Virus record (IMG/VR): IMGVR_UViG_3300047557_001498
Location: 1-64,000 of that record
Length of the DNA: 64,000 bases
Origin: a virus
Reading direction: 5' to 3' (one strand)
Of the stretch, positions 1 through 64,000 are shown piece after piece (position 1 is the stretch's first letter; each line of letters begins with the position of its first letter). The position numbers were made by a program, and so were the translations under genes. The notes beneath the pieces are model-generated. The model was not told the origin of the DNA. It was given only the letters and a program-made list of their open reading frames with translations, and did not search any database.

Positions 1-2
1 TT

Positions 3-83
3 GAGTATTGGAAAGGTGGTCAAGCATCGGATGATGAAGGTGGTTTATCATTTGATGTATACCACAATGGTAAGGATGAATAA
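3..83 (+). CDS. 3' end of a gene truncated by the window edge
   Basis: Open frame EYWKGGQASDDEGGLSFDVYHNGKDE ending in TAA at 81-83. Confidence 0.5.
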   Translation, partial: EYWKGGQASDDEGGLSFDVYHNGKDE

Positions 84-296
84 TTATTTTACATACCGTT
101 TAGAAAATTAGAGTTAGGCATTGGTATCTGGTAGTTCTTATACAAATGCACTATGCGTCTCAGGTGGTTTTAATAACTTTCCACCAGCGGTGTCAAAAAA
201 TAAAAGTTTTCATAATAGTTGGGCGTGTGTGAAAATCTAACTAATGAGTAGCCCGCCCGAACTTTATGTATTTTTTACATACCGAAAGGATTTGAT

Positions 297-488
297 ATGA
301 GTAAGTTAGTTGGCTATAACGGGTTCCTAGCAGTCATTGAAACAAACGATGATGATACAGACTTGGACATTATGAATAAGTTTGTTGAGATTGCTAAGAA
401 CAATTCCATTGAAGATGTTTCCGAAATGAAGTTGGAGGACATTACCATCGAGGACTGTGAGGTAATGCCAACTAACAATGATGAATAG
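297..488 (+). CDS. small acidic hypothetical protein
   Basis: 63-aa ORF with AAAGGA Shine-Dalgarno (SD) upstream. Confidence 0.75.
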   Translation: MSKLVGYNGFLAVIETNDDDTDLDIMNKFVEIAKNNSIEDVSEMKLEDITIEDCEVMPTNNDE

Positions 489-524
489 TGCTTTGATCTT
501 TCAGAATAATTACTTATATTTGTA
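489..524 (+). promoter_or_regulatory. Bacteroidota-type sigma70 promoter for tRNA-Leu and downstream genes
   Basis: TGCTTTGATCT with TTTG at 492-495, 19-nt spacer, TATATTTG at 515-522; fits the -33 TTTG / -7 TAnnTTTG consensus. Confidence 0.85.
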
Positions 525-540
525 TATCAAAATTGAACAA

Positions 541-622
541 GCGGATATGGTGAAATTGGCAGTCACGCCAGATTTAGAATCTGGTGGGGAAACCCGTGGG
601 AGTTCGAGTCTCTCTATCCGCA
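541..622 (+). tRNA. trnL: tRNA-Leu (anticodon TAG)
   Basis: Acceptor GCGGATA/TATCCGC, anticodon arm CCAGA-TTTAGAA-TCTGG, long variable arm, TTCGAGT T-loop, discriminator A; CCA not encoded. Confidence 0.95.
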
Positions 623-661
623 CAAGTAACCATTAACTATTAACCATTAAGGACTAACGCC

Positions 662-1012
662 ATGTTGAAAAAATTCCTCGCCTCTATCCTCGCCCCTATT
701 ATTGCAGAAGAACTGCAGAACACAATCGTAAGAATGGAAGACATTGAACGCGGTATCAATTCATCCCTTGCAGATATAAAGGATGAAATGGATGATATTC
801 GCCGTAGTGTAGATGATATTGATCCATACACTATCGGTAGTAACATTGCAGAATATGTTGATATTGACACAAGACAAATTGCTCGTGACATTGCTGACAA
901 TATGGATGATGCCAATTCTGATAATTGGGATGACTTATGGTCATCGTTTACCAAGTTAGAACAAAAGATGGATAGTTTGGTATTGTTGTTAGGCAATCAA
1001 AACAATCAATAA
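662..1012 (+). CDS. acidic coiled-coil hypothetical protein
   Basis: 116-aa ORF, TAAGGA SD. Confidence 0.75.
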   Translation: MLKKFLASILAPIIAEELQNTIVRMEDIERGINSSLADIKDEMDDIRRSVDDIDPYTIGSNIAEYVDIDTRQIARDIADNMDDANSDNWDDLWSSFTKLEQKMDSLVLLLGNQNNQ

Positions 1013-1043
1013 TTTTATTTTAGATACCGAAGGAAACATAACC

Positions 1044-1301
1044 GTGAACAGAACTATAAAGGATTTCATTACGAATAACTCTATGCATCTGCTTCTCGGT
1101 TATGATGTCCCCGGTTCCTTGGCAGACCGTTATGTTTCCTACATGGGAAAGAACTACGAGAAGATGGCGGACAGAAAAAGACAGAACACGATAAACTATT
1201 TCAATGATGATGGTGAACATATTGCAACCATTGTTCGTGATAGTCAAGGTATTTTCAAAATGTATTTCGATGATATTACAATAATTCAAATTGAGGAATA
1301 A
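1044..1301 (+). CDS. hypothetical protein
   Basis: GTG start with AAGGA SD. Confidence 0.7.
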   Translation: MNRTIKDFITNNSMHLLLGYDVPGSLADRYVSYMGKNYEKMADRKRQNTINYFNDDGEHIATIVRDSQGIFKMYFDDITIIQIEE

Positions 1302-1306
1302 CAACC

Positions 1307-1846
1307 ATGGGTCAATACTATAAGGCCATAATACTTGAAGATAAGGAAACATACGATGCACCAGAAATTATCGCCGGTTGTTTGGAGCCTTGGACATACA
1401 ATAACGGTGCAAAGTTGATGGAACATTCTTGGATTGGTAATGATTTTGTTGAGAGAGTAGAGGCAAAACTTATCAATCAATATGATGGTAGAAGAATAGT
1501 CTGGGCTGGTGACTATGCAGACTACGAGCGAAATACGGAAGCAAACCTGTATATGATGACAACGGAATTTCATAACTACCATATTGCGAAACCTACACAA
1601 ACATTTCGGTATATCATTAACCATACCAGGAAACAGTATGTTGATAAGGAAAGAGTTTTGCCGAATGAAGATGGTTGGAAGATACACCCATTGCCACTAC
1701 TTACCTGTGAAGGAAACGGCAGAGGCGGTGGAGACTACGGCGGAAACGATAAGAATTTAGTTGGTCTTTGGGCAAGAAATAGAATATCAGTTTCAAATGA
1801 TATACCAGACGGTTATGAAGAATTACTTTTTACATTACACGAATAA
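1307..1846 (+). CDS. conserved phage hypothetical protein
   Basis: Motifs GAKLMEHSW, RIVWAGDYAD, HPLPLLTCEGNGRGGGDY; GAGGA SD. Confidence 0.8.
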   Translation: MGQYYKAIILEDKETYDAPEIIAGCLEPWTYNNGAKLMEHSWIGNDFVERVEAKLINQYDGRRIVWAGDYADYERNTEANLYMMTTEFHNYHIAKPTQTFRYIINHTRKQYVDKERVLPNEDGWKIHPLPLLTCEGNGRGGGDYGGNDKNLVGLWARNRISVSNDIPDGYEELLFTLHE

Positions 1847-1858
1847 AGGATAACAACC

Positions 1859-2383
1859 ATGAGTGACAAACAAACATTTGAAATTAGTGTAGACATCAGT
1901 TGGGATGGCGGTGAAACCACCGAAAGAGTTATCATTGATGACGCAACCTATAATCACGATGACATTATATCAGCTGCATTTGATGCAGCCGAAGATGTTG
2001 GTGTATTTGAAAACTTTGAAGATATAACACAAGAAGATTGTGATTTTGAAATTCATATAGACGATGGTGATTTAGAAGATCTTGGTATAACCAATTCAGA
2101 TGAACTGTATGAGTTTTGTGATATATTTTATACCAATGACAATTACTACGATATAGATGTGTTCAAAGCAGCGTATGATGCGAATATCCCGTTTGAGTCT
2201 ATTGAAGATTCTTATGCTGGTCAATGGGATGATGACGAAGATTTCGTTCAAACCTTATTAGAAGATACCGGAGACTTGCCGAGAGATTTACCACATTATA
2301 TTTGCATTGATTGGGAAAGAACGGCAGAAGCTATTATGATGGACTATACGGAAAGTGACGGACACTATTTCAGAAATAATTAA
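1859..2383 (+). CDS. ardA: ArdA-like antirestriction protein (acidic DNA mimic)
   Basis: Very acidic; C-terminal YAGQWDDDEDF..LLED.G...IDWERTA..IMMDY.E.DGHYF resembles the ArdA C-terminus. Confidence 0.7.
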   Translation: MSDKQTFEISVDISWDGGETTERVIIDDATYNHDDIISAAFDAAEDVGVFENFEDITQEDCDFEIHIDDGDLEDLGITNSDELYEFCDIFYTNDNYYDIDVFKAAYDANIPFESIEDSYAGQWDDDEDFVQTLLEDTGDLPRDLPHYICIDWERTAEAIMMDYTESDGHYFRNN

Positions 2384-2392
2384 GAAACGGTT

Positions 2393-2502
2393 AGTTAGGT
2401 GGCGTAATTGGTTAAACGCATGGACAGTAGGGTGAGATAGAATCAACCCCAGCTTATGAAAGTGGCTCCCAAACTTTGCAGGTTCAAGTCCTGCCCTAAC
2501 TA
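2393..2502 (+). ncRNA. tRNA-like RNA with an expanded, non-canonical anticodon region
   Basis: Acceptor AGTTAGG/CCTAACT, D-arm GCGT/ACGC and T-arm GCAGG-TTCAAGT-CCTGC are intact; 58 nt lie between the D and T arms with no canonical anticodon arm. Confidence 0.75.
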
Positions 2503-2589
2503 CACTTTCGGTGATGTTGAAGCTGATAGTATCGGCATCAAACCGATGACGGCTCGGAAAGACGAGCAAATTTATTTTAAGGTTATACT

Positions 2590-3345
2590 ATGAATGAAAC
2601 AATAGACATTACGGTTGAAGATGCTAGATACTTGATAGAATATGCAGTTGATGCTGACATGGTAGAATACTATGAACAAACAGTTTTTGGCGGTATTGAT
2701 AATCTAGAATGGAATGCAAAACAATTATTACAGTTTCTTTCGGAATACTATCCTGATAACAAGTATAGAATAGTAGATGTTGATTCATACTTGGAAGAAG
2801 AAGATGAAATAATAATTGATTCAAACTTAACATTTGATCAGGCATTAGAAAATACACGGGCACCGAAAAATGTAATAGAATCTCTTGTGTTGTTAGATAT
2901 AGAGTATATTTCATTAGACAATAAAATACACCGTGGACAAATCATGGTAAACAAATCAGTTGAAAATGAGGTTAAACAATTTTTCAAACTTCTACTACAA
3001 GATAAGTTTATCATAGAAAAAATGATACCAACAACAAAATATGATTGGGATGATGATAAATCAATGGAAGATAATAACACATCAGGATTCAATTATAGAT
3101 TTATAGCAAACTCAAATAAGTTATCAAACCATGCCTTAGGAAAGGCGATAGATGTGAACCCGAAATGGAACCCGGTAATATATTCAAACGGTAAAGTATT
3201 GCCAAAAGGTGGAACAAGAGATAAAGGAAGGCCTGGAACTTTTCAAAAAAATTCTCGTGGTGTTACCTATCTGATTTCAAAAAATTGGAATTGGGGTGGG
3301 GAATACAAATCGTTTAAGGACTGGCATCATTTCGATAAAGATTAA
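2590..3345 (+). CDS. M15-family zinc peptidase (peptidoglycan hydrolase)
   Basis: SGFNYR, SNHALGKAID (H-x6-D) and WGGEY..KDWHHF motifs. Confidence 0.85.
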   Translation: MNETIDITVEDARYLIEYAVDADMVEYYEQTVFGGIDNLEWNAKQLLQFLSEYYPDNKYRIVDVDSYLEEEDEIIIDSNLTFDQALENTRAPKNVIESLVLLDIEYISLDNKIHRGQIMVNKSVENEVKQFFKLLLQDKFIIEKMIPTTKYDWDDDKSMEDNNTSGFNYRFIANSNKLSNHALGKAIDVNPKWNPVIYSNGKVLPKGGTRDKGRPGTFQKNSRGVTYLISKNWNWGGEYKSFKDWHHFDKD

Positions 3346-3349
3346 AAAA

Positions 3350-3385
3350 TGCTTTGATCTCAAAAGAAAATGAACTATATTTGTA
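3350..3385 (+). promoter_or_regulatory. Bacteroidota-type promoter
   Basis: TGCTTTGATCT, 19-nt spacer after TTTG, TATATTTGTA. Confidence 0.85.
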
Positions 3386-3504
3386 TATTGATAATTTACA
3401 TTCGGTGCACCCATAAAATTATCACACATTTTTATTCACGCTGTTTTTTCCAAAACATAAATTAACATACGGAAAAAACGCACAAACACAAGGAGAAAAA
3501 CCTT

Positions 3505-4746
3505 ATGACAAGTTTTACTAAAAACAAATCCCTAACTGATTTTTCGGAAGAACAATCACATGGAAACTTGATCCGTAGTTTAAACATAAACTATGGAAAT
3601 GCAATGGGCTACGATTTAGGTAGCATGAGTATTGGTGATTTGAAAGTTTCACAATCACAGGTTGGTGTTCAAAGAAGGAGACAACGAAAATATCTTTTCA
3701 ATGATGTTAAAGGTGGCCCTGGACATCCTTGGCAAAGAAATCTTTTTGCTAGTTTATTGGTTGGCAATCCAATCGGTATCTTCGAGGCAACTCTTATAGG
3801 TCAAGACAAATCAAACCAAAATGAAGAAAGAATGCTAATAGAAGATGGACAACAAAGATACTACACAACCATGGCTATTTTGGATAACAAAATAAAACTA
3901 CCAAATAACATGAGAGAGTATGGTAAACAATATGAACAATATGAAAATAAATTATTCAGAGATTTGCACCCAAATTTACGTGATCAGATTTTTTCAACTG
4001 AATTTATATTTTCAGTTTCTCGTTTGAAATCCGAATCAGAACGATATAAGAGATTCATAGATATAAACAAATCAAATAAACTATCAGACCAAGATAAACG
4101 GTCCGGGCAACCAAGTTCGGGTGCAGAGTATATCCAATATATTGTTGATGGTAATAATAAAATAGAATATGGTTCATATAAAGGTTCCACAACTCCACCG
4201 TATGATATGTTTTTACTATCATCTGCAGGTGATAAAATTGAACACACCTACATAGAACCAAAACCAAATGGAAGAACAGCCGAAGAGATTGTTGCAAACT
4301 GGTATTCATACTACTTATACAATGGAACGGCCGATATGAATACCGATTGTCTCAATAGAATGTATAAACAGTTTATTGACGAACCAGATACTATAACTGA
4401 AAGTGATAAACATAATTTTGAAAACTATCTATCACTCATAAACAAAATGGTGGTCAAGTATAATTCACGAAAAAAATTAACTAAAAAACCTCTTGACTAC
4501 TTGTTTCCAGTTGTTAAGAAAATGATGGATTCCGGAAAGAACATCAATACTGATGTATTTATGAAATACTATATCAAGGCGATTGATGATTTGAGAAATG
4601 AGAATCCAGTTTATACACCACAAAATAATCCGAAACAAAAACAACAAATGTTCGACTATGTATTCCGTCAGATGAATAACAGAGATGCAATACAATATGT
4701 GGTGGAACAAATCTATAATAAGATGTGTAAAAGTATGTCTCTCTAA
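3505..4746 (+). CDS. DUF262 (GmrS/ParB-like) domain protein
   Basis: IEDGQQR and F.DIN..KLS motifs; has its own promoter and terminator. Confidence 0.75.
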   Translation: MTSFTKNKSLTDFSEEQSHGNLIRSLNINYGNAMGYDLGSMSIGDLKVSQSQVGVQRRRQRKYLFNDVKGGPGHPWQRNLFASLLVGNPIGIFEATLIGQDKSNQNEERMLIEDGQQRYYTTMAILDNKIKLPNNMREYGKQYEQYENKLFRDLHPNLRDQIFSTEFIFSVSRLKSESERYKRFIDINKSNKLSDQDKRSGQPSSGAEYIQYIVDGNNKIEYGSYKGSTTPPYDMFLLSSAGDKIEHTYIEPKPNGRTAEEIVANWYSYYLYNGTADMNTDCLNRMYKQFIDEPDTITESDKHNFENYLSLINKMVVKYNSRKKLTKKPLDYLFPVVKKMMDSGKNINTDVFMKYYIKAIDDLRNENPVYTPQNNPKQKQQMFDYVFRQMNNRDAIQYVVEQIYNKMCKSMSL

Positions 4747-4777
4747 TCCGTGTATGACAAAATGACAGACACAAACT

Positions 4778-4810
4778 GGGGTAGTTTCGTTAGAAACTAC
4801 CCCTTTTTTT
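4778..4810 (+). terminator. intrinsic terminator
   Basis: GGGGTAGTTTC-GTTA-GAAACTACCCC followed by T7. Confidence 0.9.
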
Positions 4811-4819
4811 ATATCATTG

Positions 4820-4870
4820 TAACTCCTTGAAAATAAAGGACTTACTAACTCCTTACAAATCAAAGACTTA
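4820..4870. repeat. two tandem 25-bp imperfect palindromes (TAAC...TT-N7-AA...CTTA)
   Basis: 4820-4844 and 4846-4870; related copies at 5073-5097, 5133-5157, 13352-13376 and 13387-13411. Confidence 0.8.
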
Positions 4871-4883
4871 CATAACCATCCTT

Positions 4884-4902
4884 ATTTAGATTCAGTCTAA
4901 AT
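4884..4902. promoter_or_regulatory. 7-5-7 palindromic operator, Fur-box-like
   Basis: ATTTAGA-TTCAG-TCTAAAT, 24 nt upstream of the TGCTTTG promoter box. Confidence 0.55.
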
Positions 4903-4926
4903 ATAAATTTAATTCCCATAAAATAA

Positions 4927-4962
4927 TGCTTTGATCTTTCATGCCGACGCCTTATATTTGTA
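4927..4962 (+). promoter_or_regulatory. Bacteroidota-type promoter (cassette repeat 1)
   Basis: TTTG-N19-TATATTTG. Confidence 0.85.
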
Positions 4963-4983
4963 TTGTAAGTTAAGGTGAATAAT

Positions 4984-5199
4984 ATGAAACAATGTATGAA
5001 ATTCTTTCCGTTGGCAATAACAGTAGGCGTCTTGGTGCTTCTCGGTCTAGGTTACCAGAAACACGAATTGCCTAACTTGTTGAATCTCAACGACTTAAAC
5101 AAAAAACTCCGTGTCCTCCAAACTACTTCTCGTAAGTCATTGGTAGATAATGAGTTAGCAGAACAGTTAGTAGAACAAAAAAATTATTCGTCAAAGTAA
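4984..5199 (+). CDS. small membrane-anchored hypothetical protein
   Basis: ATG after promoter and AAGGTG; hydrophobic N-terminus; overlaps two 25-bp palindromes. Confidence 0.45.
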   Translation: MKQCMKFFPLAITVGVLVLLGLGYQKHELPNLLNLNDLNKKLRVLQTTSRKSLVDNELAEQLVEQKNYSSK

Positions 5200-5204
5200 A
5201 ATAA

Positions 5205-5240
5205 TGCTTTGATCTTACAAAAAAAGTTCGTATATTTGTA
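5205..5240 (+). promoter_or_regulatory. Bacteroidota-type promoter (cassette repeat 2)
   Basis: TTTG-N19-TATATTTG. Confidence 0.85.
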
Positions 5241-5272
5241 ATGTAAGTTAAGAACAACCAAAGGAAACAACC

Positions 5273-5497
5273 ATGTTATTCTCGAAAACACTAACCGATA
5301 AACTATCAGATGCTTGGTCTGACTATTCAAAGATCATCCGTGAAAGAGAAACCCGCGTCAATCCAATGACATTAGAGGAATCAATGGACTATATGAACCG
5401 CAAGGAATCAGTCTTGTATCGTATTGCTCTGTTGTCCGAAGCCGTGGACATAGTAAAAAATGGTGCAGGTATTCCATCTTCAAAAATAATGCTTTGA
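5273..5497 (+). CDS. hypothetical protein
   Basis: AAGGAAACAACC-ATG start context. Confidence 0.75.
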   Translation: MLFSKTLTDKLSDAWSDYSKIIRERETRVNPMTLEESMDYMNRKESVLYRIALLSEAVDIVKNGAGIPSSKIML

Positions 5498-5525
5498 TCT
5501 TATCTGAAAATTCCGTATATTTGTA
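5490..5525 (+). promoter_or_regulatory. Bacteroidota-type promoter (cassette repeat 3)
   Basis: TTTG-N19-TATATTTG. Confidence 0.85.
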
Positions 5526-5545
5526 AAGTAAGTTAAGGACACAAA

Positions 5546-5668
5546 ATGAAACGCTTAAAACACATTCTCAAAGAGACTGTAATCATTACCGGTATCATCC
5601 TGTTTGTTCTCATTGCATCCAGTATTGATAGTATTCTCGATCTTGCTATGAATCATTTTTGTAAATAA
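5546..5668 (+). CDS. 40-aa membrane peptide (not in ORF track)
   Basis: TAAGGA SD; MKRLKHILKETVIITGIILFVLIASSIDSILDLAMNHFCK. Confidence 0.6.
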   Translation: MKRLKHILKETVIITGIILFVLIASSIDSILDLAMNHFCK

Positions 5669-5684
5669 CCACAAGGAAACAACC

Positions 5685-5891
5685 ATGAATAACCCAAATC
5701 ACATTCGCGAATATGTAGTCACCGTTTCTGGTGTTTACAACAACAAAGTAGTTTCAATTCCAGAACGCAGGATTCATGCCTATGATTGGCAAGAAGCCAG
5801 TGACATTGCAAACGCTTCGTTTCAACAAATCTTCGGTGTAGAAAATTCGATCACATCTAGTATCTATATCAATACATTCAACAAACAATAA
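5685..5891 (+). CDS. hypothetical protein
   Basis: AAGGAAACAACC-ATG. Confidence 0.75.
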   Translation: MNNPNHIREYVVTVSGVYNNKVVSIPERRIHAYDWQEASDIANASFQQIFGVENSITSSIYINTFNKQ

Positions 5892-5903
5892 GGAACAACA
5901 ACC

Positions 5904-6074
5904 ATGAGCACCATTGATGCAGTTATGAATATCGAATGCAACCCAGAATGTAGTGAAGAATTGTATATCCAATCATTTCAGTCACTAATTGATAGTGGCG
6001 ATGTTTGGGGATTGCAAGGCTGGTATGGTAGAATTGCAATGACATTGATTGATGCTGGTCTTTGCACACGATAA
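5904..6074 (+). CDS. 56-aa conserved phage protein (not in ORF track)
   Basis: AAGGAACAACAACC-ATG; FQSLIDSG.VW.LQGWYGR.A..LI.AG motif. Confidence 0.75.
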   Translation: MSTIDAVMNIECNPECSEELYIQSFQSLIDSGDVWGLQGWYGRIAMTLIDAGLCTR

Positions 6075-6099
6075 ACAATAAACTATAAGGATAACAACC

Positions 6100-6342
6100 A
6101 TGATAATGACATATAAAATGAGAGCCGAAGGCGTCAATGATGTTTTTGAATTTGTGAGAGCGATGGGTAAGAATATCAAAGAATACCGCATCATTGGTAA
6201 TACTATCATTCCAGATGTTGAATTTGAATTTGAAACCAAAAAAAGTTTACATATTGTCTTGAACACTTTGCGTGGAATTCCAGACAGCCATGTAATGATT
6301 GAAACAGTCAAACCAATTTCAGACTATACAGGAGTTAGATGA
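6100..6342 (+). CDS. hypothetical protein
   Basis: AAGGATAACAACC-ATG. Confidence 0.75.
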   Translation: MIMTYKMRAEGVNDVFEFVRAMGKNIKEYRIIGNTIIPDVEFEFETKKSLHIVLNTLRGIPDSHVMIETVKPISDYTGVR

Positions 6343-6566
6343 TGGGAATGGATAGACATATCTGGGAAGGATGGACCGTAAGAGCATACATAGAGGATCT
6401 TGAACCAATCTTCAATATGATTATGATGGGTCGCTCTTGGCAAAGACCATTTCAAACCAAAGAAGAACTTGCACAATGGTGCAAAGACAATCAACCTGGA
6501 TATAAGAAACATATTCCAGAAGTAGTGACATATTTTTGGCAACAAATTAAATCAAGGAAATACTAA
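6339..6566 (+). CDS. hypothetical protein
   Basis: AGGAG SD; coupled to neighbouring genes. Confidence 0.75.
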   Translation: MMGMDRHIWEGWTVRAYIEDLEPIFNMIMMGRSWQRPFQTKEELAQWCKDNQPGYKKHIPEVVTYFWQQIKSRKY

Positions 6567-6856
6567 TGAAAACGCTTCAACAAATCAAGACCGCAATGGC
6601 AAAATGTTCAACAGAAGAACTTTTTGAATTGAATGAGTTTATCAAATATCAAGTGGCTCTTAACGGTAGAGAGACACGAAGTAAACTGAAAACCGGAACA
6701 ATCTGTAAATGTTCCAAGAGACCTGGAAGGTATTTCATGGTCACTAAGATCAATCCAAAGTATGTTGTCTGTGAAGAAGTGGATGCAAAAGGCAAACCAA
6801 AGGGTTTTGTCAAGTATAACATTATGCCGTCTATTTTAGAACCAATCAAGAAATAA
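6566..6856 (+). CDS. basic hypothetical protein
   Basis: Overlapping stop/start (TAATG). Confidence 0.75.
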   Translation: MKTLQQIKTAMAKCSTEELFELNEFIKYQVALNGRETRSKLKTGTICKCSKRPGRYFMVTKINPKYVVCEEVDAKGKPKGFVKYNIMPSILEPIKK

Positions 6857-6866
6857 GGAAACCAAT

Positions 6867-7226
6867 ATGAATACAACAACACAAACACCCAGTCTGGTAT
6901 CTGCTATTGGGTTTTTAGTAAACCATAGACTGCCAGAACTTGATACGAACAAAACATGGCACTATTCAGTCCAATACGGAAACAAGTATGCTAAGATTAT
7001 TTCAGAAACTAACCGTGGTCCTGCCGGCGGAACAAAGTCTGTTTGGGGTTTTGTTGCCCTAAAAGACATGAATGTAGGTGGCATACAATACAAACGAGGA
7101 GACTTGCTCAAAGCTGCATCATACAAGGCACCTGCAAAACACGCTCGTGGTAATCTGTTAGAAGGAACAGCCGAATACGATCTATACGGACCCGCATACC
7201 TAAACAACCCGAGGTCATCATGGTAA
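6867..7226 (+). CDS. conserved phage hypothetical protein
   Basis: KYAKII..SVWGFV..GDLLKAASYKAPAKHARGN motif seen in large myoviruses. Confidence 0.8.
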   Translation: MNTTTQTPSLVSAIGFLVNHRLPELDTNKTWHYSVQYGNKYAKIISETNRGPAGGTKSVWGFVALKDMNVGGIQYKRGDLLKAASYKAPAKHARGNLLEGTAEYDLYGPAYLNNPRSSW

Positions 7227-7456
7227 GGAAACCACATATTCGAGATAAAAGGTCACACCATGTAAAGCGTGGAACCAAATTCCAATGGTATTGCCCAAGT
7301 AGGGGCAAGTGGATTGATTGTACCGTGACCGGCACAAATCGTTCTTGGGTGCGGTATATTGAGAATCATCGAACCGGTGAAGCGTTCAACGGTGAATTTA
7401 ATTTTACCCGCAGAGACTTTAATGAATTTACGAATATCAAAATTATTCAATGGTGA
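7220..7456 (+). CDS. hypothetical protein
   Basis: GAGG SD; within operon. Confidence 0.65.
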   Translation: MVRKPHIRDKRSHHVKRGTKFQWYCPSRGKWIDCTVTGTNRSWVRYIENHRTGEAFNGEFNFTRRDFNEFTNIKIIQW

Positions 7457-7459
7457 ACC

Positions 7460-7705
7460 ATGTTTTTAGAAGATGACCACGCATACGAACTTGCAACAGA
7501 CTTGTTGGTAAAGTATCACAATGCTAGTGAAACCTATGTTGCATTGAAGGATATTCTGAAACACGAAGAACCCGATACGGAAAGGTATGAACTTATCCGT
7601 AGGGAATACCTAAAGGCAGCTGAATACGCAAAGATAAGACATACACACGCGATGATTATATCATGTGACATTATACAATCTATACAAGAATACCGTTGGA
7701 ATTAA
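7460..7705 (+). CDS. hypothetical protein
   Basis: Within operon. Confidence 0.65.
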   Translation: MFLEDDHAYELATDLLVKYHNASETYVALKDILKHEEPDTERYELIRREYLKAAEYAKIRHTHAMIISCDIIQSIQEYRWN

Positions 7706-7730
7706 ACATTAACAATTAAGGAATAAAACT

Positions 7731-8156
7731 ATGTCTATGCCGCATCCGTCACAAATTGATTGGCAAGAAATTGAGAAGAAGATGAATAAACCAAAGACAA
7801 CGCCTGCTCACAGTAATGGTGAAGAATGGCGAGAAGGTTATACAAAGATTGAACATCCCGAATGGGGAACTGCATTTGTCCGTAGGATAGAGAGGTCAGA
7901 TGCAATCAAACTATTGCGTGATTGGACTTGGGATAATTACGATAGCTATAACGAATCTGCATACGATATACTGGAATGGTGCATTGATATGTTAGAATCT
8001 GGTATCAAGGGTTGGAAAGATTGGACAAGTGAAGAACTTGCTGAGGAACTGAATAGAATGAACACCGATGCAGATTGGCTCTATGAAAATGAAGAAGATG
8101 AAAACGGTGAGGAATGTCCAGTCATTTATGAAGTTATTGATGGAGTGAAAGGATGA
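7731..8156 (+). CDS. acidic hypothetical protein
   Basis: TAAGGA SD. Confidence 0.75.
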   Translation: MSMPHPSQIDWQEIEKKMNKPKTTPAHSNGEEWREGYTKIEHPEWGTAFVRRIERSDAIKLLRDWTWDNYDSYNESAYDILEWCIDMLESGIKGWKDWTSEELAEELNRMNTDADWLYENEEDENGEECPVIYEVIDGVKG

Positions 8157-8380
8157 TACATACCTATCAAGAATGGATGGTCATACTTGAAGATGACCAC
8201 CAGGAATTGTTTACCTATGCAACTTGGGCGTCTTGCCAGAGAGACGCCGAAGAGGATGCGGTATTCAACACGAACTTGCAAGGTGTCCGTAATGTGACTG
8301 CAATCCCTATGGACACATACAGACTTGCCTTGAGAACGCCAACTAACAAAGTAAAAAATCCTTTGGTAGTCTCAAACTAA
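8153..8380 (+). CDS. hypothetical protein
   Basis: ATGA overlap with upstream gene. Confidence 0.65.
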   Translation: MIHTYQEWMVILEDDHQELFTYATWASCQRDAEEDAVFNTNLQGVRNVTAIPMDTYRLALRTPTNKVKNPLVVSN

Positions 8381-8395
8381 TTCCGTATATTTGTA
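8362..8395 (+). promoter_or_regulatory. Bacteroidota-type promoter (variant)
   Basis: TTTG-N20-TATATTTGTA. Confidence 0.7.
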
Positions 8396-8415
8396 TAACA
8401 ATAAAGGACAAAGTA

Positions 8416-8661
8416 ATGGAACACTACATTGAAGAATACTATGATGTTGGACAGAAATACAAAGGTTATTTCATAAAGGAAAATGAATGTCCAGAATGTC
8501 ATTCGGATGGGGGCATTGAATATCTTGATAGTGGTATCGGTGACAACTTTTATTTCTATGAAATGGAATGTGGTTGCGGTGCCCGTTGGACAGAATTTCA
8601 CAGACTTGTTTTTGACAGTATCAGAATTGACCAACCCGTAAATAAGGAGACAGACCAATGA
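8416..8661 (+). CDS. zinc-ribbon protein
   Basis: CPEC and CGCG motifs. Confidence 0.7.
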   Translation: MEHYIEEYYDVGQKYKGYFIKENECPECHSDGGIEYLDSGIGDNFYFYEMECGCGARWTEFHRLVFDSIRIDQPVNKETDQ

Positions 8662-8927
8662 CACACAATGAAGAAACAATCTTTCATCATGGCTACACAA
8701 GACAAGAGATAGTGGATGCTATCATTGACTTTGAATTGGACAATGATATTCTACCCGATTGGCGTGAGATATTGGAATATGGATTTGGTGGATATGCTTA
8801 CACCGATGACGATGTGCTCCGTGAAATCTATGATGAATACTTTGTGGATGAACCAGTCAAACCACAAGAGGATTTTCCATTCGATAATGACGGAATTGCA
8901 ACCGATGGCCGAGGTAATTATGTCTAA
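8658..8927 (+). CDS. acidic hypothetical protein
   Basis: AAGGAG SD. Confidence 0.7.
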   Translation: MTHNEETIFHHGYTRQEIVDAIIDFELDNDILPDWREILEYGFGGYAYTDDDVLREIYDEYFVDEPVKPQEDFPFDNDGIATDGRGNYV

Positions 8928-9135
8928 ACAAAAAAGTCTCGAATATCTTATCGGACTGTCAAGACTGTCCGGTAAATCCATGAACAAAACTTTGGAAAGG
9001 ATAGTCGCTACTCTTCCCGAAGATGAAAGACCACCACTATTTGTCCGTGACGATGATGGAAGTCTTATATCCGCAAAACAAGTAATCAACGAACATTTTG
9101 CACCCAAACAAATTGGGTTTATCAATAATCAATAA
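8920..9135 (+). CDS. hypothetical protein (start re-called at MSKQK)
   Basis: GAGGT SD before ATG 8920. Confidence 0.65.
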   Translation: MSKQKSLEYLIGLSRLSGKSMNKTLERIVATLPEDERPPLFVRDDDGSLISAKQVINEHFAPKQIGFINNQ

Positions 9136-9146
9136 GGAATAATTAA

Positions 9147-9338
9147 ATGGAATACCTAACACTTGCATTGTTATTTATCGCTGCTGTTGGTGGAATTACT
9201 GCTACCACACTAACTATCATTGTCCACTTTAAAAAGGATGCTCATTGGGCACAATCTGCTGCTTGGTTACATGGTGACATTTGTAGATATGCATTATGGG
9301 CTTCTATTGCAACTGCGGTATTGGAACTATATGTATGA
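9147..9338 (+). CDS. small membrane protein
   Basis: Two hydrophobic segments; AAGGA SD. Confidence 0.65.
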   Translation: MEYLTLALLFIAAVGGITATTLTIIVHFKKDAHWAQSAAWLHGDICRYALWASIATAVLELYV

Positions 9339-9511
9339 GTGAAAACATATTGTCCGTATTGATTACCGTTGCAATGACATTTGGAGTTGTTTATTGGACT
9401 GATTGGATAAACCGTAAGCGTATTGAATGGAACATGAAACGCAACAAAGCCAATCAACCAGACGGTGATTGGGATTATATCAAATATATTTTAAGGAGGC
9501 ACAACCGATGA
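9335..9511 (+). CDS. small membrane protein (start re-called at MSENI)
   Basis: ATGA overlap; N-terminal hydrophobic segment. Confidence 0.6.
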   Translation: MSENILSVLITVAMTFGVVYWTDWINRKRIEWNMKRNKANQPDGDWDYIKYILRRHNR

Positions 9512-9645
9512 AAGTATATGTGCTTTACAACCAAAGATTCTGTGAGATTCGTGGTGTGTTTTCTACGCACGAACTTGCAATGGAAAATTCAGAATACGGA
9601 ACAGACTTTATATTTGAATGTGAAATTGACGAGGTATTCGTATGA
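9508..9645 (+). CDS. 45-aa hypothetical protein (not in ORF track)
   Basis: AAGGAGG SD; MKVYVLY..IRGVFST.E.A motif. Confidence 0.65.
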   Translation: MKVYVLYNQRFCEIRGVFSTHELAMENSEYGTDFIFECEIDEVFV

Positions 9646-10541
9646 AAAAAATAGTTATCACCACATTCATCATGCCAAACGAAATTGATGACTTGGAGAG
9701 ATTATTGATAGACTTAAACAAGGCATCAAAATTTGTTGATGGTGATAACTATGAAATATACTTATCACTTTCCGTAGATGATTATTTAGTGGATTGGTCT
9801 AATTCAAAATTGGATAAACAATTTTTTATTGATAGATTCAATTCACTAAAATTATTGACACAATGGGCATCTAAATCAACATTTACGATTAGGGATGACA
9901 TAATGGGTTGCACATCATTAAGACGAATTGCTCATAGTGAATGTTCGGATGCAACTCATTTTATTTGGTTAGACACAGACATATTCTTTGATGATAAGGT
10001 ATTGTTCTATATTGAAAATAGTATAGATGCAATATCTAAAACGTCTGCCATAGACAAATATGTTATCAGTCCAGAATGTGTCAGATATTGGGATGTTACT
10101 TGGGATTGTTTGGTCAATGATAATTTTTTAAGTAAACCGATTGATTATCAAAGAACGAATAATCCATTTATAGATAGTGGTGAAGTGGGTAATGTTAGTT
10201 TGGAAACACTTATCAATACCTTACCAGGACAACCAAAAATGAAATTTGGTGGTGGTTGGTTTAATTGTATAAGTAAACCATTGTTAGACAGGGTTCCACT
10301 TCCCGAATCAATGGGTCACTATGGTCCAGATGATACATTCTTAATGTTTGCGTGTGATGAACTAAATTCTCGTGGTGAAGAAATACATCAGTTTAAAATG
10401 AAGAACTATGTTGTATGTGAAAACTCTGCTTATAGGGATAGAACATATTGGAACACCTTGATTAGAAAATTCGATAGGAAAGAAGAATTTAGAAGAATTG
10501 CACAATCTGCATTTCAAACGGAACTACTCAAAATAGTATGA
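9642..10541 (+). CDS. glycosyltransferase, GT-A fold
   Basis: FIWLDTDIFF DxD motif; GHYGPDD. Confidence 0.7.
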   Translation: MKKIVITTFIMPNEIDDLERLLIDLNKASKFVDGDNYEIYLSLSVDDYLVDWSNSKLDKQFFIDRFNSLKLLTQWASKSTFTIRDDIMGCTSLRRIAHSECSDATHFIWLDTDIFFDDKVLFYIENSIDAISKTSAIDKYVISPECVRYWDVTWDCLVNDNFLSKPIDYQRTNNPFIDSGEVGNVSLETLINTLPGQPKMKFGGGWFNCISKPLLDRVPLPESMGHYGPDDTFLMFACDELNSRGEEIHQFKMKNYVVCENSAYRDRTYWNTLIRKFDRKEEFRRIAQSAFQTELLKIV

Positions 10542-10735
10542 AACAAATAATAGACATTGTAGTTTGGTTTTATTCAAGTATATCAACTATATTGTTTTTG
10601 TGGACACTATATTTATTTACTCTCCGTGAGTGGTTAGACCGCAGAATTGTTATGAAAAACAAATCATATTATGATTACAACGGTATATGTAGAATTGATA
10701 AATTAAAAAGACTTCACCATGAACAGAAAAGATGA
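10538..10735 (+). CDS. small membrane protein
   Basis: Hydrophobic N-terminus; ATGA overlap. Confidence 0.55.
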   Translation: MKQIIDIVVWFYSSISTILFLWTLYLFTLREWLDRRIVMKNKSYYDYNGICRIDKLKRLHHEQKR

Positions 10736-10868
10736 TGCTACAGACGAAAAGATAACAAACTGGATAATTGGTTTTGGTATTGCATCTGCTATTATATGGA
10801 TGTTTAATTCATACGATGTTGTGGAACTATATCAACAGTTAATAAAAATATTTATCATGGAATAACCG

Positions 10869-11195
10869 ATGAAAGAAATTTCAGCAGATACAATTCGTAA
10901 TTGGATTGACCAATGTGATTCTCAACTAAAACACTTACAGAACGCAAGGGAATTTATCAAACGTGAATACTATGAAAGACACACGATTGATTGGTCATTG
11001 GAAGAAGATTTGTTGATGGTAATAGGCAATCTTATCGGTGAACATAAATCAAAGAAGCAACTGTTAGAAAGGATGTTGATTCATTGTGAAACTGAAAACA
11101 CAGTAGAAATGTTTGATTACTTTATGAAAAGGTTGGGAGACAAACTTCCGGAATATATGCTAAAAGAATTTTACAATTATGTATACGAGATTTGA
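10869..11195 (+). CDS. hypothetical protein
   Basis: 108-aa ORF within operon. Confidence 0.7.
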   Translation: MKEISADTIRNWIDQCDSQLKHLQNAREFIKREYYERHTIDWSLEEDLLMVIGNLIGEHKSKKQLLERMLIHCETENTVEMFDYFMKRLGDKLPEYMLKEFYNYVYEI

Positions 11196-11201
11196 TTTTT
11201 C

Positions 11202-11246
11202 ATTTGATAGACACTATTTATTAGTATTACAGAGTGTCTATCAAAT
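11202..11246 (+). promoter_or_regulatory. 14-bp perfect hairpin in the HNH gene leader, overlapping a TATTTAT box
   Basis: ATTTGATAGACACT (11202-11215) / AGTGTCTATCAAAT (11233-11246). Confidence 0.75.
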
Positions 11247-11258
11247 TGGAGAATTTAT

Positions 11259-11708
11259 ATGTATGGACCAGATAAAATATCAGATGATGATATTATACAG
11301 GCGATTCGTGATTCAAAAACCATGAGCCAAGCGTGTTCAAAACTTCCTATGAGTTTTAATGCATTCAAACGTAGAGCGACTATTTTAGGAATGTATTTGC
11401 CAAATCCAGGTGGAAAGGGAACTAATAAACCATATAAAAATAAAGCATCAACAGAAGATATATTGAAAGGAGACTACCCACAGTATCAGACTTTCAAATT
11501 GAAAAAAAGACTAATAGACGAAGGTTATCTTAAAAACGAATGTTCTATGTGTGGTATATCTGAATGGAATGGTAAACCATTACCACTGGAACTAGACCAT
11601 ATAGACGGTAATCCAACAAATCATAATATAAAAAATCTAAGAATGATTTGTCCAAATTGTCATTCACAGACAGAAACATTCAGAGGAAAAAACAAACGTA
11701 AAAAATAA
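11259..11708 (+). CDS. HNH (probably homing) endonuclease
   Basis: CSMCG..LELDHIDGNPTNHNIKNLRMICPNCHS; directly upstream of a tRNA. Confidence 0.9.
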   Translation: MYGPDKISDDDIIQAIRDSKTMSQACSKLPMSFNAFKRRATILGMYLPNPGGKGTNKPYKNKASTEDILKGDYPQYQTFKLKKRLIDEGYLKNECSMCGISEWNGKPLPLELDHIDGNPTNHNIKNLRMICPNCHSQTETFRGKNKRKK

Positions 11709-11711
11709 AAT

Positions 11712-11795
11712 GGTCCGGTGGCGGAATAGGAATACGCAATGCACTTAAAATGCATTGCCCGTAAGGGATTGCGGGTTCGAGTCCCGCCCGGACTA
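11712..11795 (+). tRNA. trnL: tRNA-Leu (anticodon TAA)
   Basis: Acceptor GGTCCGG/CCGGACT, ATGCA-CTTAAAA-TGCAT anticodon arm, long variable arm, GCGGG-TTCGAGT-CCCGC T-arm. Confidence 0.95.
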
Positions 11796-11801
11796 CAATC
11801 A

Positions 11802-11831
11802 ATGGGTAGTGGTTTTTTAATCACTGCCCAT
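11802..11831 (+). terminator. hairpin after the tRNA (terminator or processing site)
   Basis: ATGGGTAGTGGTT/AATCACTGCCCAT followed by a T-rich tract. Confidence 0.6.
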
Positions 11832-11876
11832 ATTTATTTTGGTAGATATGTTTTTTTTATTATATGAGGTTATATC

Positions 11877-12140
11877 ATGTTAGATACCTTAAAGACATTC
11901 ATACCATTACTTGTTTTGTCCGTCATTGCAATCGGTGCAACATTTGGGGATGGTAACTTCAGCACATTCGCTGTTGGTTTAAGTAAGTATGCACTTGCCG
12001 TTGGAGCTGCATGGTTTGTTGATTCATACTTAATCAAGGAGGTAAAGACCCGTGAGATACTTGCAGAAAATCCTGTTGCTTACGCTATTTGGTTGTTTGC
12101 TAACATCCTTACCGCTGCTCTCTGCTTCTCAAACAGTTGA
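11877..12140 (+). CDS. holin-like membrane protein (three predicted TM segments)
   Basis: Three hydrophobic segments; overlaps the CHAP gene. Confidence 0.6.
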   Translation: MLDTLKTFIPLLVLSVIAIGATFGDGNFSTFAVGLSKYALAVGAAWFVDSYLIKEVKTREILAENPVAYAIWLFANILTAALCFSNS

Positions 12141-12633
12141 ACAGACAGACGGAGAAAGAGTTAGAAACATTGCTTACGGATTCGTTGGAACGAAAGAGGA
12201 AGGAAACAACGGAGGATATTGGGTAACTCGTTATCTAAAATCAGTTGGCTTACGACCCGGTAATCCTTGGTGTGCAGCATTCGTTTCATTTTGTCTTGAT
12301 AGTGCTAAGATAAAGACTATGCGTGTTCGTTCTGGTTTAGCCAGACATTTCATCACGAAGAATAAGACAATCCGTGCCACGAAAGTTATGAACTCAAACA
12401 TGGATATTCCTATGGGAACTGTTGTAGTTTGGCGTAGAGGAACAACAACATTTGGTCATGTTGGATTCGTTGATAAATGGAAAGGTAAAGCCGGAACTAC
12501 TATTGAAGGTAATACATCTTCGGGTAAAAGCGGTAGAGAATGGGATGGTGGGGGAGTATGGTATCGTAAGAGAACGATAAATCCATACAACCATTTCCGA
12601 ATAACAGACTTTGCTCTGTTAGACCAAAAATAA
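12052..12633 (+). CDS. CHAP-domain amidase/endopeptidase with signal peptide
   Basis: NPWCAAFV (catalytic Cys), GHVGFV, TIEGNTS; GTG start with AAGGAGG SD. Confidence 0.85.
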   Translation: MRYLQKILLLTLFGCLLTSLPLLSASQTVEQTDGERVRNIAYGFVGTKEEGNNGGYWVTRYLKSVGLRPGNPWCAAFVSFCLDSAKIKTMRVRSGLARHFITKNKTIRATKVMNSNMDIPMGTVVVWRRGTTTFGHVGFVDKWKGKAGTTIEGNTSSGKSGREWDGGGVWYRKRTINPYNHFRITDFALLDQK

Positions 12634-12638
12634 AATAA

Positions 12639-12669
12639 GACGGTATGTAAAATAAAATTACATACCGTC
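12639..12669. terminator. 12-bp hairpin after the lysis genes
   Basis: GACGGTATGTAA-N7-TTACATACCGTC. Confidence 0.65.
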
Positions 12670-12696
12670 ATTGTTTCAAACTAAATATAATTTGTT

Positions 12697-13362
12697 ATGA
12701 CCAGAGTAGACATTATCAATCATCTTATATCCGAATGTGGATATGAAAGTTATTTGGAAATAGGTGTTAGAGATCCAGACCAATGTTTTAATTGGATAAA
12801 TTGTAAAATCAAAACATCAGTTGATCCAAAAGTAGAACCAGAAGGAACTCCTCCGGGTGTTGAATATGATTACGAATTGACATCTGATACATTCTTTCGT
12901 ATGCTCGATTCAGATAAATTAAAATTATCACCGAAAACTCTTTGGGATATTATTTTCATTGATGGCCTACATACCGCCGAGCAAGTCCACAGAGACATAG
13001 AAAATTCTCTTAATCATCTATCCGAACATGGTGTAATTATTTTACACGATTGTAGTCCGCCAGATGCAAACCATGCCCGTGATGATTATTATGCTCTATG
13101 TTTTGAAGATGGACAACCTATGCCTTGGAACGGAACAGTATGGAAAGCCGTTTATCATATGCGTACATCCAGACCAGACCTGGTCATAAGAACTGTTGAT
13201 ACAGATTGGGGTGTTGGTATTATTCATAGAGGCCAGAGCCAAACAATACCAAACACAAACATATATTATTCTTATGAAATTATGGATAAAAACAGAATAG
13301 AACATTTAGGATTGATTCATCCAAATCAATTCTATGAAATTTATAGTCGTGTAACCCCTTGA
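12697..13362 (+). CDS. class I SAM-dependent methyltransferase (Methyltransf_24-like)
   Basis: YLEIGV, DIIFIDGLH, G.IILHD. Confidence 0.85.
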   Translation: MTRVDIINHLISECGYESYLEIGVRDPDQCFNWINCKIKTSVDPKVEPEGTPPGVEYDYELTSDTFFRMLDSDKLKLSPKTLWDIIFIDGLHTAEQVHRDIENSLNHLSEHGVIILHDCSPPDANHARDDYYALCFEDGQPMPWNGTVWKAVYHMRTSRPDLVIRTVDTDWGVGIIHRGQSQTIPNTNIYYSYEIMDKNRIEHLGLIHPNQFYEIYSRVTP

Positions 13363-13495
13363 AAATAAAAGACTTACGCCCGGTCGTAACCCATTGGGGC
13401 ATAAGGACTTAGCACTATTTGTATCCAGTCTAAATAAGAATTGGCGGTAATTAAAATAATGCTTTGATCTTATCTATAAATTTCGTATATTTGTA
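13352..13495 (+). promoter_or_regulatory. second composite module: two 25-bp palindromes, Fur-box-like site, promoter
   Basis: 13352-13376, 13387-13411, ATTTGTA-TCCAG-TCTAAAT at 13417-13435, TTTG-N19-TATATTTG at 13463-13493. Confidence 0.75.
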
Positions 13496-13536
13496 TGTTA
13501 GGTAAATAACATATCAACATTCTTATAGGTTTTTGT

Positions 13537-14199
13537 ATGAAAAACATCATTCATTTGGTCGTTGCGGTTGTTATGTCCACTATGGTATATGGACAAGAGG
13601 TTATCGAAAGGGTGCCACCAGCACAAACAGATTATGAAACGGTGTATGGGCCCTTTGAGGATGAAATTTGTGAATTGTGTCTTCCAGACGGTGACTACAA
13701 TATACTTGATTTTCTCGGAAAAGACTCAAATAACATTTCATGGGGTATGTCTTATTCTCTAGGAAAAGATTTTATATCCAGTAATGAATTGTTAAAAAAT
13801 GGTTATGATTCAAAAACTTTAAAAAGTTTAAGTATATTTTTTGGTATATTAAATTACATAGATATATTTTATTCTTCTAATACATTATCATTTCAATCTC
13901 CGGTAAATGATTATGATTATGACCAGAATTATTCGATATATGGTGTAAGGGTATCTCCGTATCAAACCGATGAATTAAAAACATATATTGGTTATGGATT
14001 CGGAACACTTGATTACAATACAAACACAAGTGAAATTCAAATCGGTGCACTATACAACCTGCACAAGCTCCGTGACAGAGTAAACATAGGACTATCTTTA
14101 TCAGCAAATTTTACACAATTTATCCATACAGGAAATGTGATTGGTAGTCCAATGAAATCAGATAACAATATATCTTTGGGTGTGTTTTTTAAATTTTAA
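13537..14199 (+). CDS. putative outer-membrane beta-barrel protein
   Basis: N-terminal signal peptide, aromatic/Gly amphipathic strands, C-terminal ISLGVFFKF beta-signal. Confidence 0.6.
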   Translation: MKNIIHLVVAVVMSTMVYGQEVIERVPPAQTDYETVYGPFEDEICELCLPDGDYNILDFLGKDSNNISWGMSYSLGKDFISSNELLKNGYDSKTLKSLSIFFGILNYIDIFYSSNTLSFQSPVNDYDYDQNYSIYGVRVSPYQTDELKTYIGYGFGTLDYNTNTSEIQIGALYNLHKLRDRVNIGLSLSANFTQFIHTGNVIGSPMKSDNNISLGVFFKF

Positions 14200-14211
14200 G
14201 GATGGAATCTT

Positions 14212-14556
14212 ATGGGCGAATATCTCCCTACACATTATTTTTTGGTTCGTCTATGCCGAAGGCATGATGAATGGGACCATATAATTACGATGGATTCTTC
14301 GTGGTTAGATTATGGGCGCGCTATGGCAAGGATGGGCGATGTGGTTAAACACTTTGAGAGTGAAGGAAGGGTTTTTGGTGGTGAACAAATGATTACTTGG
14401 CGTGGAAATACTTTTCATTGGATGCGTACTGCAGACGATGGTATGTCTGTGGAAGTGGTCAAGTATGAATTTGAAAGGGTGTATGAATGGGAAACTGTTG
14501 TACCGGGTGTGACTGATGTGGTGGTTGATACCGGTGGAAGTGATGTAACTGAATAA
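14212..14556 (+). CDS. hypothetical protein
   Basis: SD-led 114-aa ORF. Confidence 0.6.
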   Translation: MGEYLPTHYFLVRLCRRHDEWDHIITMDSSWLDYGRAMARMGDVVKHFESEGRVFGGEQMITWRGNTFHWMRTADDGMSVEVVKYEFERVYEWETVVPGVTDVVVDTGGSDVTE

Positions 14557-14644
14557 ACTGGAACTGTGACTGGTGTGTATGTTACGGGTATGTTTGACAA
14601 TCCGACTTGTTCGGAATGGGAAACATACCCTAAACATTTTTTAT

Positions 14645-14675
14645 TTTGATCGTATCTAAAATTTTCGTATATTTG
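14645..14675 (+). promoter_or_regulatory. Bacteroidota-type promoter
   Basis: TTTGATC..N19..TATATTTG. Confidence 0.75.
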
Positions 14676-14703
14676 GACATCATTCACATTACGACAGACG
14701 ACT

Positions 14704-15141
14704 ATGGCAAAGATGAATTGGTCAAAGGTAAAACGATATAAACCGACAAAAGAAGAACTTGGGCGATGGCACAGACTCAAACTAGAGAAAGTAAAATTAA
14801 AAGAAGCTCGGAAAAAAAATAAACCGGTTAAGAAACCCGGAAGAGCGACTCCAAAACAAATGAGATTTCTTCGTAGGAATAAACTGATAAAACCTACAAC
14901 AACAAAAGTCTCATTCGATACAGCACATAATTTAATAAGTAAATTCATAAATAAGGATAGAAAAAATGGCAAGACCAAAAACAATAATACTGGACATAGA
15001 CGGAACACTGGTGGAACACGCACCACCAAATATAGCACAAGGGTACAACCACTCAATGAAACTACTGGACGGAACGATAGAGAAATTGATAGAGTGGGAC
15101 AAGAAGGGCTACAACATAATTCTACTTACGGGCAGGCGTGA
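14704..15141 (+). CDS. highly basic hypothetical protein
   Basis: Follows promoter; ATPKQ..FL motif; 3' part overlaps the next gene by 176 nt. Confidence 0.55.
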   Translation: MAKMNWSKVKRYKPTKEELGRWHRLKLEKVKLKEARKKNKPVKKPGRATPKQMRFLRRNKLIKPTTTKVSFDTAHNLISKFINKDRKNGKTKNNNTGHRRNTGGTRTTKYSTRVQPLNETTGRNDREIDRVGQEGLQHNSTYGQA

Positions 15142-15322
15142 ATCACTACGACAACAAACAGAAAGACAACTCACGGAGGTTGGAATTTTCTACGACCAAC
15201 TAATTATGGGAGTTGGTGGTGGATGCCGTGTATTGATTAACGACAAGAAACCAGATGGTGAAATAACATCCATTGCATTTAATCCAGAAAGGAACGAAGG
15301 TATAAATGGAATTGACATTTGA
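14966..15322 (+). CDS. HAD-superfamily phosphatase
   Basis: ILDIDGTL, LLTGR, LINDK. Confidence 0.85.
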   Translation: MARPKTIILDIDGTLVEHAPPNIAQGYNHSMKLLDGTIEKLIEWDKKGYNIILLTGRRESLRQQTERQLTEVGIFYDQLIMGVGGGCRVLINDKKPDGEITSIAFNPERNEGINGIDI

Positions 15323-16226
15323 AAAAAGATACAAGGTTGCAATAATTGGCTCAACTGGTAAGGTTGGTGAATCCGTAGTAAACTATCTATATGAGAATAC
15401 AGATTGGGAACTATTATTATTTTCATCAACCCATACATCCGAAAAAAATCATATGGGTAATCATCTACTACCGATTGACTATGTTGATTGTAATTCTTTT
15501 ATAGAAAAATGTAGACTTCTATCACCAGATATTATTATCAATACCGCAGCCATGACAAATGTTGATGGGTGTGAAAAGGATAGAACGGGTGCTTGGTCAC
15601 TTAATGTAGACTTCGTAGAATGTGTTGCTAAAGTTGCACACGAATTGGGTTCAAAATTGATACATATTTCGACAGACTACATATTCGATGGTGAAGAAGG
15701 TCCATACTTTGAGTTTGATTCACCGAATCCTATTTCTTGGTATGGTTATACAAAGTATATCGGTGAAACAAAAACTAATATAGAAGGTCTGAATTGTTGT
15801 GTGTTAAGGACTAATGTAGTGTATGGTAATTCGTCTCACGGTAAATCGGATTTTGTTAAATGGGTTATCAATGAATTAAGAAGTGGTAATGAAATTAAAA
15901 TAGTTACCGACCAATATTCAAATCCAACTATAACAGACGATATTGCTTTGTCTATCTACAAGATAATAAAATTAGACAAGAGAGGAATATACAATATAGG
16001 TGGTTCAGAATATTGTGACAGATTTTCTTTTACAAAAAAGATTGCAAATATATTTATGTTAGACGATAAATTGATTCAACCAATAAAAACTAATGAATTA
16101 AACCAACCGGCAAAAAGACCCTTAATCGGTGGACTTGATGTATCAAAGGCATCTAATGAATTTGGTATAACATTTATGAATATTGAATCGGGTTTAAATT
16201 TATTGAAAACAAAATATTCATATTAA
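15306..16226 (+). CDS. rfbD: dTDP-4-dehydrorhamnose reductase (RmlD-like)
   Basis: GSTGKVG, INTAAMTNVDGCE, HISTDYIFDG, YGYTK, PAKRP. Confidence 0.9.
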   Translation: MELTFEKRYKVAIIGSTGKVGESVVNYLYENTDWELLLFSSTHTSEKNHMGNHLLPIDYVDCNSFIEKCRLLSPDIIINTAAMTNVDGCEKDRTGAWSLNVDFVECVAKVAHELGSKLIHISTDYIFDGEEGPYFEFDSPNPISWYGYTKYIGETKTNIEGLNCCVLRTNVVYGNSSHGKSDFVKWVINELRSGNEIKIVTDQYSNPTITDDIALSIYKIIKLDKRGIYNIGGSEYCDRFSFTKKIANIFMLDDKLIQPIKTNELNQPAKRPLIGGLDVSKASNEFGITFMNIESGLNLLKTKYSY

Positions 16227-16242
16227 ATATAAAAGGTTTCGT

Positions 16243-16971
16243 ATGCTATTAGAAAATTTAGGTAAAACCATTTTAGACAGAACTCTTGTAATAGTTCTCG
16301 CACATCCAAACGATGAAAATAAAACCAATATATTAAACGATTGTTTATCAGGAATATCATTTCCAAAACTCTTATCTTGTAACTATACATTAAAAGAAGA
16401 AACTCAAAATATGTGTGATTGGATTGTTTACTCAAAAGAAAATCCAATTTTGATGGGAGAGGACTTTGGAAAATATGATATGTTTTTATCAAGATGGTAT
16501 ATCGATGAGAAGGGTGAAAAAGTTCACTTACCACATCAATTCGATAATCAATATGCAGTTTGCTTCCTAATCAAAAATGCATTAGAATATGCAAAATATC
16601 TAAAAAAAGATTTCATCCATATGGTGAATTATGATTTTAATATAACAGATGAAGTTTTGATTGAAAATACAATACACCTAATTGATAATGACTTGGTAGT
16701 TTATAGGACACCGCCTCATGCATTTGGAAGACCTGCTTGTTCTAGTGCATTTTTCTCTGGTAAAATATCAACTATACAAACTTTTTTCGATCAATTTTAC
16801 AATGCAGATGGATATTATTGGTACAAACACGATGGTCTATTCCTTGAAGAAAAAATATACTCATTCATGTCAAGAACAGTTAGTAAATTAAAAGAAATAG
16901 ATTTGGATGATTTGGGTGGAAAGTGTAAAGTTGCAAGACATGCAATAATAGCGGATTTCGTATATGATTGA
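16243..16971 (+). CDS. hypothetical protein in glycan cluster (possible glycosyltransferase)
   Basis: HMVNYDF and FLEE motifs; gene context. Confidence 0.6.
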   Translation: MLLENLGKTILDRTLVIVLAHPNDENKTNILNDCLSGISFPKLLSCNYTLKEETQNMCDWIVYSKENPILMGEDFGKYDMFLSRWYIDEKGEKVHLPHQFDNQYAVCFLIKNALEYAKYLKKDFIHMVNYDFNITDEVLIENTIHLIDNDLVVYRTPPHAFGRPACSSAFFSGKISTIQTFFDQFYNADGYYWYKHDGLFLEEKIYSFMSRTVSKLKEIDLDDLGGKCKVARHAIIADFVYD

Positions 16972-17563
16972 TGATATAAAATTTAGCATAGTGGTTGTTG
17001 CATATAAAAAACATTTTGAATTGAAATGTCTTTTGTATTCCCTATTGTGTCAGACTTACAATAACTTTGAGATTATTGTAATACACGATGGTGTAGATGC
17101 AGAACACAATCTCACTATGCAAGAATTTTTAAAAGACGATAGAATAAAATATATTCAGACAAATCAGAGATATAATGATTGGGGAATGACTTTAAGAAAC
17201 ATAGGTTTGGGTATTGTTAGTGGTGATTTTATTATCAATACAAATGATGATAACTACTATACACCAAACTGTCTTGAAGAATTGCATAGTGAATTGGTAA
17301 AAAATAAGGAATGTAATTTTATTTACTTTGATAGTGTAGATAAAAATTTCCAATGGCAAAATGAAAAACAACAACCGTATAGTTTATTCAAACCACTATT
17401 AAAAGTAAACCATATTGACATGGGACAGTTTGCTGTTAAAAAAGAACTAATTGGTGATATTAAATTCAAGATTCATTATAGCGGTGATGGATTATTTGTA
17501 AATGATCTTCTACCGAAAATAAATCCGGTTTATGTTGAAAAAGTTTTATTTATACATAACTAG
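16964..17563 (+). CDS. glycosyltransferase family 2
   Basis: FSIVVVAY, QTYNNFEIIVIHDG, TNDDNYY. Confidence 0.85.
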   Translation: MIDDIKFSIVVVAYKKHFELKCLLYSLLCQTYNNFEIIVIHDGVDAEHNLTMQEFLKDDRIKYIQTNQRYNDWGMTLRNIGLGIVSGDFIINTNDDNYYTPNCLEELHSELVKNKECNFIYFDSVDKNFQWQNEKQQPYSLFKPLLKVNHIDMGQFAVKKELIGDIKFKIHYSGDGLFVNDLLPKINPVYVEKVLFIHN

Positions 17564-17637
17564 TTTTTGTTACTAGCATATATTTATTGTTACCACCATA
17601 TAACAGTAAAGGTTTTGTAAAAATATTAGGAATCTAA

Positions 17638-18357
17638 ATGAAGAAACAGTTAAGTATATGCATGACGCATTTCAATCGAAAGAACCAATTATTAAATACA
17701 CTACGTAGTATACAAAGACAAATCGATGTAAAAGATTTATGTGAGATAATAATAGTTGATGACGTTAGCGAAACGCCATTAAAATATGAAGATTTTAACG
17801 AATTTGATTTAGACATAAAGCTTGTCACAATACAGACAAAAAATAAATGGTGGGTTAATCCAGTTGTTGGTTTTAATACAGCATTCAGTTTCATAAGTGG
17901 TGAAAAAACTATTATACAAAATGCAGAGTGTTTACATAAAACAGATATAATAAAATATGTTTTAGATAATCTGAAACAAAATGAATACATTGCAATGTCT
18001 ACTATATCTATACCACAGACAATAACAGAAAATTTAAATAGTGATACCAATTTGGATGAAGTGATAAATCAAGATGGATGTCTTTGGTATTGTCATCCGG
18101 TTCATAGAGCTGATCCTTTTAATTTTTGTTCTGCAATCCATACCAGCGATTTAAGAAAAATAGGAGGATTCAATTTAGATTTTTCGGATGGTATATGGTT
18201 TGACGATAATGATTTTGTAGAAAGAATTAGAAAAAACCAAATTGACATTAGAATAGAAGTTTCACAGTTGGCAATACACCAATGGCATGAAAGCGTTTGG
18301 ACAACCAGAAATGACTTCAATGAACTAATGAATGTAAACAGATTAAAACTAAAGTGA
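17638..18357 (+). CDS. glycosyltransferase family 2
   Basis: FNRK..L, EIIIVDDVS, GGFN..F..G..FDD.DF, HQWH. Confidence 0.85.
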   Translation: MKKQLSICMTHFNRKNQLLNTLRSIQRQIDVKDLCEIIIVDDVSETPLKYEDFNEFDLDIKLVTIQTKNKWWVNPVVGFNTAFSFISGEKTIIQNAECLHKTDIIKYVLDNLKQNEYIAMSTISIPQTITENLNSDTNLDEVINQDGCLWYCHPVHRADPFNFCSAIHTSDLRKIGGFNLDFSDGIWFDDNDFVERIRKNQIDIRIEVSQLAIHQWHESVWTTRNDFNELMNVNRLKLK

Positions 18358-18386
18358 TATGTTTAAAAATAAAAAGGAATTGTTTT

Positions 18387-19334
18387 ATGAAAATTTTAGT
18401 AACAGGTGTTTTAGGTACAGTTGGGAAAATATTGAATGAAAAACTTTTGGAAAAAAACCATGAAGTTTTTGGTATAGACTTAACTCATCATTATGGTGAA
18501 CAGGGTTTTTCACAAAATATGAGTTCAGAAAATCAAAATTATTCAAGGTGTGATATATCAGATTATAGACAATTAGAAAGGGTCTTTGAAAACTTTGGAC
18601 CATTTGATATGGTTTTTAATTGTGCAGCAGAGTTTGGAAGATGGAATGGTGAGGATTATTACGAACAACTTTGGAGAACAAATGCCATAGGCCTAAAGCA
18701 TATAATCCGTTTACAAGAAAAGTTAAAATTTAAATTGATTCATTTTTCTAGTTCAGAAGTCTATGGTGATTATGATGGGATAATGTCAGAAGATATAATG
18801 GATTCTATTGAAATCAAACAAATGAATGACTATGCCATTTCAAAATGGGCAAATGAAATGCAAATAAGAAATTCCAGAATAATGAATAATACCGAAACTG
18901 TTATTGTTAGATTATTTAACACATACGGTCCAGGTGAATATTATCATCCATATCGATCTGTTAATTGTAAATTCTGTTATCATGCTTTGAAAAACTTACC
19001 AATAACTGTTTATACAGGACATTTTAGATCTAGCACATACATAGATGATGCAGTTTCTGCAATAGCAAATATATCTGATAATTTTATTGATGGTAGAGTT
19101 TACAACATAGGTAGTAATGAATATCACAGTATAGAAGAATTAACAGATATAATATGGGAGTATACAGACACAGATAAAAATTTAATATCTTACAAAAATT
19201 CAGAAGTTTTGACAACTAAAACCAAAACACCAGATATTTCTTTATCAATAAATGAATTGGGTTATGTACAAACTGTATCATTGAAAGATGGGGTTAGAAA
19301 AACGATAGATTGGATGAAAGATAATTTATTTTAA
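18387..19334 (+). CDS. NAD-dependent epimerase/dehydratase
   Basis: MKILVTGVLGTVG, SSSEVYG, YAISK, RLFNTYGPG; start re-called at MKILVTG. Confidence 0.9.
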   Translation: MKILVTGVLGTVGKILNEKLLEKNHEVFGIDLTHHYGEQGFSQNMSSENQNYSRCDISDYRQLERVFENFGPFDMVFNCAAEFGRWNGEDYYEQLWRTNAIGLKHIIRLQEKLKFKLIHFSSSEVYGDYDGIMSEDIMDSIEIKQMNDYAISKWANEMQIRNSRIMNNTETVIVRLFNTYGPGEYYHPYRSVNCKFCYHALKNLPITVYTGHFRSSTYIDDAVSAIANISDNFIDGRVYNIGSNEYHSIEELTDIIWEYTDTDKNLISYKNSEVLTTKTKTPDISLSINELGYVQTVSLKDGVRKTIDWMKDNLF

Positions 19335-19361
19335 AGGAACTATTTATCGGATTATATCGTT

Positions 19362-20066
19362 ATGGATAGAAAGAAAGGACGACCACCTTTGGTATTAACG
19401 GAAGCACAAATCCGTTATGCAATGCAAAACAGTTTCGGTAATAAAGATGCTTCACGATTTCTCAAAGTCGATTATAGAACATATAAGAAATGGGCTAAGC
19501 AACATATAGACAGCGAAACTGGTAAGACTTTATTTGAACTACACTCAAAGATTGGTATTCCACTCACGAGAGAAAAGAAAGATGACAAGTGGAATGGTAA
19601 ATCATTTGATTGTAATAAAGGTTACAAAGAAAGATTAGAGGACATACTTGATGGTAAACATCCTGCGTATGATTCTCGTAAGTTACGAAAAAGATTATTA
19701 CTATCAGGATGGATTCCGTGTGTATGTGCGGCGTGTGGTTGGGATGAACCAAGAATGACTGATGGCAATTATCCCCTACTGATAGACTTCATAGATAACA
19801 ACTGGCGGAATACTCGTTTAGAGAATCTTCGTCTGTTGTGTTTTAATTGTTACTTCAATCTTGTAAGGACACCATCAACATCGTATCAAGGATGGACATA
19901 CGGTACAGTATCAAAGACACCTTGGTATGGCGAGAAACGTCCAAGAGACGGCAGATACCGTAGAAGACTAGAAGAACGAATCAGACAACAAGAAGAAAAG
20001 AAAAAACAAGAACAAGAAAAGTTTTTCGATTGGGATGATGAATCCGATTCGGAAGATAAGTTTTAA
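19362..20066 (+). CDS. HNH-fold protein with degenerate active site
   Basis: CAACG..LLIDFIDNNWRNTRLENLRLLCFNCY: zinc Cys kept, both His replaced. Confidence 0.7.
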   Translation: MDRKKGRPPLVLTEAQIRYAMQNSFGNKDASRFLKVDYRTYKKWAKQHIDSETGKTLFELHSKIGIPLTREKKDDKWNGKSFDCNKGYKERLEDILDGKHPAYDSRKLRKRLLLSGWIPCVCAACGWDEPRMTDGNYPLLIDFIDNNWRNTRLENLRLLCFNCYFNLVRTPSTSYQGWTYGTVSKTPWYGEKRPRDGRYRRRLEERIRQQEEKKKQEQEKFFDWDDESDSEDKF

Positions 20067-20084
20067 CTAATATAGGAGGTTTAT

Positions 20085-22029
<1,945 letters not shown>

Positions 22030-22046
22030 TGATATAATTCGTTAGT

Positions 22047-22076
22047 AAAAGCCCCTATGAATTAGGGGCTTTTTTT
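22047..22076 (+). terminator. intrinsic terminator after groEL
   Basis: AAAAGCCCCT-N7-AGGGGC followed by T7. Confidence 0.9.
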
Positions 22077-22096
22077 ATACAAACATATTTATTGGT

Positions 22097-22327
22097 ATGA
22101 TAAAACTAATAGACATATTGAATGAAAGTAGAGAGTATGTTCGTAACAATACTGGCAAAGTAATAGGCCATGTAACGAAAGGTTCGGATGGTAAATTTAT
22201 TTTTAGAGATACCGAAGGTGCTTTGTTAGGAATGTATGATTCAAAATATAACTACACAAAAGATAGAACTGGCAAAGTTGTTGGCAGAGGAAACATATTG
22301 GGTTATTTAATTAAGGCATACAAATGA
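22097..22327 (+). CDS. small beta-repeat protein with MIKL N-terminal motif
   Basis: MIKLIDILNE; repeated R(N/D)..GK.(I/V)G units. Confidence 0.75.
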   Translation: MIKLIDILNESREYVRNNTGKVIGHVTKGSDGKFIFRDTEGALLGMYDSKYNYTKDRTGKVVGRGNILGYLIKAYK

Positions 22328-23238
22328 TTAGATTGAAACCATTGTTAGAACAAACACTATTACGGGAATATGTAGACACCGACATAGTAAAACTGTGGAA
22401 GTATCTTGATGGGACATTGGACAATACTTTTGGTAAGTTCGGTAGGTTTGGTGAGGTTGCAAGGAAGATAGGTTATCGGAACATGATGGAGTATTTCATA
22501 GAAAATTCAGATGATACATGGTGGGGTAGTTATGATTTCTCCGATGAAGGAACTCTCAGCACTACTTTAATCAGGTATTCAACATTCAAAGAATTAGAAA
22601 CAAAAAAGAAACGTGTCTATAAGTTGGTGCTCAAGTGGTATGAAGATGTGTTTGATAACAAACCTGGTTATATTCAGGAACTATATTCATTATACGGTGG
22701 TGGTGCAGAGTATATGCCATCATGGATATTCTTGAAGAATCCAGAATTAGTTAAGAATCAATGGTTAGTTCATGGAACAAGAATGATAGATGGTGCAAGG
22801 ATGGCAAGTCAAGGATTCATTAGGGGTGTAAAGGATTTTAAAAAATTAGGATTGACTACATTTTGGACAGGTGAACAAGCTGAAAAGAAAGCAGGTGGAT
22901 ATAACTTTGCATTTACACCCACTGATTTTGCTATGTATGGTATGGATGAAAGTGATCCAATTTATGGTGATGGAACACTATTAGTATTCCGTGCTTCTGG
23001 TATACGGTCTTATCATGTATCAGACGACCAATATCAAACTATATTCAATGGTAAGACTGCAACAGACATTGTTCTGATATATGAGACAATGGGAACTTAT
23101 ACGATATATTCCAAAGATAAAAAGAAATTATTTCAGACATCCACCGAAGGTCAAAGTGGGGCAATAGAAGCGATAAATTGGGTGATCAATAATTATGATC
23201 AATATAGACAATCAATAGGATGGAATAAACCGGTATGA
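22324..23238 (+). CDS. MIKL-motif protein, possible ADP-ribosyltransferase fold
   Basis: MIRLKPLLE; WLVHGT, GYNFAF, DDQYQTIF. Confidence 0.55.
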   Translation: MIRLKPLLEQTLLREYVDTDIVKLWKYLDGTLDNTFGKFGRFGEVARKIGYRNMMEYFIENSDDTWWGSYDFSDEGTLSTTLIRYSTFKELETKKKRVYKLVLKWYEDVFDNKPGYIQELYSLYGGGAEYMPSWIFLKNPELVKNQWLVHGTRMIDGARMASQGFIRGVKDFKKLGLTTFWTGEQAEKKAGGYNFAFTPTDFAMYGMDESDPIYGDGTLLVFRASGIRSYHVSDDQYQTIFNGKTATDIVLIYETMGTYTIYSKDKKKLFQTSTEGQSGAIEAINWVINNYDQYRQSIGWNKPV

Positions 23239-23810
23239 TAAAATTAAAAGACATACTAACCGAAAGAATATCTGATATAGTATATCACTTCACAGCACCA
23301 GATGCTGCAACTCTTATCATTAGACAGAACAGATTTAAGTTGGCACCAATACCAGTTGGACAGAGAGTTGATCCTGGTAAGAAATACGAGGATGGTTACT
23401 ATATGTCCGTTGCAAGAACAAAGATTGAGGGATATACAAAACTTGTGGGTGATTCCAAATGTAAAAATGTTCGGATGGAATTGGATGGTGCCAAAATGGG
23501 CAATACATTAAAAGGTGGTGCTTACAATTACTTTCACGGTCAGCATGGTAAGGATGATTACGAGGAATACGAAGACCGGGTATACTCACGAAAGCAATAC
23601 ATAGATAATGCACTTGGATATATCAAAAGAATTGATGTTTATTGGGATAACAGATGTGAAATTGGATTTAATTTTGTTAAAACCGCATTAGAAAATAACA
23701 TACCAACATTCTTATTTGCTAAAAGAGAAAAATGGGCACAACAATCTGGTGGTATTCAAGTTAAGGATATGGATGAATATACTCTGTTTATGCAGAAAAG
23801 AATGAGGTAA
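23235..23810 (+). CDS. MIKL-motif protein, possible ADP-ribosyltransferase fold
   Basis: MIKLKDILTE; VYHFT, YMSVAR, EYEDRV. Confidence 0.55.
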   Translation: MIKLKDILTERISDIVYHFTAPDAATLIIRQNRFKLAPIPVGQRVDPGKKYEDGYYMSVARTKIEGYTKLVGDSKCKNVRMELDGAKMGNTLKGGAYNYFHGQHGKDDYEEYEDRVYSRKQYIDNALGYIKRIDVYWDNRCEIGFNFVKTALENNIPTFLFAKREKWAQQSGGIQVKDMDEYTLFMQKRMR

Positions 23811-23816
23811 ACAATA

Positions 23817-24575
23817 ATGAATATACCTAAACTAAAAACTCTATTGGAAAATACTAATCTATCTGGTAATGTTACCGATACGATAAACTATCTATCATCA
23901 AAGAAAGATAGTAAAGTATTATTCATAACAACATCAACTCGTTATCCTTTCAATACTGGTTATGACAAAGGTGGGGTAGAAGATGAATTACCCAAATCAA
24001 CTGAACTTGCACTACACATTAAAAAATCTATACCGAACAAATCTAAATGGATTGATATACCACAGTTGAAAATTTTACCATGTGAAGGCAATGTATCACA
24101 TAGAGACGGAAACAGCTGTGGTGTAAAAAAATCTATATTGAAAGATAAGGAAAAGAATCCAACTGGTTATCACAGATGTTGGGCAAGTGTGAATGACACA
24201 AGTGATGAATTATGGAAAGTATCAAAAGACTTATTTGAAGCGGATATTGTTCTTTTCTTTTCGTCTATCCGTTGGGGACAAACCAATTCGGAATATCAAA
24301 AGTTAATTGAAAGATTAACTTGGATAGAGAATCGTCATAGCACATTAGGTGAAGAAAATATTATTGGTGATAAGGAAGCTGGTTTTATTTGTATAGGACA
24401 GAATTGGAATGGGATAAATGTTGTTGGTATTCAAAAGAAAGTTCTAAACTTTTACGGTTTCAATACTCCAGATAACCTATTTTGGAACTGGCAGTATACA
24501 GATAATCCAAAAGATGAAACACAAGAATCATATAAAAAATCATATAATGCATTTAGAAAGGAGATTGGGAAATGA
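23817..24575 (+). CDS. flavodoxin-fold (NADPH-dependent FMN reductase / iron-sulfur flavoprotein-like) protein
   Basis: KVLFITTS.R, ILPCEG..C..RCWAS, EADIVLF.SSIRWG..LIERL. Confidence 0.75.
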   Translation: MNIPKLKTLLENTNLSGNVTDTINYLSSKKDSKVLFITTSTRYPFNTGYDKGGVEDELPKSTELALHIKKSIPNKSKWIDIPQLKILPCEGNVSHRDGNSCGVKKSILKDKEKNPTGYHRCWASVNDTSDELWKVSKDLFEADIVLFFSSIRWGQTNSEYQKLIERLTWIENRHSTLGEENIIGDKEAGFICIGQNWNGINVVGIQKKVLNFYGFNTPDNLFWNWQYTDNPKDETQESYKKSYNAFRKEIGK

Positions 24576-25729
24576 TTAAGTTAAAAAATTTATTGGAAGA
24601 AAATACAAAGGCAGCCCAAGATAGAATGACAAAATATCGTAGAGTAAATGAGGGTGATGTTGAAATTGAGTTGGATGGTGTGCAAATCAAACAACTTGAT
24701 AAAATGTTTTCTAAGTTTGGATTCGATGTTAATACTGCTATCGAAACTCAACTTGAAGAAAAAGAAATGAACTACACACAAATGTCTCAAGAAGAATTGG
24801 AAAATGTTAAGGGTGTTTTAAAAGTAGACGAATCAATCATGGATGGTATCGAAGAATTACTTCAGTTAGGTGGTGAAGCAAAATCTTGGTATGCTGAAAT
24901 GAATAAAACTATATTGGAAACATTCGGTGATACGGAAGGAACAATATTTTTAACACTACTTGCCATATTCTCACCGAGAAATCCTTTGAAGCAAAATTTC
25001 AAATTGGCAGCACAAACATTTCGTGGTCTTAAAAAAGACTTATCAGATGAACAGAGTAAGGCAAAGTTAGAAGAAATGATGGAATTGGATTCAACAGAAC
25101 TATACAACATGATGAAAACACAAGATGCATACAAAGACCTTGCAACTGTTCGTGGTATAATAAAAGGAAACATGGGTGTAAATACATACTTACCAAACAT
25201 TCTTCGTTTCTTGAAGCTATTGAAGGCAAACAACTATGAACTATCAAGAGATATTGCAGTTAAAGAAATTGCTAAACATATTAAACCAAGTGGTGCATTA
25301 CAAGATTCATCTGTTATATCCGCTGAAAAAGTATTTTCTTTTACACTCAATCTTTTGGATCCAAACTACAAGTTTGAAGATTTAGGATGGGTTCCAGTAA
25401 CAATGGACACATGGATGGCATCATTCTTCTATCCACAGTTGGATAAGAAACAAAAGAACAAAGTATTGGCAAAGACACCGAACTATGTTTATATTGCAAG
25501 ACTGACACAACAATGGGCTGAAAAATACGGAATGACACCACCTGAATTTCAAGCTGCTATTTGGGTTGGTATGATTAAAAAGGCAAAGGGTGAAAACTAT
25601 GACAATACATTCCTAACTGCAATAGATAACAACTTGAAAAAGTTAAACATAAAAATAGAAGAAATAAAAAATGCAGATAACTTCTTCAAACGAGCAATAG
25701 CAATAGTTGGTGATAAAGGAATCAGATAA
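24572..25729 (+). CDS. MIKL-motif protein with a DNA-glycosylase-like helical domain
   Basis: WY..LLAIFSPRN..N..A..KV.SF..N..VTMDTWM..Y..P.EFQAAIW pattern. Confidence 0.55.
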   Translation: MIKLKNLLEENTKAAQDRMTKYRRVNEGDVEIELDGVQIKQLDKMFSKFGFDVNTAIETQLEEKEMNYTQMSQEELENVKGVLKVDESIMDGIEELLQLGGEAKSWYAEMNKTILETFGDTEGTIFLTLLAIFSPRNPLKQNFKLAAQTFRGLKKDLSDEQSKAKLEEMMELDSTELYNMMKTQDAYKDLATVRGIIKGNMGVNTYLPNILRFLKLLKANNYELSRDIAVKEIAKHIKPSGALQDSSVISAEKVFSFTLNLLDPNYKFEDLGWVPVTMDTWMASFFYPQLDKKQKNKVLAKTPNYVYIARLTQQWAEKYGMTPPEFQAAIWVGMIKKAKGENYDNTFLTAIDNNLKKLNIKIEEIKNADNFFKRAIAIVGDKGIR

Positions 25730-25732
25730 AAC

Positions 25733-25759
25733 AAACCCCTCTAAATCGAGGGGTTTTTT
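25733..25759. terminator. bidirectional terminator at the strand switch
   Basis: AAACCCCTC-TAAATC-GAGGGGTTTTTT between convergent genes. Confidence 0.9.
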
Positions 25760-25760
25760 A

Positions 25761-28232
25761 TTATATGTCTAATTTAACTTTTACTACCAATTCAGTTGAT
25801 TGTGTTTTTAATATGGGTCTACTCAATTTAGCAACAGCTAACAAATCATCATTATCATTATACAAACCAATAGTTGTTATGTATGTAAAAGGATATGGAA
25901 CTTCTCTAAATTTATCTTTTAGTAGAAAACTATCCGGTCTTGCATAAAGTGTTGGATTTGTTGAGTAATTAAATTCTTCATTGTTTATACGAATGAAACA
26001 ATATGTTGGCATTTTAGTCTCAACAGTATTTGCAATGAATGGCATATCCAATTCCATTGCACCCTTTATAGATGCATACAACAAATCTGCGTTTGAAGAA
26101 CGAGTGAAAGATCCGGTGCCTGACGCTGGCGTTCTTTTTGTTTCGATGATTATTGATGGTTTTACAAATTTTCCATCTTCATTAGAATTTAATAACATTT
26201 CACCGTTTAAAATAATAATACCATTCTCTGGAAAGAAAAGACCATACGGTGAATCTTCTGCAGATTTATCTATACCTTCTTCAAGAGTTCCTCTATAAAC
26301 ACCATAAACAGGACCACCCTTACTGGTAACATCATACATTGGATTGTCATATTCAGTTCCACTAAAATTTACAGACTCATCTACTAGAGTAATTGTTTTA
26401 TAGAGCGGTTCTGTGAATGCAGGGAAATTGTATAATAACTCTTGGCCAGATCCGGTAAAGACAGTTCTCAAAGATAGTTGCCAATTTCCAGCATCAACTT
26501 TATCTTTGAAATTCCATCTATTGAAATTGATAACGTATATGTCATCTGATACCATACTGTTTACATTTGGATTTGGTGTATTTATTGCTCCAGCACCGCT
26601 AAGCGAACCAACTGATATTAAATCCCATCCTGTTATTGATGGAGAAGCCACCCATATCATATCTGCATAGTCTCTAGCAAATATTGAATTTGTATCTATT
26701 TGTAATTGTCCTTTATCATTTTTACCCCAACACCACAATGTTGCATTGTTTGTAGTATTGGTCATTACATATGACATATTATTATTATTAAAAGAGTTTA
26801 TTGCAAACGAAAAATCAGCTCCACAAGAAACAGATTTCCATCCAGTAGCATAAGGATAAAACGTATTCGTTCCAGGATTAGTCAAATACTTTTTATCAAG
26901 TATGTTGTAAACCGTATCTGCCTGTATGTTCTCACCTGATGATACATCTGGTGTGTTAATTGGAAGAAGTTCACCATCCATTCCACTATAACCCCATCCG
27001 TATAACTTTCTATCATCACCATAAATTGCAATTACAAAATCTTCACCACACGATACATCATACCAATATGGATTGGCATCTAATAAAACGGGTTCATATT
27101 TGTAAAAACCATCAATATTTATTTTTTCATTAGAATTGTCTCCCCATGCCCAAAGTCTATCAAGTGTATCTATACCAAAAACAGTAATGAGTGATTCATT
27201 TCCATTTTTTACATTTCCTATTGATATTTTTTTCCAAGTATTAGTACCAACTCTTGTTGGATAGTATTCTGGAATAGTTCCACCTAAACCCAAAATACCA
27301 TACTGATTATCCCCCCATGCATATAATTCACCGTTAGTTTTTATGGCAAAAGAAAAACCAGGTCCAGCGTATACTTTTTCCCAATCACTATCTTTACCAA
27401 TTTGAACTGGACTCTTATCAATATCAATTTCATCAGTTGAAATATAACCAACACCTCTCTGTCCTTTTTCATTTCTACCCCAAGACCATAGTGTTCCATC
27501 TTCTTTTATAGCAACCAAATGACCATCTACTATATCCGGAGACTTTCCGACTGAAACATCTTTCCATACTTCGCCAATACCAAATTCATATACATTGCGG
27601 ACTGAAGGAGTATCTGATACAAGGTATTGAAATAGTCTACCCTCTTTCGTTATGAAATATAATGTTCTTAAAACAAACAAATCAAGCTCTGCTTTATTAC
27701 AACTGATGGCTTTTATTTCATTTAATTCAAATGATTTTACATCTGGTATTTTTAATTTATCAGAATAAGATACATAATCAAAAATAGTATTTCCGTGTTC
27801 CCAACCATATACACCCAAATACACATCGGTCAATCCGAAGAATCTAAACTTACCATCGGATAAGTATTTTCTTTTATCATAATCATACAACATATTTCTA
27901 TACTGTGAATATATTGCCTTCGATTCACTAACAGCAAAGGTTGGTGTAGCTGATGATGATATTAGACCATATGATCCAGTTGATGATCCACTACCCGCAT
28001 AATGACCATAAGCAATACTGAAATCAACATCAAGACTTCCAGTTCTTTCTTTATCTGAAAATATCGTTCTGTAATATATCTTTTGGTGGTGTGGTTGATT
28101 GGAACTTGTGTAGATATTATACAAAGATGAAGAATTGTTAGGCCACATTGGAGCGGTAACGACTTCTTTCCTATCATATAGAAATGATGTATTTTTTTCT
28201 ATTTCTTTTTTTATCAATGTAGTTTTAGCCAT
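25761..28232 (-). CDS. virion structural (baseplate/tail-like) protein with RCC1-like repeats
   Basis: G.L(W/Y).WG.N..GQ repeats; C-terminal YITTIGLYND..LLAVAKLSRP. Confidence 0.75.
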   Translation of the reverse strand: MAKTTLIKKEIEKNTSFLYDRKEVVTAPMWPNNSSSLYNIYTSSNQPHHQKIYYRTIFSDKERTGSLDVDFSIAYGHYAGSGSSTGSYGLISSSATPTFAVSESKAIYSQYRNMLYDYDKRKYLSDGKFRFFGLTDVYLGVYGWEHGNTIFDYVSYSDKLKIPDVKSFELNEIKAISCNKAELDLFVLRTLYFITKEGRLFQYLVSDTPSVRNVYEFGIGEVWKDVSVGKSPDIVDGHLVAIKEDGTLWSWGRNEKGQRGVGYISTDEIDIDKSPVQIGKDSDWEKVYAGPGFSFAIKTNGELYAWGDNQYGILGLGGTIPEYYPTRVGTNTWKKISIGNVKNGNESLITVFGIDTLDRLWAWGDNSNEKINIDGFYKYEPVLLDANPYWYDVSCGEDFVIAIYGDDRKLYGWGYSGMDGELLPINTPDVSSGENIQADTVYNILDKKYLTNPGTNTFYPYATGWKSVSCGADFSFAINSFNNNNMSYVMTNTTNNATLWCWGKNDKGQLQIDTNSIFARDYADMIWVASPSITGWDLISVGSLSGAGAINTPNPNVNSMVSDDIYVINFNRWNFKDKVDAGNWQLSLRTVFTGSGQELLYNFPAFTEPLYKTITLVDESVNFSGTEYDNPMYDVTSKGGPVYGVYRGTLEEGIDKSAEDSPYGLFFPENGIIILNGEMLLNSNEDGKFVKPSIIIETKRTPASGTGSFTRSSNADLLYASIKGAMELDMPFIANTVETKMPTYCFIRINNEEFNYSTNPTLYARPDSFLLKDKFREVPYPFTYITTIGLYNDNDDLLAVAKLSRPILKTQSTELVVKVKLDI

Positions 28233-28243
28233 ATATGTAACCT

Positions 28244-30625
28244 TTAATATCTTATTCTAATTTTTATTACCATTTCTCTTTCTATCGTTTTTCTTATTGG
28301 TTTGCTTAATTTAGCAACAGCAACTAAATTTTCATCTTTATCGTACAAACCAATAGTTGTTATGTATGTCAATCCGAAATCATTATTTCTATATTTAGGA
28401 TGAATGAATCCATTACTACCAGTTACATAAGTAGGATTGTTCGTATAATTAAATTCATCAGATTTTATTCTAACAAAAATATATGATGCCTCTATTCTCT
28501 CCGTTGATGTTCCTTGAAAATAATAAGAAGATGGATTGAATGTCATGGATGCGCTTATAGAGGTGTAAAGTGTTTCTGCGTTTGATGAATTTTCAAATGG
28601 AGTGATTTCATACGGTCTTGATCTATTCGTAAAAACAGAATTAAACGAATATAATGATCTTCCATTTAAAACTATAATGCCTTGATTCGGATAAAAAAGT
28701 CCATATGGTACTGAAAAAGATCCAGTATACAATCCGTCTTGTAAACTACCACTATAAACATTATACACATCTCTATTATCAACACCAATGTTTGATAGTA
28801 TAGAATCATCGATTAACGTAGTTGGAAAACTTCCAGTCAATGGCATATTGTATGAATCAACACCGAGTAAAGATAATTGCCATGTTCCTGGTTTTATAGA
28901 ATCCTTGTATCTATCTCTGTTTATATTTATTACATAAATGTAATCCGATTCTTCATAATATTTTTCATCTATATCATACTTTGAAAGTATTGTAGAGAAG
29001 GAACCTTGTTCATCAATATCGAGGTTATTGGACCCAGCATCAGCATAATCTGATGTTGTTATTGATATTACATTTCTGTTACCGATTTTATCTTCTTCCA
29101 AAAGAGGATCAATCTTACAAAAAAGTGGTGTGTCTTGTGTTAAATTAGAGTTTTCACCTAAACCCAAATTACCAAATCGGTTATCGCCCCATGTATAAAC
29201 GGAACCATTACTTTTCAGTCCTATAACAGAATGTATAGAAGATTTCACATCTACCCACCCATAACCGGCTTGGTAAAATATAACAGGTTCTACTTCCGTA
29301 TCACCTAAAAAATATCCCCATTTCCACAATGATCCATCTGATTTTATACCAAATCCTCCAAATCCGGTTGGTGATACTACCGTATATGTTTCAGATCCAA
29401 TTCTAGTTGGAGTTACAACTGGTGAAGAATCATCGTTCAAACCTAATTCATAATTTTCATTGAATCCCATTCCATATAATTCACCATTTTCTTTTAGCGC
29501 AAGTGTGAAACAGTCACCTGAAGGATGTACGTTAGTATAAACCTTTGACCAATTAGTGTCAGTACCAACTTGTTGTGGTACACCAACAGGACTCGTAGTA
29601 TTACCTAATCCTAATTGTCCAGATGTGTTATATCCCCATGCCCAAAGTTTACCATCAGTATCTATTGCAAGTGAATGCCCGTTTCCAGCTGCAGCGTGTT
29701 TCCATGTTTTAGGAAACGGTAAGGTTATTTGAACAGGAGATAATATATTTGATGTACTATTTGTGCCCAACCTATATTCGGATCCCTTTCCCCATACCCA
29801 AAGTGTACCATTCTTTTTTATAGCAAATGAATGAAAAGCTCCAGAAGTATGAAACACCCAATTATTATCTGTTCCTATTTGAACAGGAATCCTAGAATCA
29901 TTTCCAGTTCCGTCTCCTAATTCTCCGTTTCCATTACTTCCCCATGCCCACAATGTTCCATCTTCTCGAAGAGCAGTTGTAAATGTATAACCACTTGAAA
30001 CAGACTTCCAATCTGCTAATGGAAAATTAGAAATAAAAGATGGATATGATTCTTTTGTATATGTTGTTAGATTTACATTTATACTTTCACCAGCAGAGTA
30101 TGGTCTCGCTAAACCATTAAAAGATTTCGACCAACTTGGGAAATTAAATTTAAACAGTTCGGTATCAGAACCTAATAACATATTTTGATATTTTGAATAT
30201 ATTGCCTTCGATTCATAAACATTTGTTGGTATATTCCCAAATGATCCGGTGGTTGATCCATAACCATAGTAATCGCCATAAGATATTGAAAATTCTGGTC
30301 CTAAACTTTCATCTTCAGATTTGTATATGTTTTTGTAATATATCTGTGTTTCATCTGATTGTAGGGATGAAGTAAATACAGCCGTCAATCTTACGTCACC
30401 TTCAGACCAAAGAGCAGAATCGAATGTTTCATGTCTATCGTATATTGCAAGTTTTTCTTCATCTGTAATAAATTCCTTGAATACTAATGATGGTTGATTG
30501 ACTTGTAATGCAACATAATCTATTTTACCAATAGTTCTATTGTCTGATAAATCTTTTAATACATCTATACCGGTTCTTCCAGTCAATGTATCTGATAATA
30601 AATTATTTTGTATTCTTTTTGCCAT
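28244..30625 (-). CDS. paralogous structural protein with RCC1-like repeats
   Basis: DGTLWAWGSNGNGELG and DGKLWAWGYNTSGQLG repeats; C-terminal YITTIGLYD..LVAVAKLSKP. Confidence 0.75.
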   Translation of the reverse strand: MAKRIQNNLLSDTLTGRTGIDVLKDLSDNRTIGKIDYVALQVNQPSLVFKEFITDEEKLAIYDRHETFDSALWSEGDVRLTAVFTSSLQSDETQIYYKNIYKSEDESLGPEFSISYGDYYGYGSTTGSFGNIPTNVYESKAIYSKYQNMLLGSDTELFKFNFPSWSKSFNGLARPYSAGESINVNLTTYTKESYPSFISNFPLADWKSVSSGYTFTTALREDGTLWAWGSNGNGELGDGTGNDSRIPVQIGTDNNWVFHTSGAFHSFAIKKNGTLWVWGKGSEYRLGTNSTSNILSPVQITLPFPKTWKHAAAGNGHSLAIDTDGKLWAWGYNTSGQLGLGNTTSPVGVPQQVGTDTNWSKVYTNVHPSGDCFTLALKENGELYGMGFNENYELGLNDDSSPVVTPTRIGSETYTVVSPTGFGGFGIKSDGSLWKWGYFLGDTEVEPVIFYQAGYGWVDVKSSIHSVIGLKSNGSVYTWGDNRFGNLGLGENSNLTQDTPLFCKIDPLLEEDKIGNRNVISITTSDYADAGSNNLDIDEQGSFSTILSKYDIDEKYYEESDYIYVININRDRYKDSIKPGTWQLSLLGVDSYNMPLTGSFPTTLIDDSILSNIGVDNRDVYNVYSGSLQDGLYTGSFSVPYGLFYPNQGIIVLNGRSLYSFNSVFTNRSRPYEITPFENSSNAETLYTSISASMTFNPSSYYFQGTSTERIEASYIFVRIKSDEFNYTNNPTYVTGSNGFIHPKYRNNDFGLTYITTIGLYDKDENLVAVAKLSKPIRKTIEREMVIKIRIRY

Positions 30626-30631
30626 GATGTA

Positions 30632-30913
30632 TTAAAACGTATTATTTTTTAATTCGTTAGTTATAGTATTTAGATACTCAACACCTTTCATCGTTAGAGA
30701 GTAATCCATTACTTTTATCTTATCTTTTATTTTACTTATAGTATCGTAATCATATTTACGAACATCTTTTATCTTGTATAATTTTAATACAACCCAATCA
30801 ATCTTTTCCAAAACATCTTCTTTTTTTTCGGATGTATTGTAAGGTATATTTTCGATATATCCTAAATCGGATATGTCACCAATATCTAAACTTGCCCAAA
30901 ACTGATCTAACAT
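30632..30913 (-). CDS. hypothetical protein
   Basis: Within operon. Confidence 0.7.
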   Translation of the reverse strand: MLDQFWASLDIGDISDLGYIENIPYNTSEKKEDVLEKIDWVVLKLYKIKDVRKYDYDTISKIKDKIKVMDYSLTMKGVEYLNTITNELKNNTF

Positions 30914-30914
30914 A

Positions 30915-32546
30915 TTATACCGATTTTAATTCTGAAACTTCTATGTTGATTGCTTCACCAGCATATCTGAAATCAAGTGATACTTTGTATTTACTAACTG
31001 GTTTGGTTCCTTTCTTTTCATCAAGTTTAACGGTTGTGATGAACTCAACAAAGAATCCTTTTCTTCCAGGACTATCACCTATTACAATTTTTTGTTTTTC
31101 ATCCAGATTCAAAAATCCAGAACCATAAAATGTTTCCAAGTGAGCAGTGCCACCTTTTGAGTTTCCAATCATCTTAAAAAATGTTGGTGATATTCCAGCC
31201 ATACCTATTGCATAAGCAGTCATTGCAACAAACGCATTCTTTTCATTTATGATTGTCTGATATACGTCAGGTATATTTAATTTTTTACTATTGATACCAT
31301 CTAATACCCAAGATGCAACCATGTAACATGATGTCTTTTTCAAAATGGTTTCCATGTTCATAGATTTTAAATCTGGCGTTTGAGCAGGAACTTCCATATT
31401 ATTTTTAGCCAAAACATCTAAAAATTGCTTTCTTGCTTTGTTGTATTCACTTTCTGTTTTCTTTCTAACAGAAGCAAACAACTTATCTATATTTTTTTGA
31501 ACACCACTTGGTATTACAAATGTATCTAAATTTTTATTACCGAACAATTCTCTTGTATCATCTTTATCATATCTACCATTTGCATTCTTAATACCTTTAA
31601 GATCAGATGCACCAAATGTTGTCTTTAATATCTTGAACAAATCATTCTTAACAGGTTCAGCTTCTTTTAATTTAGATGAAACTATTTCAGCAGAAGCATG
31701 AGCTGTTGCAATATAACCTATTGCCTTTTGTGCATCCTTCGATACAGATTTTACTGCTTGATCGAAATTATATGCTATACTCAAAACATATTTTGAATTA
31801 CCAGATAGTTTTGGAGCATCTGGATAATTTTCTTTTCTTTTAAGTGTTTTGAAGAATGATGTTGCTTTACCGGCCTGTGCCTTTTCTTCTTTCAAAGAAA
31901 TACCAATAAGACCATCGGATATATTTGTTATTTGTGATTGAAAATATGCATTAAAAGAATCATCACCTATATTCAATGAATCTGCATTTAACATTTTAGA
32001 TGGAACGTCAGAATCCGAATATATGTAAATATCAGCAGGACACCACTTGTCTGCTGTTATTGCCATTTCATAACCTTCCTTTATTAGTTGAACCGCCTTG
32101 TTTCTCAACTTTGAATAAGTCACATCACCTCTGTCTGCATCAACTGGACCTTTGAATATCTCTTGTATTTTTTTAGCAACCGATAATGCATTATAGTAAA
32201 ATGCCTTCTCTGATGATTTAACTATATCATTTGAAAGATGTGCAATAGCAGTTATTACCAAACCATAAGATTTTCCACCATACAAAGTATCATTTTCAGG
32301 TTCAGGTAATGATATTTTTTTCTGATTGTTTTCTGGTTTACCTAATTTTTCCTCCACTACTTTAAGTTTCTGTGCAGGTAATCCTGAAAAATAGATAACA
32401 AGACCTTCCTTAAATTCTGGTGTATTTGTTTCTTTTAATGCAGTGACTTCATCTATTATCTGTTCTTTCGATGATTCCCTTAAAATATCGCGTATAGATT
32501 GAAGTATTATATTTTTATTTTCTAAAAGATTTTTATAGTTACCCAT
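30915..32546 (-). CDS. large protein with a PD-(D/E)xK-like motif
   Basis: DKWCPADIYI..LIGISLKE; start re-called at MGNYKNLLE. Confidence 0.55.
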   Translation of the reverse strand: MGNYKNLLENKNIILQSIRDILRESSKEQIIDEVTALKETNTPEFKEGLVIYFSGLPAQKLKVVEEKLGKPENNQKKISLPEPENDTLYGGKSYGLVITAIAHLSNDIVKSSEKAFYYNALSVAKKIQEIFKGPVDADRGDVTYSKLRNKAVQLIKEGYEMAITADKWCPADIYIYSDSDVPSKMLNADSLNIGDDSFNAYFQSQITNISDGLIGISLKEEKAQAGKATSFFKTLKRKENYPDAPKLSGNSKYVLSIAYNFDQAVKSVSKDAQKAIGYIATAHASAEIVSSKLKEAEPVKNDLFKILKTTFGASDLKGIKNANGRYDKDDTRELFGNKNLDTFVIPSGVQKNIDKLFASVRKKTESEYNKARKQFLDVLAKNNMEVPAQTPDLKSMNMETILKKTSCYMVASWVLDGINSKKLNIPDVYQTIINEKNAFVAMTAYAIGMAGISPTFFKMIGNSKGGTAHLETFYGSGFLNLDEKQKIVIGDSPGRKGFFVEFITTVKLDEKKGTKPVSKYKVSLDFRYAGEAINIEVSELKSV

Positions 32547-33153
32547 TTGAAACAACTCCAAATATTTTTCCGAACTTGTTAGTATATTTTATACGGTCTT
32601 GTAGACCATTAGTTCCACCGTTTATTCTTTTTGTCAATTCAAGTATTACGGTATCATTCAATCCTTTATCGGATATAGAATTTAATTTATTTTTATGAAA
32701 AAACCAAGCAGCAGATAATAACGGATATTTTTTAGCAACCAAATCTGGATTTGATATTATATCCTCGTTTACAAATTTATCAAACTCTGTATAATTATTT
32801 TTTCCAGTTAATTGAATATAACCTCTGCCTCTGAATTTCCAACCATCTGCAGTTCCTTCTACTCCATTCCCCATTCTATTAGCGTATACTCTTGAAGCAA
32901 TACGTTCTGGATTTCTAGCATAAGCTTCAGCAAGGCCTGGCTGCTTGAAATACTTTGGGAATACCGTTAGTAATCCTTTTGATGAATAGTTTAGATTTTC
33001 AGTATTAAATTTAAAGTTACCACTCTCGTGAGCACATTGTCCCAAAAAATGTGATAGTCTGAAAGGTGTGTTCATTCCGAATGTATCAATAACAGACTGT
33101 ATTTCATTATACACACCGTCAGGTATATTACCTTTCAATTTACTGACATCCAT
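32539..33153 (-). CDS. glycoside hydrolase family 19 endolysin
   Basis: FLGQCAHESG, ENLNYS, FRGRGYIQLTGKNNY, TKRINGGTNGL.DR; start re-called at MDVSK. Confidence 0.92.
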   Translation of the reverse strand: MDVSKLKGNIPDGVYNEIQSVIDTFGMNTPFRLSHFLGQCAHESGNFKFNTENLNYSSKGLLTVFPKYFKQPGLAEAYARNPERIASRVYANRMGNGVEGTADGWKFRGRGYIQLTGKNNYTEFDKFVNEDIISNPDLVAKKYPLLSAAWFFHKNKLNSISDKGLNDTVILELTKRINGGTNGLQDRIKYTNKFGKIFGVVSNG

Positions 33154-33154
33154 C

Positions 33155-33517
33155 TTAATCACCTGTCCAATGTTCAACTCTGACTGGAACTATGATATTA
33201 TTTCCTTTTTGTTCTGGTCTTCCAGAATTATGAGTTGTATTGTAATCATCTAACTTATTACATATATCCCTTGCAATCTTTGATGCATCACGTAATAACA
33301 TTTCGGAATTACCATTTATATCGGTTGCATTGGACTTAAATCCAAATATTATATTCATTCTTGTTGTTCCCCTATTGGAAGAAAAACCACCTTTATCGTG
33401 TTCTATCTTCAATACAGTCAATGTTGGGTGACTTATTTTATAGTGAACATCTGCCTTTGAAGGACCAGTTGGTATATCTGTATTATCTTCTTTCAATATA
33501 TCTTTTAATTTAATCAT
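33155..33517 (-). CDS. MIKL-motif hypothetical protein
   Basis: MIKLKDILKE. Confidence 0.75.
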   Translation of the reverse strand: MIKLKDILKEDNTDIPTGPSKADVHYKISHPTLTVLKIEHDKGGFSSNRGTTRMNIIFGFKSNATDINGNSEMLLRDASKIARDICNKLDDYNTTHNSGRPEQKGNNIIVPVRVEHWTGD

Positions 33518-33537
33518 AATCTTCTCTTTAGTTTTGT

Positions 33538-33831
33538 TTAATCAAATTGTGGATATAAACCTTCAGTTGCAATATAGTATGGAATGTAGGGTTTGCCATT
33601 GTACATATCGCCGGTATTTAAATGTATTGGATTTCCATGTTCATCTTTTGGTCTCAAATCTGGAAGAGCAAAGTGGTCACGGCCATCGCCACCAAATTGA
33701 AATCCAATCAATGAAAATAATGCCTCATGGTTTCTAACCGGTAAAACTTGTCCATTGCAATGTTCCCAACCCAACAAAACACGATTGAATTGATATGGGA
33801 ATTGCATTATTGCTCCAATGTAAATATCCAT
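33538..33831 (-). CDS. phage tail-collar domain protein
   Basis: YIGAIMQF..GW..CNGQ.L..ALFSLIG..FGGDG..FALPDLR. Confidence 0.9.
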   Translation of the reverse strand: MDIYIGAIMQFPYQFNRVLLGWEHCNGQVLPVRNHEALFSLIGFQFGGDGRDHFALPDLRPKDEHGNPIHLNTGDMYNGKPYIPYYIATEGLYPQFD

Positions 33832-33898
33832 ACTATAACTCCTAATATATTAAATGTAAACTAACACATATAAATATCAATGAAATACAAAATAAACA

Positions 33899-33927
33899 GA
33901 AATCGCCAGACATAATCTGGCGACTTC
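33899..33927 (-). terminator. hairpin downstream of the T9SS-cargo pair
   Basis: GAAATCGCCAGA-CATAA-TCTGGCGACTTC; T-rich tail on the minus strand. Confidence 0.7.
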
Positions 33928-33958
33928 GTAACTCTATTAACACATGGTTATTGAGATA

Positions 33959-35146
33959 TTATTGAACAACAACCCACTCTGTTCCATTATACCAAAGTGT
34001 TCTAGATTGATTTGGCCAAAGTGTATAATCAAGGTTAGTATCAATTCCCCAAACACTATCCTTAATAGTAAGATTGTTTGCAGTTGAACCATTGAAAATT
34101 GTTACAAGTTGTCCAGTAGTTGGTGATGTGACAGTCGCAATATTGTAATCAACAGCAACACGACTAACTACCCAACGTGAATCAGATGGTAAAGATAACG
34201 GAGCGGCGGTGTAAATACCAACACTATTTGTTTTGTGATGTGGGTTTACTTCCCAAGAAATACCATTTGTACCACGAGTAGCGTATGAACTAACGGCGGC
34301 AGTTGAACTACCTTCGAGTGATGAAAGTCTCACGGATTCTGTTTTAAAATTACGATGTTCGATTGTATTATCAATCAATGATTTTGCCGTATCTGCAAGA
34401 ATTGAACGAGCGGAGTTTGTGGAAAAAGCAGATGTTGATGCGAAATCAGCATGGTTAGCATCAAAAGCAAAAGTTGATGTATCAGCTCTGAAAGAAAGTC
34501 CAGATTTTACAGCAAACTGAGCAGTATCAGATTTAGCAGAATGAGCTGCAGTTGATGCATAAGTTGCCAAATCCGAAAGAGTTGCCTTACCGGCTGCACG
34601 AGTGGTATCAGCGAATCCTGATGTATTTGAACGATTACTTATTCTAGTAGAATCTGCAAATGTTGCCGTTACAGACGAACCTGCATTTGTTGCAAACTTG
34701 GCAGTATCAGCTTTTTCAGCGTGTTTTGCAGAAACTGCATTTGTTGCATTTGTTGCAAGTTCAGCAGTTGCAGAAAACTTTGATTTAAGTGCATAAGGAA
34801 CTCTATGAAGTGGTAATCTACCTAATGTTTGTCCATTAACATACGCATATACAAAAATATTTGATTGATTTGAAACTAAAACATTATCTGGAATATCCTT
34901 CAATGTATAATTAACAATACCGTTTGATACTTCAATATCAACATTCTCCACATACCAAAGAGCAGATGTATTCAAATGTGAGTTTTCATCGAAAGTATCA
35001 TCTGCAAGATAAACAGAAAACTTTGATTGTGCAGGCGTTCCTCCTGGTACATGAGCTTGATACTGTAAACTTGTTTGTGCAGAAAGATTAACTGCAAAGA
35101 TAAACGAAAGTGCGAGAATAAAATAACGCATAAATAAATTCCTCAT
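33959..35146 (-). CDS. secreted fibre-like protein with Ala-rich period-3 repeats
   Basis: Signal peptide, LQYQ..VPYAL motif, (AxxAxx)n stretch, C-terminal YNGTEWVV. Confidence 0.65.
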   Translation of the reverse strand: MRNLFMRYFILALSFIFAVNLSAQTSLQYQAHVPGGTPAQSKFSVYLADDTFDENSHLNTSALWYVENVDIEVSNGIVNYTLKDIPDNVLVSNQSNIFVYAYVNGQTLGRLPLHRVPYALKSKFSATAELATNATNAVSAKHAEKADTAKFATNAGSSVTATFADSTRISNRSNTSGFADTTRAAGKATLSDLATYASTAAHSAKSDTAQFAVKSGLSFRADTSTFAFDANHADFASTSAFSTNSARSILADTAKSLIDNTIEHRNFKTESVRLSSLEGSSTAAVSSYATRGTNGISWEVNPHHKTNSVGIYTAAPLSLPSDSRWVVSRVAVDYNIATVTSPTTGQLVTIFNGSTANNLTIKDSVWGIDTNLDYTLWPNQSRTLWYNGTEWVVVQ

Positions 35147-35150
35147 AAAT

Positions 35151-35591
35151 TTAATTAAAAATAACTGTTGTTGAATAAACTGAATTGTTTTTGTTTGTTA
35201 CTCGGATGATGTAAACTCCCTTGTTAGAAAGAGTAATTGTTTCTCCGGTAAAATTAAAATAACTACCGACTGATTTTCCATTCAAATCAAATATCTGAAT
35301 GTGTTTAATGTTCTCAGCATTTACATTGAAAAACCCATTGTTTGTTGGGTTTGGAAATACTTGAACATCGAATTTTGACAGTTGGTAATCCGATTCATCA
35401 CCAACAGAAAGCGCAACTTTACTCGGAATACGGATTCCAATATGGAATCCATTGGAGTAACCGGCAATCACTTGACCAAGTGACGCATTTTTGTTTCCAC
35501 CCACTACAACCCTTTTTAAAAGGTTAGGTGAAGTTTCATTTGCTAAACCGATTGAATAGCAAATAAGAAGAGCAATGATATACTTCATCAT
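35151..35591 (-). CDS. protein with a type IX secretion C-terminal sorting domain
   Basis: Signal peptide; VFPNPT..IQIFDLNGK..KGVYIIRV. Confidence 0.85.
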   Translation of the reverse strand: MMKYIIALLICYSIGLANETSPNLLKRVVVGGNKNASLGQVIAGYSNGFHIGIRIPSKVALSVGDESDYQLSKFDVQVFPNPTNNGFFNVNAENIKHIQIFDLNGKSVGSYFNFTGETITLSNKGVYIIRVTNKNNSVYSTTVIFN

Positions 35592-35642
35592 CGTAACTCC
35601 ATATTGGTTAATAAAAATACTTATATTTCTCTCTTTATCTAA

Positions 35643-35680
35643 TACAAATATAGAGATTTTCTATCAGATATGAAAGCATT
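35643..35680 (-). promoter_or_regulatory. Bacteroidota-type promoter for the T9SS-cargo pair
   Basis: Minus strand AATGCTTTC-N19-TATATTTGTA. Confidence 0.75.
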
Positions 35681-35704
35681 ATTTTTTATTTTTGATTGGC
35701 ATTA

Positions 35705-36040
35705 TTATCTTTGTTTTGGGTTGGCATCCCTTATTATTTGTTTAATCCATTCATATACTTCTGGATTATGTGAATTTACTCGCCATTCTTGCACTGCTTT
35801 GTAATCCAAATCATTACTACCAAATGGTCTAACATCACATATTCTTGCAACGTCTCCAGTCTGGAATTGAATATGCCATGCACATTTTTCAACACCATCG
35901 AAATCATCACCGTAATCAGTAGAAAATAATGGATTACCAAACGTTCTCGTTAGATGTTTGAAATCACAACTCATAACGCCAACTTGTGGTGCCAATTTAA
36001 TTTGAATATCTTTACCTACTCGGTATTTAGGATATTGCAT
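35705..36040 (-). CDS. hypothetical protein
   Basis: GAGGT SD. Confidence 0.75.
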   Translation of the reverse strand: MQYPKYRVGKDIQIKLAPQVGVMSCDFKHLTRTFGNPLFSTDYGDDFDGVEKCAWHIQFQTGDVARICDVRPFGSNDLDYKAVQEWRVNSHNPEVYEWIKQIIRDANPKQR

Positions 36041-36071
36041 AATTACCTCATTAAAATTTGTATAAATAATT

Positions 36072-36254
36072 TCACATTATTGGATTAAATGTGTTTCCAA
36101 AAATATGTGAAACTGCTAACTGTATTAAATAAAAACCAATAGCGATTGGTAGTCCTAAAACGAATACCAAAAGTATAGTTACGATAGAATAAAATAAATA
36201 CAATATGGGTGTTACTACTCCCATATAAATAAATTCCAAAAACTTGTCAAACAT
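36072..36254 (-). CDS. small membrane protein
   Basis: Hydrophobic; AAGGT SD. Confidence 0.6.
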   Translation of the reverse strand: MFDKFLEFIYMGVVTPILYLFYSIVTILLVFVLGLPIAIGFYLIQLAVSHIFGNTFNPIM

Positions 36255-36269
36255 AAAAAAACCTTTGTG

Positions 36270-36566
36270 TTATATTTTAGTAATGTGATCAATGAGGTAT
36301 TTGTAGTCTACTGAATTTAGATTTACCATCCCCTTTAATATTGGCATATCTATTGTTTTCAATCTACTCTTAAAAAACATTTTTAGTTGGTCCTTTACTT
36401 GCGGATAGACTGCATTAAAAAAATCATCATCTGTAAAATCATTGGTGGATAATAAAAATGTCAATTCATCATCCACCATTGATTGTAATTCTTTTCTTAA
36501 ATCATCACTTAATGTGATGACATCTATAACAGTTCTTGTATCAAAATTCATTGTCTCTATAAACAT
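36270..36566 (-). CDS. hypothetical protein
   Basis: Within operon. Confidence 0.6.
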   Translation of the reverse strand: MFIETMNFDTRTVIDVITLSDDLRKELQSMVDDELTFLLSTNDFTDDDFFNAVYPQVKDQLKMFFKSRLKTIDMPILKGMVNLNSVDYKYLIDHITKI

Positions 36567-36771
36567 TGTCTATGATATTATCAGTGTATATTACTTTTGG
36601 TTCTGTTAGATATGAAAAAGCCATACTCTTAATGTCTTCCTCTGTCATTCCTTTCTTCTTTGCTTCTTTCAAATCTTTTTTAAATATTTTTGTTTTGTTA
36701 CCATTATTTGCATAAAACGTCCATCCATCAACAAATATAAATGGATTATTCATCATCAAAGTCCTCGTCAT
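36541..36771 (-). CDS. hypothetical protein
   Basis: Within operon; true start probably MMNNP. Confidence 0.55.
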   Translation of the reverse strand: MTRTLMMNNPFIFVDGWTFYANNGNKTKIFKKDLKEAKKKGMTEEDIKSMAFSYLTEPKVIYTDNIIDNVYRDNEF

Positions 36772-37387
36772 CTTCTAAATCGGAAAAATCTTCATCATCC
36801 CAACCTTCATCTTCATAATCGAGTTCATCTTCTTCGATGTCATCAAAATCATCATCCCAATCTTCATCATCTAATTCGGAATCATCGTAATCGAGATCAT
36901 CGTATGAATCTAATTCATAATCATCTTTCATATTGTTTTCTCCATTATAGTATTTCAAATATCCAGATACGGCACGTAAATAATCTTCCGCAATCGTTAC
37001 TTTATATTGAAGCCAATCTTCAAACATTTCTCCATCTTCTATCATGTGATAGATTCTTTCGGCATTTTCCATTATAGAAAGAAGCTGAGCCTTCATCATT
37101 TTATCTTCACCTTCTTCTTGCCCTTCAAATTTTCTATAAGCACTTGATAGTTTACTTTCAATTTGTTCTGTTATCTTTTTAGCAATCTTATATTTTTTAT
37201 AGTTCCTTTTTAACTCGGAAGCATTTTTTGATTCCATCGTTTTCTTTTTTAATGAACCCATTGTATTAACTGCTTCGTAAAGATTCTTTTGCATTTCTCT
37301 AAATTTTATGCGTGCACTTTCTTTTTTCAAAGCACTATTAACTTCTTCACGCACAAATTTTTTTAATGAACTCATTTCATTCTCCAA
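36746..37387 (-). CDS. probable head-associated protein with an acidic tail
   Basis: MMKAQL..I...A..I..MI.D....EDWLQYKVTIAEDYL motif; D/E-rich C-terminus. Confidence 0.65.
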   Translation of the reverse strand: MENEMSSLKKFVREEVNSALKKESARIKFREMQKNLYEAVNTMGSLKKKTMESKNASELKRNYKKYKIAKKITEQIESKLSSAYRKFEGQEEGEDKMMKAQLLSIMENAERIYHMIEDGEMFEDWLQYKVTIAEDYLRAVSGYLKYYNGENNMKDDYELDSYDDLDYDDSELDDEDWDDDFDDIEEDELDYEDEGWDDEDFSDLEDDEDFDDE

Positions 37388-37428
37388 TAATATAATATAA
37401 CTATACAGTCATAAATAAATATAATCTT

Positions 37429-38490
37429 TTAATACGAATCTTTAATCATCATCAATAGTTTTTCATTATTAAATAAAGAAAACTGACTAACTCCAAACTG
37501 ATCTGGATTTGAATAAATTTTATTACGAATTGACTGCAATACACGTTCTTTTTCAGCATGAGGTGCGTGTAAGTCCTCGATAAAATAAATTGATCCATTT
37601 TTTAATTTTGGAAAAATTGCAAGATACGATGCAAAAATATCGTGATAATTATGAGATCCATCATCAATAACAACATCAAATGTTTCAACAGATTTAAAAA
37701 TATCATCTATTAAAATCAAATCGGACTGATTTCCTATGTGCAGTGATACATTTTCGGTTCCTGTAAAGTGATCGATTACTCCCGGATTTATATCTACTGC
37801 GTATAAATTTATATTTTCGTTGTATTTATTCCACATTCTAATAGAATCCCCTTTCCATACACCAATTTCTAACATTTTTATTTTTTTGTTACTTGAGATA
37901 TATTTTTCATACGTTGTGGTGTATGAATGTGCCTCATAATAAACAGTTCCCTTATCACAAATATTTTCATTTGCAATGGTTGTTAGTGTTTCATAATTTA
38001 AATAATACCCATAGGTTTCATCACCATACAACAAATGTAACGATGGGTATTTAGTTTTCATAATTTCGTGAGTAAGATCCGGTTGTAGATGAGTCTCATA
38101 TACATTACCTTCATATTCACCCTGTTCGTAATTATATGGAACTGATATAATACATTTTATATTCTTTTCATTTATATTGTTCAATAAATTCGATGCTTGT
38201 TCATAGTTCAGATGTTCAAAAATATCACCCAATATTAAATAATCATATTCACTAAAATCGAATGAACAAATATCATCAATAAAAACATTTTGGTATTTTT
38301 CTTTTAAATTAAATTGATTAACATATGGTTCCCAAATCTCTACACAATCCAATAAATAACCATGTGGTTTTAATAAATCTGAGTATGTTCCAGATCCAGG
38401 TCCAACATCTAAAATTTTAAAATCGGTTGGTATATTTTCTTGAATATACTTTTCTACATTATTCTTAAAAATGTTAAGACTATAAGGCAT
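37429..38490 (-). CDS. tandem two-domain SAM methyltransferase
   Basis: ILDVGPGSG..GDIFEHL, then MLEIGVWKG..FDVVIDDGSH..YFIED. Confidence 0.85.
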   Translation of the reverse strand: MPYSLNIFKNNVEKYIQENIPTDFKILDVGPGSGTYSDLLKPHGYLLDCVEIWEPYVNQFNLKEKYQNVFIDDICSFDFSEYDYLILGDIFEHLNYEQASNLLNNINEKNIKCIISVPYNYEQGEYEGNVYETHLQPDLTHEIMKTKYPSLHLLYGDETYGYYLNYETLTTIANENICDKGTVYYEAHSYTTTYEKYISSNKKIKMLEIGVWKGDSIRMWNKYNENINLYAVDINPGVIDHFTGTENVSLHIGNQSDLILIDDIFKSVETFDVVIDDGSHNYHDIFASYLAIFPKLKNGSIYFIEDLHAPHAEKERVLQSIRNKIYSNPDQFGVSQFSLFNNEKLLMMIKDSY

Positions 38491-38502
38491 ATCGAAACTC
38501 CT

Positions 38503-38997
38503 TTATTTTTTTTCACTATCCTTTTTACCATCTTCCTTTTTCTTAAAAGAAACTATCTTAGTTTGTTTCTTATAGTCATCCAAATCTATCGTTGGTTCAA
38601 AATCATTTTGACTAACTCTAGTATCTAAATCAACAAATGCATCAAGAAATTTATCTTTCTTTTTCGGTATTATAGATTTTTTATTCATAAGAGGTTCTAC
38701 GGTATCAACATACTCCTCTCTTTCAGCATCACTATCAGGTTGTTTTAATTTATTCTTCAACCGTTTAGTATCTTTCGGAGAGTAAGATGTAACTCTATGA
38801 CCAAATACATCCTCTTTCACTTGATGTGGGTATTTTCCATTTTTTATTCGGTTGTATATCATTATCAATTCAACTTCTGACATATCATCCAAATGTTTTT
38901 TACCAACAGTTTTTTCACACCATGACATGAAATCCTTGTCACCATCCCAAGATACTTTCATCTTTTCTGCAATTTTATGTATTTGTTCAGGTTTCAT
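38503..38997 (-). CDS. hypothetical protein
   Basis: 164-aa ORF within operon. Confidence 0.7.
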   Translation of the reverse strand: MKPEQIHKIAEKMKVSWDGDKDFMSWCEKTVGKKHLDDMSEVELIMIYNRIKNGKYPHQVKEDVFGHRVTSYSPKDTKRLKNKLKQPDSDAEREEYVDTVEPLMNKKSIIPKKKDKFLDAFVDLDTRVSQNDFEPTIDLDDYKKQTKIVSFKKKEDGKKDSEKK

Positions 38998-39182
38998 TTA
39001 GTATAAGGAAATAAATCATTTAAAATTTCACGTCTTTTACTACAACCACAATCTTCCTTCCCCATTGCATGTGCAACGGATTCCGCTACCTTATCAAGAC
39101 CAACTGCGTGTGTAACTTTTGCAATAGTATCACCAAGACCCTTTGATTCTTGATTTTCCGTTTGTTGTGTTTGTTCGCTCAT
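38994..39182 (-). CDS. small conserved phage protein with CGC motif
   Basis: SKGLGDTIAK.T...G..DCGC.KRRE.LN.LFPY. Confidence 0.75.
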   Translation of the reverse strand: MSEQTQQTENQESKGLGDTIAKVTHAVGLDKVAESVAHAMGKEDCGCSKRREILNDLFPYTK

Positions 39183-39203
39183 AGTAATCACCTTTAATTA
39201 GTT

Positions 39204-39560
39204 TTACTTTAATGTTATTAAATAACGAAGTTTATTAAATTCTGCTAACATTTCATCACGAATATTAAGCAAATCTGTATCTGTTTGTGGGTTTAATTCA
39301 TTACTCAAACTCAATAAATACATTACAGTTTCATCTATAAATGCAGTAATGTCCTTTTCATTTCTGTTGTAAACTTTGAATTGTACTGCTGGAACTCGAC
39401 CATACTTACCCATAAGAACTTCAACGAAATTATCAATAAGACCATCCATTGCATCATAAGTTCCACCGTATGCCTGATGTCTGGCGTATGATTTGGTTTG
39501 CCAGTGAAAAAATCTTAATTGTGTTTGAATTGCCACAAGTGTGCTTGCCATTTCATGCAT
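39204..39560 (-). CDS. ferritin/Dps-like four-helix protein (DUF5856-like)
   Basis: FFHWQTKSYARHQA...YD..D.LID.FVE; GGAGA SD before ATG 39560. Confidence 0.75.
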   Translation of the reverse strand: MHEMASTLVAIQTQLRFFHWQTKSYARHQAYGGTYDAMDGLIDNFVEVLMGKYGRVPAVQFKVYNRNEKDITAFIDETVMYLLSLSNELNPQTDTDLLNIRDEMLAEFNKLRYLITLK

Positions 39561-39604
39561 AATATTCTCCAAAATAAAAACTTAAAGATACATATAAATA
39601 TGAT

Positions 39605-40390
39605 TTATTTATATTTTGAAATCATTTTTGAATTAGTATTAACATTATGTTGTGCATATTGTCCCCATTTGTATTTAAAATATTCATGGGAATCTGCTTC
39701 GGATTCTTTGGATGATTCAACTTCATCATCGGATTTCGATGAAACTGATACAAAGTGGTAAAAATGTGCGGAATAGTCTCTCAACATACGCATACCACTC
39801 AACTCACATTTCAAAAAGAAATCCCAATCAGAAACCGCACCAGCTTTTGACGGATAATTTTCATCAAATCCACCCACTCTTAAAAAATCTTTTTTAAACA
39901 TTAGTATTGGAAAAGTTGATCCCGAATCATCCATTGTGTTATTTGAAGATACCATTTCGGAATAATCCCAAAAAGAAGCCAAATCAAATGAATCTGGATT
40001 TCTACCCAAATCTTTTATGATAAACTGTTGAAACATACTAGGATATGGTTCTATTTGGTTTGGCGAAACCACTTCATTCTCTAACATATGTTCGGTTAAA
40101 AGTTTATCCCAATCTTTCGGAAAAACATTATCATCATTAACTATTAAAATCTTTTCATTCGTTGAATTGTAAACACCCATGTTAGTTGCACGGCAAGTTC
40201 CAATGTTATTAGGGATATTCAAAACTAGAATATAGTTTTCATATTTTTTTATTATATGTTTATTTTCGTTGTAAGTTCCGTCTATAACTACTATTATTTC
40301 ATTATTATTGACTTGACCACTTATAGCAGATTTTAAACATAAATCCAATACTTGTGGCGACTTATATGTTGGTATTATTACTGAAATCAT
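39605..40390 (-). CDS. glycosyltransferase family 2
   Basis: ISVIIPTY, VNDDNVF, GGFDE.Y..SDWDF. Confidence 0.85.
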   Translation of the reverse strand: MISVIIPTYKSPQVLDLCLKSAISGQVNNNEIIVVIDGTYNENKHIIKKYENYILVLNIPNNIGTCRATNMGVYNSTNEKILIVNDDNVFPKDWDKLLTEHMLENEVVSPNQIEPYPSMFQQFIIKDLGRNPDSFDLASFWDYSEMVSSNNTMDDSGSTFPILMFKKDFLRVGGFDENYPSKAGAVSDWDFFLKCELSGMRMLRDYSAHFYHFVSVSSKSDDEVESSKESEADSHEYFKYKWGQYAQHNVNTNSKMISKYK

Positions 40391-41119
40391 TTAGTTTACA
40401 GATAGTGTTAAAAATTTACCATTATGTTTCTCTACACCGTAACAAATAACCCTTTCCATAGCGTGTGCAAGCAAATCACTATTGGGTGAATAATTTTCTT
40501 CAAACTCCTCGTATAGTAAATCAAGATCACACCCATTGAAAAATTTATGTAGATAGTCAGACTTAACTATAAACATTGATCCTGCAAAAAAACATCCATG
40601 ATTAAAAGAATCAACATAATTCATAAGCTTATCAATTTTATCAACACAGTTCATTCTATTCACATGATCAATCGGTTCTCTATATGTATCATAGAAATGA
40701 CGCTCTGATCCAGCCATGTACACATTATCATTTTCTTCCATAAAAGAAATTATTTCATAGAATCTATCTTTTGATTTTATTAACGGTTGTACTAACTGCA
40801 TTCTCCATATTATTCCAAAATTAGATCCGAATTTTTTATCATAATACTCAGATTTTTTACCATGTATTTTCAAAATATATTCATATCCCATATCCTTTAT
40901 CTTGTTCCAAACATAAACAAAAGGACCGTAATCCATTCCTTTATTTTTTACCATAAAAACTTCTTTAGCAAATAAACGAATATCATTAGTGTATTCAGTT
41001 TCTTCATTTATAGTAACATATAAGTGAACATCATCGTTTAGCAATGGTTGTATTTTTTCTTTTAATTCGTTCCACAATTCTTGGTAATATAGATGCAATA
41101 CAATAGCTACCATTAACAC
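40391..41119 (-). CDS. rhamnan synthesis F (RgpF)-like protein
   Basis: HLYY..LW.E, NKGMDYGPF, KIHGKKS, FFAGSMF, AHAMER. Confidence 0.8.
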   Translation of the reverse strand: MLMVAIVLHLYYQELWNELKEKIQPLLNDDVHLYVTINEETEYTNDIRLFAKEVFMVKNKGMDYGPFVYVWNKIKDMGYEYILKIHGKKSEYYDKKFGSNFGIIWRMQLVQPLIKSKDRFYEIISFMEENDNVYMAGSERHFYDTYREPIDHVNRMNCVDKIDKLMNYVDSFNHGCFFAGSMFIVKSDYLHKFFNGCDLDLLYEEFEENYSPNSDLLAHAMERVICYGVEKHNGKFLTLSVN

Positions 41120-41122
41120 ACC

Positions 41123-41749
41123 TTAAATAATTTTAGAATAAAATTCGTTTTGTTTTTCTTGTTTTTCTATGGTCTTGAAATGCAAAAGTGAAAACTCTTG
41201 TTCTTCCGGAAATGCAGAATATCTTTCAAATCCTTCCAACCTTTCGTGTACTTTATTTTTCCAATTTATATTTTCACTATTTCTATAAATTCTAGTTTGA
41301 TAATCCGGCCAATTTATTCTATCCATATCATCAAGTTTCCATCCCCATTTTTTTATATGTTCATCGGTTATGCCCTCTACAATATTCCACCTTGGTACTA
41401 ATATCATTTCAACATTTTTGTTATCATTCAATATTAGATGTAGATTATCAATTAAAAATTCAGATGGAACTTCATCTGCATCTATATTAAAAATCCATTC
41501 TTTTGAACAATGTGATTTCAAATTATTTTTAAAATCAGAGAAATTATCATTTAGTGGAAATTTTAAATAAATTAGTTTTGAGAACTTATCAATATATTCC
41601 GAAACAACATCTTCTACTTCTGATGTTAGTTTTTCAGAATCGGCCTGAATGACTACCTCATCATCATTTGATATATGTTTTAGCAAATATCCCAATAAAA
41701 GATTTAATTCTTCTGCTTCGTTGCATACTGTTATTGTGTATGAAATCAT
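41123..41749 (-). CDS. glycosyltransferase family 2
   Basis: WIFNIDADE, WPDYQTRIY, VHE. Confidence 0.85.
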   Translation of the reverse strand: MISYTITVCNEAEELNLLLGYLLKHISNDDEVVIQADSEKLTSEVEDVVSEYIDKFSKLIYLKFPLNDNFSDFKNNLKSHCSKEWIFNIDADEVPSEFLIDNLHLILNDNKNVEMILVPRWNIVEGITDEHIKKWGWKLDDMDRINWPDYQTRIYRNSENINWKNKVHERLEGFERYSAFPEEQEFSLLHFKTIEKQEKQNEFYSKII

Positions 41750-43044
41750 TAAGAAATCTCCGATGGTTTTTTAATTTTAGGCAAACTTAATGTAAGTCTT
41801 TCTGCAAATTTGGGCAATCGTTCATCTAATATCTTCTTGAAATTAGTGTGCATTTTTTTATATGACCATTTTTCTTTTATCTCAATAATAGACATTTTAG
41901 ATTTTGAATGATGTTTATTGTAGTTTAAGTAGACATCTTTTAATTTTTCAGACGCAACATCATAATCAACAGTAAACCAAGAAGAACCTTCATTTATTAT
42001 AGTATTCCAAACTGCACTTTGGTGAACTCTTTCCAATTTTCCAGGCAACAATATATTATTATTTGGATTGACAAAATCAACGTGGCCACTCCATCCTGAA
42101 ACTATAACTGGTTTGCCTGACCTCATAAACTCAGCAATAGGTCTTCCATATCCTTCTCCTTTTGTAAAAGAAACAAATGCCTTAATCTTATTATGATTGT
42201 ACAAAGTATTCATTTCTTTTTCATTTAAGTCTCCAAACATTAAGTATATTTTTGGCAACTTCTTTGCATCAACCATTTTTTTTATCGAATTTATTTTATT
42301 TTTTAATTCAGTTAAAGCAGTGTTTGAAAACGTACCCATAGAAGTTTTTAGAACAAGTGCAGGTGGATATTTCGTATCTTTGAATGTTTCTAAAAATAAA
42401 TGTATCAATCCAGAAACATCTTTTCTATCTTGACGAAATTCGCCCTTTAACCAATGACCAACAAAAAGAAAACAAAAATCTTCTTTTATTTTTGACATCT
42501 GTTCACTTACAGTTGTTGATTCTCTATTTTCTTTATTAAAAATATCAGTTCTAACCCCCTCATGTAAAATTTCAATAGGTTTTTTTATTTTTACTAAATC
42601 GATTATTTCTCCAGTAGTTTTATCCCTTTTTTCATAGGAAGTTTCAACAAAAACATTCTTTGCATGATGTGATGGAACCAATACCAAGTCCATTCTATTG
42701 CAACCTTCTATCCATTCGGGAGAGCATATATTTGTTTCTATACCAGCAGTTATACCAATATTGTATTTACCCATAGGTGTAAATTCTGATGGTATGGTAC
42801 ATTGAACCCAAATTTCTGGTTTAACAACAATGGGTTCATTTGAAATTCTGGAAATTATATCGATATGTTCTGGATTTGTTTCATCTAATGCATTCATTGG
42901 GGTGTCTCCCCAATTTATAGGAACTATTTTAATTTCAAATCTGTCCATTTCTATAAGTGATGTTACTAAATCTCTTGCATGAGATCCATAACCACTAACA
43001 GTTTCTACTGGTCCACAAAATACTAAATATGGTTTATTACTCAT
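41749..43044 (-). CDS. glycosyltransferase, GT-B (family 4-like)
   Basis: SGYG.HAR, EGYGRPIAE..G.PVI. Confidence 0.85.
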   Translation of the reverse strand: MSNKPYLVFCGPVETVSGYGSHARDLVTSLIEMDRFEIKIVPINWGDTPMNALDETNPEHIDIISRISNEPIVVKPEIWVQCTIPSEFTPMGKYNIGITAGIETNICSPEWIEGCNRMDLVLVPSHHAKNVFVETSYEKRDKTTGEIIDLVKIKKPIEILHEGVRTDIFNKENRESTTVSEQMSKIKEDFCFLFVGHWLKGEFRQDRKDVSGLIHLFLETFKDTKYPPALVLKTSMGTFSNTALTELKNKINSIKKMVDAKKLPKIYLMFGDLNEKEMNTLYNHNKIKAFVSFTKGEGYGRPIAEFMRSGKPVIVSGWSGHVDFVNPNNNILLPGKLERVHQSAVWNTIINEGSSWFTVDYDVASEKLKDVYLNYNKHHSKSKMSIIEIKEKWSYKKMHTNFKKILDERLPKFAERLTLSLPKIKKPSEIS

Positions 43045-43051
43045 GTTTACC

Positions 43052-44476
43052 TCAAATTAAATGTATTTCAAATTTCTTTCTTTTATTGAAATGTTCAAAT
43101 GTATTATCAATGCTTTTTATCACCCTATTTGACATTTCTTTCCTAGACATACCGACTTTTTCTTCCATAATAAACTCTCTACCTTTAAGACCGGCTTCTT
43201 TTCTCTGTTCTTTTGGTGTAAGATACCACTCATATAAAGCATCACCAATTTCTCGGTAGTCTGCTCTGTCATCAAAGATATACGGTGTTGGTACTGATCC
43301 CTGTAATGATATGTTTGAAGGCCAAACCGGCTTAACCCAACAACCGTGTTTCAACTCTGACCATATGTATTTATCATGCAAGGTATGTATTTTGATATAA
43401 TCATCGGCTGTAAAGTAGTCATTAGTTTCTGGATTTATGAAACCACATTGATCCTGCAATCCACCGGTTACATTTACAACTATTGGTACTCCACAAGAAA
43501 GTGACTCGGCAGTGCCAAGACCAAATCCTTCATTTGAAGCCATGTTTAGAACAACATCTGCCGAATTGTAAAATATATTTAATTGTTCGGGTGTTACAAT
43601 AGAATTGTTAAATAATATATTATATTCATTGCAAAGATTTTCTATAACTGCCATTAAATCCGTTCCATTGTTATCTATCGGAACTGTGTTCATAAACAGA
43701 ATACAATCATTTTTAGCATTACCACCGTTAGCATCTATTTTTTTACACAAATGTTTGTATGCAAGTATAACATCACCTGGATGTTTTCTGTTTATATTTC
43801 TATTATTCCACATGACAACAAATTTGTTTTCATTGTTATCTCTTATTTTTATTCTTTGATCCAAATATGAATCCCATTCCTTATCACCCTCTTTTATTGG
43901 AAAATATACATCGGTGTTTATACCATGTGGAACGTAAGTTATTCTATCGTTAGAAATATCTTGACCGACTTTTTTTAGTATTCTATGGTTTATACCATAA
44001 GTTTGTTTTGAAATTGCCATCAACAAATCACAACTCGAATAAGCATCAGCATTCCACATTGGATCAGTTGGTGTATCTCCTACTAATCCTGATCCATCCC
44101 AAATGTTTAGATACATTAAAGGGATTGTTGTTCTGATTTCATGTTCCATATTATACAACCAACCCCAAAATCTTGGATCTGTAAAATGTAGAATTGCATC
44201 TGGATTTTCTCTATCCATTATTTTTCTCAACATAAAAGGATCACCGTAATTATCATGGCAATATAATTTGACATAACCATCGTTTAATCCCGTAATTGAA
44301 TTACTGTCTTGTGACAAATCCATTACTTTACCTTTATCAGGATGATTTATTGCAGCACCTATCTGAACCCAATCGTATTTGTGTAAAGTGCCCAAAACTA
44401 TATCTCTTGACACAGTTGCTATTCCAGATGTAAGTCTCAAATCGTCTGACAGTAATAATATTTTTTTCTTTGCCAT
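43052..44476 (-). CDS. glycosyltransferase, GT-B (family 4-like)
   Basis: PHGI, RK.P, NEGFGL..AES...G.PI. Confidence 0.85.
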   Translation of the reverse strand: MAKKKILLLSDDLRLTSGIATVSRDIVLGTLHKYDWVQIGAAINHPDKGKVMDLSQDSNSITGLNDGYVKLYCHDNYGDPFMLRKIMDRENPDAILHFTDPRFWGWLYNMEHEIRTTIPLMYLNIWDGSGLVGDTPTDPMWNADAYSSCDLLMAISKQTYGINHRILKKVGQDISNDRITYVPHGINTDVYFPIKEGDKEWDSYLDQRIKIRDNNENKFVVMWNNRNINRKHPGDVILAYKHLCKKIDANGGNAKNDCILFMNTVPIDNNGTDLMAVIENLCNEYNILFNNSIVTPEQLNIFYNSADVVLNMASNEGFGLGTAESLSCGVPIVVNVTGGLQDQCGFINPETNDYFTADDYIKIHTLHDKYIWSELKHGCWVKPVWPSNISLQGSVPTPYIFDDRADYREIGDALYEWYLTPKEQRKEAGLKGREFIMEEKVGMSRKEMSNRVIKSIDNTFEHFNKRKKFEIHLI

Positions 44477-44485
44477 GTGAAACCT

Positions 44486-45871
44486 TTATATGTTAAAAAA
44501 CTTTTGTGTTGTAGTTGATGAAACACCGTTCATGTTAATAAGCATTTTACGGTATGGTTTGAATTTGTAACCCATTTGTTCCAATGAAGAATTAAACAAA
44601 TCTTCCGAGTAATCATCTTTATTTCTTTTACCGTTTGAAACTATTGTTTGCATATCACGAACAAAGTTATTAAGTTTATTCATATCTCTTGTTAATCGTA
44701 TCAATCTCAATCTTCGTCTGTTATATTCTTCTTCATCTTGTTCTAATCTTTGAATATCCAATATAAGACTTTTTAATGAATTTTCCAAATCATTTATATC
44801 ATAAGATAAAACTAATTCAGGAAATTCTGTTCCTTTGAACAAATCAATATATGTTTTATCATAAATTGGAATAGTCATCAAGTTCTTTTCTATTTGAGCA
44901 TATTCAAATCTTGGTGTAATGAACATTCCGAAGAACGGCACTTTTGTATTTGTTGTTGATATACTAAATCTACAACCACATAAAAAGTCCATCATACTTT
45001 CCATTGTATATGTTCCTGCAAGTATCATGGGTTTATGGTTATCGAAAACTTTGAATACAGTTGGATCCAAATCAAAGTCTGGAAGAAATGTATCACTAAA
45101 AGTTTTACGAGAAACATTCGAGTGTTCCGCCAATATCTTTACATGATTGAAATAATTTTCGGGTGAATATGTGTTTCCAATGTGAACCAATTTCTTACCA
45201 GACAAGTCTCTCAGTCCCATCTTACCCATTGTTTCTACTATTGGTTTGAAGTTTCCATGGCCTTTAAATTTTGCATAGTAAGCACATTCTGAAATGTATG
45301 GTAATTCTTTTTTATCTAACCATGATTTTTCAATCCACTTGTCATAGATACTCATGTCAATATAACCACCGACTTGAAAAGTATAGTTGGAAGTTCCTCT
45401 CATTCCAATATATTCTTTCAATGCATCCACAAAGAACGGTGTGTATGTCAAATAGTAATCACTATATTTTATGAATGCCGGAACACAAATTGTATTGAAA
45501 TGCATGCCTTCATATGGATATATCTCATGGTCAAAGAATGCAGTTATAGTATTCAACTGACAATACATCTTTGCCAATTCAATCAGTCTTTCTTTATGTT
45601 CTGGTTTTCTTTTTTGAATACCATCAACATCATAGATAAATTTGTTGAGATTCAAAACAACAATATCGTATTGTTCCAACTTATTTTTCAATTTAGTTAT
45701 TTCCATTTCGGAAATATCTAAACAGTTCTGATATTCAGATTTGAAATTGTTTGTTTCGCTTGGGTTAAAATAAAAAGTATCAACACTATCAAGTGATGAT
45801 ATATTTTTGGTAAAGGTATGTATACCCCTATAAACCGAAAGGTCAATTATTGCCAACTGAGCTATTTTCAC
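44486..45871 (-). CDS. GT-B protein resembling T4 DNA alpha-glucosyltransferase
   Basis: N-terminal G(I/V)..F and C-terminal RFEYAQIE...TIPI recall T4 AGT (SLEYTHLE...TIPV); GTG start with AGGTG SD. Confidence 0.55.
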   Translation of the reverse strand: MKIAQLAIIDLSVYRGIHTFTKNISSLDSVDTFYFNPSETNNFKSEYQNCLDISEMEITKLKNKLEQYDIVVLNLNKFIYDVDGIQKRKPEHKERLIELAKMYCQLNTITAFFDHEIYPYEGMHFNTICVPAFIKYSDYYLTYTPFFVDALKEYIGMRGTSNYTFQVGGYIDMSIYDKWIEKSWLDKKELPYISECAYYAKFKGHGNFKPIVETMGKMGLRDLSGKKLVHIGNTYSPENYFNHVKILAEHSNVSRKTFSDTFLPDFDLDPTVFKVFDNHKPMILAGTYTMESMMDFLCGCRFSISTTNTKVPFFGMFITPRFEYAQIEKNLMTIPIYDKTYIDLFKGTEFPELVLSYDINDLENSLKSLILDIQRLEQDEEEYNRRRLRLIRLTRDMNKLNNFVRDMQTIVSNGKRNKDDYSEDLFNSSLEQMGYKFKPYRKMLINMNGVSSTTTQKFFNI

Positions 45872-45926
45872 GAAACACCTAATTAAATTATCTATAATAA
45901 ATATCAAGTAAATTTACAAAATCGAA

Positions 45927-46652
45927 TCAACTTAAATAAAAATTTAGTGCATAATGGTCTTCGATTTCATTCAAATTATGTCCATGAAAATCGGTATCTT
46001 TTCTAATATACCCTTTATCGCTTCTTCTTTTATCGGCTCTACCTCTATTTTTTTTATCTTGCCATTCATCAAATGTTTTACAAAAATAATGATTTAACTG
46101 TGCGGTATCATAGTTTCCATTTTTATTAAATGGTCCAGTAAATTTTTTATGTTCGGTATTTACTATTGAAATATTGATTGGATTGTGTATATCCATTCTT
46201 ACTCTTTTATCCAATTTAACAATACATTTTATATGAATATTTATGTCAGATTGTCTTCTGGTAAATCTATTTAAAACAGAATAGTCTCCTTCAAATGATA
46301 GTCCACTATCACCAAACAATGCCCAATTTATACCTATTGACTCATAATCTGTATAATCATTTATGAAATTTTTTACGTTTGAATGTTTTTTTAAAACCAA
46401 AAATTCATCAACATCAAAAAATGCAACCCAATCGTATTTATCATAAAAATTTTGTATGAAACGGTTATATGCAGCAACTTGCATATCATCGCCGTCAGCG
46501 GGTATTTTGTATAAATTATCCATTTCAAGATGACATCGCCAATCATTTTCATAAATGAAAATATCATCAAATCCCAATTTGAAATTGTAATTTACCCATT
46601 CTTCTATGTAATTATCTTCATTTTTAGCAATACATACTAATGCAATCTTCAC
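45927..46652 (-). CDS. glycosyltransferase (GT2/GT92-like)
   Basis: IAKNEDNYIEEW..LGFD.I.IY, WVAFFDVDEFL, LNHY. Confidence 0.85.
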   Translation of the reverse strand: MKIALVCIAKNEDNYIEEWVNYNFKLGFDDIFIYENDWRCHLEMDNLYKIPADGDDMQVAAYNRFIQNFYDKYDWVAFFDVDEFLVLKKHSNVKNFINDYTDYESIGINWALFGDSGLSFEGDYSVLNRFTRRQSDINIHIKCIVKLDKRVRMDIHNPINISIVNTEHKKFTGPFNKNGNYDTAQLNHYFCKTFDEWQDKKNRGRADKRRSDKGYIRKDTDFHGHNLNEIEDHYALNFYLS

Positions 46653-46667
46653 TATATTTCTCCAGAA

Positions 46668-47579
46668 TTAAAACGGCAATATATTTCTTTTATCATTAGC
46701 ACATAGTTCTTCTTTGTCATTAAACTCACAGTATTTACAATTTGAATAATCACGACCAGCTTCTGCTGGTTGTATAACATCTAAACGATATTCACCTTCT
46801 TCCGTAAAGTTGTGTGTGATAAATTCTGCAATTTCTTTTTTGATATTGTTCTGTGAAACTTTGCCATTAGATGGCTCAAATCTTTGAACCCTTTGTTTCA
46901 TTGCTTCGTATTCAGCATCTTCAATTATTTTACGTCTAAGAATTAAATACTCAATATGTATTTCTTCTGGACTAATATCATATTGTTTTGCATAATATGT
47001 TTTGTAAAGTAATAACTGTGATGTTTTTATTTTATCTGCCTTTGCCCATTTGTTCCAACCATTTGTGCTAGTTTTGAAATCGTATATGTATATTTCACCG
47101 GTCTTTGTATTACGAATCACTAAATCAAGAAATCCAACTAATTTTACTGTTGGGTGAGTTTCAAGTGGAACTATATTTATCGGAACTTCTATACCAACTA
47201 ATTCATAATCTTTCTTTTGGAAAAAGTCTGCACGATGTGCCTTAAACCAATTAAGAATTTGAACACCATCAGAATAATATTCTTTCAATTCTCTATCAGT
47301 TGAAAAGTGTTCATTATTGTTTTCTGTTAGCAATTTCTTATATTGTTCGCGAATTCCTGATTGTAACATTTCATTTACATCAAGTTTATTTGCCTCAACA
47401 ATAGATTTCTCATAGATATTTTTTACATATTCTTGCAATACTTCATGCATTACCGTTCCGAAAAGAGCAGCAGTTGATGGACGGTAACTATAATGTTTAT
47501 CAATGTAATTTAGTTTCCATCTGTGAGGACAGACTTTCCACATTTGATACTGTGAGAAAGATATTTTCCGATTGGACAT
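46668..47579 (-). CDS. PD-(D/E)xK exonuclease (RecB/Cas4-like)
   Basis: ISFSQ..CP, GT.MH, GFLDL..IYDFKT, QL.LY, C.YC..C. Confidence 0.85.
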   Translation of the reverse strand: MSNRKISFSQYQMWKVCPHRWKLNYIDKHYSYRPSTAALFGTVMHEVLQEYVKNIYEKSIVEANKLDVNEMLQSGIREQYKKLLTENNNEHFSTDRELKEYYSDGVQILNWFKAHRADFFQKKDYELVGIEVPINIVPLETHPTVKLVGFLDLVIRNTKTGEIYIYDFKTSTNGWNKWAKADKIKTSQLLLYKTYYAKQYDISPEEIHIEYLILRRKIIEDAEYEAMKQRVQRFEPSNGKVSQNNIKKEIAEFITHNFTEEGEYRLDVIQPAEAGRDYSNCKYCEFNDKEELCANDKRNILPF

Positions 47580-47965
47580 TATTTACCCCACTTGCCAGAC
47601 TGAACAAGTTGTGCAATAATACCATACACTGAAATATCTTTGAATGTATCATCAAGACTTTCGCCAACCGCATCTTGTGATCCAAACATAATCATTTGTT
47701 TGTAACGATTTATTTTATCATTGATACGGAAGAAAAGACCTTGTAAAGAAAGTTTACGGTCTTGTTCTTTTTCAAGTGTGCTACCCATAGATATATTATC
47801 TGGACCATAATTACTTTGTTTTGCACAAAACAATTCATATTGAGTTTGTTGAATACGTTTAAATTCAGCAGTCATAATTGGAAACTTTTCTTCCATTTGT
47901 CTAACAACATCTGATTGTTTTACACCCAAATCTCTTTCTGATATAGACATTTTTATATTCCTCAT
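47579..47965 (-). CDS. nucleotide-modification-associated domain protein (DUF1599/Nmad1-like)
   Basis: KQSNYG..NI, RINDKINR, ESLDDTF.DI..YGII. Confidence 0.75.
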   Translation of the reverse strand: MRNIKMSISERDLGVKQSDVVRQMEEKFPIMTAEFKRIQQTQYELFCAKQSNYGPDNISMGSTLEKEQDRKLSLQGLFFRINDKINRYKQMIMFGSQDAVGESLDDTFKDISVYGIIAQLVQSGKWGK

Positions 47966-48414
47966 TTTATGGTTTTTAATTGTTTCTCAAATTTTTTAAC
48001 ATCATCTTCTTTTGTTCCGTACATTTTTAGTATTTCAATCAGTTCATCTTGATTTTCTTTTTTTAAGAAAACGATATATGGGTATACTTCATTTCTTCCT
48101 AATTCAAAATGTTTACAGAATATATCAACAAACTCCGGCTCTATCTCAACACGAGTTTTTGATTTAATGTATTTTAAGAATATTGATTGTTTCGGGAGAA
48201 CATCGAGTAAAAGTTTATAGTAATCCCTTGAAGTTAAATCACCATTTGAATATTTTTGAAATTCATTTATCGCTTCAACGAATTGAGACTCCATTGAAAA
48301 GAAACGAGCAATCATATAATTGCTCCAAGATTTTTTATCTTCTTCTGTAAGTTCTTCCCATTTTGTTTTACGGAAAGTTATACCTTTGATGTGATCAAAT
48401 AAACTTTTACCCAT
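47962..48414 (-). CDS. clamp loader small subunit (gp62-like)
   Basis: LFD.I..I, YMI.RFFSM, FLKYIK; next to the clamp loader ATPase. Confidence 0.7.
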   Translation of the reverse strand: MGKSLFDHIKGITFRKTKWEELTEEDKKSWSNYMIARFFSMESQFVEAINEFQKYSNGDLTSRDYYKLLLDVLPKQSIFLKYIKSKTRVEIEPEFVDIFCKHFELGRNEVYPYIVFLKKENQDELIEILKMYGTKEDDVKKFEKQLKTIK

Positions 48415-48421
48415 TATATCC

Positions 48422-48691
48422 TCAATCGTTTAACTGTTGTCTTTTTGTTGGCATAAATTCTTCATTGATATTTCCACATTCCAAACAAGCATATGTTGGT
48501 ATTGGAATTATTGCTTCTTGTCCGGTTGGTGAAAGAAGTGCAGATAGTTTCTTAAAAAATGTAACTTCATGGAAAAATTTATTTCCACACTTTGAACATT
48601 CAATATCAGTTGCCTGGTTAATATCAACCGAAACTTGTTGCGGTTGTTGTGGTCTTTGTCCACCACCGTTAATATCATATACGCTCATCAT
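48422..48691 (-). CDS. zinc-ribbon protein
   Basis: CSKCG and CLECG. Confidence 0.75.
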   Translation of the reverse strand: MMSVYDINGGGQRPQQPQQVSVDINQATDIECSKCGNKFFHEVTFFKKLSALLSPTGQEAIIPIPTYACLECGNINEEFMPTKRQQLND

Positions 48692-49629
48692 TACCTCCTT
48701 TGGTCAATTTCCATAATAATTTGAATAAACATAGCCATGGCATTTATTTCATGGTCTACAACAAAACTGTCTTTATACTGTGCTTCAGCAATAATTAAAA
48801 TAATTGTAGATACGAAACCATTAGCGTATGTATCAACATTATCATAAAGATAACGAAACATTTGATTAAAGTCTCTAACATGATTGTCAGCAAGTAACTG
48901 ACGAATACCATCGAACTTTTCTTTTTTACTTTTACTTGATTTCAAAACATCAATAATAGATGAAAGATAATTGTGTTCTACCAAAGTTGTTTCATCCAAT
49001 TTCAAAACACCACCGATAACACATCGTTGAGTTGTGTTGATTACACGGCGAATATCTGGATAAGATTGATTGATAATTGTTACAAGATTATCTTTGTCAT
49101 ACTTTACATTTTCACCATCAAGAATTTTTACAAGATGTTGTGCAACTTCTTTCTTTGACGGTGGAACTATATTAAATATCTGACAACGAGACTGAATGGG
49201 ATCAATAATCTTATCTACATAATTACAAGTCAAAATAAAACGAGTTGTCTTACTGAATGTTTCTATTACATTACGAAGTGCCGCCTGGGCATTTGGTGTC
49301 ATGTAATCACACTCGTCAAGTATAATTATTTTTAGTCCACCGAAACCAATCGAAGAAGCAAACTGTTTAATTTTATCACGAACAGTATCTACCGAGTTTT
49401 CATCAGAAGCATTGATATAAATGTAATTATCTTTTGCAATAGTATTTGCAACAATCTTAGCAAGTGTGGTTTTACCACTACCGGCATCACCATAAAGAAG
49501 TAAGTGTGGAACATCACTGGTGTCAATATATTGTTGAAAGGTTGCCTTTACAGTATCGTTACCAACATAAGTGTCAAGTGTCTGTGGACGATACTTTTCA
49601 TTCCAAATTGTGTGTGAGGGGTTAAACAT
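48691..49629 (-). CDS. clamp loader AAA+ subunit (gp44/RFC-like)
   Basis: W.EKYRP, GDAGSGKTT, DECD, AQAALR, SRC. Confidence 0.95.
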   Translation of the reverse strand: MFNPSHTIWNEKYRPQTLDTYVGNDTVKATFQQYIDTSDVPHLLLYGDAGSGKTTLAKIVANTIAKDNYIYINASDENSVDTVRDKIKQFASSIGFGGLKIIILDECDYMTPNAQAALRNVIETFSKTTRFILTCNYVDKIIDPIQSRCQIFNIVPPSKKEVAQHLVKILDGENVKYDKDNLVTIINQSYPDIRRVINTTQRCVIGGVLKLDETTLVEHNYLSSIIDVLKSSKSKKEKFDGIRQLLADNHVRDFNQMFRYLYDNVDTYANGFVSTIILIIAEAQYKDSFVVDHEINAMAMFIQIIMEIDQRR

Positions 49630-49658
49630 AACATACCTTAATGTTTGATAAATTCATA

Positions 49659-49692
49659 TTGTAATATACTAAATTTATTGATAAGATCAAAA
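49659..49692 (-). promoter_or_regulatory. variant promoter before the clamp loader
   Basis: Minus strand TTTTGATCT, 19-nt spacer, TATATTAC. Confidence 0.5.
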
Positions 49693-50757
49693 TTATTTTT
49701 GAAAAACAAAGATTGGCTCTCTTTTATATCCTGCACCCATGACGGCAGATAGTATCAGTTGTAGGGTATCGGTATGAGTAAAGCCAACTAAGTTGGCATA
49801 TTTTATAGTCATTTCTTCGAGGTCTTTATACTTTGGTGTGTTGGCTATATTGATTAACATATATCCACCTTTTTTCAATCCATGATAACAGTTCCGAAAT
49901 GTTCCTTGTAAGAAACCAGAACCCCAATCTTCTCTTGTTGGAAACTTATTGTATGACTGTGTTTCTTCATCTGCATATTTCTCTGTATCGAAATATGGCG
50001 GTGAAGTAAAACATAAGTCTAATGTTTCCGCCGCTGGGAGATAGTCCTCTGAACCCATCATGTTTAATTGAATATCCTTACCAAGATACTCAAAGTCATC
50101 ACGAAGTTTACAAAGTCCTTCAAATGTTTTTGTAGATGGTTCTGTTCCGATATAAGTTTTAATGTATGGTGAAGCAAGAGCACCAACCAATCTTCCACCC
50201 CAACCACAAGACATATCCCACATTACACCATCACCACCAAATTTTTTATAGATGACACCGGCTGCTGTTGGTCTGAAATTGGAAACACCTTGAACACCAG
50301 AATATATTTTTAATGATTGACGCAAACGGTTTTCTTGAAAAGAACCACCCCAATGTTTTGATAACCATTTCAAACATTTACGAATAGTCATCTTGAATGT
50401 TTGGTCATTCAAAAAATTATCCATAGGAGACATTTTAGAATTGCCACACTTTACTTCCATTGCATGAGGAAAGTATGACCACGCCAATCGAAGTCCGTTC
50501 ATGGTTTGAATTATATCACCATCTTTGAAAATAGAATCATAATCAAACTGTTGAAGTTTTCTCATGTGTTCATGTTTTTCTTGTTCGGTGATTTTCATAT
50601 ACGGATAACCATGTTTGCGGTAATACTGAAAGATACAGTCTATCGTATCATCCAATTCTCTTTTACCAGCAAAGTATTCACCCGTTTCTTTCCACAGACG
50701 AACTTCTAGCGGATCAACATCAAAAAATTTACCTAAACTTTCACTATCTACTTTCAT
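49693..50757 (-). CDS. DNA amino-methyltransferase (SPPY)
   Basis: NFRPT.A, DMSCGWGGRL, FTSPPYF; start re-called at MKVDS. Confidence 0.85.
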   Translation of the reverse strand: MKVDSESLGKFFDVDPLEVRLWKETGEYFAGKRELDDTIDCIFQYYRKHGYPYMKITEQEKHEHMRKLQQFDYDSIFKDGDIIQTMNGLRLAWSYFPHAMEVKCGNSKMSPMDNFLNDQTFKMTIRKCLKWLSKHWGGSFQENRLRQSLKIYSGVQGVSNFRPTAAGVIYKKFGGDGVMWDMSCGWGGRLVGALASPYIKTYIGTEPSTKTFEGLCKLRDDFEYLGKDIQLNMMGSEDYLPAAETLDLCFTSPPYFDTEKYADEETQSYNKFPTREDWGSGFLQGTFRNCYHGLKKGGYMLINIANTPKYKDLEEMTIKYANLVGFTHTDTLQLILSAVMGAGYKREPIFVFQK

Positions 50758-50758
50758 G

Positions 50759-52381
50759 TTATGGTTTATAGAATACAAATATCGGCTCGTGTTTGAACCA
50801 CTCACCATTGAATAAAACTTTATTTGCTAGTCTTTCTGGATCAGAATTACCAATCATCTTTGTCATCAACATACACATTTTTCCTTTATATTCCATTCCA
50901 AGTGATTTCAAAATTTTTATGGAATCTTCTTCAAGGTTTATTGTTTTAGTTGCTGAAACTTTTATGTTTGCAATATTCCAACAAAGGTATCTATCGTTCT
51001 TCAAATATCTAACAGCAGTTTCAAGTGTTGGGCGAAGAAAGTTATCTCTCCAATCTGCATATTCTCCGTGTGATTTGTATGATTGAGTTTCATCGTCAGA
51101 ATACATTTCACGATTGAAATATGGCGGTGATGTGAAAACAAAATCTAACTTACCTTCATACTTTTGGAATTTAGGATTGTGTTGAATCAATTCTGAACCA
51201 TCTTGAAAAACATCATACGTGTGATCCTCTTTTACATCGAAAAATCTTGATGAAAGTGAACTACCTTTTTCACCAATGGATTTCAAATAAAAATCAGCAA
51301 GATATTCATAACGAGTTATTCCCAATTCTGGAATAGAATTGTCTGTATTAGGATCAGTTCCAACATAATGTATTGGACGACTTACAGACATTGCACCGAG
51401 TATTCTACCACCCCACCCTGCACTTGGATCATATACCGTCACCATTTCACTTGCCGGAATATGTTTCGTAAAATGTTCATACAAAAACTTTGCAGTCATT
51501 GGCGGAAAATTTACAGCAGGTTGTGAGAATGAAATACGGAATATCTGAAATGCTTGTGGAAATAACTTTGCACTCTTTTCATATACTCTAACCAAGAAAA
51601 CGTTTACTCTTGGTTCTTCACCGTCTTTTTTTATCATAAAATTATCAGACAATTCATCTATATCACCCAAATAAAAAATCATACTTTCATCAAGTATTCC
51701 ATCCTTAACAAACTCACGAATTTGATCGGCTTTGATAGTTAAATACTTTGTATATTTTTTATTGTAAGTTTCAAGTGTACACGATATTTTTGAAATACGC
51801 AAACCTTGTCCATCAAATCTACCATCACCATTCTTAAATGCTAAGAAGAAATCTCGAAGTGTTTCTCCCTCACGGAAGTATGGGTTCTTGATTTGATTTG
51901 ATGAAATGGATTTACTATACAAATACATTGAATCGTTATACAGAGTTCTACGCATAACATGATGAAATGTCTCTTTCATTTCATCGGTGAAGAAATCGTA
52001 AATAGATCGTGAAGTTTCACCGTTTGTTCCACTGGCAATTTTTGTTTTCAACATTGTTGGGAAGAATTGATTAGCTGCAGAACCGTTTTTAGAAAAATTG
52101 GCAATGACGCCGATGATGTCAGCGTCATTACCTTTTTCTGGATTATGAAAAATCTTTGAAGAATTGAATTGACGGAGCTTTGAAAATGATTGTATGATTT
52201 CTTCTTCACTTCTGCCAACAAGTGGCGGTTTACCATTTTCATCCCAATCTTTCAAAAACCTCATTCGTAAATCTTCTACCCATTCGGAAAACTTTTTATC
52301 GTCATAAGTTACCAACTCACCATATGTTATATTACATGGCCAGGACAGAACATTACCTTTTTCATAAAAATATTTTTGCAT
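50759..52381 (-). CDS. DNA amino-methyltransferase (SPPY)
   Basis: NFPP..AK, DPSAGWGGRI, FTSPPYF. Confidence 0.85.
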   Translation of the reverse strand: MQKYFYEKGNVLSWPCNITYGELVTYDDKKFSEWVEDLRMRFLKDWDENGKPPLVGRSEEEIIQSFSKLRQFNSSKIFHNPEKGNDADIIGVIANFSKNGSAANQFFPTMLKTKIASGTNGETSRSIYDFFTDEMKETFHHVMRRTLYNDSMYLYSKSISSNQIKNPYFREGETLRDFFLAFKNGDGRFDGQGLRISKISCTLETYNKKYTKYLTIKADQIREFVKDGILDESMIFYLGDIDELSDNFMIKKDGEEPRVNVFLVRVYEKSAKLFPQAFQIFRISFSQPAVNFPPMTAKFLYEHFTKHIPASEMVTVYDPSAGWGGRILGAMSVSRPIHYVGTDPNTDNSIPELGITRYEYLADFYLKSIGEKGSSLSSRFFDVKEDHTYDVFQDGSELIQHNPKFQKYEGKLDFVFTSPPYFNREMYSDDETQSYKSHGEYADWRDNFLRPTLETAVRYLKNDRYLCWNIANIKVSATKTINLEEDSIKILKSLGMEYKGKMCMLMTKMIGNSDPERLANKVLFNGEWFKHEPIFVFYKP

Positions 52382-53100
52382 CAGTTGTTATCCAATTTTA
52401 CTAAATAATATTTGGCTTCAAAATCATCAATATCAAATTCAACTTTTGCCAAACCTTCGGAAGAAACTTTAAGAGTTCCACCATTAAGGTCTTTATTAGC
52501 AGCAAGAATACCGTTAAAGTATTTTGCAGAGAAACTAATCGGATCAATATCACCACTTGCATTACAATCAATATCAATAGAGATACGGTTTGAATTTGTA
52601 TTTGAATAACCAAGAACAATTTGATATTTGTTCAATTTATCATTCTTCAATACCGTGAACTTTTCAATATCAGATAGTGCAGATTTTGCCTTAATGAATT
52701 TGTCAATAAATTCTTTTGTAATCGTAATATCCAATTCAAAAGGTGGCAACTCTTTTAGGTCTGGTGCAGGTGGAATTACTGCAAGGTCAGCCAACATATA
52801 ATTTACCGTAGTTGATTTGTCATCAATAGTTAATGAGAACGCCTTATCACCTGCACCGTTTACTTGAAAGTTTACTGTATTACCAAGAACTCCCAATAAA
52901 CTCACAAGCAGGTCAGTATTGTAAACTCCAAATTTCCAAGAATCTCCTTGAAAACTTTTTAACTTAACTTCACCAACAACACACTTATCATCGGAAATAA
53001 AACGAGTAGATAAACCACCGTTCATATTCCAAGCAACCGATTGAATCAACTTACCCAAGTGATACTTGCTGATAAAGTTGAGCAACTTTGATTTTTCCAT
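52381..53100 (-). CDS. sliding clamp (gp45-like)
   Basis: 239 aa, beta-rich, C-terminal G.LKVSSEGL.KVEF..YYLV; between polymerase and clamp loader. Confidence 0.7.
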   Translation of the reverse strand: MEKSKLLNFISKYHLGKLIQSVAWNMNGGLSTRFISDDKCVVGEVKLKSFQGDSWKFGVYNTDLLVSLLGVLGNTVNFQVNGAGDKAFSLTIDDKSTTVNYMLADLAVIPPAPDLKELPPFELDITITKEFIDKFIKAKSALSDIEKFTVLKNDKLNKYQIVLGYSNTNSNRISIDIDCNASGDIDPISFSAKYFNGILAANKDLNGGTLKVSSEGLAKVEFDIDDFEAKYYLVKLDNN

Positions 53101-53133
53101 AACAAAAATCCTTAATGATTAGAAAATAATGTA

Positions 53134-53167
53134 TACAAATATACGAAAAAATTTTGAATTATCAAAA
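53134..53167 (-). promoter_or_regulatory. Bacteroidota-type promoter before the clamp gene
   Basis: Minus strand TTTG-N19-TATATTTGTA. Confidence 0.8.
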
Positions 53168-54076
53168 CGAAAAAAACTTTTGTGCAACTTTTTTGTTCTC
53201 CGTTGGGAAATCCCACTTCATTGCATCATAAAAGTTTCTTAACTTGCCATCCAATTCAGATACAAATAATTCGTTGGCATCAAAATGTTCTTTGATAAAC
53301 TCAATAATTTCATCTGGATCGGAATCTCCACGAAAAGCCAACTCCTCCAAACCATATTTGTTGGCTTTTAAATAAGCAATCTTAACCTTATCACCATTTT
53401 TGATTGGAGGAAACTTTGGAGGACAACCAAATACTTTTAATAACTTATTGTAATTTATAGCAGCTTTAATATGTGATGGTGTTCCTTTTCCGAATTTACC
53501 AAGAACATCATCCGTAACCATGCTTGCATATTTTTTAATGTCTTTAATAGAAGATGTCTTTGCAACCTCTGAATACAAAACTGTATTCAGATTTCTTTTG
53601 AAAGATAAAATATTTTCATCTATGTCCTTTTTATTTTTGTCTTTGAGAATATCAACTATAACATTTTTCATAAGTTTCTGAAACGATTTTGGGAATGATG
53701 AGCGCACAATATCCAATCCTTTAACTTCTAACTTATCAACCGATACTCCATTATCTGAAATAATCCATAGTGCATATCTCTTTTTCTTTTGCCAGAAACC
53801 CGTTCTACCAATCATTTCTTGTTTAATTTCTAAACGATGTTTGTCTGTATTGAATATCTTTTTAGCAAAAACATCATAGAATTGATTAACATAATTTTGA
53901 ACTTCAGTTGCAATTTCGTAAATTTTAGGTGTCATAGAATCAATATCATTGGTATCTATTTCAGGAAATCTATTCTTAACGAGAGGCAGACAAGAAACGA
54001 AAACAGAATCCGTGTCTACATATTGAACATGATCTATTTCAACATTTTCATTTTTTATTATTTTTTTTATTTTCAT
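53162..54076 (-). CDS. polB: family B DNA polymerase, C-terminal fragment (motif C, thumb)
   Basis: YVDTDSVF, KKRYA, VKGLDIVRSS, C-terminal clamp-binding-like QKFFSF. Confidence 0.92.
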   Translation of the reverse strand: MKIKKIIKNENVEIDHVQYVDTDSVFVSCLPLVKNRFPEIDTNDIDSMTPKIYEIATEVQNYVNQFYDVFAKKIFNTDKHRLEIKQEMIGRTGFWQKKKRYALWIISDNGVSVDKLEVKGLDIVRSSFPKSFQKLMKNVIVDILKDKNKKDIDENILSFKRNLNTVLYSEVAKTSSIKDIKKYASMVTDDVLGKFGKGTPSHIKAAINYNKLLKVFGCPPKFPPIKNGDKVKIAYLKANKYGLEELAFRGDSDPDEIIEFIKEHFDANELFVSELDGKLRNFYDAMKWDFPTENKKVAQKFFSF

Positions 54077-54092
54077 ATCGAATCAATATATT

Positions 54093-54740
54093 TTACAAAT
54101 TAAGAAAACTTTTATACGAACATGATATATTTGCATTGTCTAAATAGTGTTTAAATTCTACATCCGAATCTCTTTCTTCTGGTGTGAAATACCACGGTAT
54201 ATGTTTTGCCCTATAATCAACTAAACTAACACCACCGATGAATGCATCTTTTATATTGTAAACAGCAAATGTAGTATCTATCAATACATTTATCAAACAA
54301 CCTTCAAGTTCTGTTGATTGCGTTTGTCTAGATTTTTCATACGATTGTATGTGATCATAATACGGCGAATCAATCGGAACATCGTGAAAGTCTAATGTTA
54401 AACCAACCTTACCATAATCTGGAAATTTTTCAAGAATAGATATTGATTTTGTCAAACAATCTGTTGGTGTGATTGATAAATCTAAATCAGGATCTGTTAC
54501 AACATAGTAATCTGATTCTAATGAATTAACCAATCCCGAAATCCATGGTGCATGATGGCCTAAATTTTCAGTTCTAACAACTCTAATATCCGTTTCACTA
54601 TACCATTCCAAAAGAGGTTCATATGTACTATCATTATCTAAAATTATTATTTCACCGACCATATCAAACTTTGAAATGTATTCTATCATTTTTCTTGGCC
54701 ATGTCAATAAGTTTCTATTATTTATTATTACTGGAATCAT
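54093..54740 (-). CDS. glycosyltransferase family 2 lying between the polymerase halves
   Basis: IIILDNDSTYEPLL.WY, NLGH, YVVTDPDL, DTTFAVY, HIPWY. Confidence 0.8.
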   Translation of the reverse strand: MIPVIINNRNLLTWPRKMIEYISKFDMVGEIIILDNDSTYEPLLEWYSETDIRVVRTENLGHHAPWISGLVNSLESDYYVVTDPDLDLSITPTDCLTKSISILEKFPDYGKVGLTLDFHDVPIDSPYYDHIQSYEKSRQTQSTELEGCLINVLIDTTFAVYNIKDAFIGGVSLVDYRAKHIPWYFTPEERDSDVEFKHYLDNANISCSYKSFLNL

Positions 54741-54755
54741 TTTTTTTCCAAAAAA

Positions 54756-56522
54756 TTATACAATATCATCTGTTTCTAAAAGTTCAGACGCCTTAACTTT
54801 TGTCAATATACCATTTCTCATTATGGATATAAAATTATTTGAATAGTATGTTCGAGTTGAATTGTCTTCCATTTTAACAATTACCTCATATCCAAGCTCT
54901 TTATTGTATTTCATGTTTATAGCAGCTTCTGTTTTTTTGATAACGGTTTGACCGGATAGAGTAACCGCTTCAGCATTATCAATATCATAAAAACGAAATG
55001 CCGGTAAACCCAAAATACCATACATAGAATTAAGAAGAATTTTTTGAACAAGTTGTCTTTTCTTGTAAAACTCATACTTTTCTGTATCACCCGCATTACC
55101 CCACTTCTTCATTTCATTTTTATACTCAACCCTCTTATCAAACCAATCAGAAAGAATTGCTGGAATAAGTCCTGTTCTTTCTGAACTATACATTACCCCA
55201 TTTGATGCAACGGTGTATTTGTATTTATCCAAAAATGCCTTTAACTTTTCTTTCGATACCGTTTCACCACCAACAATATATGCATCTACATTACCACGAA
55301 GAAATTCTTCTGCATTCCAATTCTCAATCTTAGCAATTTTTGTTTCCGGTGAAATGTTTAGTGTCATAATGATTGACGGATAAAGTGATGTTAAGTCCAA
55401 GTCATACATCCACTCATATCTACCAGGAACGGGATCCTTAACAAATGCTCCAATAAATCCCTTCTCACCACTATCTTTCAATTCTTGCATTTTTTCTTGT
55501 CTATCTGCAGGTTTGTTCGGAGCAACAACACCACCAATATGCTTCAGATATGTCAGCATCGCACCTTCAAGATACTTTGATGAATAAACAAAATCTTCAT
55601 AAGGAACATGACCGACATGAGCAATACCTCTAACTAAATCGATATATTGTAATTTCTTATCCAAATCAATTACCAACTCAACGTCAGTAATGTTGTAATC
55701 AATAAATGTATCAATATCGTTTTCCATCAAATCATCAAGATTACCCTCATACTCAACCTTACCACGACCAAGTTCTGTTATTGAAACATAATCTAATGAA
55801 TAAGATGGTAGCTCCTTATATGAGAATTTTTTGTAAACAGTCATATAATCTAACACAGATGTCCCACCTATTGTATATCGGTTTCTATATGGAGAATAAA
55901 ACATTTCACCGATAACAGAAAGATTGTTTGCTTGTTTTTTACCGAGAACACGTTTGATGCGATTATACAAATATGGAATATCGAATGCATCACAATTCCA
56001 ACCCGTCATAACATGGGGTTGAATTTCTTGAATAGCATCTATAAATTTTAATAACAAAGTTTTTTCATCGTAACATGGAATTACTGTTTTGTTATGGGTA
56101 GTTTTTGAATCTAATTTTTTTTTCTTGTCCAATACAAGAATTGTGTAATGGTCTGATGCAGAATCATGGTAAGCGATAGATGTTACTTCATTGTTACCTT
56201 GTGTTGGATCTGGAACACCTGTAATCATTTCAACCTCAATATCAAATGTCATAGTAACTATTCCATTTGACGGCATATCTGAATCGCCGTACATATCAAC
56301 GAGAATACGAGTAGTCTCTGCAATATCAGATTCAAACAAGTCTGGATCATTCTTAACAAAGTTTGTAACCTTTGATAGTTTATCACCATATAGAGAAATA
56401 TATTTACCGTTAGGATCTTTTTTGTAAGCATACGGTTTATATTCAAAATGTAATAAACCTTTGGTATCATCCCAAACCCACGCTTCTCTTGTATTTGTTT
56501 TTACGAAAATGTTTTGATACAT
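54756..56522 (-). CDS. polB: family B DNA polymerase, N-terminal fragment (3'-5' exonuclease, motifs A and B)
   Basis: FDIEV, GWN..FD.PY, YN..DV, DLTSLYPS, K..LNS.YG; start re-called at MYQNIF. Confidence 0.92.
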   Translation of the reverse strand: MYQNIFVKTNTREAWVWDDTKGLLHFEYKPYAYKKDPNGKYISLYGDKLSKVTNFVKNDPDLFESDIAETTRILVDMYGDSDMPSNGIVTMTFDIEVEMITGVPDPTQGNNEVTSIAYHDSASDHYTILVLDKKKKLDSKTTHNKTVIPCYDEKTLLLKFIDAIQEIQPHVMTGWNCDAFDIPYLYNRIKRVLGKKQANNLSVIGEMFYSPYRNRYTIGGTSVLDYMTVYKKFSYKELPSYSLDYVSITELGRGKVEYEGNLDDLMENDIDTFIDYNITDVELVIDLDKKLQYIDLVRGIAHVGHVPYEDFVYSSKYLEGAMLTYLKHIGGVVAPNKPADRQEKMQELKDSGEKGFIGAFVKDPVPGRYEWMYDLDLTSLYPSIIMTLNISPETKIAKIENWNAEEFLRGNVDAYIVGGETVSKEKLKAFLDKYKYTVASNGVMYSSERTGLIPAILSDWFDKRVEYKNEMKKWGNAGDTEKYEFYKKRQLVQKILLNSMYGILGLPAFRFYDIDNAEAVTLSGQTVIKKTEAAINMKYNKELGYEVIVKMEDNSTRTYYSNNFISIMRNGILTKVKASELLETDDIV

Positions 56523-56523
56523 A

Positions 56524-57750
56524 TTAAACTCTCTTAAACATCCATATTGGTTCACAAAACTTTTTATCTCTATTCTTCTCGGCAAATTCTACACTATCAT
56601 CAAGGAAATGTCCGTCTCTTGTTGCAGTTCCTGCACCGGCAGAGTTTGGTCTTTTTGACATTTCCATTCCGATACAACCGATATATTCCATTCCATTCTC
56701 TACAAGGAAATCACTCATTGGGTTTGTTATCTCTAACCATTGACGACCGGTAGACCATGCAGAGTTTGTGTAAACATCTGCAATGTTTATTGCCATAATA
56801 CCACCAACTCTCAATGATGGGATGATATTACCCAATGTTTTATGTAGAAAGTTTTTATTCCATTCATCAATACCTTTATATCGAACCCAACTTTGTGTGT
56901 CTGATTGTGAATACTTCTCAACATTAAAATATGGTGGTGATGTAAACACCAAGTCAAAGTGTTCCGGATATTGTGTGAAATCGAAATCTTCTGCTGGTGA
57001 TGTATAAAAATTCGTTTTCTTTTTACTTTCAAAGAAACCTAAATTCTTTTCATAGAACTGTTTTTGTTCTTCATATATCGGATGATTTTCTACTCTTGGA
57101 TCCAAACCAACATAATGTTCGGTACAAGATGCTGCATAAAAACCAGCAAGTCTGTCACCCCATCCCATAGAGAAATCCAATACATTCTTTACACCCAACA
57201 TTTCATATAGAACTTTAGCAACATTTGGTTTAAACTGTGAACAAATGTATTTACGAAGACCTAACATGGTTCTTAATTCCGATTTACCAAGTGTTTCCAT
57301 TTTGAGTGAATACATGGAACCCATTAGTGATTTCATAAACTTATGGTTAGACCATGTTCTGGCAGGACCTGGTGAAACTGATGCATCAACTTCCCAACGA
57401 TTCTTTTGTTGAAAATAATTTGATGCATCGTTACCAGTATTCAAACGACTGAAATATAATTGTTTTCCCTCATATGTCAAAGCATATTTTGGTTCAGACG
57501 CCTTTCTTGGAAACCACTCACCTTCGGTTAGCAATTCATTCCAACGAATACCTTTGAGTTTTAGAAACTCTCGTTGTGCATCTTCAATAGTAATTTCAGC
57601 GTAAGGTAAAGGGTATGTCATTGCTATTTCAGCAAGACGATCCTTTACATATTCTTTATCGAAGTTTTCTTTTATGTATGTTATTTGTTCGGCAGTTATT
57701 GTTAGATACGGTTCCATACCGTAAAATTGTTGGAAGTAATCTTGTTGCAC
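56524..57750 (-). CDS. DNA amino-methyltransferase (SPPY)
   Basis: QFKPNVAK, DFSMGWGDRL, FTSPPYF. Confidence 0.85.
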   Translation of the reverse strand: MQQDYFQQFYGMEPYLTITAEQITYIKENFDKEYVKDRLAEIAMTYPLPYAEITIEDAQREFLKLKGIRWNELLTEGEWFPRKASEPKYALTYEGKQLYFSRLNTGNDASNYFQQKNRWEVDASVSPGPARTWSNHKFMKSLMGSMYSLKMETLGKSELRTMLGLRKYICSQFKPNVAKVLYEMLGVKNVLDFSMGWGDRLAGFYAASCTEHYVGLDPRVENHPIYEEQKQFYEKNLGFFESKKKTNFYTSPAEDFDFTQYPEHFDLVFTSPPYFNVEKYSQSDTQSWVRYKGIDEWNKNFLHKTLGNIIPSLRVGGIMAINIADVYTNSAWSTGRQWLEITNPMSDFLVENGMEYIGCIGMEMSKRPNSAGAGTATRDGHFLDDSVEFAEKNRDKKFCEPIWMFKRV

Positions 57751-57763
57751 AAAACACCATTTG

Positions 57764-58054
57764 TTAATCTATTGAATAAAAACTACCTATTCTATCTCTC
57801 ATATCATATACAACTCTAAACTTTCTTACAAATTCATCTTGTTTGTATATTTTTGTATCATTATTATCAATAACAACGTAATCGCCCGGTAAAATTTCTT
57901 TTCCAGATTTAAATGTGAACTTGTACAACGATTCACTTACCAATGAAATAACACCGTCCCATTTATCAACAGCTTCAAGTGCAGATTCTTTTGTGCCATC
58001 AAAATGATATGCAGAGAATTTAGAGTGTAAAGGTTCGACCATCATAAAATTCAT
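57764..58054 (-). CDS. hypothetical protein
   Basis: A..FDG...GDYVV...EF motif. Confidence 0.7.
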   Translation of the reverse strand: MNFMMVEPLHSKFSAYHFDGTKESALEAVDKWDGVISLVSESLYKFTFKSGKEILPGDYVVIDNNDTKIYKQDEFVRKFRVVYDMRDRIGSFYSID

Positions 58055-58059
58055 AACAA

Positions 58060-58344
58060 TTATTTCCTCATAAGTTTTTTCTTAAAATCTTTCAACCAAT
58101 CTGGATCGTTTTCAGTATCATCAATGTCATAATATGTTTTACCATCTTTTGCCATTGTCCAATTATCAGAGATTTCATCCTCATTTGGCATTAGAATTTC
58201 TTCCAAAGAATCCAAATCACCGTGAGTTGCTGCAATATGATCCTTTATATGTTTTCTGGTCTTTCTGTGAGCATGGACTTTATCATATTTTTCAGAAGAA
58301 CCTGTATTGCCTATTATAGGATTTTTTCTATATGAACGGCTCAT
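58060..58344 (-). CDS. basic hypothetical protein
   Basis: MSRSYRK.P...K..AHRK.R; GAGGT SD. Confidence 0.75.
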   Translation of the reverse strand: MSRSYRKNPIIGNTGSSEKYDKVHAHRKTRKHIKDHIAATHGDLDSLEEILMPNEDEISDNWTMAKDGKTYYDIDDTENDPDWLKDFKKKLMRK

Positions 58345-58361
58345 AACATAACCTCATAAAA

Positions 58362-59009
58362 TTAAAGTTGAATATCTTTCCAATTTCCGTTTGCAATAGT
58401 TTTTGTTGCCCATTTACCCATGTTGTTTGCAACTTCATAATAGTTGTAAACACCTTTTTGTTCTAACATACTATCTTCAAACACAAATGGTCTACCCTTT
58501 ACCTTTGTCATAAATTCTCCACCCTTACCCATGTTTCTATCATTAAAAGATTGTGTGTTTCTGTATCCAGGAAAAGAATTAGGACACTTATTTGTTCCAA
58601 TCAAAACAGATCCTTTGCCACCTTTTGGTATAAACAGTATAGAATCTTGCATATACTTTTCACCTAGTCTGACTAAATCTGATTTTAATGTTCCCTTATC
58701 TTTCAAATCAACAACAAAGTAAACATCCTCTTTTACTTCTTTTGCATCTTTTGTTCCAAAGTTTTCGATATAAGCACCATCAACTCTAGTTACACCATAA
58801 CCAAGAACTTCAAGATTTGCATACAACTGTCTATTTCTTTTTTTATTATCATCCAATGAATATTCTGCATCATCTGGACTACCACAACCTTCTTTTGAAC
58901 GGAATGCCGTTATTGTACCACAATCATGTTCATCCATGTGTTTTGTTAAACGAGAAAGACCACTCTCATTTACATTCTTGTTTGGTAATAAATCTTTTAA
59001 CTTTGCCAT
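58362..59009 (-). CDS. conserved large-phage protein with MAKLKDLL motif
   Basis: ESGLSRL..H, ITAFR, GYG.T.V.G.YIE, QDSIL. Confidence 0.75.
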   Translation of the reverse strand: MAKLKDLLPNKNVNESGLSRLTKHMDEHDCGTITAFRSKEGCGSPDDAEYSLDDNKKRNRQLYANLEVLGYGVTRVDGAYIENFGTKDAKEVKEDVYFVVDLKDKGTLKSDLVRLGEKYMQDSILFIPKGGKGSVLIGTNKCPNSFPGYRNTQSFNDRNMGKGGEFMTKVKGRPFVFEDSMLEQKGVYNYYEVANNMGKWATKTIANGNWKDIQL

Positions 59010-59052
59010 AATTTCTCTCGGTTATGAAAAACATTTACTATAAATATACAAA

Positions 59053-59559
59053 TCATTTTTTATCTGTTGAACCAAATCCACCATCGCCTCTATTACTATC
59101 AGACAGTTCTCGAACTTCTTCAAAATGAACGGTTGGGTATGGAATGATTATCAACTGAGCAATTTTATCGCCAACTTTTGGAACATTGTTTATCCATTCT
59201 TCATCAAATGGAAAACTTGGATATTCAAATCTAGCAAGAATTTCACCACGATAATTTGAATCAATAACTCCAACTGAATTTTTTAATGATACACCCGATA
59301 GTGCCTTTGTTATTGAGCTTCTTGGAAAAAGAAGTCCAACATAACCACTTGGAATTTCTACGGCAATACCTGTTCCATATTCCATGAATGTTTTATCCTT
59401 TCTCAATGATGTTGCAGTTAAATCCAAACCAGCATCACCATCTTGTGCATATCGTGGTGTTACTGCTTCAGGTACTAATTTACGAAATTTTACAGTTAAA
59501 TCCAAATTATTTTTGTAATTTAATTTGTAATTGGGAAACCATTTGCCAACCAAACTCAT
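59053..59559 (-). CDS. dut: trimeric dUTPase
   Basis: AGLDL, PRSS, GVIDSNYRGEI, IAQLI, RG.GGFGST. Confidence 0.95.
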   Translation of the reverse strand: MSLVGKWFPNYKLNYKNNLDLTVKFRKLVPEAVTPRYAQDGDAGLDLTATSLRKDKTFMEYGTGIAVEIPSGYVGLLFPRSSITKALSGVSLKNSVGVIDSNYRGEILARFEYPSFPFDEEWINNVPKVGDKIAQLIIIPYPTVHFEEVRELSDSNRGDGGFGSTDKK

Positions 59560-59560
59560 T

Positions 59561-60310
59561 TTAACCTCCTACATTCCAAAATAATGCATCATCCGATGCG
59601 TGTTCTCTAATAAATGACCAAACTTTTGAATCGTAATAATCCGAAGATGGAAACGGTGGTTTCTCTGCGGGTTTACATTTTTGTGTGAATTTATACTTTG
59701 ATACGAAGATTTCTGCCCTACCTCTCTCTCTATCGGTAGTATTGTGACCAACTCTAACACCATATATTTTTGCATCTGGCCATGCCTTCTGTAATCCCCT
59801 TGACAGAACACCTGAACTTATACATGACCAAACTTCTTTTGGTTGTATTGGAAGTGAACTCGCAATTCTAGCAACTTCATCAATAACAACAGGATGGTCA
59901 AGACCAAATGGTAATAATTGTGAACCGGGAGTTTCTACTGCATATTTTTTAGCAACGTGTTGAATGTGTGTAAGAAATCCCATAGGAACTTCTATAATGT
60001 TTGCACCAATAGAAATTGCTTCTTTGGTTAGTGGTAGATGTTTTCCTTTCGGAATGATAACTGTTGCCTTCAATCCCAAATCTCTACAAGCATAAGCAAG
60101 TGCAACTTGAGCATAGCCAACTCTCGGTGAAGCATAAACCCATTCCCTTACATGAGATTGTGATTGAAGATAACGATATAAAAATCTTCTCTTTGTTCCA
60201 CCAGGAAGTAAGTCATCACGAACTACCCAAATGTTTTCATGTTTTTCAATAACAACATCTGGTAAAGTTACCGTAACATCTTTCGTTGGATATTGAAAGA
60301 AGTCTGACAT
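59561..60310 (-). CDS. PLP-dependent enzyme, fold type II
   Basis: VVRDDLLPGGTKRR, ALAYAC..LG.K, SSGVL. Confidence 0.75.
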   Translation of the reverse strand: MSDFFQYPTKDVTVTLPDVVIEKHENIWVVRDDLLPGGTKRRFLYRYLQSQSHVREWVYASPRVGYAQVALAYACRDLGLKATVIIPKGKHLPLTKEAISIGANIIEVPMGFLTHIQHVAKKYAVETPGSQLLPFGLDHPVVIDEVARIASSLPIQPKEVWSCISSGVLSRGLQKAWPDAKIYGVRVGHNTTDRERGRAEIFVSKYKFTQKCKPAEKPPFPSSDYYDSKVWSFIREHASDDALFWNVGG

Positions 60311-60318
60311 AAATAACC

Positions 60319-60576
60319 TTACAAACTAGTGATAATTTCTTCGTAGTATTTTAATCCATGTAACCCTACAATCCTTTGAACTTCTTCTCCGTTTTTTTCA
60401 AATATTACGGTTGGAACCCCTCTAACGCCAATTTTTGATGCAGCTTCTGGATTTTCATCAACATCTATTATTTGGTAATTAGTATTTGGATATTTGTTCA
60501 CCAAGTCTCTCATAATAGGAGACAGTTGTTTACATGGTTGGCACCATGTTGCTGTGAAGTGTTTAATTTTAATCAT
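60319..60576 (-). CDS. trxA: thioredoxin
   Basis: WCQPC, IDVDE.P, VPT. Confidence 0.92.
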   Translation of the reverse strand: MIKIKHFTATWCQPCKQLSPIMRDLVNKYPNTNYQIIDVDENPEAASKIGVRGVPTVIFEKNGEEVQRIVGLHGLKYYEEIITSL

Positions 60577-60610
60577 AACTCATTTTAATTGTTTGTTCAA
60601 AAACTTATGT

Positions 60611-60642
60611 CAAATATACATATTTTTCAAATACCAAGCAAG
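60611..60642 (-). promoter_or_regulatory. variant promoter before thioredoxin and the replication genes
   Basis: Minus strand CTTG-N20-TATATTTG. Confidence 0.55.
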
Positions 60643-60649
60643 CAATTTA

Positions 60650-63475
60650 TTAAATAGATAGTCTGACATCGAATAATAATTCTCGTTCCATTGTCTTTTT
60701 CAAAGGTTTACTTAATTTGCCAACCGCAACTAGATTTTCATTATCGTCATACAGTCCGATAGTTGTTACATAAGTTACAGGTTCTATGTAAAAGTTTTTA
60801 ACCTTTAATCTACCTTTTCCATCTGAAGAATGTGCAAATGTTGGATTGTTTGAATAGTTGGCATGATGTGCCGGTACTCGTATGAAATAATGTGTAACCG
60901 TATCTTTAAAAGTATTTCTACTGAAAAACGAATATCCATCTTGCATTGCATTATTTATAGAATCAAATAATATCAATTCATTTTTAGCATCAACATTACT
61001 ATCAGTATCTATATTAAAGTTTAATTCTGTTACGAATTTATTTGCATCGAATATGATAATGCCCATGTTTGGATATATCTTACCGTAAGTAGTATATGTT
61101 GTATTAGTATCTGAATTACTTGCACCCGATGAATGAAATCCAGATAACAAACTTCCACTAACTAAATCGAATGAATAGTATGGGGATTCATCGAAATACT
61201 TTGTATTCGTTGGATCCTGTGATGTATCTATTAAAGTTATTATATTAGATGGATTTGAAATATCCGATAAACTTATTTGTAAATTACCCGCGTCAATTCT
61301 ATCTTTCATTGAATCTTTATCGAATTTCATAATGTATATGTGTTCTGATTCCGGAGATAAAATACCATTTGAGTAAAAAGAAAATGGAGATACATCATCG
61401 TTTGTAAATAATTTATATTGTGAATAATTTATCTTTGATGTAGTATCTTTGTCTCTTTCACCAACCTTTAATGATCCTGATCCAGATACGTGGGCATACA
61501 ATAACGAAAATTGTTTTATATCATTTTCATCGGTTATATCTGTATAGTATTTTTTAGTATCATCATTTTGTATAGAACTTGTATACATTATACTCATCGA
61601 TGGACTATTATTGAATGCACCATTAGTTTCTATAATATTTAAACCATTCAACATATCTTTTTCAAAAGACATCTTATGCAATACGGCAGGTTTAGTCATA
61701 TCGTGACAATTTGTTCTATCAATATGTCTTATTTCCAATCTAGTTGGAACTGAATTTGGTGGTACTATTCTATTTTCATAATAATAATTCCCATCATCAG
61801 GACAGACGGTGTATATGGTATCTGTATGTAGGACATCACATTCATTTGGATCATTTGGATCAATGTATGGGGGATTCTGAACAGATACTTCTATGCATTC
61901 ACACGTCTTATCTATGGAATTTCTTATTATATTTTCCCATTCCACTATAACTTGAGAAGAAGAAACTATCTTGTATTCATATTTTATTGTCCTTGATCCA
62001 TAAACCAATCCATCATCACCAACTCTACCATCGAAACATTCTTTACTTGATGTATGTTCGTAGTGAATTAGTGCATCATATGTTGCGGGTAAACCTTGAT
62101 AACATGGTCTTCCTGGTATTGGATAAAATTTAGATGTATCTTTTGATATTAAAGTATAAACATCTAAATCATTTCTTCTTCTAACATCTGTAACAACAAA
62201 TGGCAATTTAGTACAATCATCACTTGGTAATTTTTGAACACAATTTGTTTTACCACGGCAAATGTTTTCATACCCATCGTCATCCAGTCTTGTGCTAACC
62301 CTCAACCATTTTGCAGCCCTTGGCATATAATAACCCTCTGCAAAATCAGATTGTAATGGGAAACCATCAACTTCAAGTGCTAACATTACTCCATCATAAT
62401 AATCCTTCCCATCATCTAATCTAGGATTGGTTGGATCAACACTAACATTATCGAATCTGTAACCTACCCATGTTTTCCATATAGTTTGCCATATAATATT
62501 TTGTGTTATAGGATTATCATGTGTCTCTGTTCCACCATTTTGATTTACACGAATTTCATTTGAATCTAATGTGAAACCGTCCCATGTAACCATTTCTCCA
62601 AAATTATTTACAGAAAACTCACCTGCCTCAGGAACAACACCCCTTCCCTTCGGCACAGTCCCTCTTTTTACAAGTGGAACCATTTTTTTATACAATGGAG
62701 CTTCCGATAAAGTTGGTGGTTCTATTAAATCAAAAGTTATTGGACTTTCTAAATTAACATCTTGTGGTTGTGGTCTTTCTTGTTTTAATCGTGTTGTTAA
62801 ATCAACATCATTGCCGGTTGTGTTTGACTTTTGTTTAAAGTCTAAACCGGAAAGTGATTCTATTTCTTCTACTGAAAATTTGTAATACCAACTGATTTGA
62901 TTTCTATTTGATGGTAAAGTTCTAGCTGTATTTGAAAACGGAAGAAACGGAGAAGTTATTATCTGTGGTGATGATGTGGATGAACAATCATCTATACTAT
63001 ACTCTAACTGTCCGGATGCAAGTAATACATCACTTTTAATTATACCAGACATAACTTCTTCTATCGGTGTCTGTCCAATAGAATTTATTACAACCTTTCT
63101 TTTTAAATACAAATAAATGTCTGCTACCAAATCCCATCTTCCAGGTATGGTATTTCCAGCAATTATTGTATTCAATCTTATATTATTATCATCGTATATT
63201 GGAACGAGTCTTATATCACGAATAGCATATGCAATGGATCCATCCTCAAACTCACCCTTTTCTCCGAGTAAGTTTCTGATTTGCATTTCACCATCTTTTA
63301 CATATTCCGGTAAAATACCACCTTCGGAAGACGGCTTAAAATATAAACGCCAATCCGTTAATTTATTACGAGTTCCATCCTCGTTTAAAATTGGACTATA
63401 TCTTGCTTCATCTTCCGGAACTTGTATGTTTGTGCGTGGTATTCCACCTAATTTATTTCCGTAGGTAAGTCTCAT
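60650..63475 (-). CDS. third paralogous structural protein with a large Cys-rich N-terminal region
   Basis: Shares GSGS, KD.ID.GN.Q.SL, YGK.YP..GII and YVTTIGLYD..LVAVGKLSKP with the genes at 25761 and 28244. Confidence 0.75.
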   Translation of the reverse strand: MRLTYGNKLGGIPRTNIQVPEDEARYSPILNEDGTRNKLTDWRLYFKPSSEGGILPEYVKDGEMQIRNLLGEKGEFEDGSIAYAIRDIRLVPIYDDNNIRLNTIIAGNTIPGRWDLVADIYLYLKRKVVINSIGQTPIEEVMSGIIKSDVLLASGQLEYSIDDCSSTSSPQIITSPFLPFSNTARTLPSNRNQISWYYKFSVEEIESLSGLDFKQKSNTTGNDVDLTTRLKQERPQPQDVNLESPITFDLIEPPTLSEAPLYKKMVPLVKRGTVPKGRGVVPEAGEFSVNNFGEMVTWDGFTLDSNEIRVNQNGGTETHDNPITQNIIWQTIWKTWVGYRFDNVSVDPTNPRLDDGKDYYDGVMLALEVDGFPLQSDFAEGYYMPRAAKWLRVSTRLDDDGYENICRGKTNCVQKLPSDDCTKLPFVVTDVRRRNDLDVYTLISKDTSKFYPIPGRPCYQGLPATYDALIHYEHTSSKECFDGRVGDDGLVYGSRTIKYEYKIVSSSQVIVEWENIIRNSIDKTCECIEVSVQNPPYIDPNDPNECDVLHTDTIYTVCPDDGNYYYENRIVPPNSVPTRLEIRHIDRTNCHDMTKPAVLHKMSFEKDMLNGLNIIETNGAFNNSPSMSIMYTSSIQNDDTKKYYTDITDENDIKQFSLLYAHVSGSGSLKVGERDKDTTSKINYSQYKLFTNDDVSPFSFYSNGILSPESEHIYIMKFDKDSMKDRIDAGNLQISLSDISNPSNIITLIDTSQDPTNTKYFDESPYYSFDLVSGSLLSGFHSSGASNSDTNTTYTTYGKIYPNMGIIIFDANKFVTELNFNIDTDSNVDAKNELILFDSINNAMQDGYSFFSRNTFKDTVTHYFIRVPAHHANYSNNPTFAHSSDGKGRLKVKNFYIEPVTYVTTIGLYDDNENLVAVGKLSKPLKKTMERELLFDVRLSI

Positions 63476-63494
63476 TATTTATTTTACTTTTATA

Positions 63495-63872
63495 TTAGAA
63501 ACAACTTGTTAATAGTGCCAACTCTTTATTATTGAATTTATTTTTTGCATATAAAAGAAGTGCAATTTTAATTGATTCGGTATATTTAGTCAAGTGTTGT
63601 GCATCAACTACTAACAATGCATCTTCTTCAAATTTTTCATATTGTTTATGAATATCTTTTATTGAGTTTAATATGGCAGTATATTGTTTTTGATCTACCA
63701 ATTTTGATAATTCAATTAAAGCAGATACCACATCGCCTTTTTCTGCGCAAAATTCTTTCATTTTTTTAACAGCGTTTTCTACTTTTGTATCAACACCGTC
63801 AGTTTCTTCTTTAATGATACCGAGTAATTTTTCCGCATCTTTCATTAACTTAACTCTTGATGAAATGTTCAT
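63495..63872 (-). CDS. hypothetical protein
   Basis: GGAGG SD; 125 aa. Confidence 0.7.
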   Translation of the reverse strand: MNISSRVKLMKDAEKLLGIIKEETDGVDTKVENAVKKMKEFCAEKGDVVSALIELSKLVDQKQYTAILNSIKDIHKQYEKFEEDALLVVDAQHLTKYTESIKIALLLYAKNKFNNKELALLTSCF

Positions 63873-64000
63873 CTTTTCCTCCGGTTATTTACGGGATAAT
63901 AAAAAATAAAGTCCAAAAAATAACAGCGCTACCGAGTAAAATATAATATCGGTAACGATGTAACTCCCTGTAAGTTTTGTCACTAAAGCAAAAGCCGCAT

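Follow-up and report, generated by a model that had tools for sequence, protein, structure and literature searches.

What holds a phage DNA polymerase together when its gene has been broken in two, and where do the short extra sequences on the two new ends come from? The question is raised by a B-family polymerase gene (polB) in a 64,000-nt stretch of viral DNA (positions 1 to 64,000 of IMG/VR record IMGVR_UViG_3300047557_001498; hereafter the window), which is present as two separate genes with an unrelated gene between them. An earlier note, made from the sequence alone, proposed that the new termini are remnants of a split intein that can no longer splice and that now join the two chains non-covalently.

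The break itself is well defined. Both halves lie on the minus strand and polB is cut between motif B and motif C, as the note had stated, with the exonuclease domain and motifs A and B in the N-terminal half (N-half) and the DTDS sequence of motif C in the C-terminal half (C-half), an arrangement that identifies a B-family polymerase of the T4 gp43 type. The N-half covers positions 8–569 of phrog_262 and 27–217 of Pfam DNA_pol_B, the C-half positions 570–846 and 218–355, respectively; with both profiles abutting between the halves, the break is exact. In alignments, the unsplit relatives Mel-JY01 and P0075 continue without interruption across the break site, where they have a short variable loop, which agrees with the earlier description of the site as a loop.

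The N-half ORF (54756–56522, minus strand) starts at an ATG at 56522 that is common to all homologues. The ORF as listed reaches an upstream TTG at 56585; the homologue starts favour the ATG. The polymerase body of this half (54891..56522; DNA_pol_B_exo1, 7e-24; DNA_pol_B, 4.8e-31) is 96% identical to the unsplit P0075 and ends with the residues KYNKELG, after which come a 44-aa C-terminal tail (54759..54890) and the stop codon TAA (54756..54758). The C-half ORF (53162–54076, minus strand) starts with MKIKKI, which together with a linker makes up a 12-aa N-terminal leader (54041..54076); the body that follows (53162..54040), recognized by the same phrog_262 and DNA_pol_B profiles (positions 224–356 of the latter), comprises motif C, the rest of the palm, the thumb and a C-terminal FF clamp-type end. 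Compared with unsplit PolB, the N-half is thus longer by 44 residues and the C-half by ∼12, and both additions had been correctly recognized from the sequence.

As the record is a metagenomic virus contig with an estimated completeness of 65%, it could be argued that the split arose during assembly, or that the phage is defective and its polB a decaying pseudogene. However, the same split architecture is found in independent contigs from many samples, both halves are intact, retain all the motifs and show 93–96% identity to unsplit relatives, and the 115-kb record has no PolB matches (Pfam and PHROG profiles) beyond these two halves, which are therefore its sole PolB. We give this explanation hardly any credence.

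The gap between the halves contains a 15-nt spacer, T6GGA7 (54741..54755), that is in frame with both the N-half and the next ORF, then a 215-aa ORF (54093..54740, minus strand) and a 16-nt spacer upstream of the C-half (54077..54092). No terminator-like site was found between the halves on the coding strand, and the middle gene is probably co-transcribed with them. The earlier note had described it as a complete GT2 gene. The ORF is indeed intact, but its match to Pfam GT2 (PF00535; E 0.022, 15.1 bits) is below the gathering cut-off of 23.3; the match to TIGR04440 has an E-value of 0.0023, and neither the PHROG profiles nor a tblastn search of 50,697 phage records gave a match. In the ESM Atlas, support for a GT2-like (GT-A) fold comes from a feature score of 0.99 and a TM of 0.96 to viral 218-aa clusters, a TM of 0.88 to bacterial GT2 proteins and a GT2 set common to 27 of the 30 nearest feature neighbours.

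The gap in the window contains this GT2-like ORF and no homing endonuclease gene. In two relatives (L033 and L041), the gap contains NUMOD3 endonuclease genes (7.6e-15 and 2.7e-18), with a PHROG 'homing endonuclease' match at 2.9e-11. The gap ORFs of two further relatives (L038 and L049) share with these endonucleases a C-terminal domain (E 7e-11) that bears an E-x-D-E-x-H-H motif. In a comparison with EDxHD (Vsr-like) endonucleases, the L033 profile matched none of the solved Vsr or I-Bth0305I chains, and the AF2 model of the L033 protein (pLDDT 42) was too poor for a structure search. A 484-kb jumbo phage, in which the body of the polymerase is only 46% identical, still has both tail and leader; its halves are ∼3 kb apart and separated by four non-endonuclease genes, including one for a dCMP deaminase. 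Judging by these sequences, polB was split by a widespread mobile cassette of the 'fractured gene' kind, which in relatives includes a homing endonuclease gene; the earlier note had missed this. With no endonuclease in the window, the mobility of the cassette is deduced from the relatives and from the phylogenetic tree. The latter places the window polymerase among 26 unsplit sequences (SH-aLRT 96–98) and requires at least seven changes of the split state, which has a patchy distribution. Since the window polymerase sits inside an otherwise unsplit clade, to which it is 96% identical, the cassette arrived there recently. Elsewhere on the tree, the tail persists throughout a 23-member clade in which all polymerases are split.

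Tail and leader are lacking in unsplit homologues and conserved among split ones. At least 35 further clusters of split PolB carry the tail; the total of 36 clusters includes two that also contain an intein. Its dN/dS is ∼0.1 (0.09 in the closest pair, 0.10–0.12 in other pairs), and synonymous sites are saturated between clades. Scans of DNA for the pattern KYNKE...ETD[DE] gave mostly chance loci, the pattern being real in one of 12 viral and five of 44 metagenome loci. The leader is present in all nine readable C-halves, as MKIK[KQSR]I in eight of them and as MKTKKI in the jumbo phage; although it is too short for statistical testing, its codons show synonymous changes across eight C-halves (AAA/AAG, ATA/ATT). 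As judged from the substitution pattern, the tail is under purifying selection and is not read-through; unconserved read-through was one of the findings that, according to the earlier note, would have spoken against its proposal.

The same data bear on the idea that tail and leader travel with the endonuclease cassette as neutral baggage and owe their conservation solely to its youth or to cassette signals in the DNA. The cassette does appear to be mobile and recently acquired by the window phage, and the DNA encoding the tail lies directly upstream of the inserted gene. Nevertheless, a dN/dS of this size combined with saturated synonymous sites, the persistence of the tail in the all-split clade as well as in the distant jumbo phage, and its retention where the endonuclease is gone all speak for selection on the protein, and we consider neutral baggage improbable.

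The origin of the tail is less easily seen, as direct searches miss the HINT (intein) families. A Pfam search with the tail of the window alone gave nothing at E ≤ 10, an HMMER search of PDB sequences with a six-tail profile returned nothing beyond chance matches (for example, methionine aminopeptidase, E 0.8), and phmmer of the leader against PDB gave nothing. The HINT assignment therefore rests on enrichment, profile–profile alignment and transitive links. In the profile–profile comparison (hhalign), the tail matches genuine N-fragments of NrdA split inteins over their last 43 residues, with a probability of 94.9 and an E-value of 4.7e-8, the 43 matched columns being those at the extreme C-terminus of the NrdA N-intein. 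The transitive link comes from a tail-only profile run against 1.84 billion proteins, which retrieved P0144 (E 9e-5) and P0145 (E 7.9e-4). P0144 retains a block-B TPDH and has a JGI name of intein/homing endonuclease, while P0145 retains TPNH, matches Pfam Intein_splicing (3.8e-8) and has as its relatives NrdA N-halves that end in a full N-intein with the initial Cys. With their block-B TxxH, these two proteins bridge the tail to Intein_splicing. A search of viral contigs with an alignment of NrdA N-inteins found no relative.

Structural comparison points in the same direction. The AF2 model of the tail alone (51 residues, from six sequences) has four strands and a pLDDT of 84.7, and it superposes on residues 49–95 of Npu DnaE IntN and residues 41–85 of gp41-1. 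The top 10 Foldseek matches of the model are all inteins (best match 6rpp, TMq 0.73, rmsd 1.2 over 42 columns), albeit at E-values of 0.9 or higher. In VIA-align, members of the HINT superfamily take ranks 1–21 of 48,161 chains and account for 27 of the 36 chains at Z ≥ 2, the best Z being a middling 6.2; in every HINT match, the alignment covers the second half of the N-fragment. The ESM Atlas neighbours of the tail include HINT-bearing clusters as well, at scores of only 0.76–0.84 that make them no more than a lead. The resemblance to the end of a split-intein N-fragment, noticed originally in the sequence, is thus borne out by both the profile and the Foldseek comparisons that had been suggested as checks. 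On the combined evidence of sequence and model, the tail is about half of an intein N-fragment, namely its second half, from the block-B region to the canonical split and endonuclease-insertion point. In contiguous NrdA mini-inteins, the segment that follows the tail-like block resembles the leader, which is probably the first strand of an intein C-fragment.

The earlier note had also suggested looking among related phage polB genes for unsplit forms, contiguous mini-insertions and full inteins at the break site. Unsplit forms were found; neither an unsplit PolB with a contiguous tail-plus-leader insert nor a PolB with a complete intein at this site was seen among the best 120 of 1,350 matches, which is weak evidence of absence.

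The HINT homology of the tail covers only a part of the fold, and what is left in the window are truncated remnants rather than complete split-intein halves. The tail follows KELG immediately, and its start corresponds to approximately residue 50–65 of an N-intein; the half with block A, including the position-1 nucleophile, is missing. None of the 34 aligned tails has the block-B Thr or His at the expected column: the Thr-equivalent column contains Tyr in 24, Trp in seven, and Phe, His and Asn in one tail each, and the His-equivalent column contains Ser (11), Thr (10), Asn (8), Gln (2), Glu (2) and Lys (1). The leader consists of 7–12 residues and a variable linker and runs directly into the polymerase, without blocks F and G, the terminal His-Asn or the +1 Cys/Ser/Thr. 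The claim that the splicing residues are missing therefore holds for the window and extends to all 34 tails, and the loss of blocks A, F and G together with the substitution of the block-B Thr and His excludes canonical splicing.

Could the halves still be covalently joined by some other route, such as non-canonical protein trans-splicing or an RNA-level event (an intron or translational bypass)? The HINT origin of the module, the presence of real inteins elsewhere in related PolB genes and a coding gap of just 5 nt in one relative might be taken to favour this. Against it, in addition to the missing catalytic and junction residues, stand the intact gene of 648 nt, start and stop codons included, that separates the halves and the lack of a match to any intron or other RNA family at E ≤ 1 in an Rfam search of positions 52800–56800. 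Covalent joining thus seems very improbable.

We regard it as moderately likely that a mobile cassette fractured polB and that the conserved ends, derived from a dead half-intein, dock the two chains non-covalently. The cassette would have broken the only B-family polymerase gene of the phage in a loop ∼10 residues upstream of motif C. In relatives it consists of a homing endonuclease gene that stands free between two short coding segments, of which the upstream one adds the 44-aa tail to the N-half and the downstream one the MKIKKI leader to the C-half. Both additions would come from the central part of a phage NrdA-type intein, either mini or split. The tail, which is acidic and four-stranded, could then pair with the basic strand of the leader and re-form the intermolecular sheet that 'captures' split-intein halves and thereby hold or orient the two polymerase chains. 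In the window phage, the endonuclease gene would have been replaced by the GT2-like gene. Instead of decaying at this site, the half-intein may already have been truncated when the endonuclease cassette brought it in.

We infer the clasp function of tail and leader, and its necessity for activity, from these homologies. In a predicted complex of the tail (N-half residues 541–588) with the whole C-half, ipSAE was 0.01 in two runs made without controls, a result that counts neither in favour of binding nor against it. The two halves of PolB probably share a large native interface, so the clasp may be dispensable. A related alternative is that the halves bind via this native interface and that the tails, although functional, serve active-site geometry, higher-order assembly or contacts with a further protein of the replisome, for instance the clamp, the helicase or the primase. 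Any function at the protein level would agree with purifying selection and with the persistence of the tails once the endonuclease is lost, and the best-studied precedent is phage Aeh1 NrdA, where the tails are dispensable for binding between the halves and needed for higher-order assembly and activity: their deletion abolished activity and not a/b binding (Crona et al., PMC3045599; restated by Manning and Atkins). On the other hand, the tail is homologous to precisely that part of an intein with which the C-fragment of a split intein pairs, and its acidic end and the basic leader reproduce the charge pattern of the split-intein interface (Dassa et al., PMC2677866). A function other than docking appears unlikely to us.

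The more general proposal, that truncated dead half-inteins of ∼44 + 8 residues are kept by selection as a minimal non-covalent docking pair of a two-chain replicative polymerase, travel with homing-endonuclease cassettes, persist after endonuclease loss and turn the break into a slot for cargo, is one to which we would assign an even chance. The pair would be the part of a split intein responsible for the initial 'capture', and the cargo would be a glycosyltransferase gene in the window and a dCMP deaminase gene together with others in the jumbo phage. If true, the proposal would link protein splicing and non-covalent tails, two phage responses to endonuclease invasion of essential genes: either one strategy could be derived from the other, or the cassette carries only the docking half of an intein. 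Tail and leader would then represent a natural, very small and orthogonal heterodimerization tag, selected in vivo as part of a large enzyme, and the family, defined by sequence and comprising at least 36 clusters as well as the active NrdA relatives, would allow a direct test of the minimal unit of HINT-fold association. A fractured essential gene could likewise offer unrelated cargo genes a protected site in which they are co-expressed.

Fractured genes and endonuclease-borne C- and N-terminal tails are already known (Dassa et al., 2009; Crona et al., 2011; Manning and Atkins, 2022), precedents that the earlier note had missed; we found no paper that describes such tails as a dead half-intein. 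The fractured genes of Dassa et al. (2009; PMC2677866) are similar to the present locus in that an essential replication gene forms two adjacent same-strand ORFs, intein-derived sequence is found on both new ends, the arrangement is phage-borne and mobile, and a NUMOD-type free-standing endonuclease, here seen in the relatives, lies between the halves. The window differs in keeping only ∼44 + 7–12 residues of a ∼125–150-aa intein, without any splicing residue, and in having a GT2-like gene in the endonuclease slot; PolB and the present break site are not among the hosts listed there. The same study describes an intein-less SbcD-like split gene whose tail and leader are 25 and 9 aa long, respectively.

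The nrdA-a/mobE/nrdA-b locus of phage Aeh1 (Crona et al., 2011; PMC3045599) is a further parallel, in which the insertion of an endonuclease gene created C- and N-terminal tails lacking in unsplit homologues; the two-chain enzyme assembles non-covalently, without splicing, and the tails are essential for its activity. Unlike the tails described here, they have no reported intein ancestry, and both the host gene and the endonuclease family are different. In the gene 39/mobA/gene 60 arrangement of T4 (Manning and Atkins, bioRxiv 10.1101/2022.08.31.505936), the halves carry a ∼44-aa C-terminal and an N-terminal extension, the insertions have been repeated and independent, and the tails are always kept, even after loss or exchange of the endonuclease; in contrast to the window, the extensions have no HINT homology, the host is a topoisomerase and there is a 50-nt translational bypass.

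Split PolB is itself known from Aeromonas T4-like phages, where T4-type gp43 is encoded by two genes (including 43A/43B; Petrov and Karam). There, however, the break (PHROG 2062 and 1918) is located at a point near residue 495–500 of the 609-aa ORF listed for the N-half of the window, before motif B, and in Aes123 PolB1 (PDB 9hth; PMC11923092) it carries a complete, splicing split intein. The tail has direct sequence homology over its whole length to the NrdA mini- and split inteins of Campylobacter phages CPt10 and PC14 and of metagenomic P0150–P0153, but these inteins are complete: they have Cys1, a TPNH/TxNH block B and blocks F and G, and their terminal HN precedes a Ser or Thr.

Three closely spaced ORFs occupy the minus strand of the window at 53162–56522. 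The first, the PolB N-half (ATG 56522 to 54756), contains the exonuclease domain together with polymerase motifs A and B; a 215-aa ORF (54093–54740) lies 15 nt past its TAA stop and is followed, after 16 nt, by the PolB C-half (53162–54076, 304 aa), which supplies motif C (DTDS), the remaining part of the palm, and the thumb. The automatic ORF call set the N-half start 21 codons further upstream, at TTG 56585, overlapping the preceding gene (56523–56585); the start is ATG 56522 in all homologues. Positions 8–569 of the PHROG polymerase profile phrog_262 align to the first ORF and 570–846 to the third, and Pfam DNA_pol_B is divided likewise, with 27–217 on the N-half and 218–355 on the C-half. 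This contiguous coverage implies a single cut point with no loss of polymerase sequence. No PolB match other than these two halves occurs anywhere in the 115-kb record. In unsplit relatives [Microcystis phage Mel-JY01 (848 aa) and the metagenomic proteins P0075 and P0038 (838 aa)] the break site is a short variable loop, uninterrupted and ∼ 10 residues upstream of DTDS. Aligned with these forms, the last 44 residues of the N-half (the tail, 54759–54890, minus strand) and the first ∼ 12 residues of the C-half (the leader, 54041–54076, minus strand) have no counterpart. The ORFs, the PHROG and Pfam matches and the unsplit alignments thus confirm the earlier note's description of polB as two same-strand halves with a gene between them, a tail and a leader, and the unsplit forms that it had proposed to look for do exist.

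Two large minus-strand ORFs (50759–52381 and 56524–57750) flank the polymerase and clamp genes; both match phrog_12517 and show weak N6_N4_Mtase and PHROG DNA-methyltransferase matches, and the ORF at 52381–53100 matches a sliding-clamp PHROG (phrog_223, 1.4e-8). At 54741–54758 the N-half TAA and the ATG of the middle ORF share a frame, five codons apart (T6-GG-A7 run); read-through of this stop would join the tail to the glycosyltransferase, although the shared frame, which would arise at random in one case out of three, is probably coincidental.

When the final 90 residues of the N-half were searched against 5.8 billion proteins, 36 N-half clusters (500–598 aa, two at 947 and 953 aa) covered the full length of the tail; they are 53–78% identical overall to the window's N-half and all finish shortly past a conserved E-L-x-E-T-D-[DE]-I motif. 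In codon comparisons of metagenome loci the tail dN/dS was 0.09 for the closest pair and 0.10–0.12 for more distant pairs, whose synonymous sites are near saturation. An MKIK[KQSR]I start, with AAA/AAG and ATA/ATT codon differences, is found in all eight C-halves compared (that of the window, three more from recovered loci and four found by protein search, with identity to the window's down to 44%), and a variable linker separates it from the resumed polymerase sequence. The same tail ends the N-half of LR756508.1, a 484-kb uncultured jumbo phage whose C-half lies ∼ 3 kb away and begins with MKTKKI. By these comparisons tail and leader are conserved, in the jumbo phage too, and under selection, so that the tail is not the unconserved read-through against which the earlier note had warned. 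Given the dN/dS values of the tail, neutral baggage is an unlikely description of the two segments, and an assembly artefact is an unlikely source of a split that recurs in independent contigs from many samples. In the tail-bearing N-halves P0001 and P0006 (alignment A2, columns ∼ 197–555), the exonuclease domain is interrupted by a complete intein of ∼ 355 aa (after TGWN, with a Cys start, a VHN end followed by Cys, and LAGLIDADG-like motifs), so a real intein and the dead tail coexist in one protein.

The window's tail had no match in Pfam, and six tails combined in a HMMER profile retrieved no intein from PDB sequences. A tail-only profile gave 14 matches at E ≤ 1e-3 among 1.84 billion representative proteins, including, besides PolB tails and some repeat proteins, the proteins P0144 (E 9e-5) and P0145 (E 7.9e-4), in which the block-B motif is still present (TPDH and TPNH respectively). 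P0144 is annotated by JGI as 'intein/homing endonuclease', and P0145 matches Pfam Intein_splicing (3.8e-8) and the TvoVMA intein (2.2e-5); the dead tail of P0137 alone matches Intein_splicing weakly (E 0.024). Longer relatives of P0145 are N-halves of ribonucleotide reductase (NrdA) ending in a complete N-intein with a Cys start, and hhalign places the tails on the extreme last residues of these N-inteins (probability 94.9, E 4.7e-8, 43 columns). An AlphaFold2 model of the tail alone (six-sequence alignment, no templates; mean pLDDT 84.7) has four strands. In Foldseek its best ten matches of 350,542 chains were all inteins (e.g. PabCDC21-1, TMq 0.73, rmsd 1.2 Å, 42 columns), with E-values that are weak (≥ 0.9), as is to be expected of a 51-residue model. 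VIA-align, run exhaustively against 48,161 representative chains, gave only inteins or Hedgehog proteins at ranks 1–21; 36 chains reached Z ≥ 2, of which 27 belonged to the HINT superfamily, and the maximum Z of 6.2 is middling in absolute terms. The aligned range was in every case the N-fragment's second half, ending at the natural split point (Npu DnaE 49–95, gp41-1 41–85, NrdJ-1 56–105). The model possibly echoes inteins learned by AlphaFold, and we place weight on the enrichment and its agreement with hhalign, not on the scores. The transitive links, hhalign and predicted structure, all more sensitive than the direct searches, are mutually consistent and identify the tail as intein sequence from the N-fragment's second half, which bears out the proposed HINT similarity.

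Using tblastn with P0145, we found contiguous NrdA mini-inteins in the Campylobacter phages CPt10 (L058:3456–3893) and PC14 (L059:3444–3902). In both, the tail-like block is followed by a 5–6-residue linker, then by Lys/Ile-rich segments (KIVKNIKI, IKIKSI) that closely resemble the leader, and then by blocks F and G and a terminal HN plus Ser or Thr. The leader fits as the counterpart of the next intein strand; position and pattern favour its reading as the start of an intein C-fragment, although a segment of this length is too short for statistics. The order in CPt10 and PC14 implies that tail and leader together represent a central segment that is contiguous in an intein of this type and is here broken exactly at the point of split-intein breaks and endonuclease-domain insertion.

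The tail lacks the first half of the N-intein, including block A with its nucleophile. Across 34 aligned tails, the block-B Thr is replaced throughout (24 Tyr, seven Trp and one each of Phe, His and Asn), as is the block-B His (11 Ser, 10 Thr, eight Asn, two Gln, two Glu and one Lys), and the C-half leader has no blocks F and G, terminal Asn or +1 nucleophile. The absence of splicing residues noted earlier therefore holds, and their loss excludes protein splicing on sequence grounds; residual splicing is an unlikely means of joining the halves. Rfam families, including introns, had no match in 52800–56800 at E ≤ 1, and the coding strand has no terminator-like site between the halves.

In related loci, endonuclease genes occupy the gap. 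The gap ORFs of loci L033 and L041 have three NUMOD3 motifs (7.6e-15 and 2.7e-18) and match PHROG 'homing endonuclease' families; that of L038 and L049 (285 aa) shares with L033 a C-terminal domain of ∼ 70 residues (E 7e-11) with an E-x-D-E-x-H-H motif, a candidate Vsr-like/EDxHD domain that matched no solved Vsr or I-Bth0305I chain. In the window this slot is taken by the 215-aa ORF, described earlier as a complete GT2 gene. It is GT2-like in the ESM Atlas (feature score 0.99 and TM 0.96 to viral 218-aa clusters, TM 0.88 to bacterial GT2 proteins), but matches Pfam only below threshold (E 0.022; NCBIfam TIGR04440, 0.0023) and has no match in 50,697 phage records. The LR756508.1 gap has four ORFs, of which one is dCMP-deaminase-like; a pair of paralogues among them begins with MKLKKV and MKLKNL. 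In this phage (L060:103–6085, L061:490–2355) the N-half has a real intein in motif B besides the dead tail, and the C-half, ∼ 3 kb downstream, has one inside motif C (Ser1 … HN then Thr). The retention of tail and leader whatever the gap content argues that they serve the polymerase, not the endonuclease.

In a tree of 94 N-half bodies, each cut at KYN.E to leave out the tail columns, the split state changed at least seven times, four changes being forced by well-supported branches; sampling is biased to the window's relatives and these counts are illustrative. The window falls within a clade of 26 unsplit sequences (SH-aLRT 96–98), its N-half body being 96% identical to unsplit P0075. The split thus appears to be a mobile cassette that the window acquired recently. 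Next to the junction its C-half reads D-H-V, as in other split alleles, versus D-Y-V in the unsplit sisters, consistent with co-conversion at cassette entry. At the junction, the unsplit Mel-JY01 PolB (L001:3938–6484) shares E-L-G with the split alleles, whereas E-L-K is the reading in the unsplit sequences closest to the window; the E-L-G could be the trace of a lost cassette or a chance match. The L049 C-half (metagenome contig Ga0209136_1013689; 585–640, minus strand) has a 5-nt interruption in its motif-C codons, GAT ACG [TGACG] GAC TCC, with an in-frame TGA right after ACG and a second ACG 5 nt downstream (matched take-off and landing codons); either an error in sequencing or a brief translational hop could explain this pattern. 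Within a limited search depth no PolB carrying a complete intein in this loop turned up. Tail and leader may derive either from a complete intein that decayed there or from an endonuclease cassette with intein flanks; in the latter case, a cassette excised from an intein (e.g. in nrdA) would have brought only the adjacent intein flanks to polB.

The best-supported reading, an inference, is that tail and leader dock the polymerase halves. The acidic tail and basic leader would rebuild the intermolecular sheet of split-intein first association, holding or orienting the two chains without a covalent join. The main rival, by analogy, is that the tails may serve activity or higher-order assembly, not heterodimer formation, as shown for Aeh1 NrdA by Crona et al. 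(PMC3045599).

We found no published description of such tails as a truncated, splicing-dead half-intein, and several known systems come close. Dassa et al. 2009 (PMC2677866) described fractured genes in which split inteins are accompanied by a free-standing endonuclease, as well as an SbcD-like case that has no intein but a tail of 25 aa and a leader of 9 aa. In Aeh1 NrdA, tails restore function after endonuclease insertion (PMC3045599), and in the T4 39/mobA/60 element extensions of ∼ 44 aa are always kept, despite endonuclease loss or replacement (bioRxiv 10.1101/2022.08.31.505936). Split gp43 genes are also known from Aeromonas phages, as is a genuine split intein in PolB (Aes123, PDB 9hth), although at a different site from that in the window.
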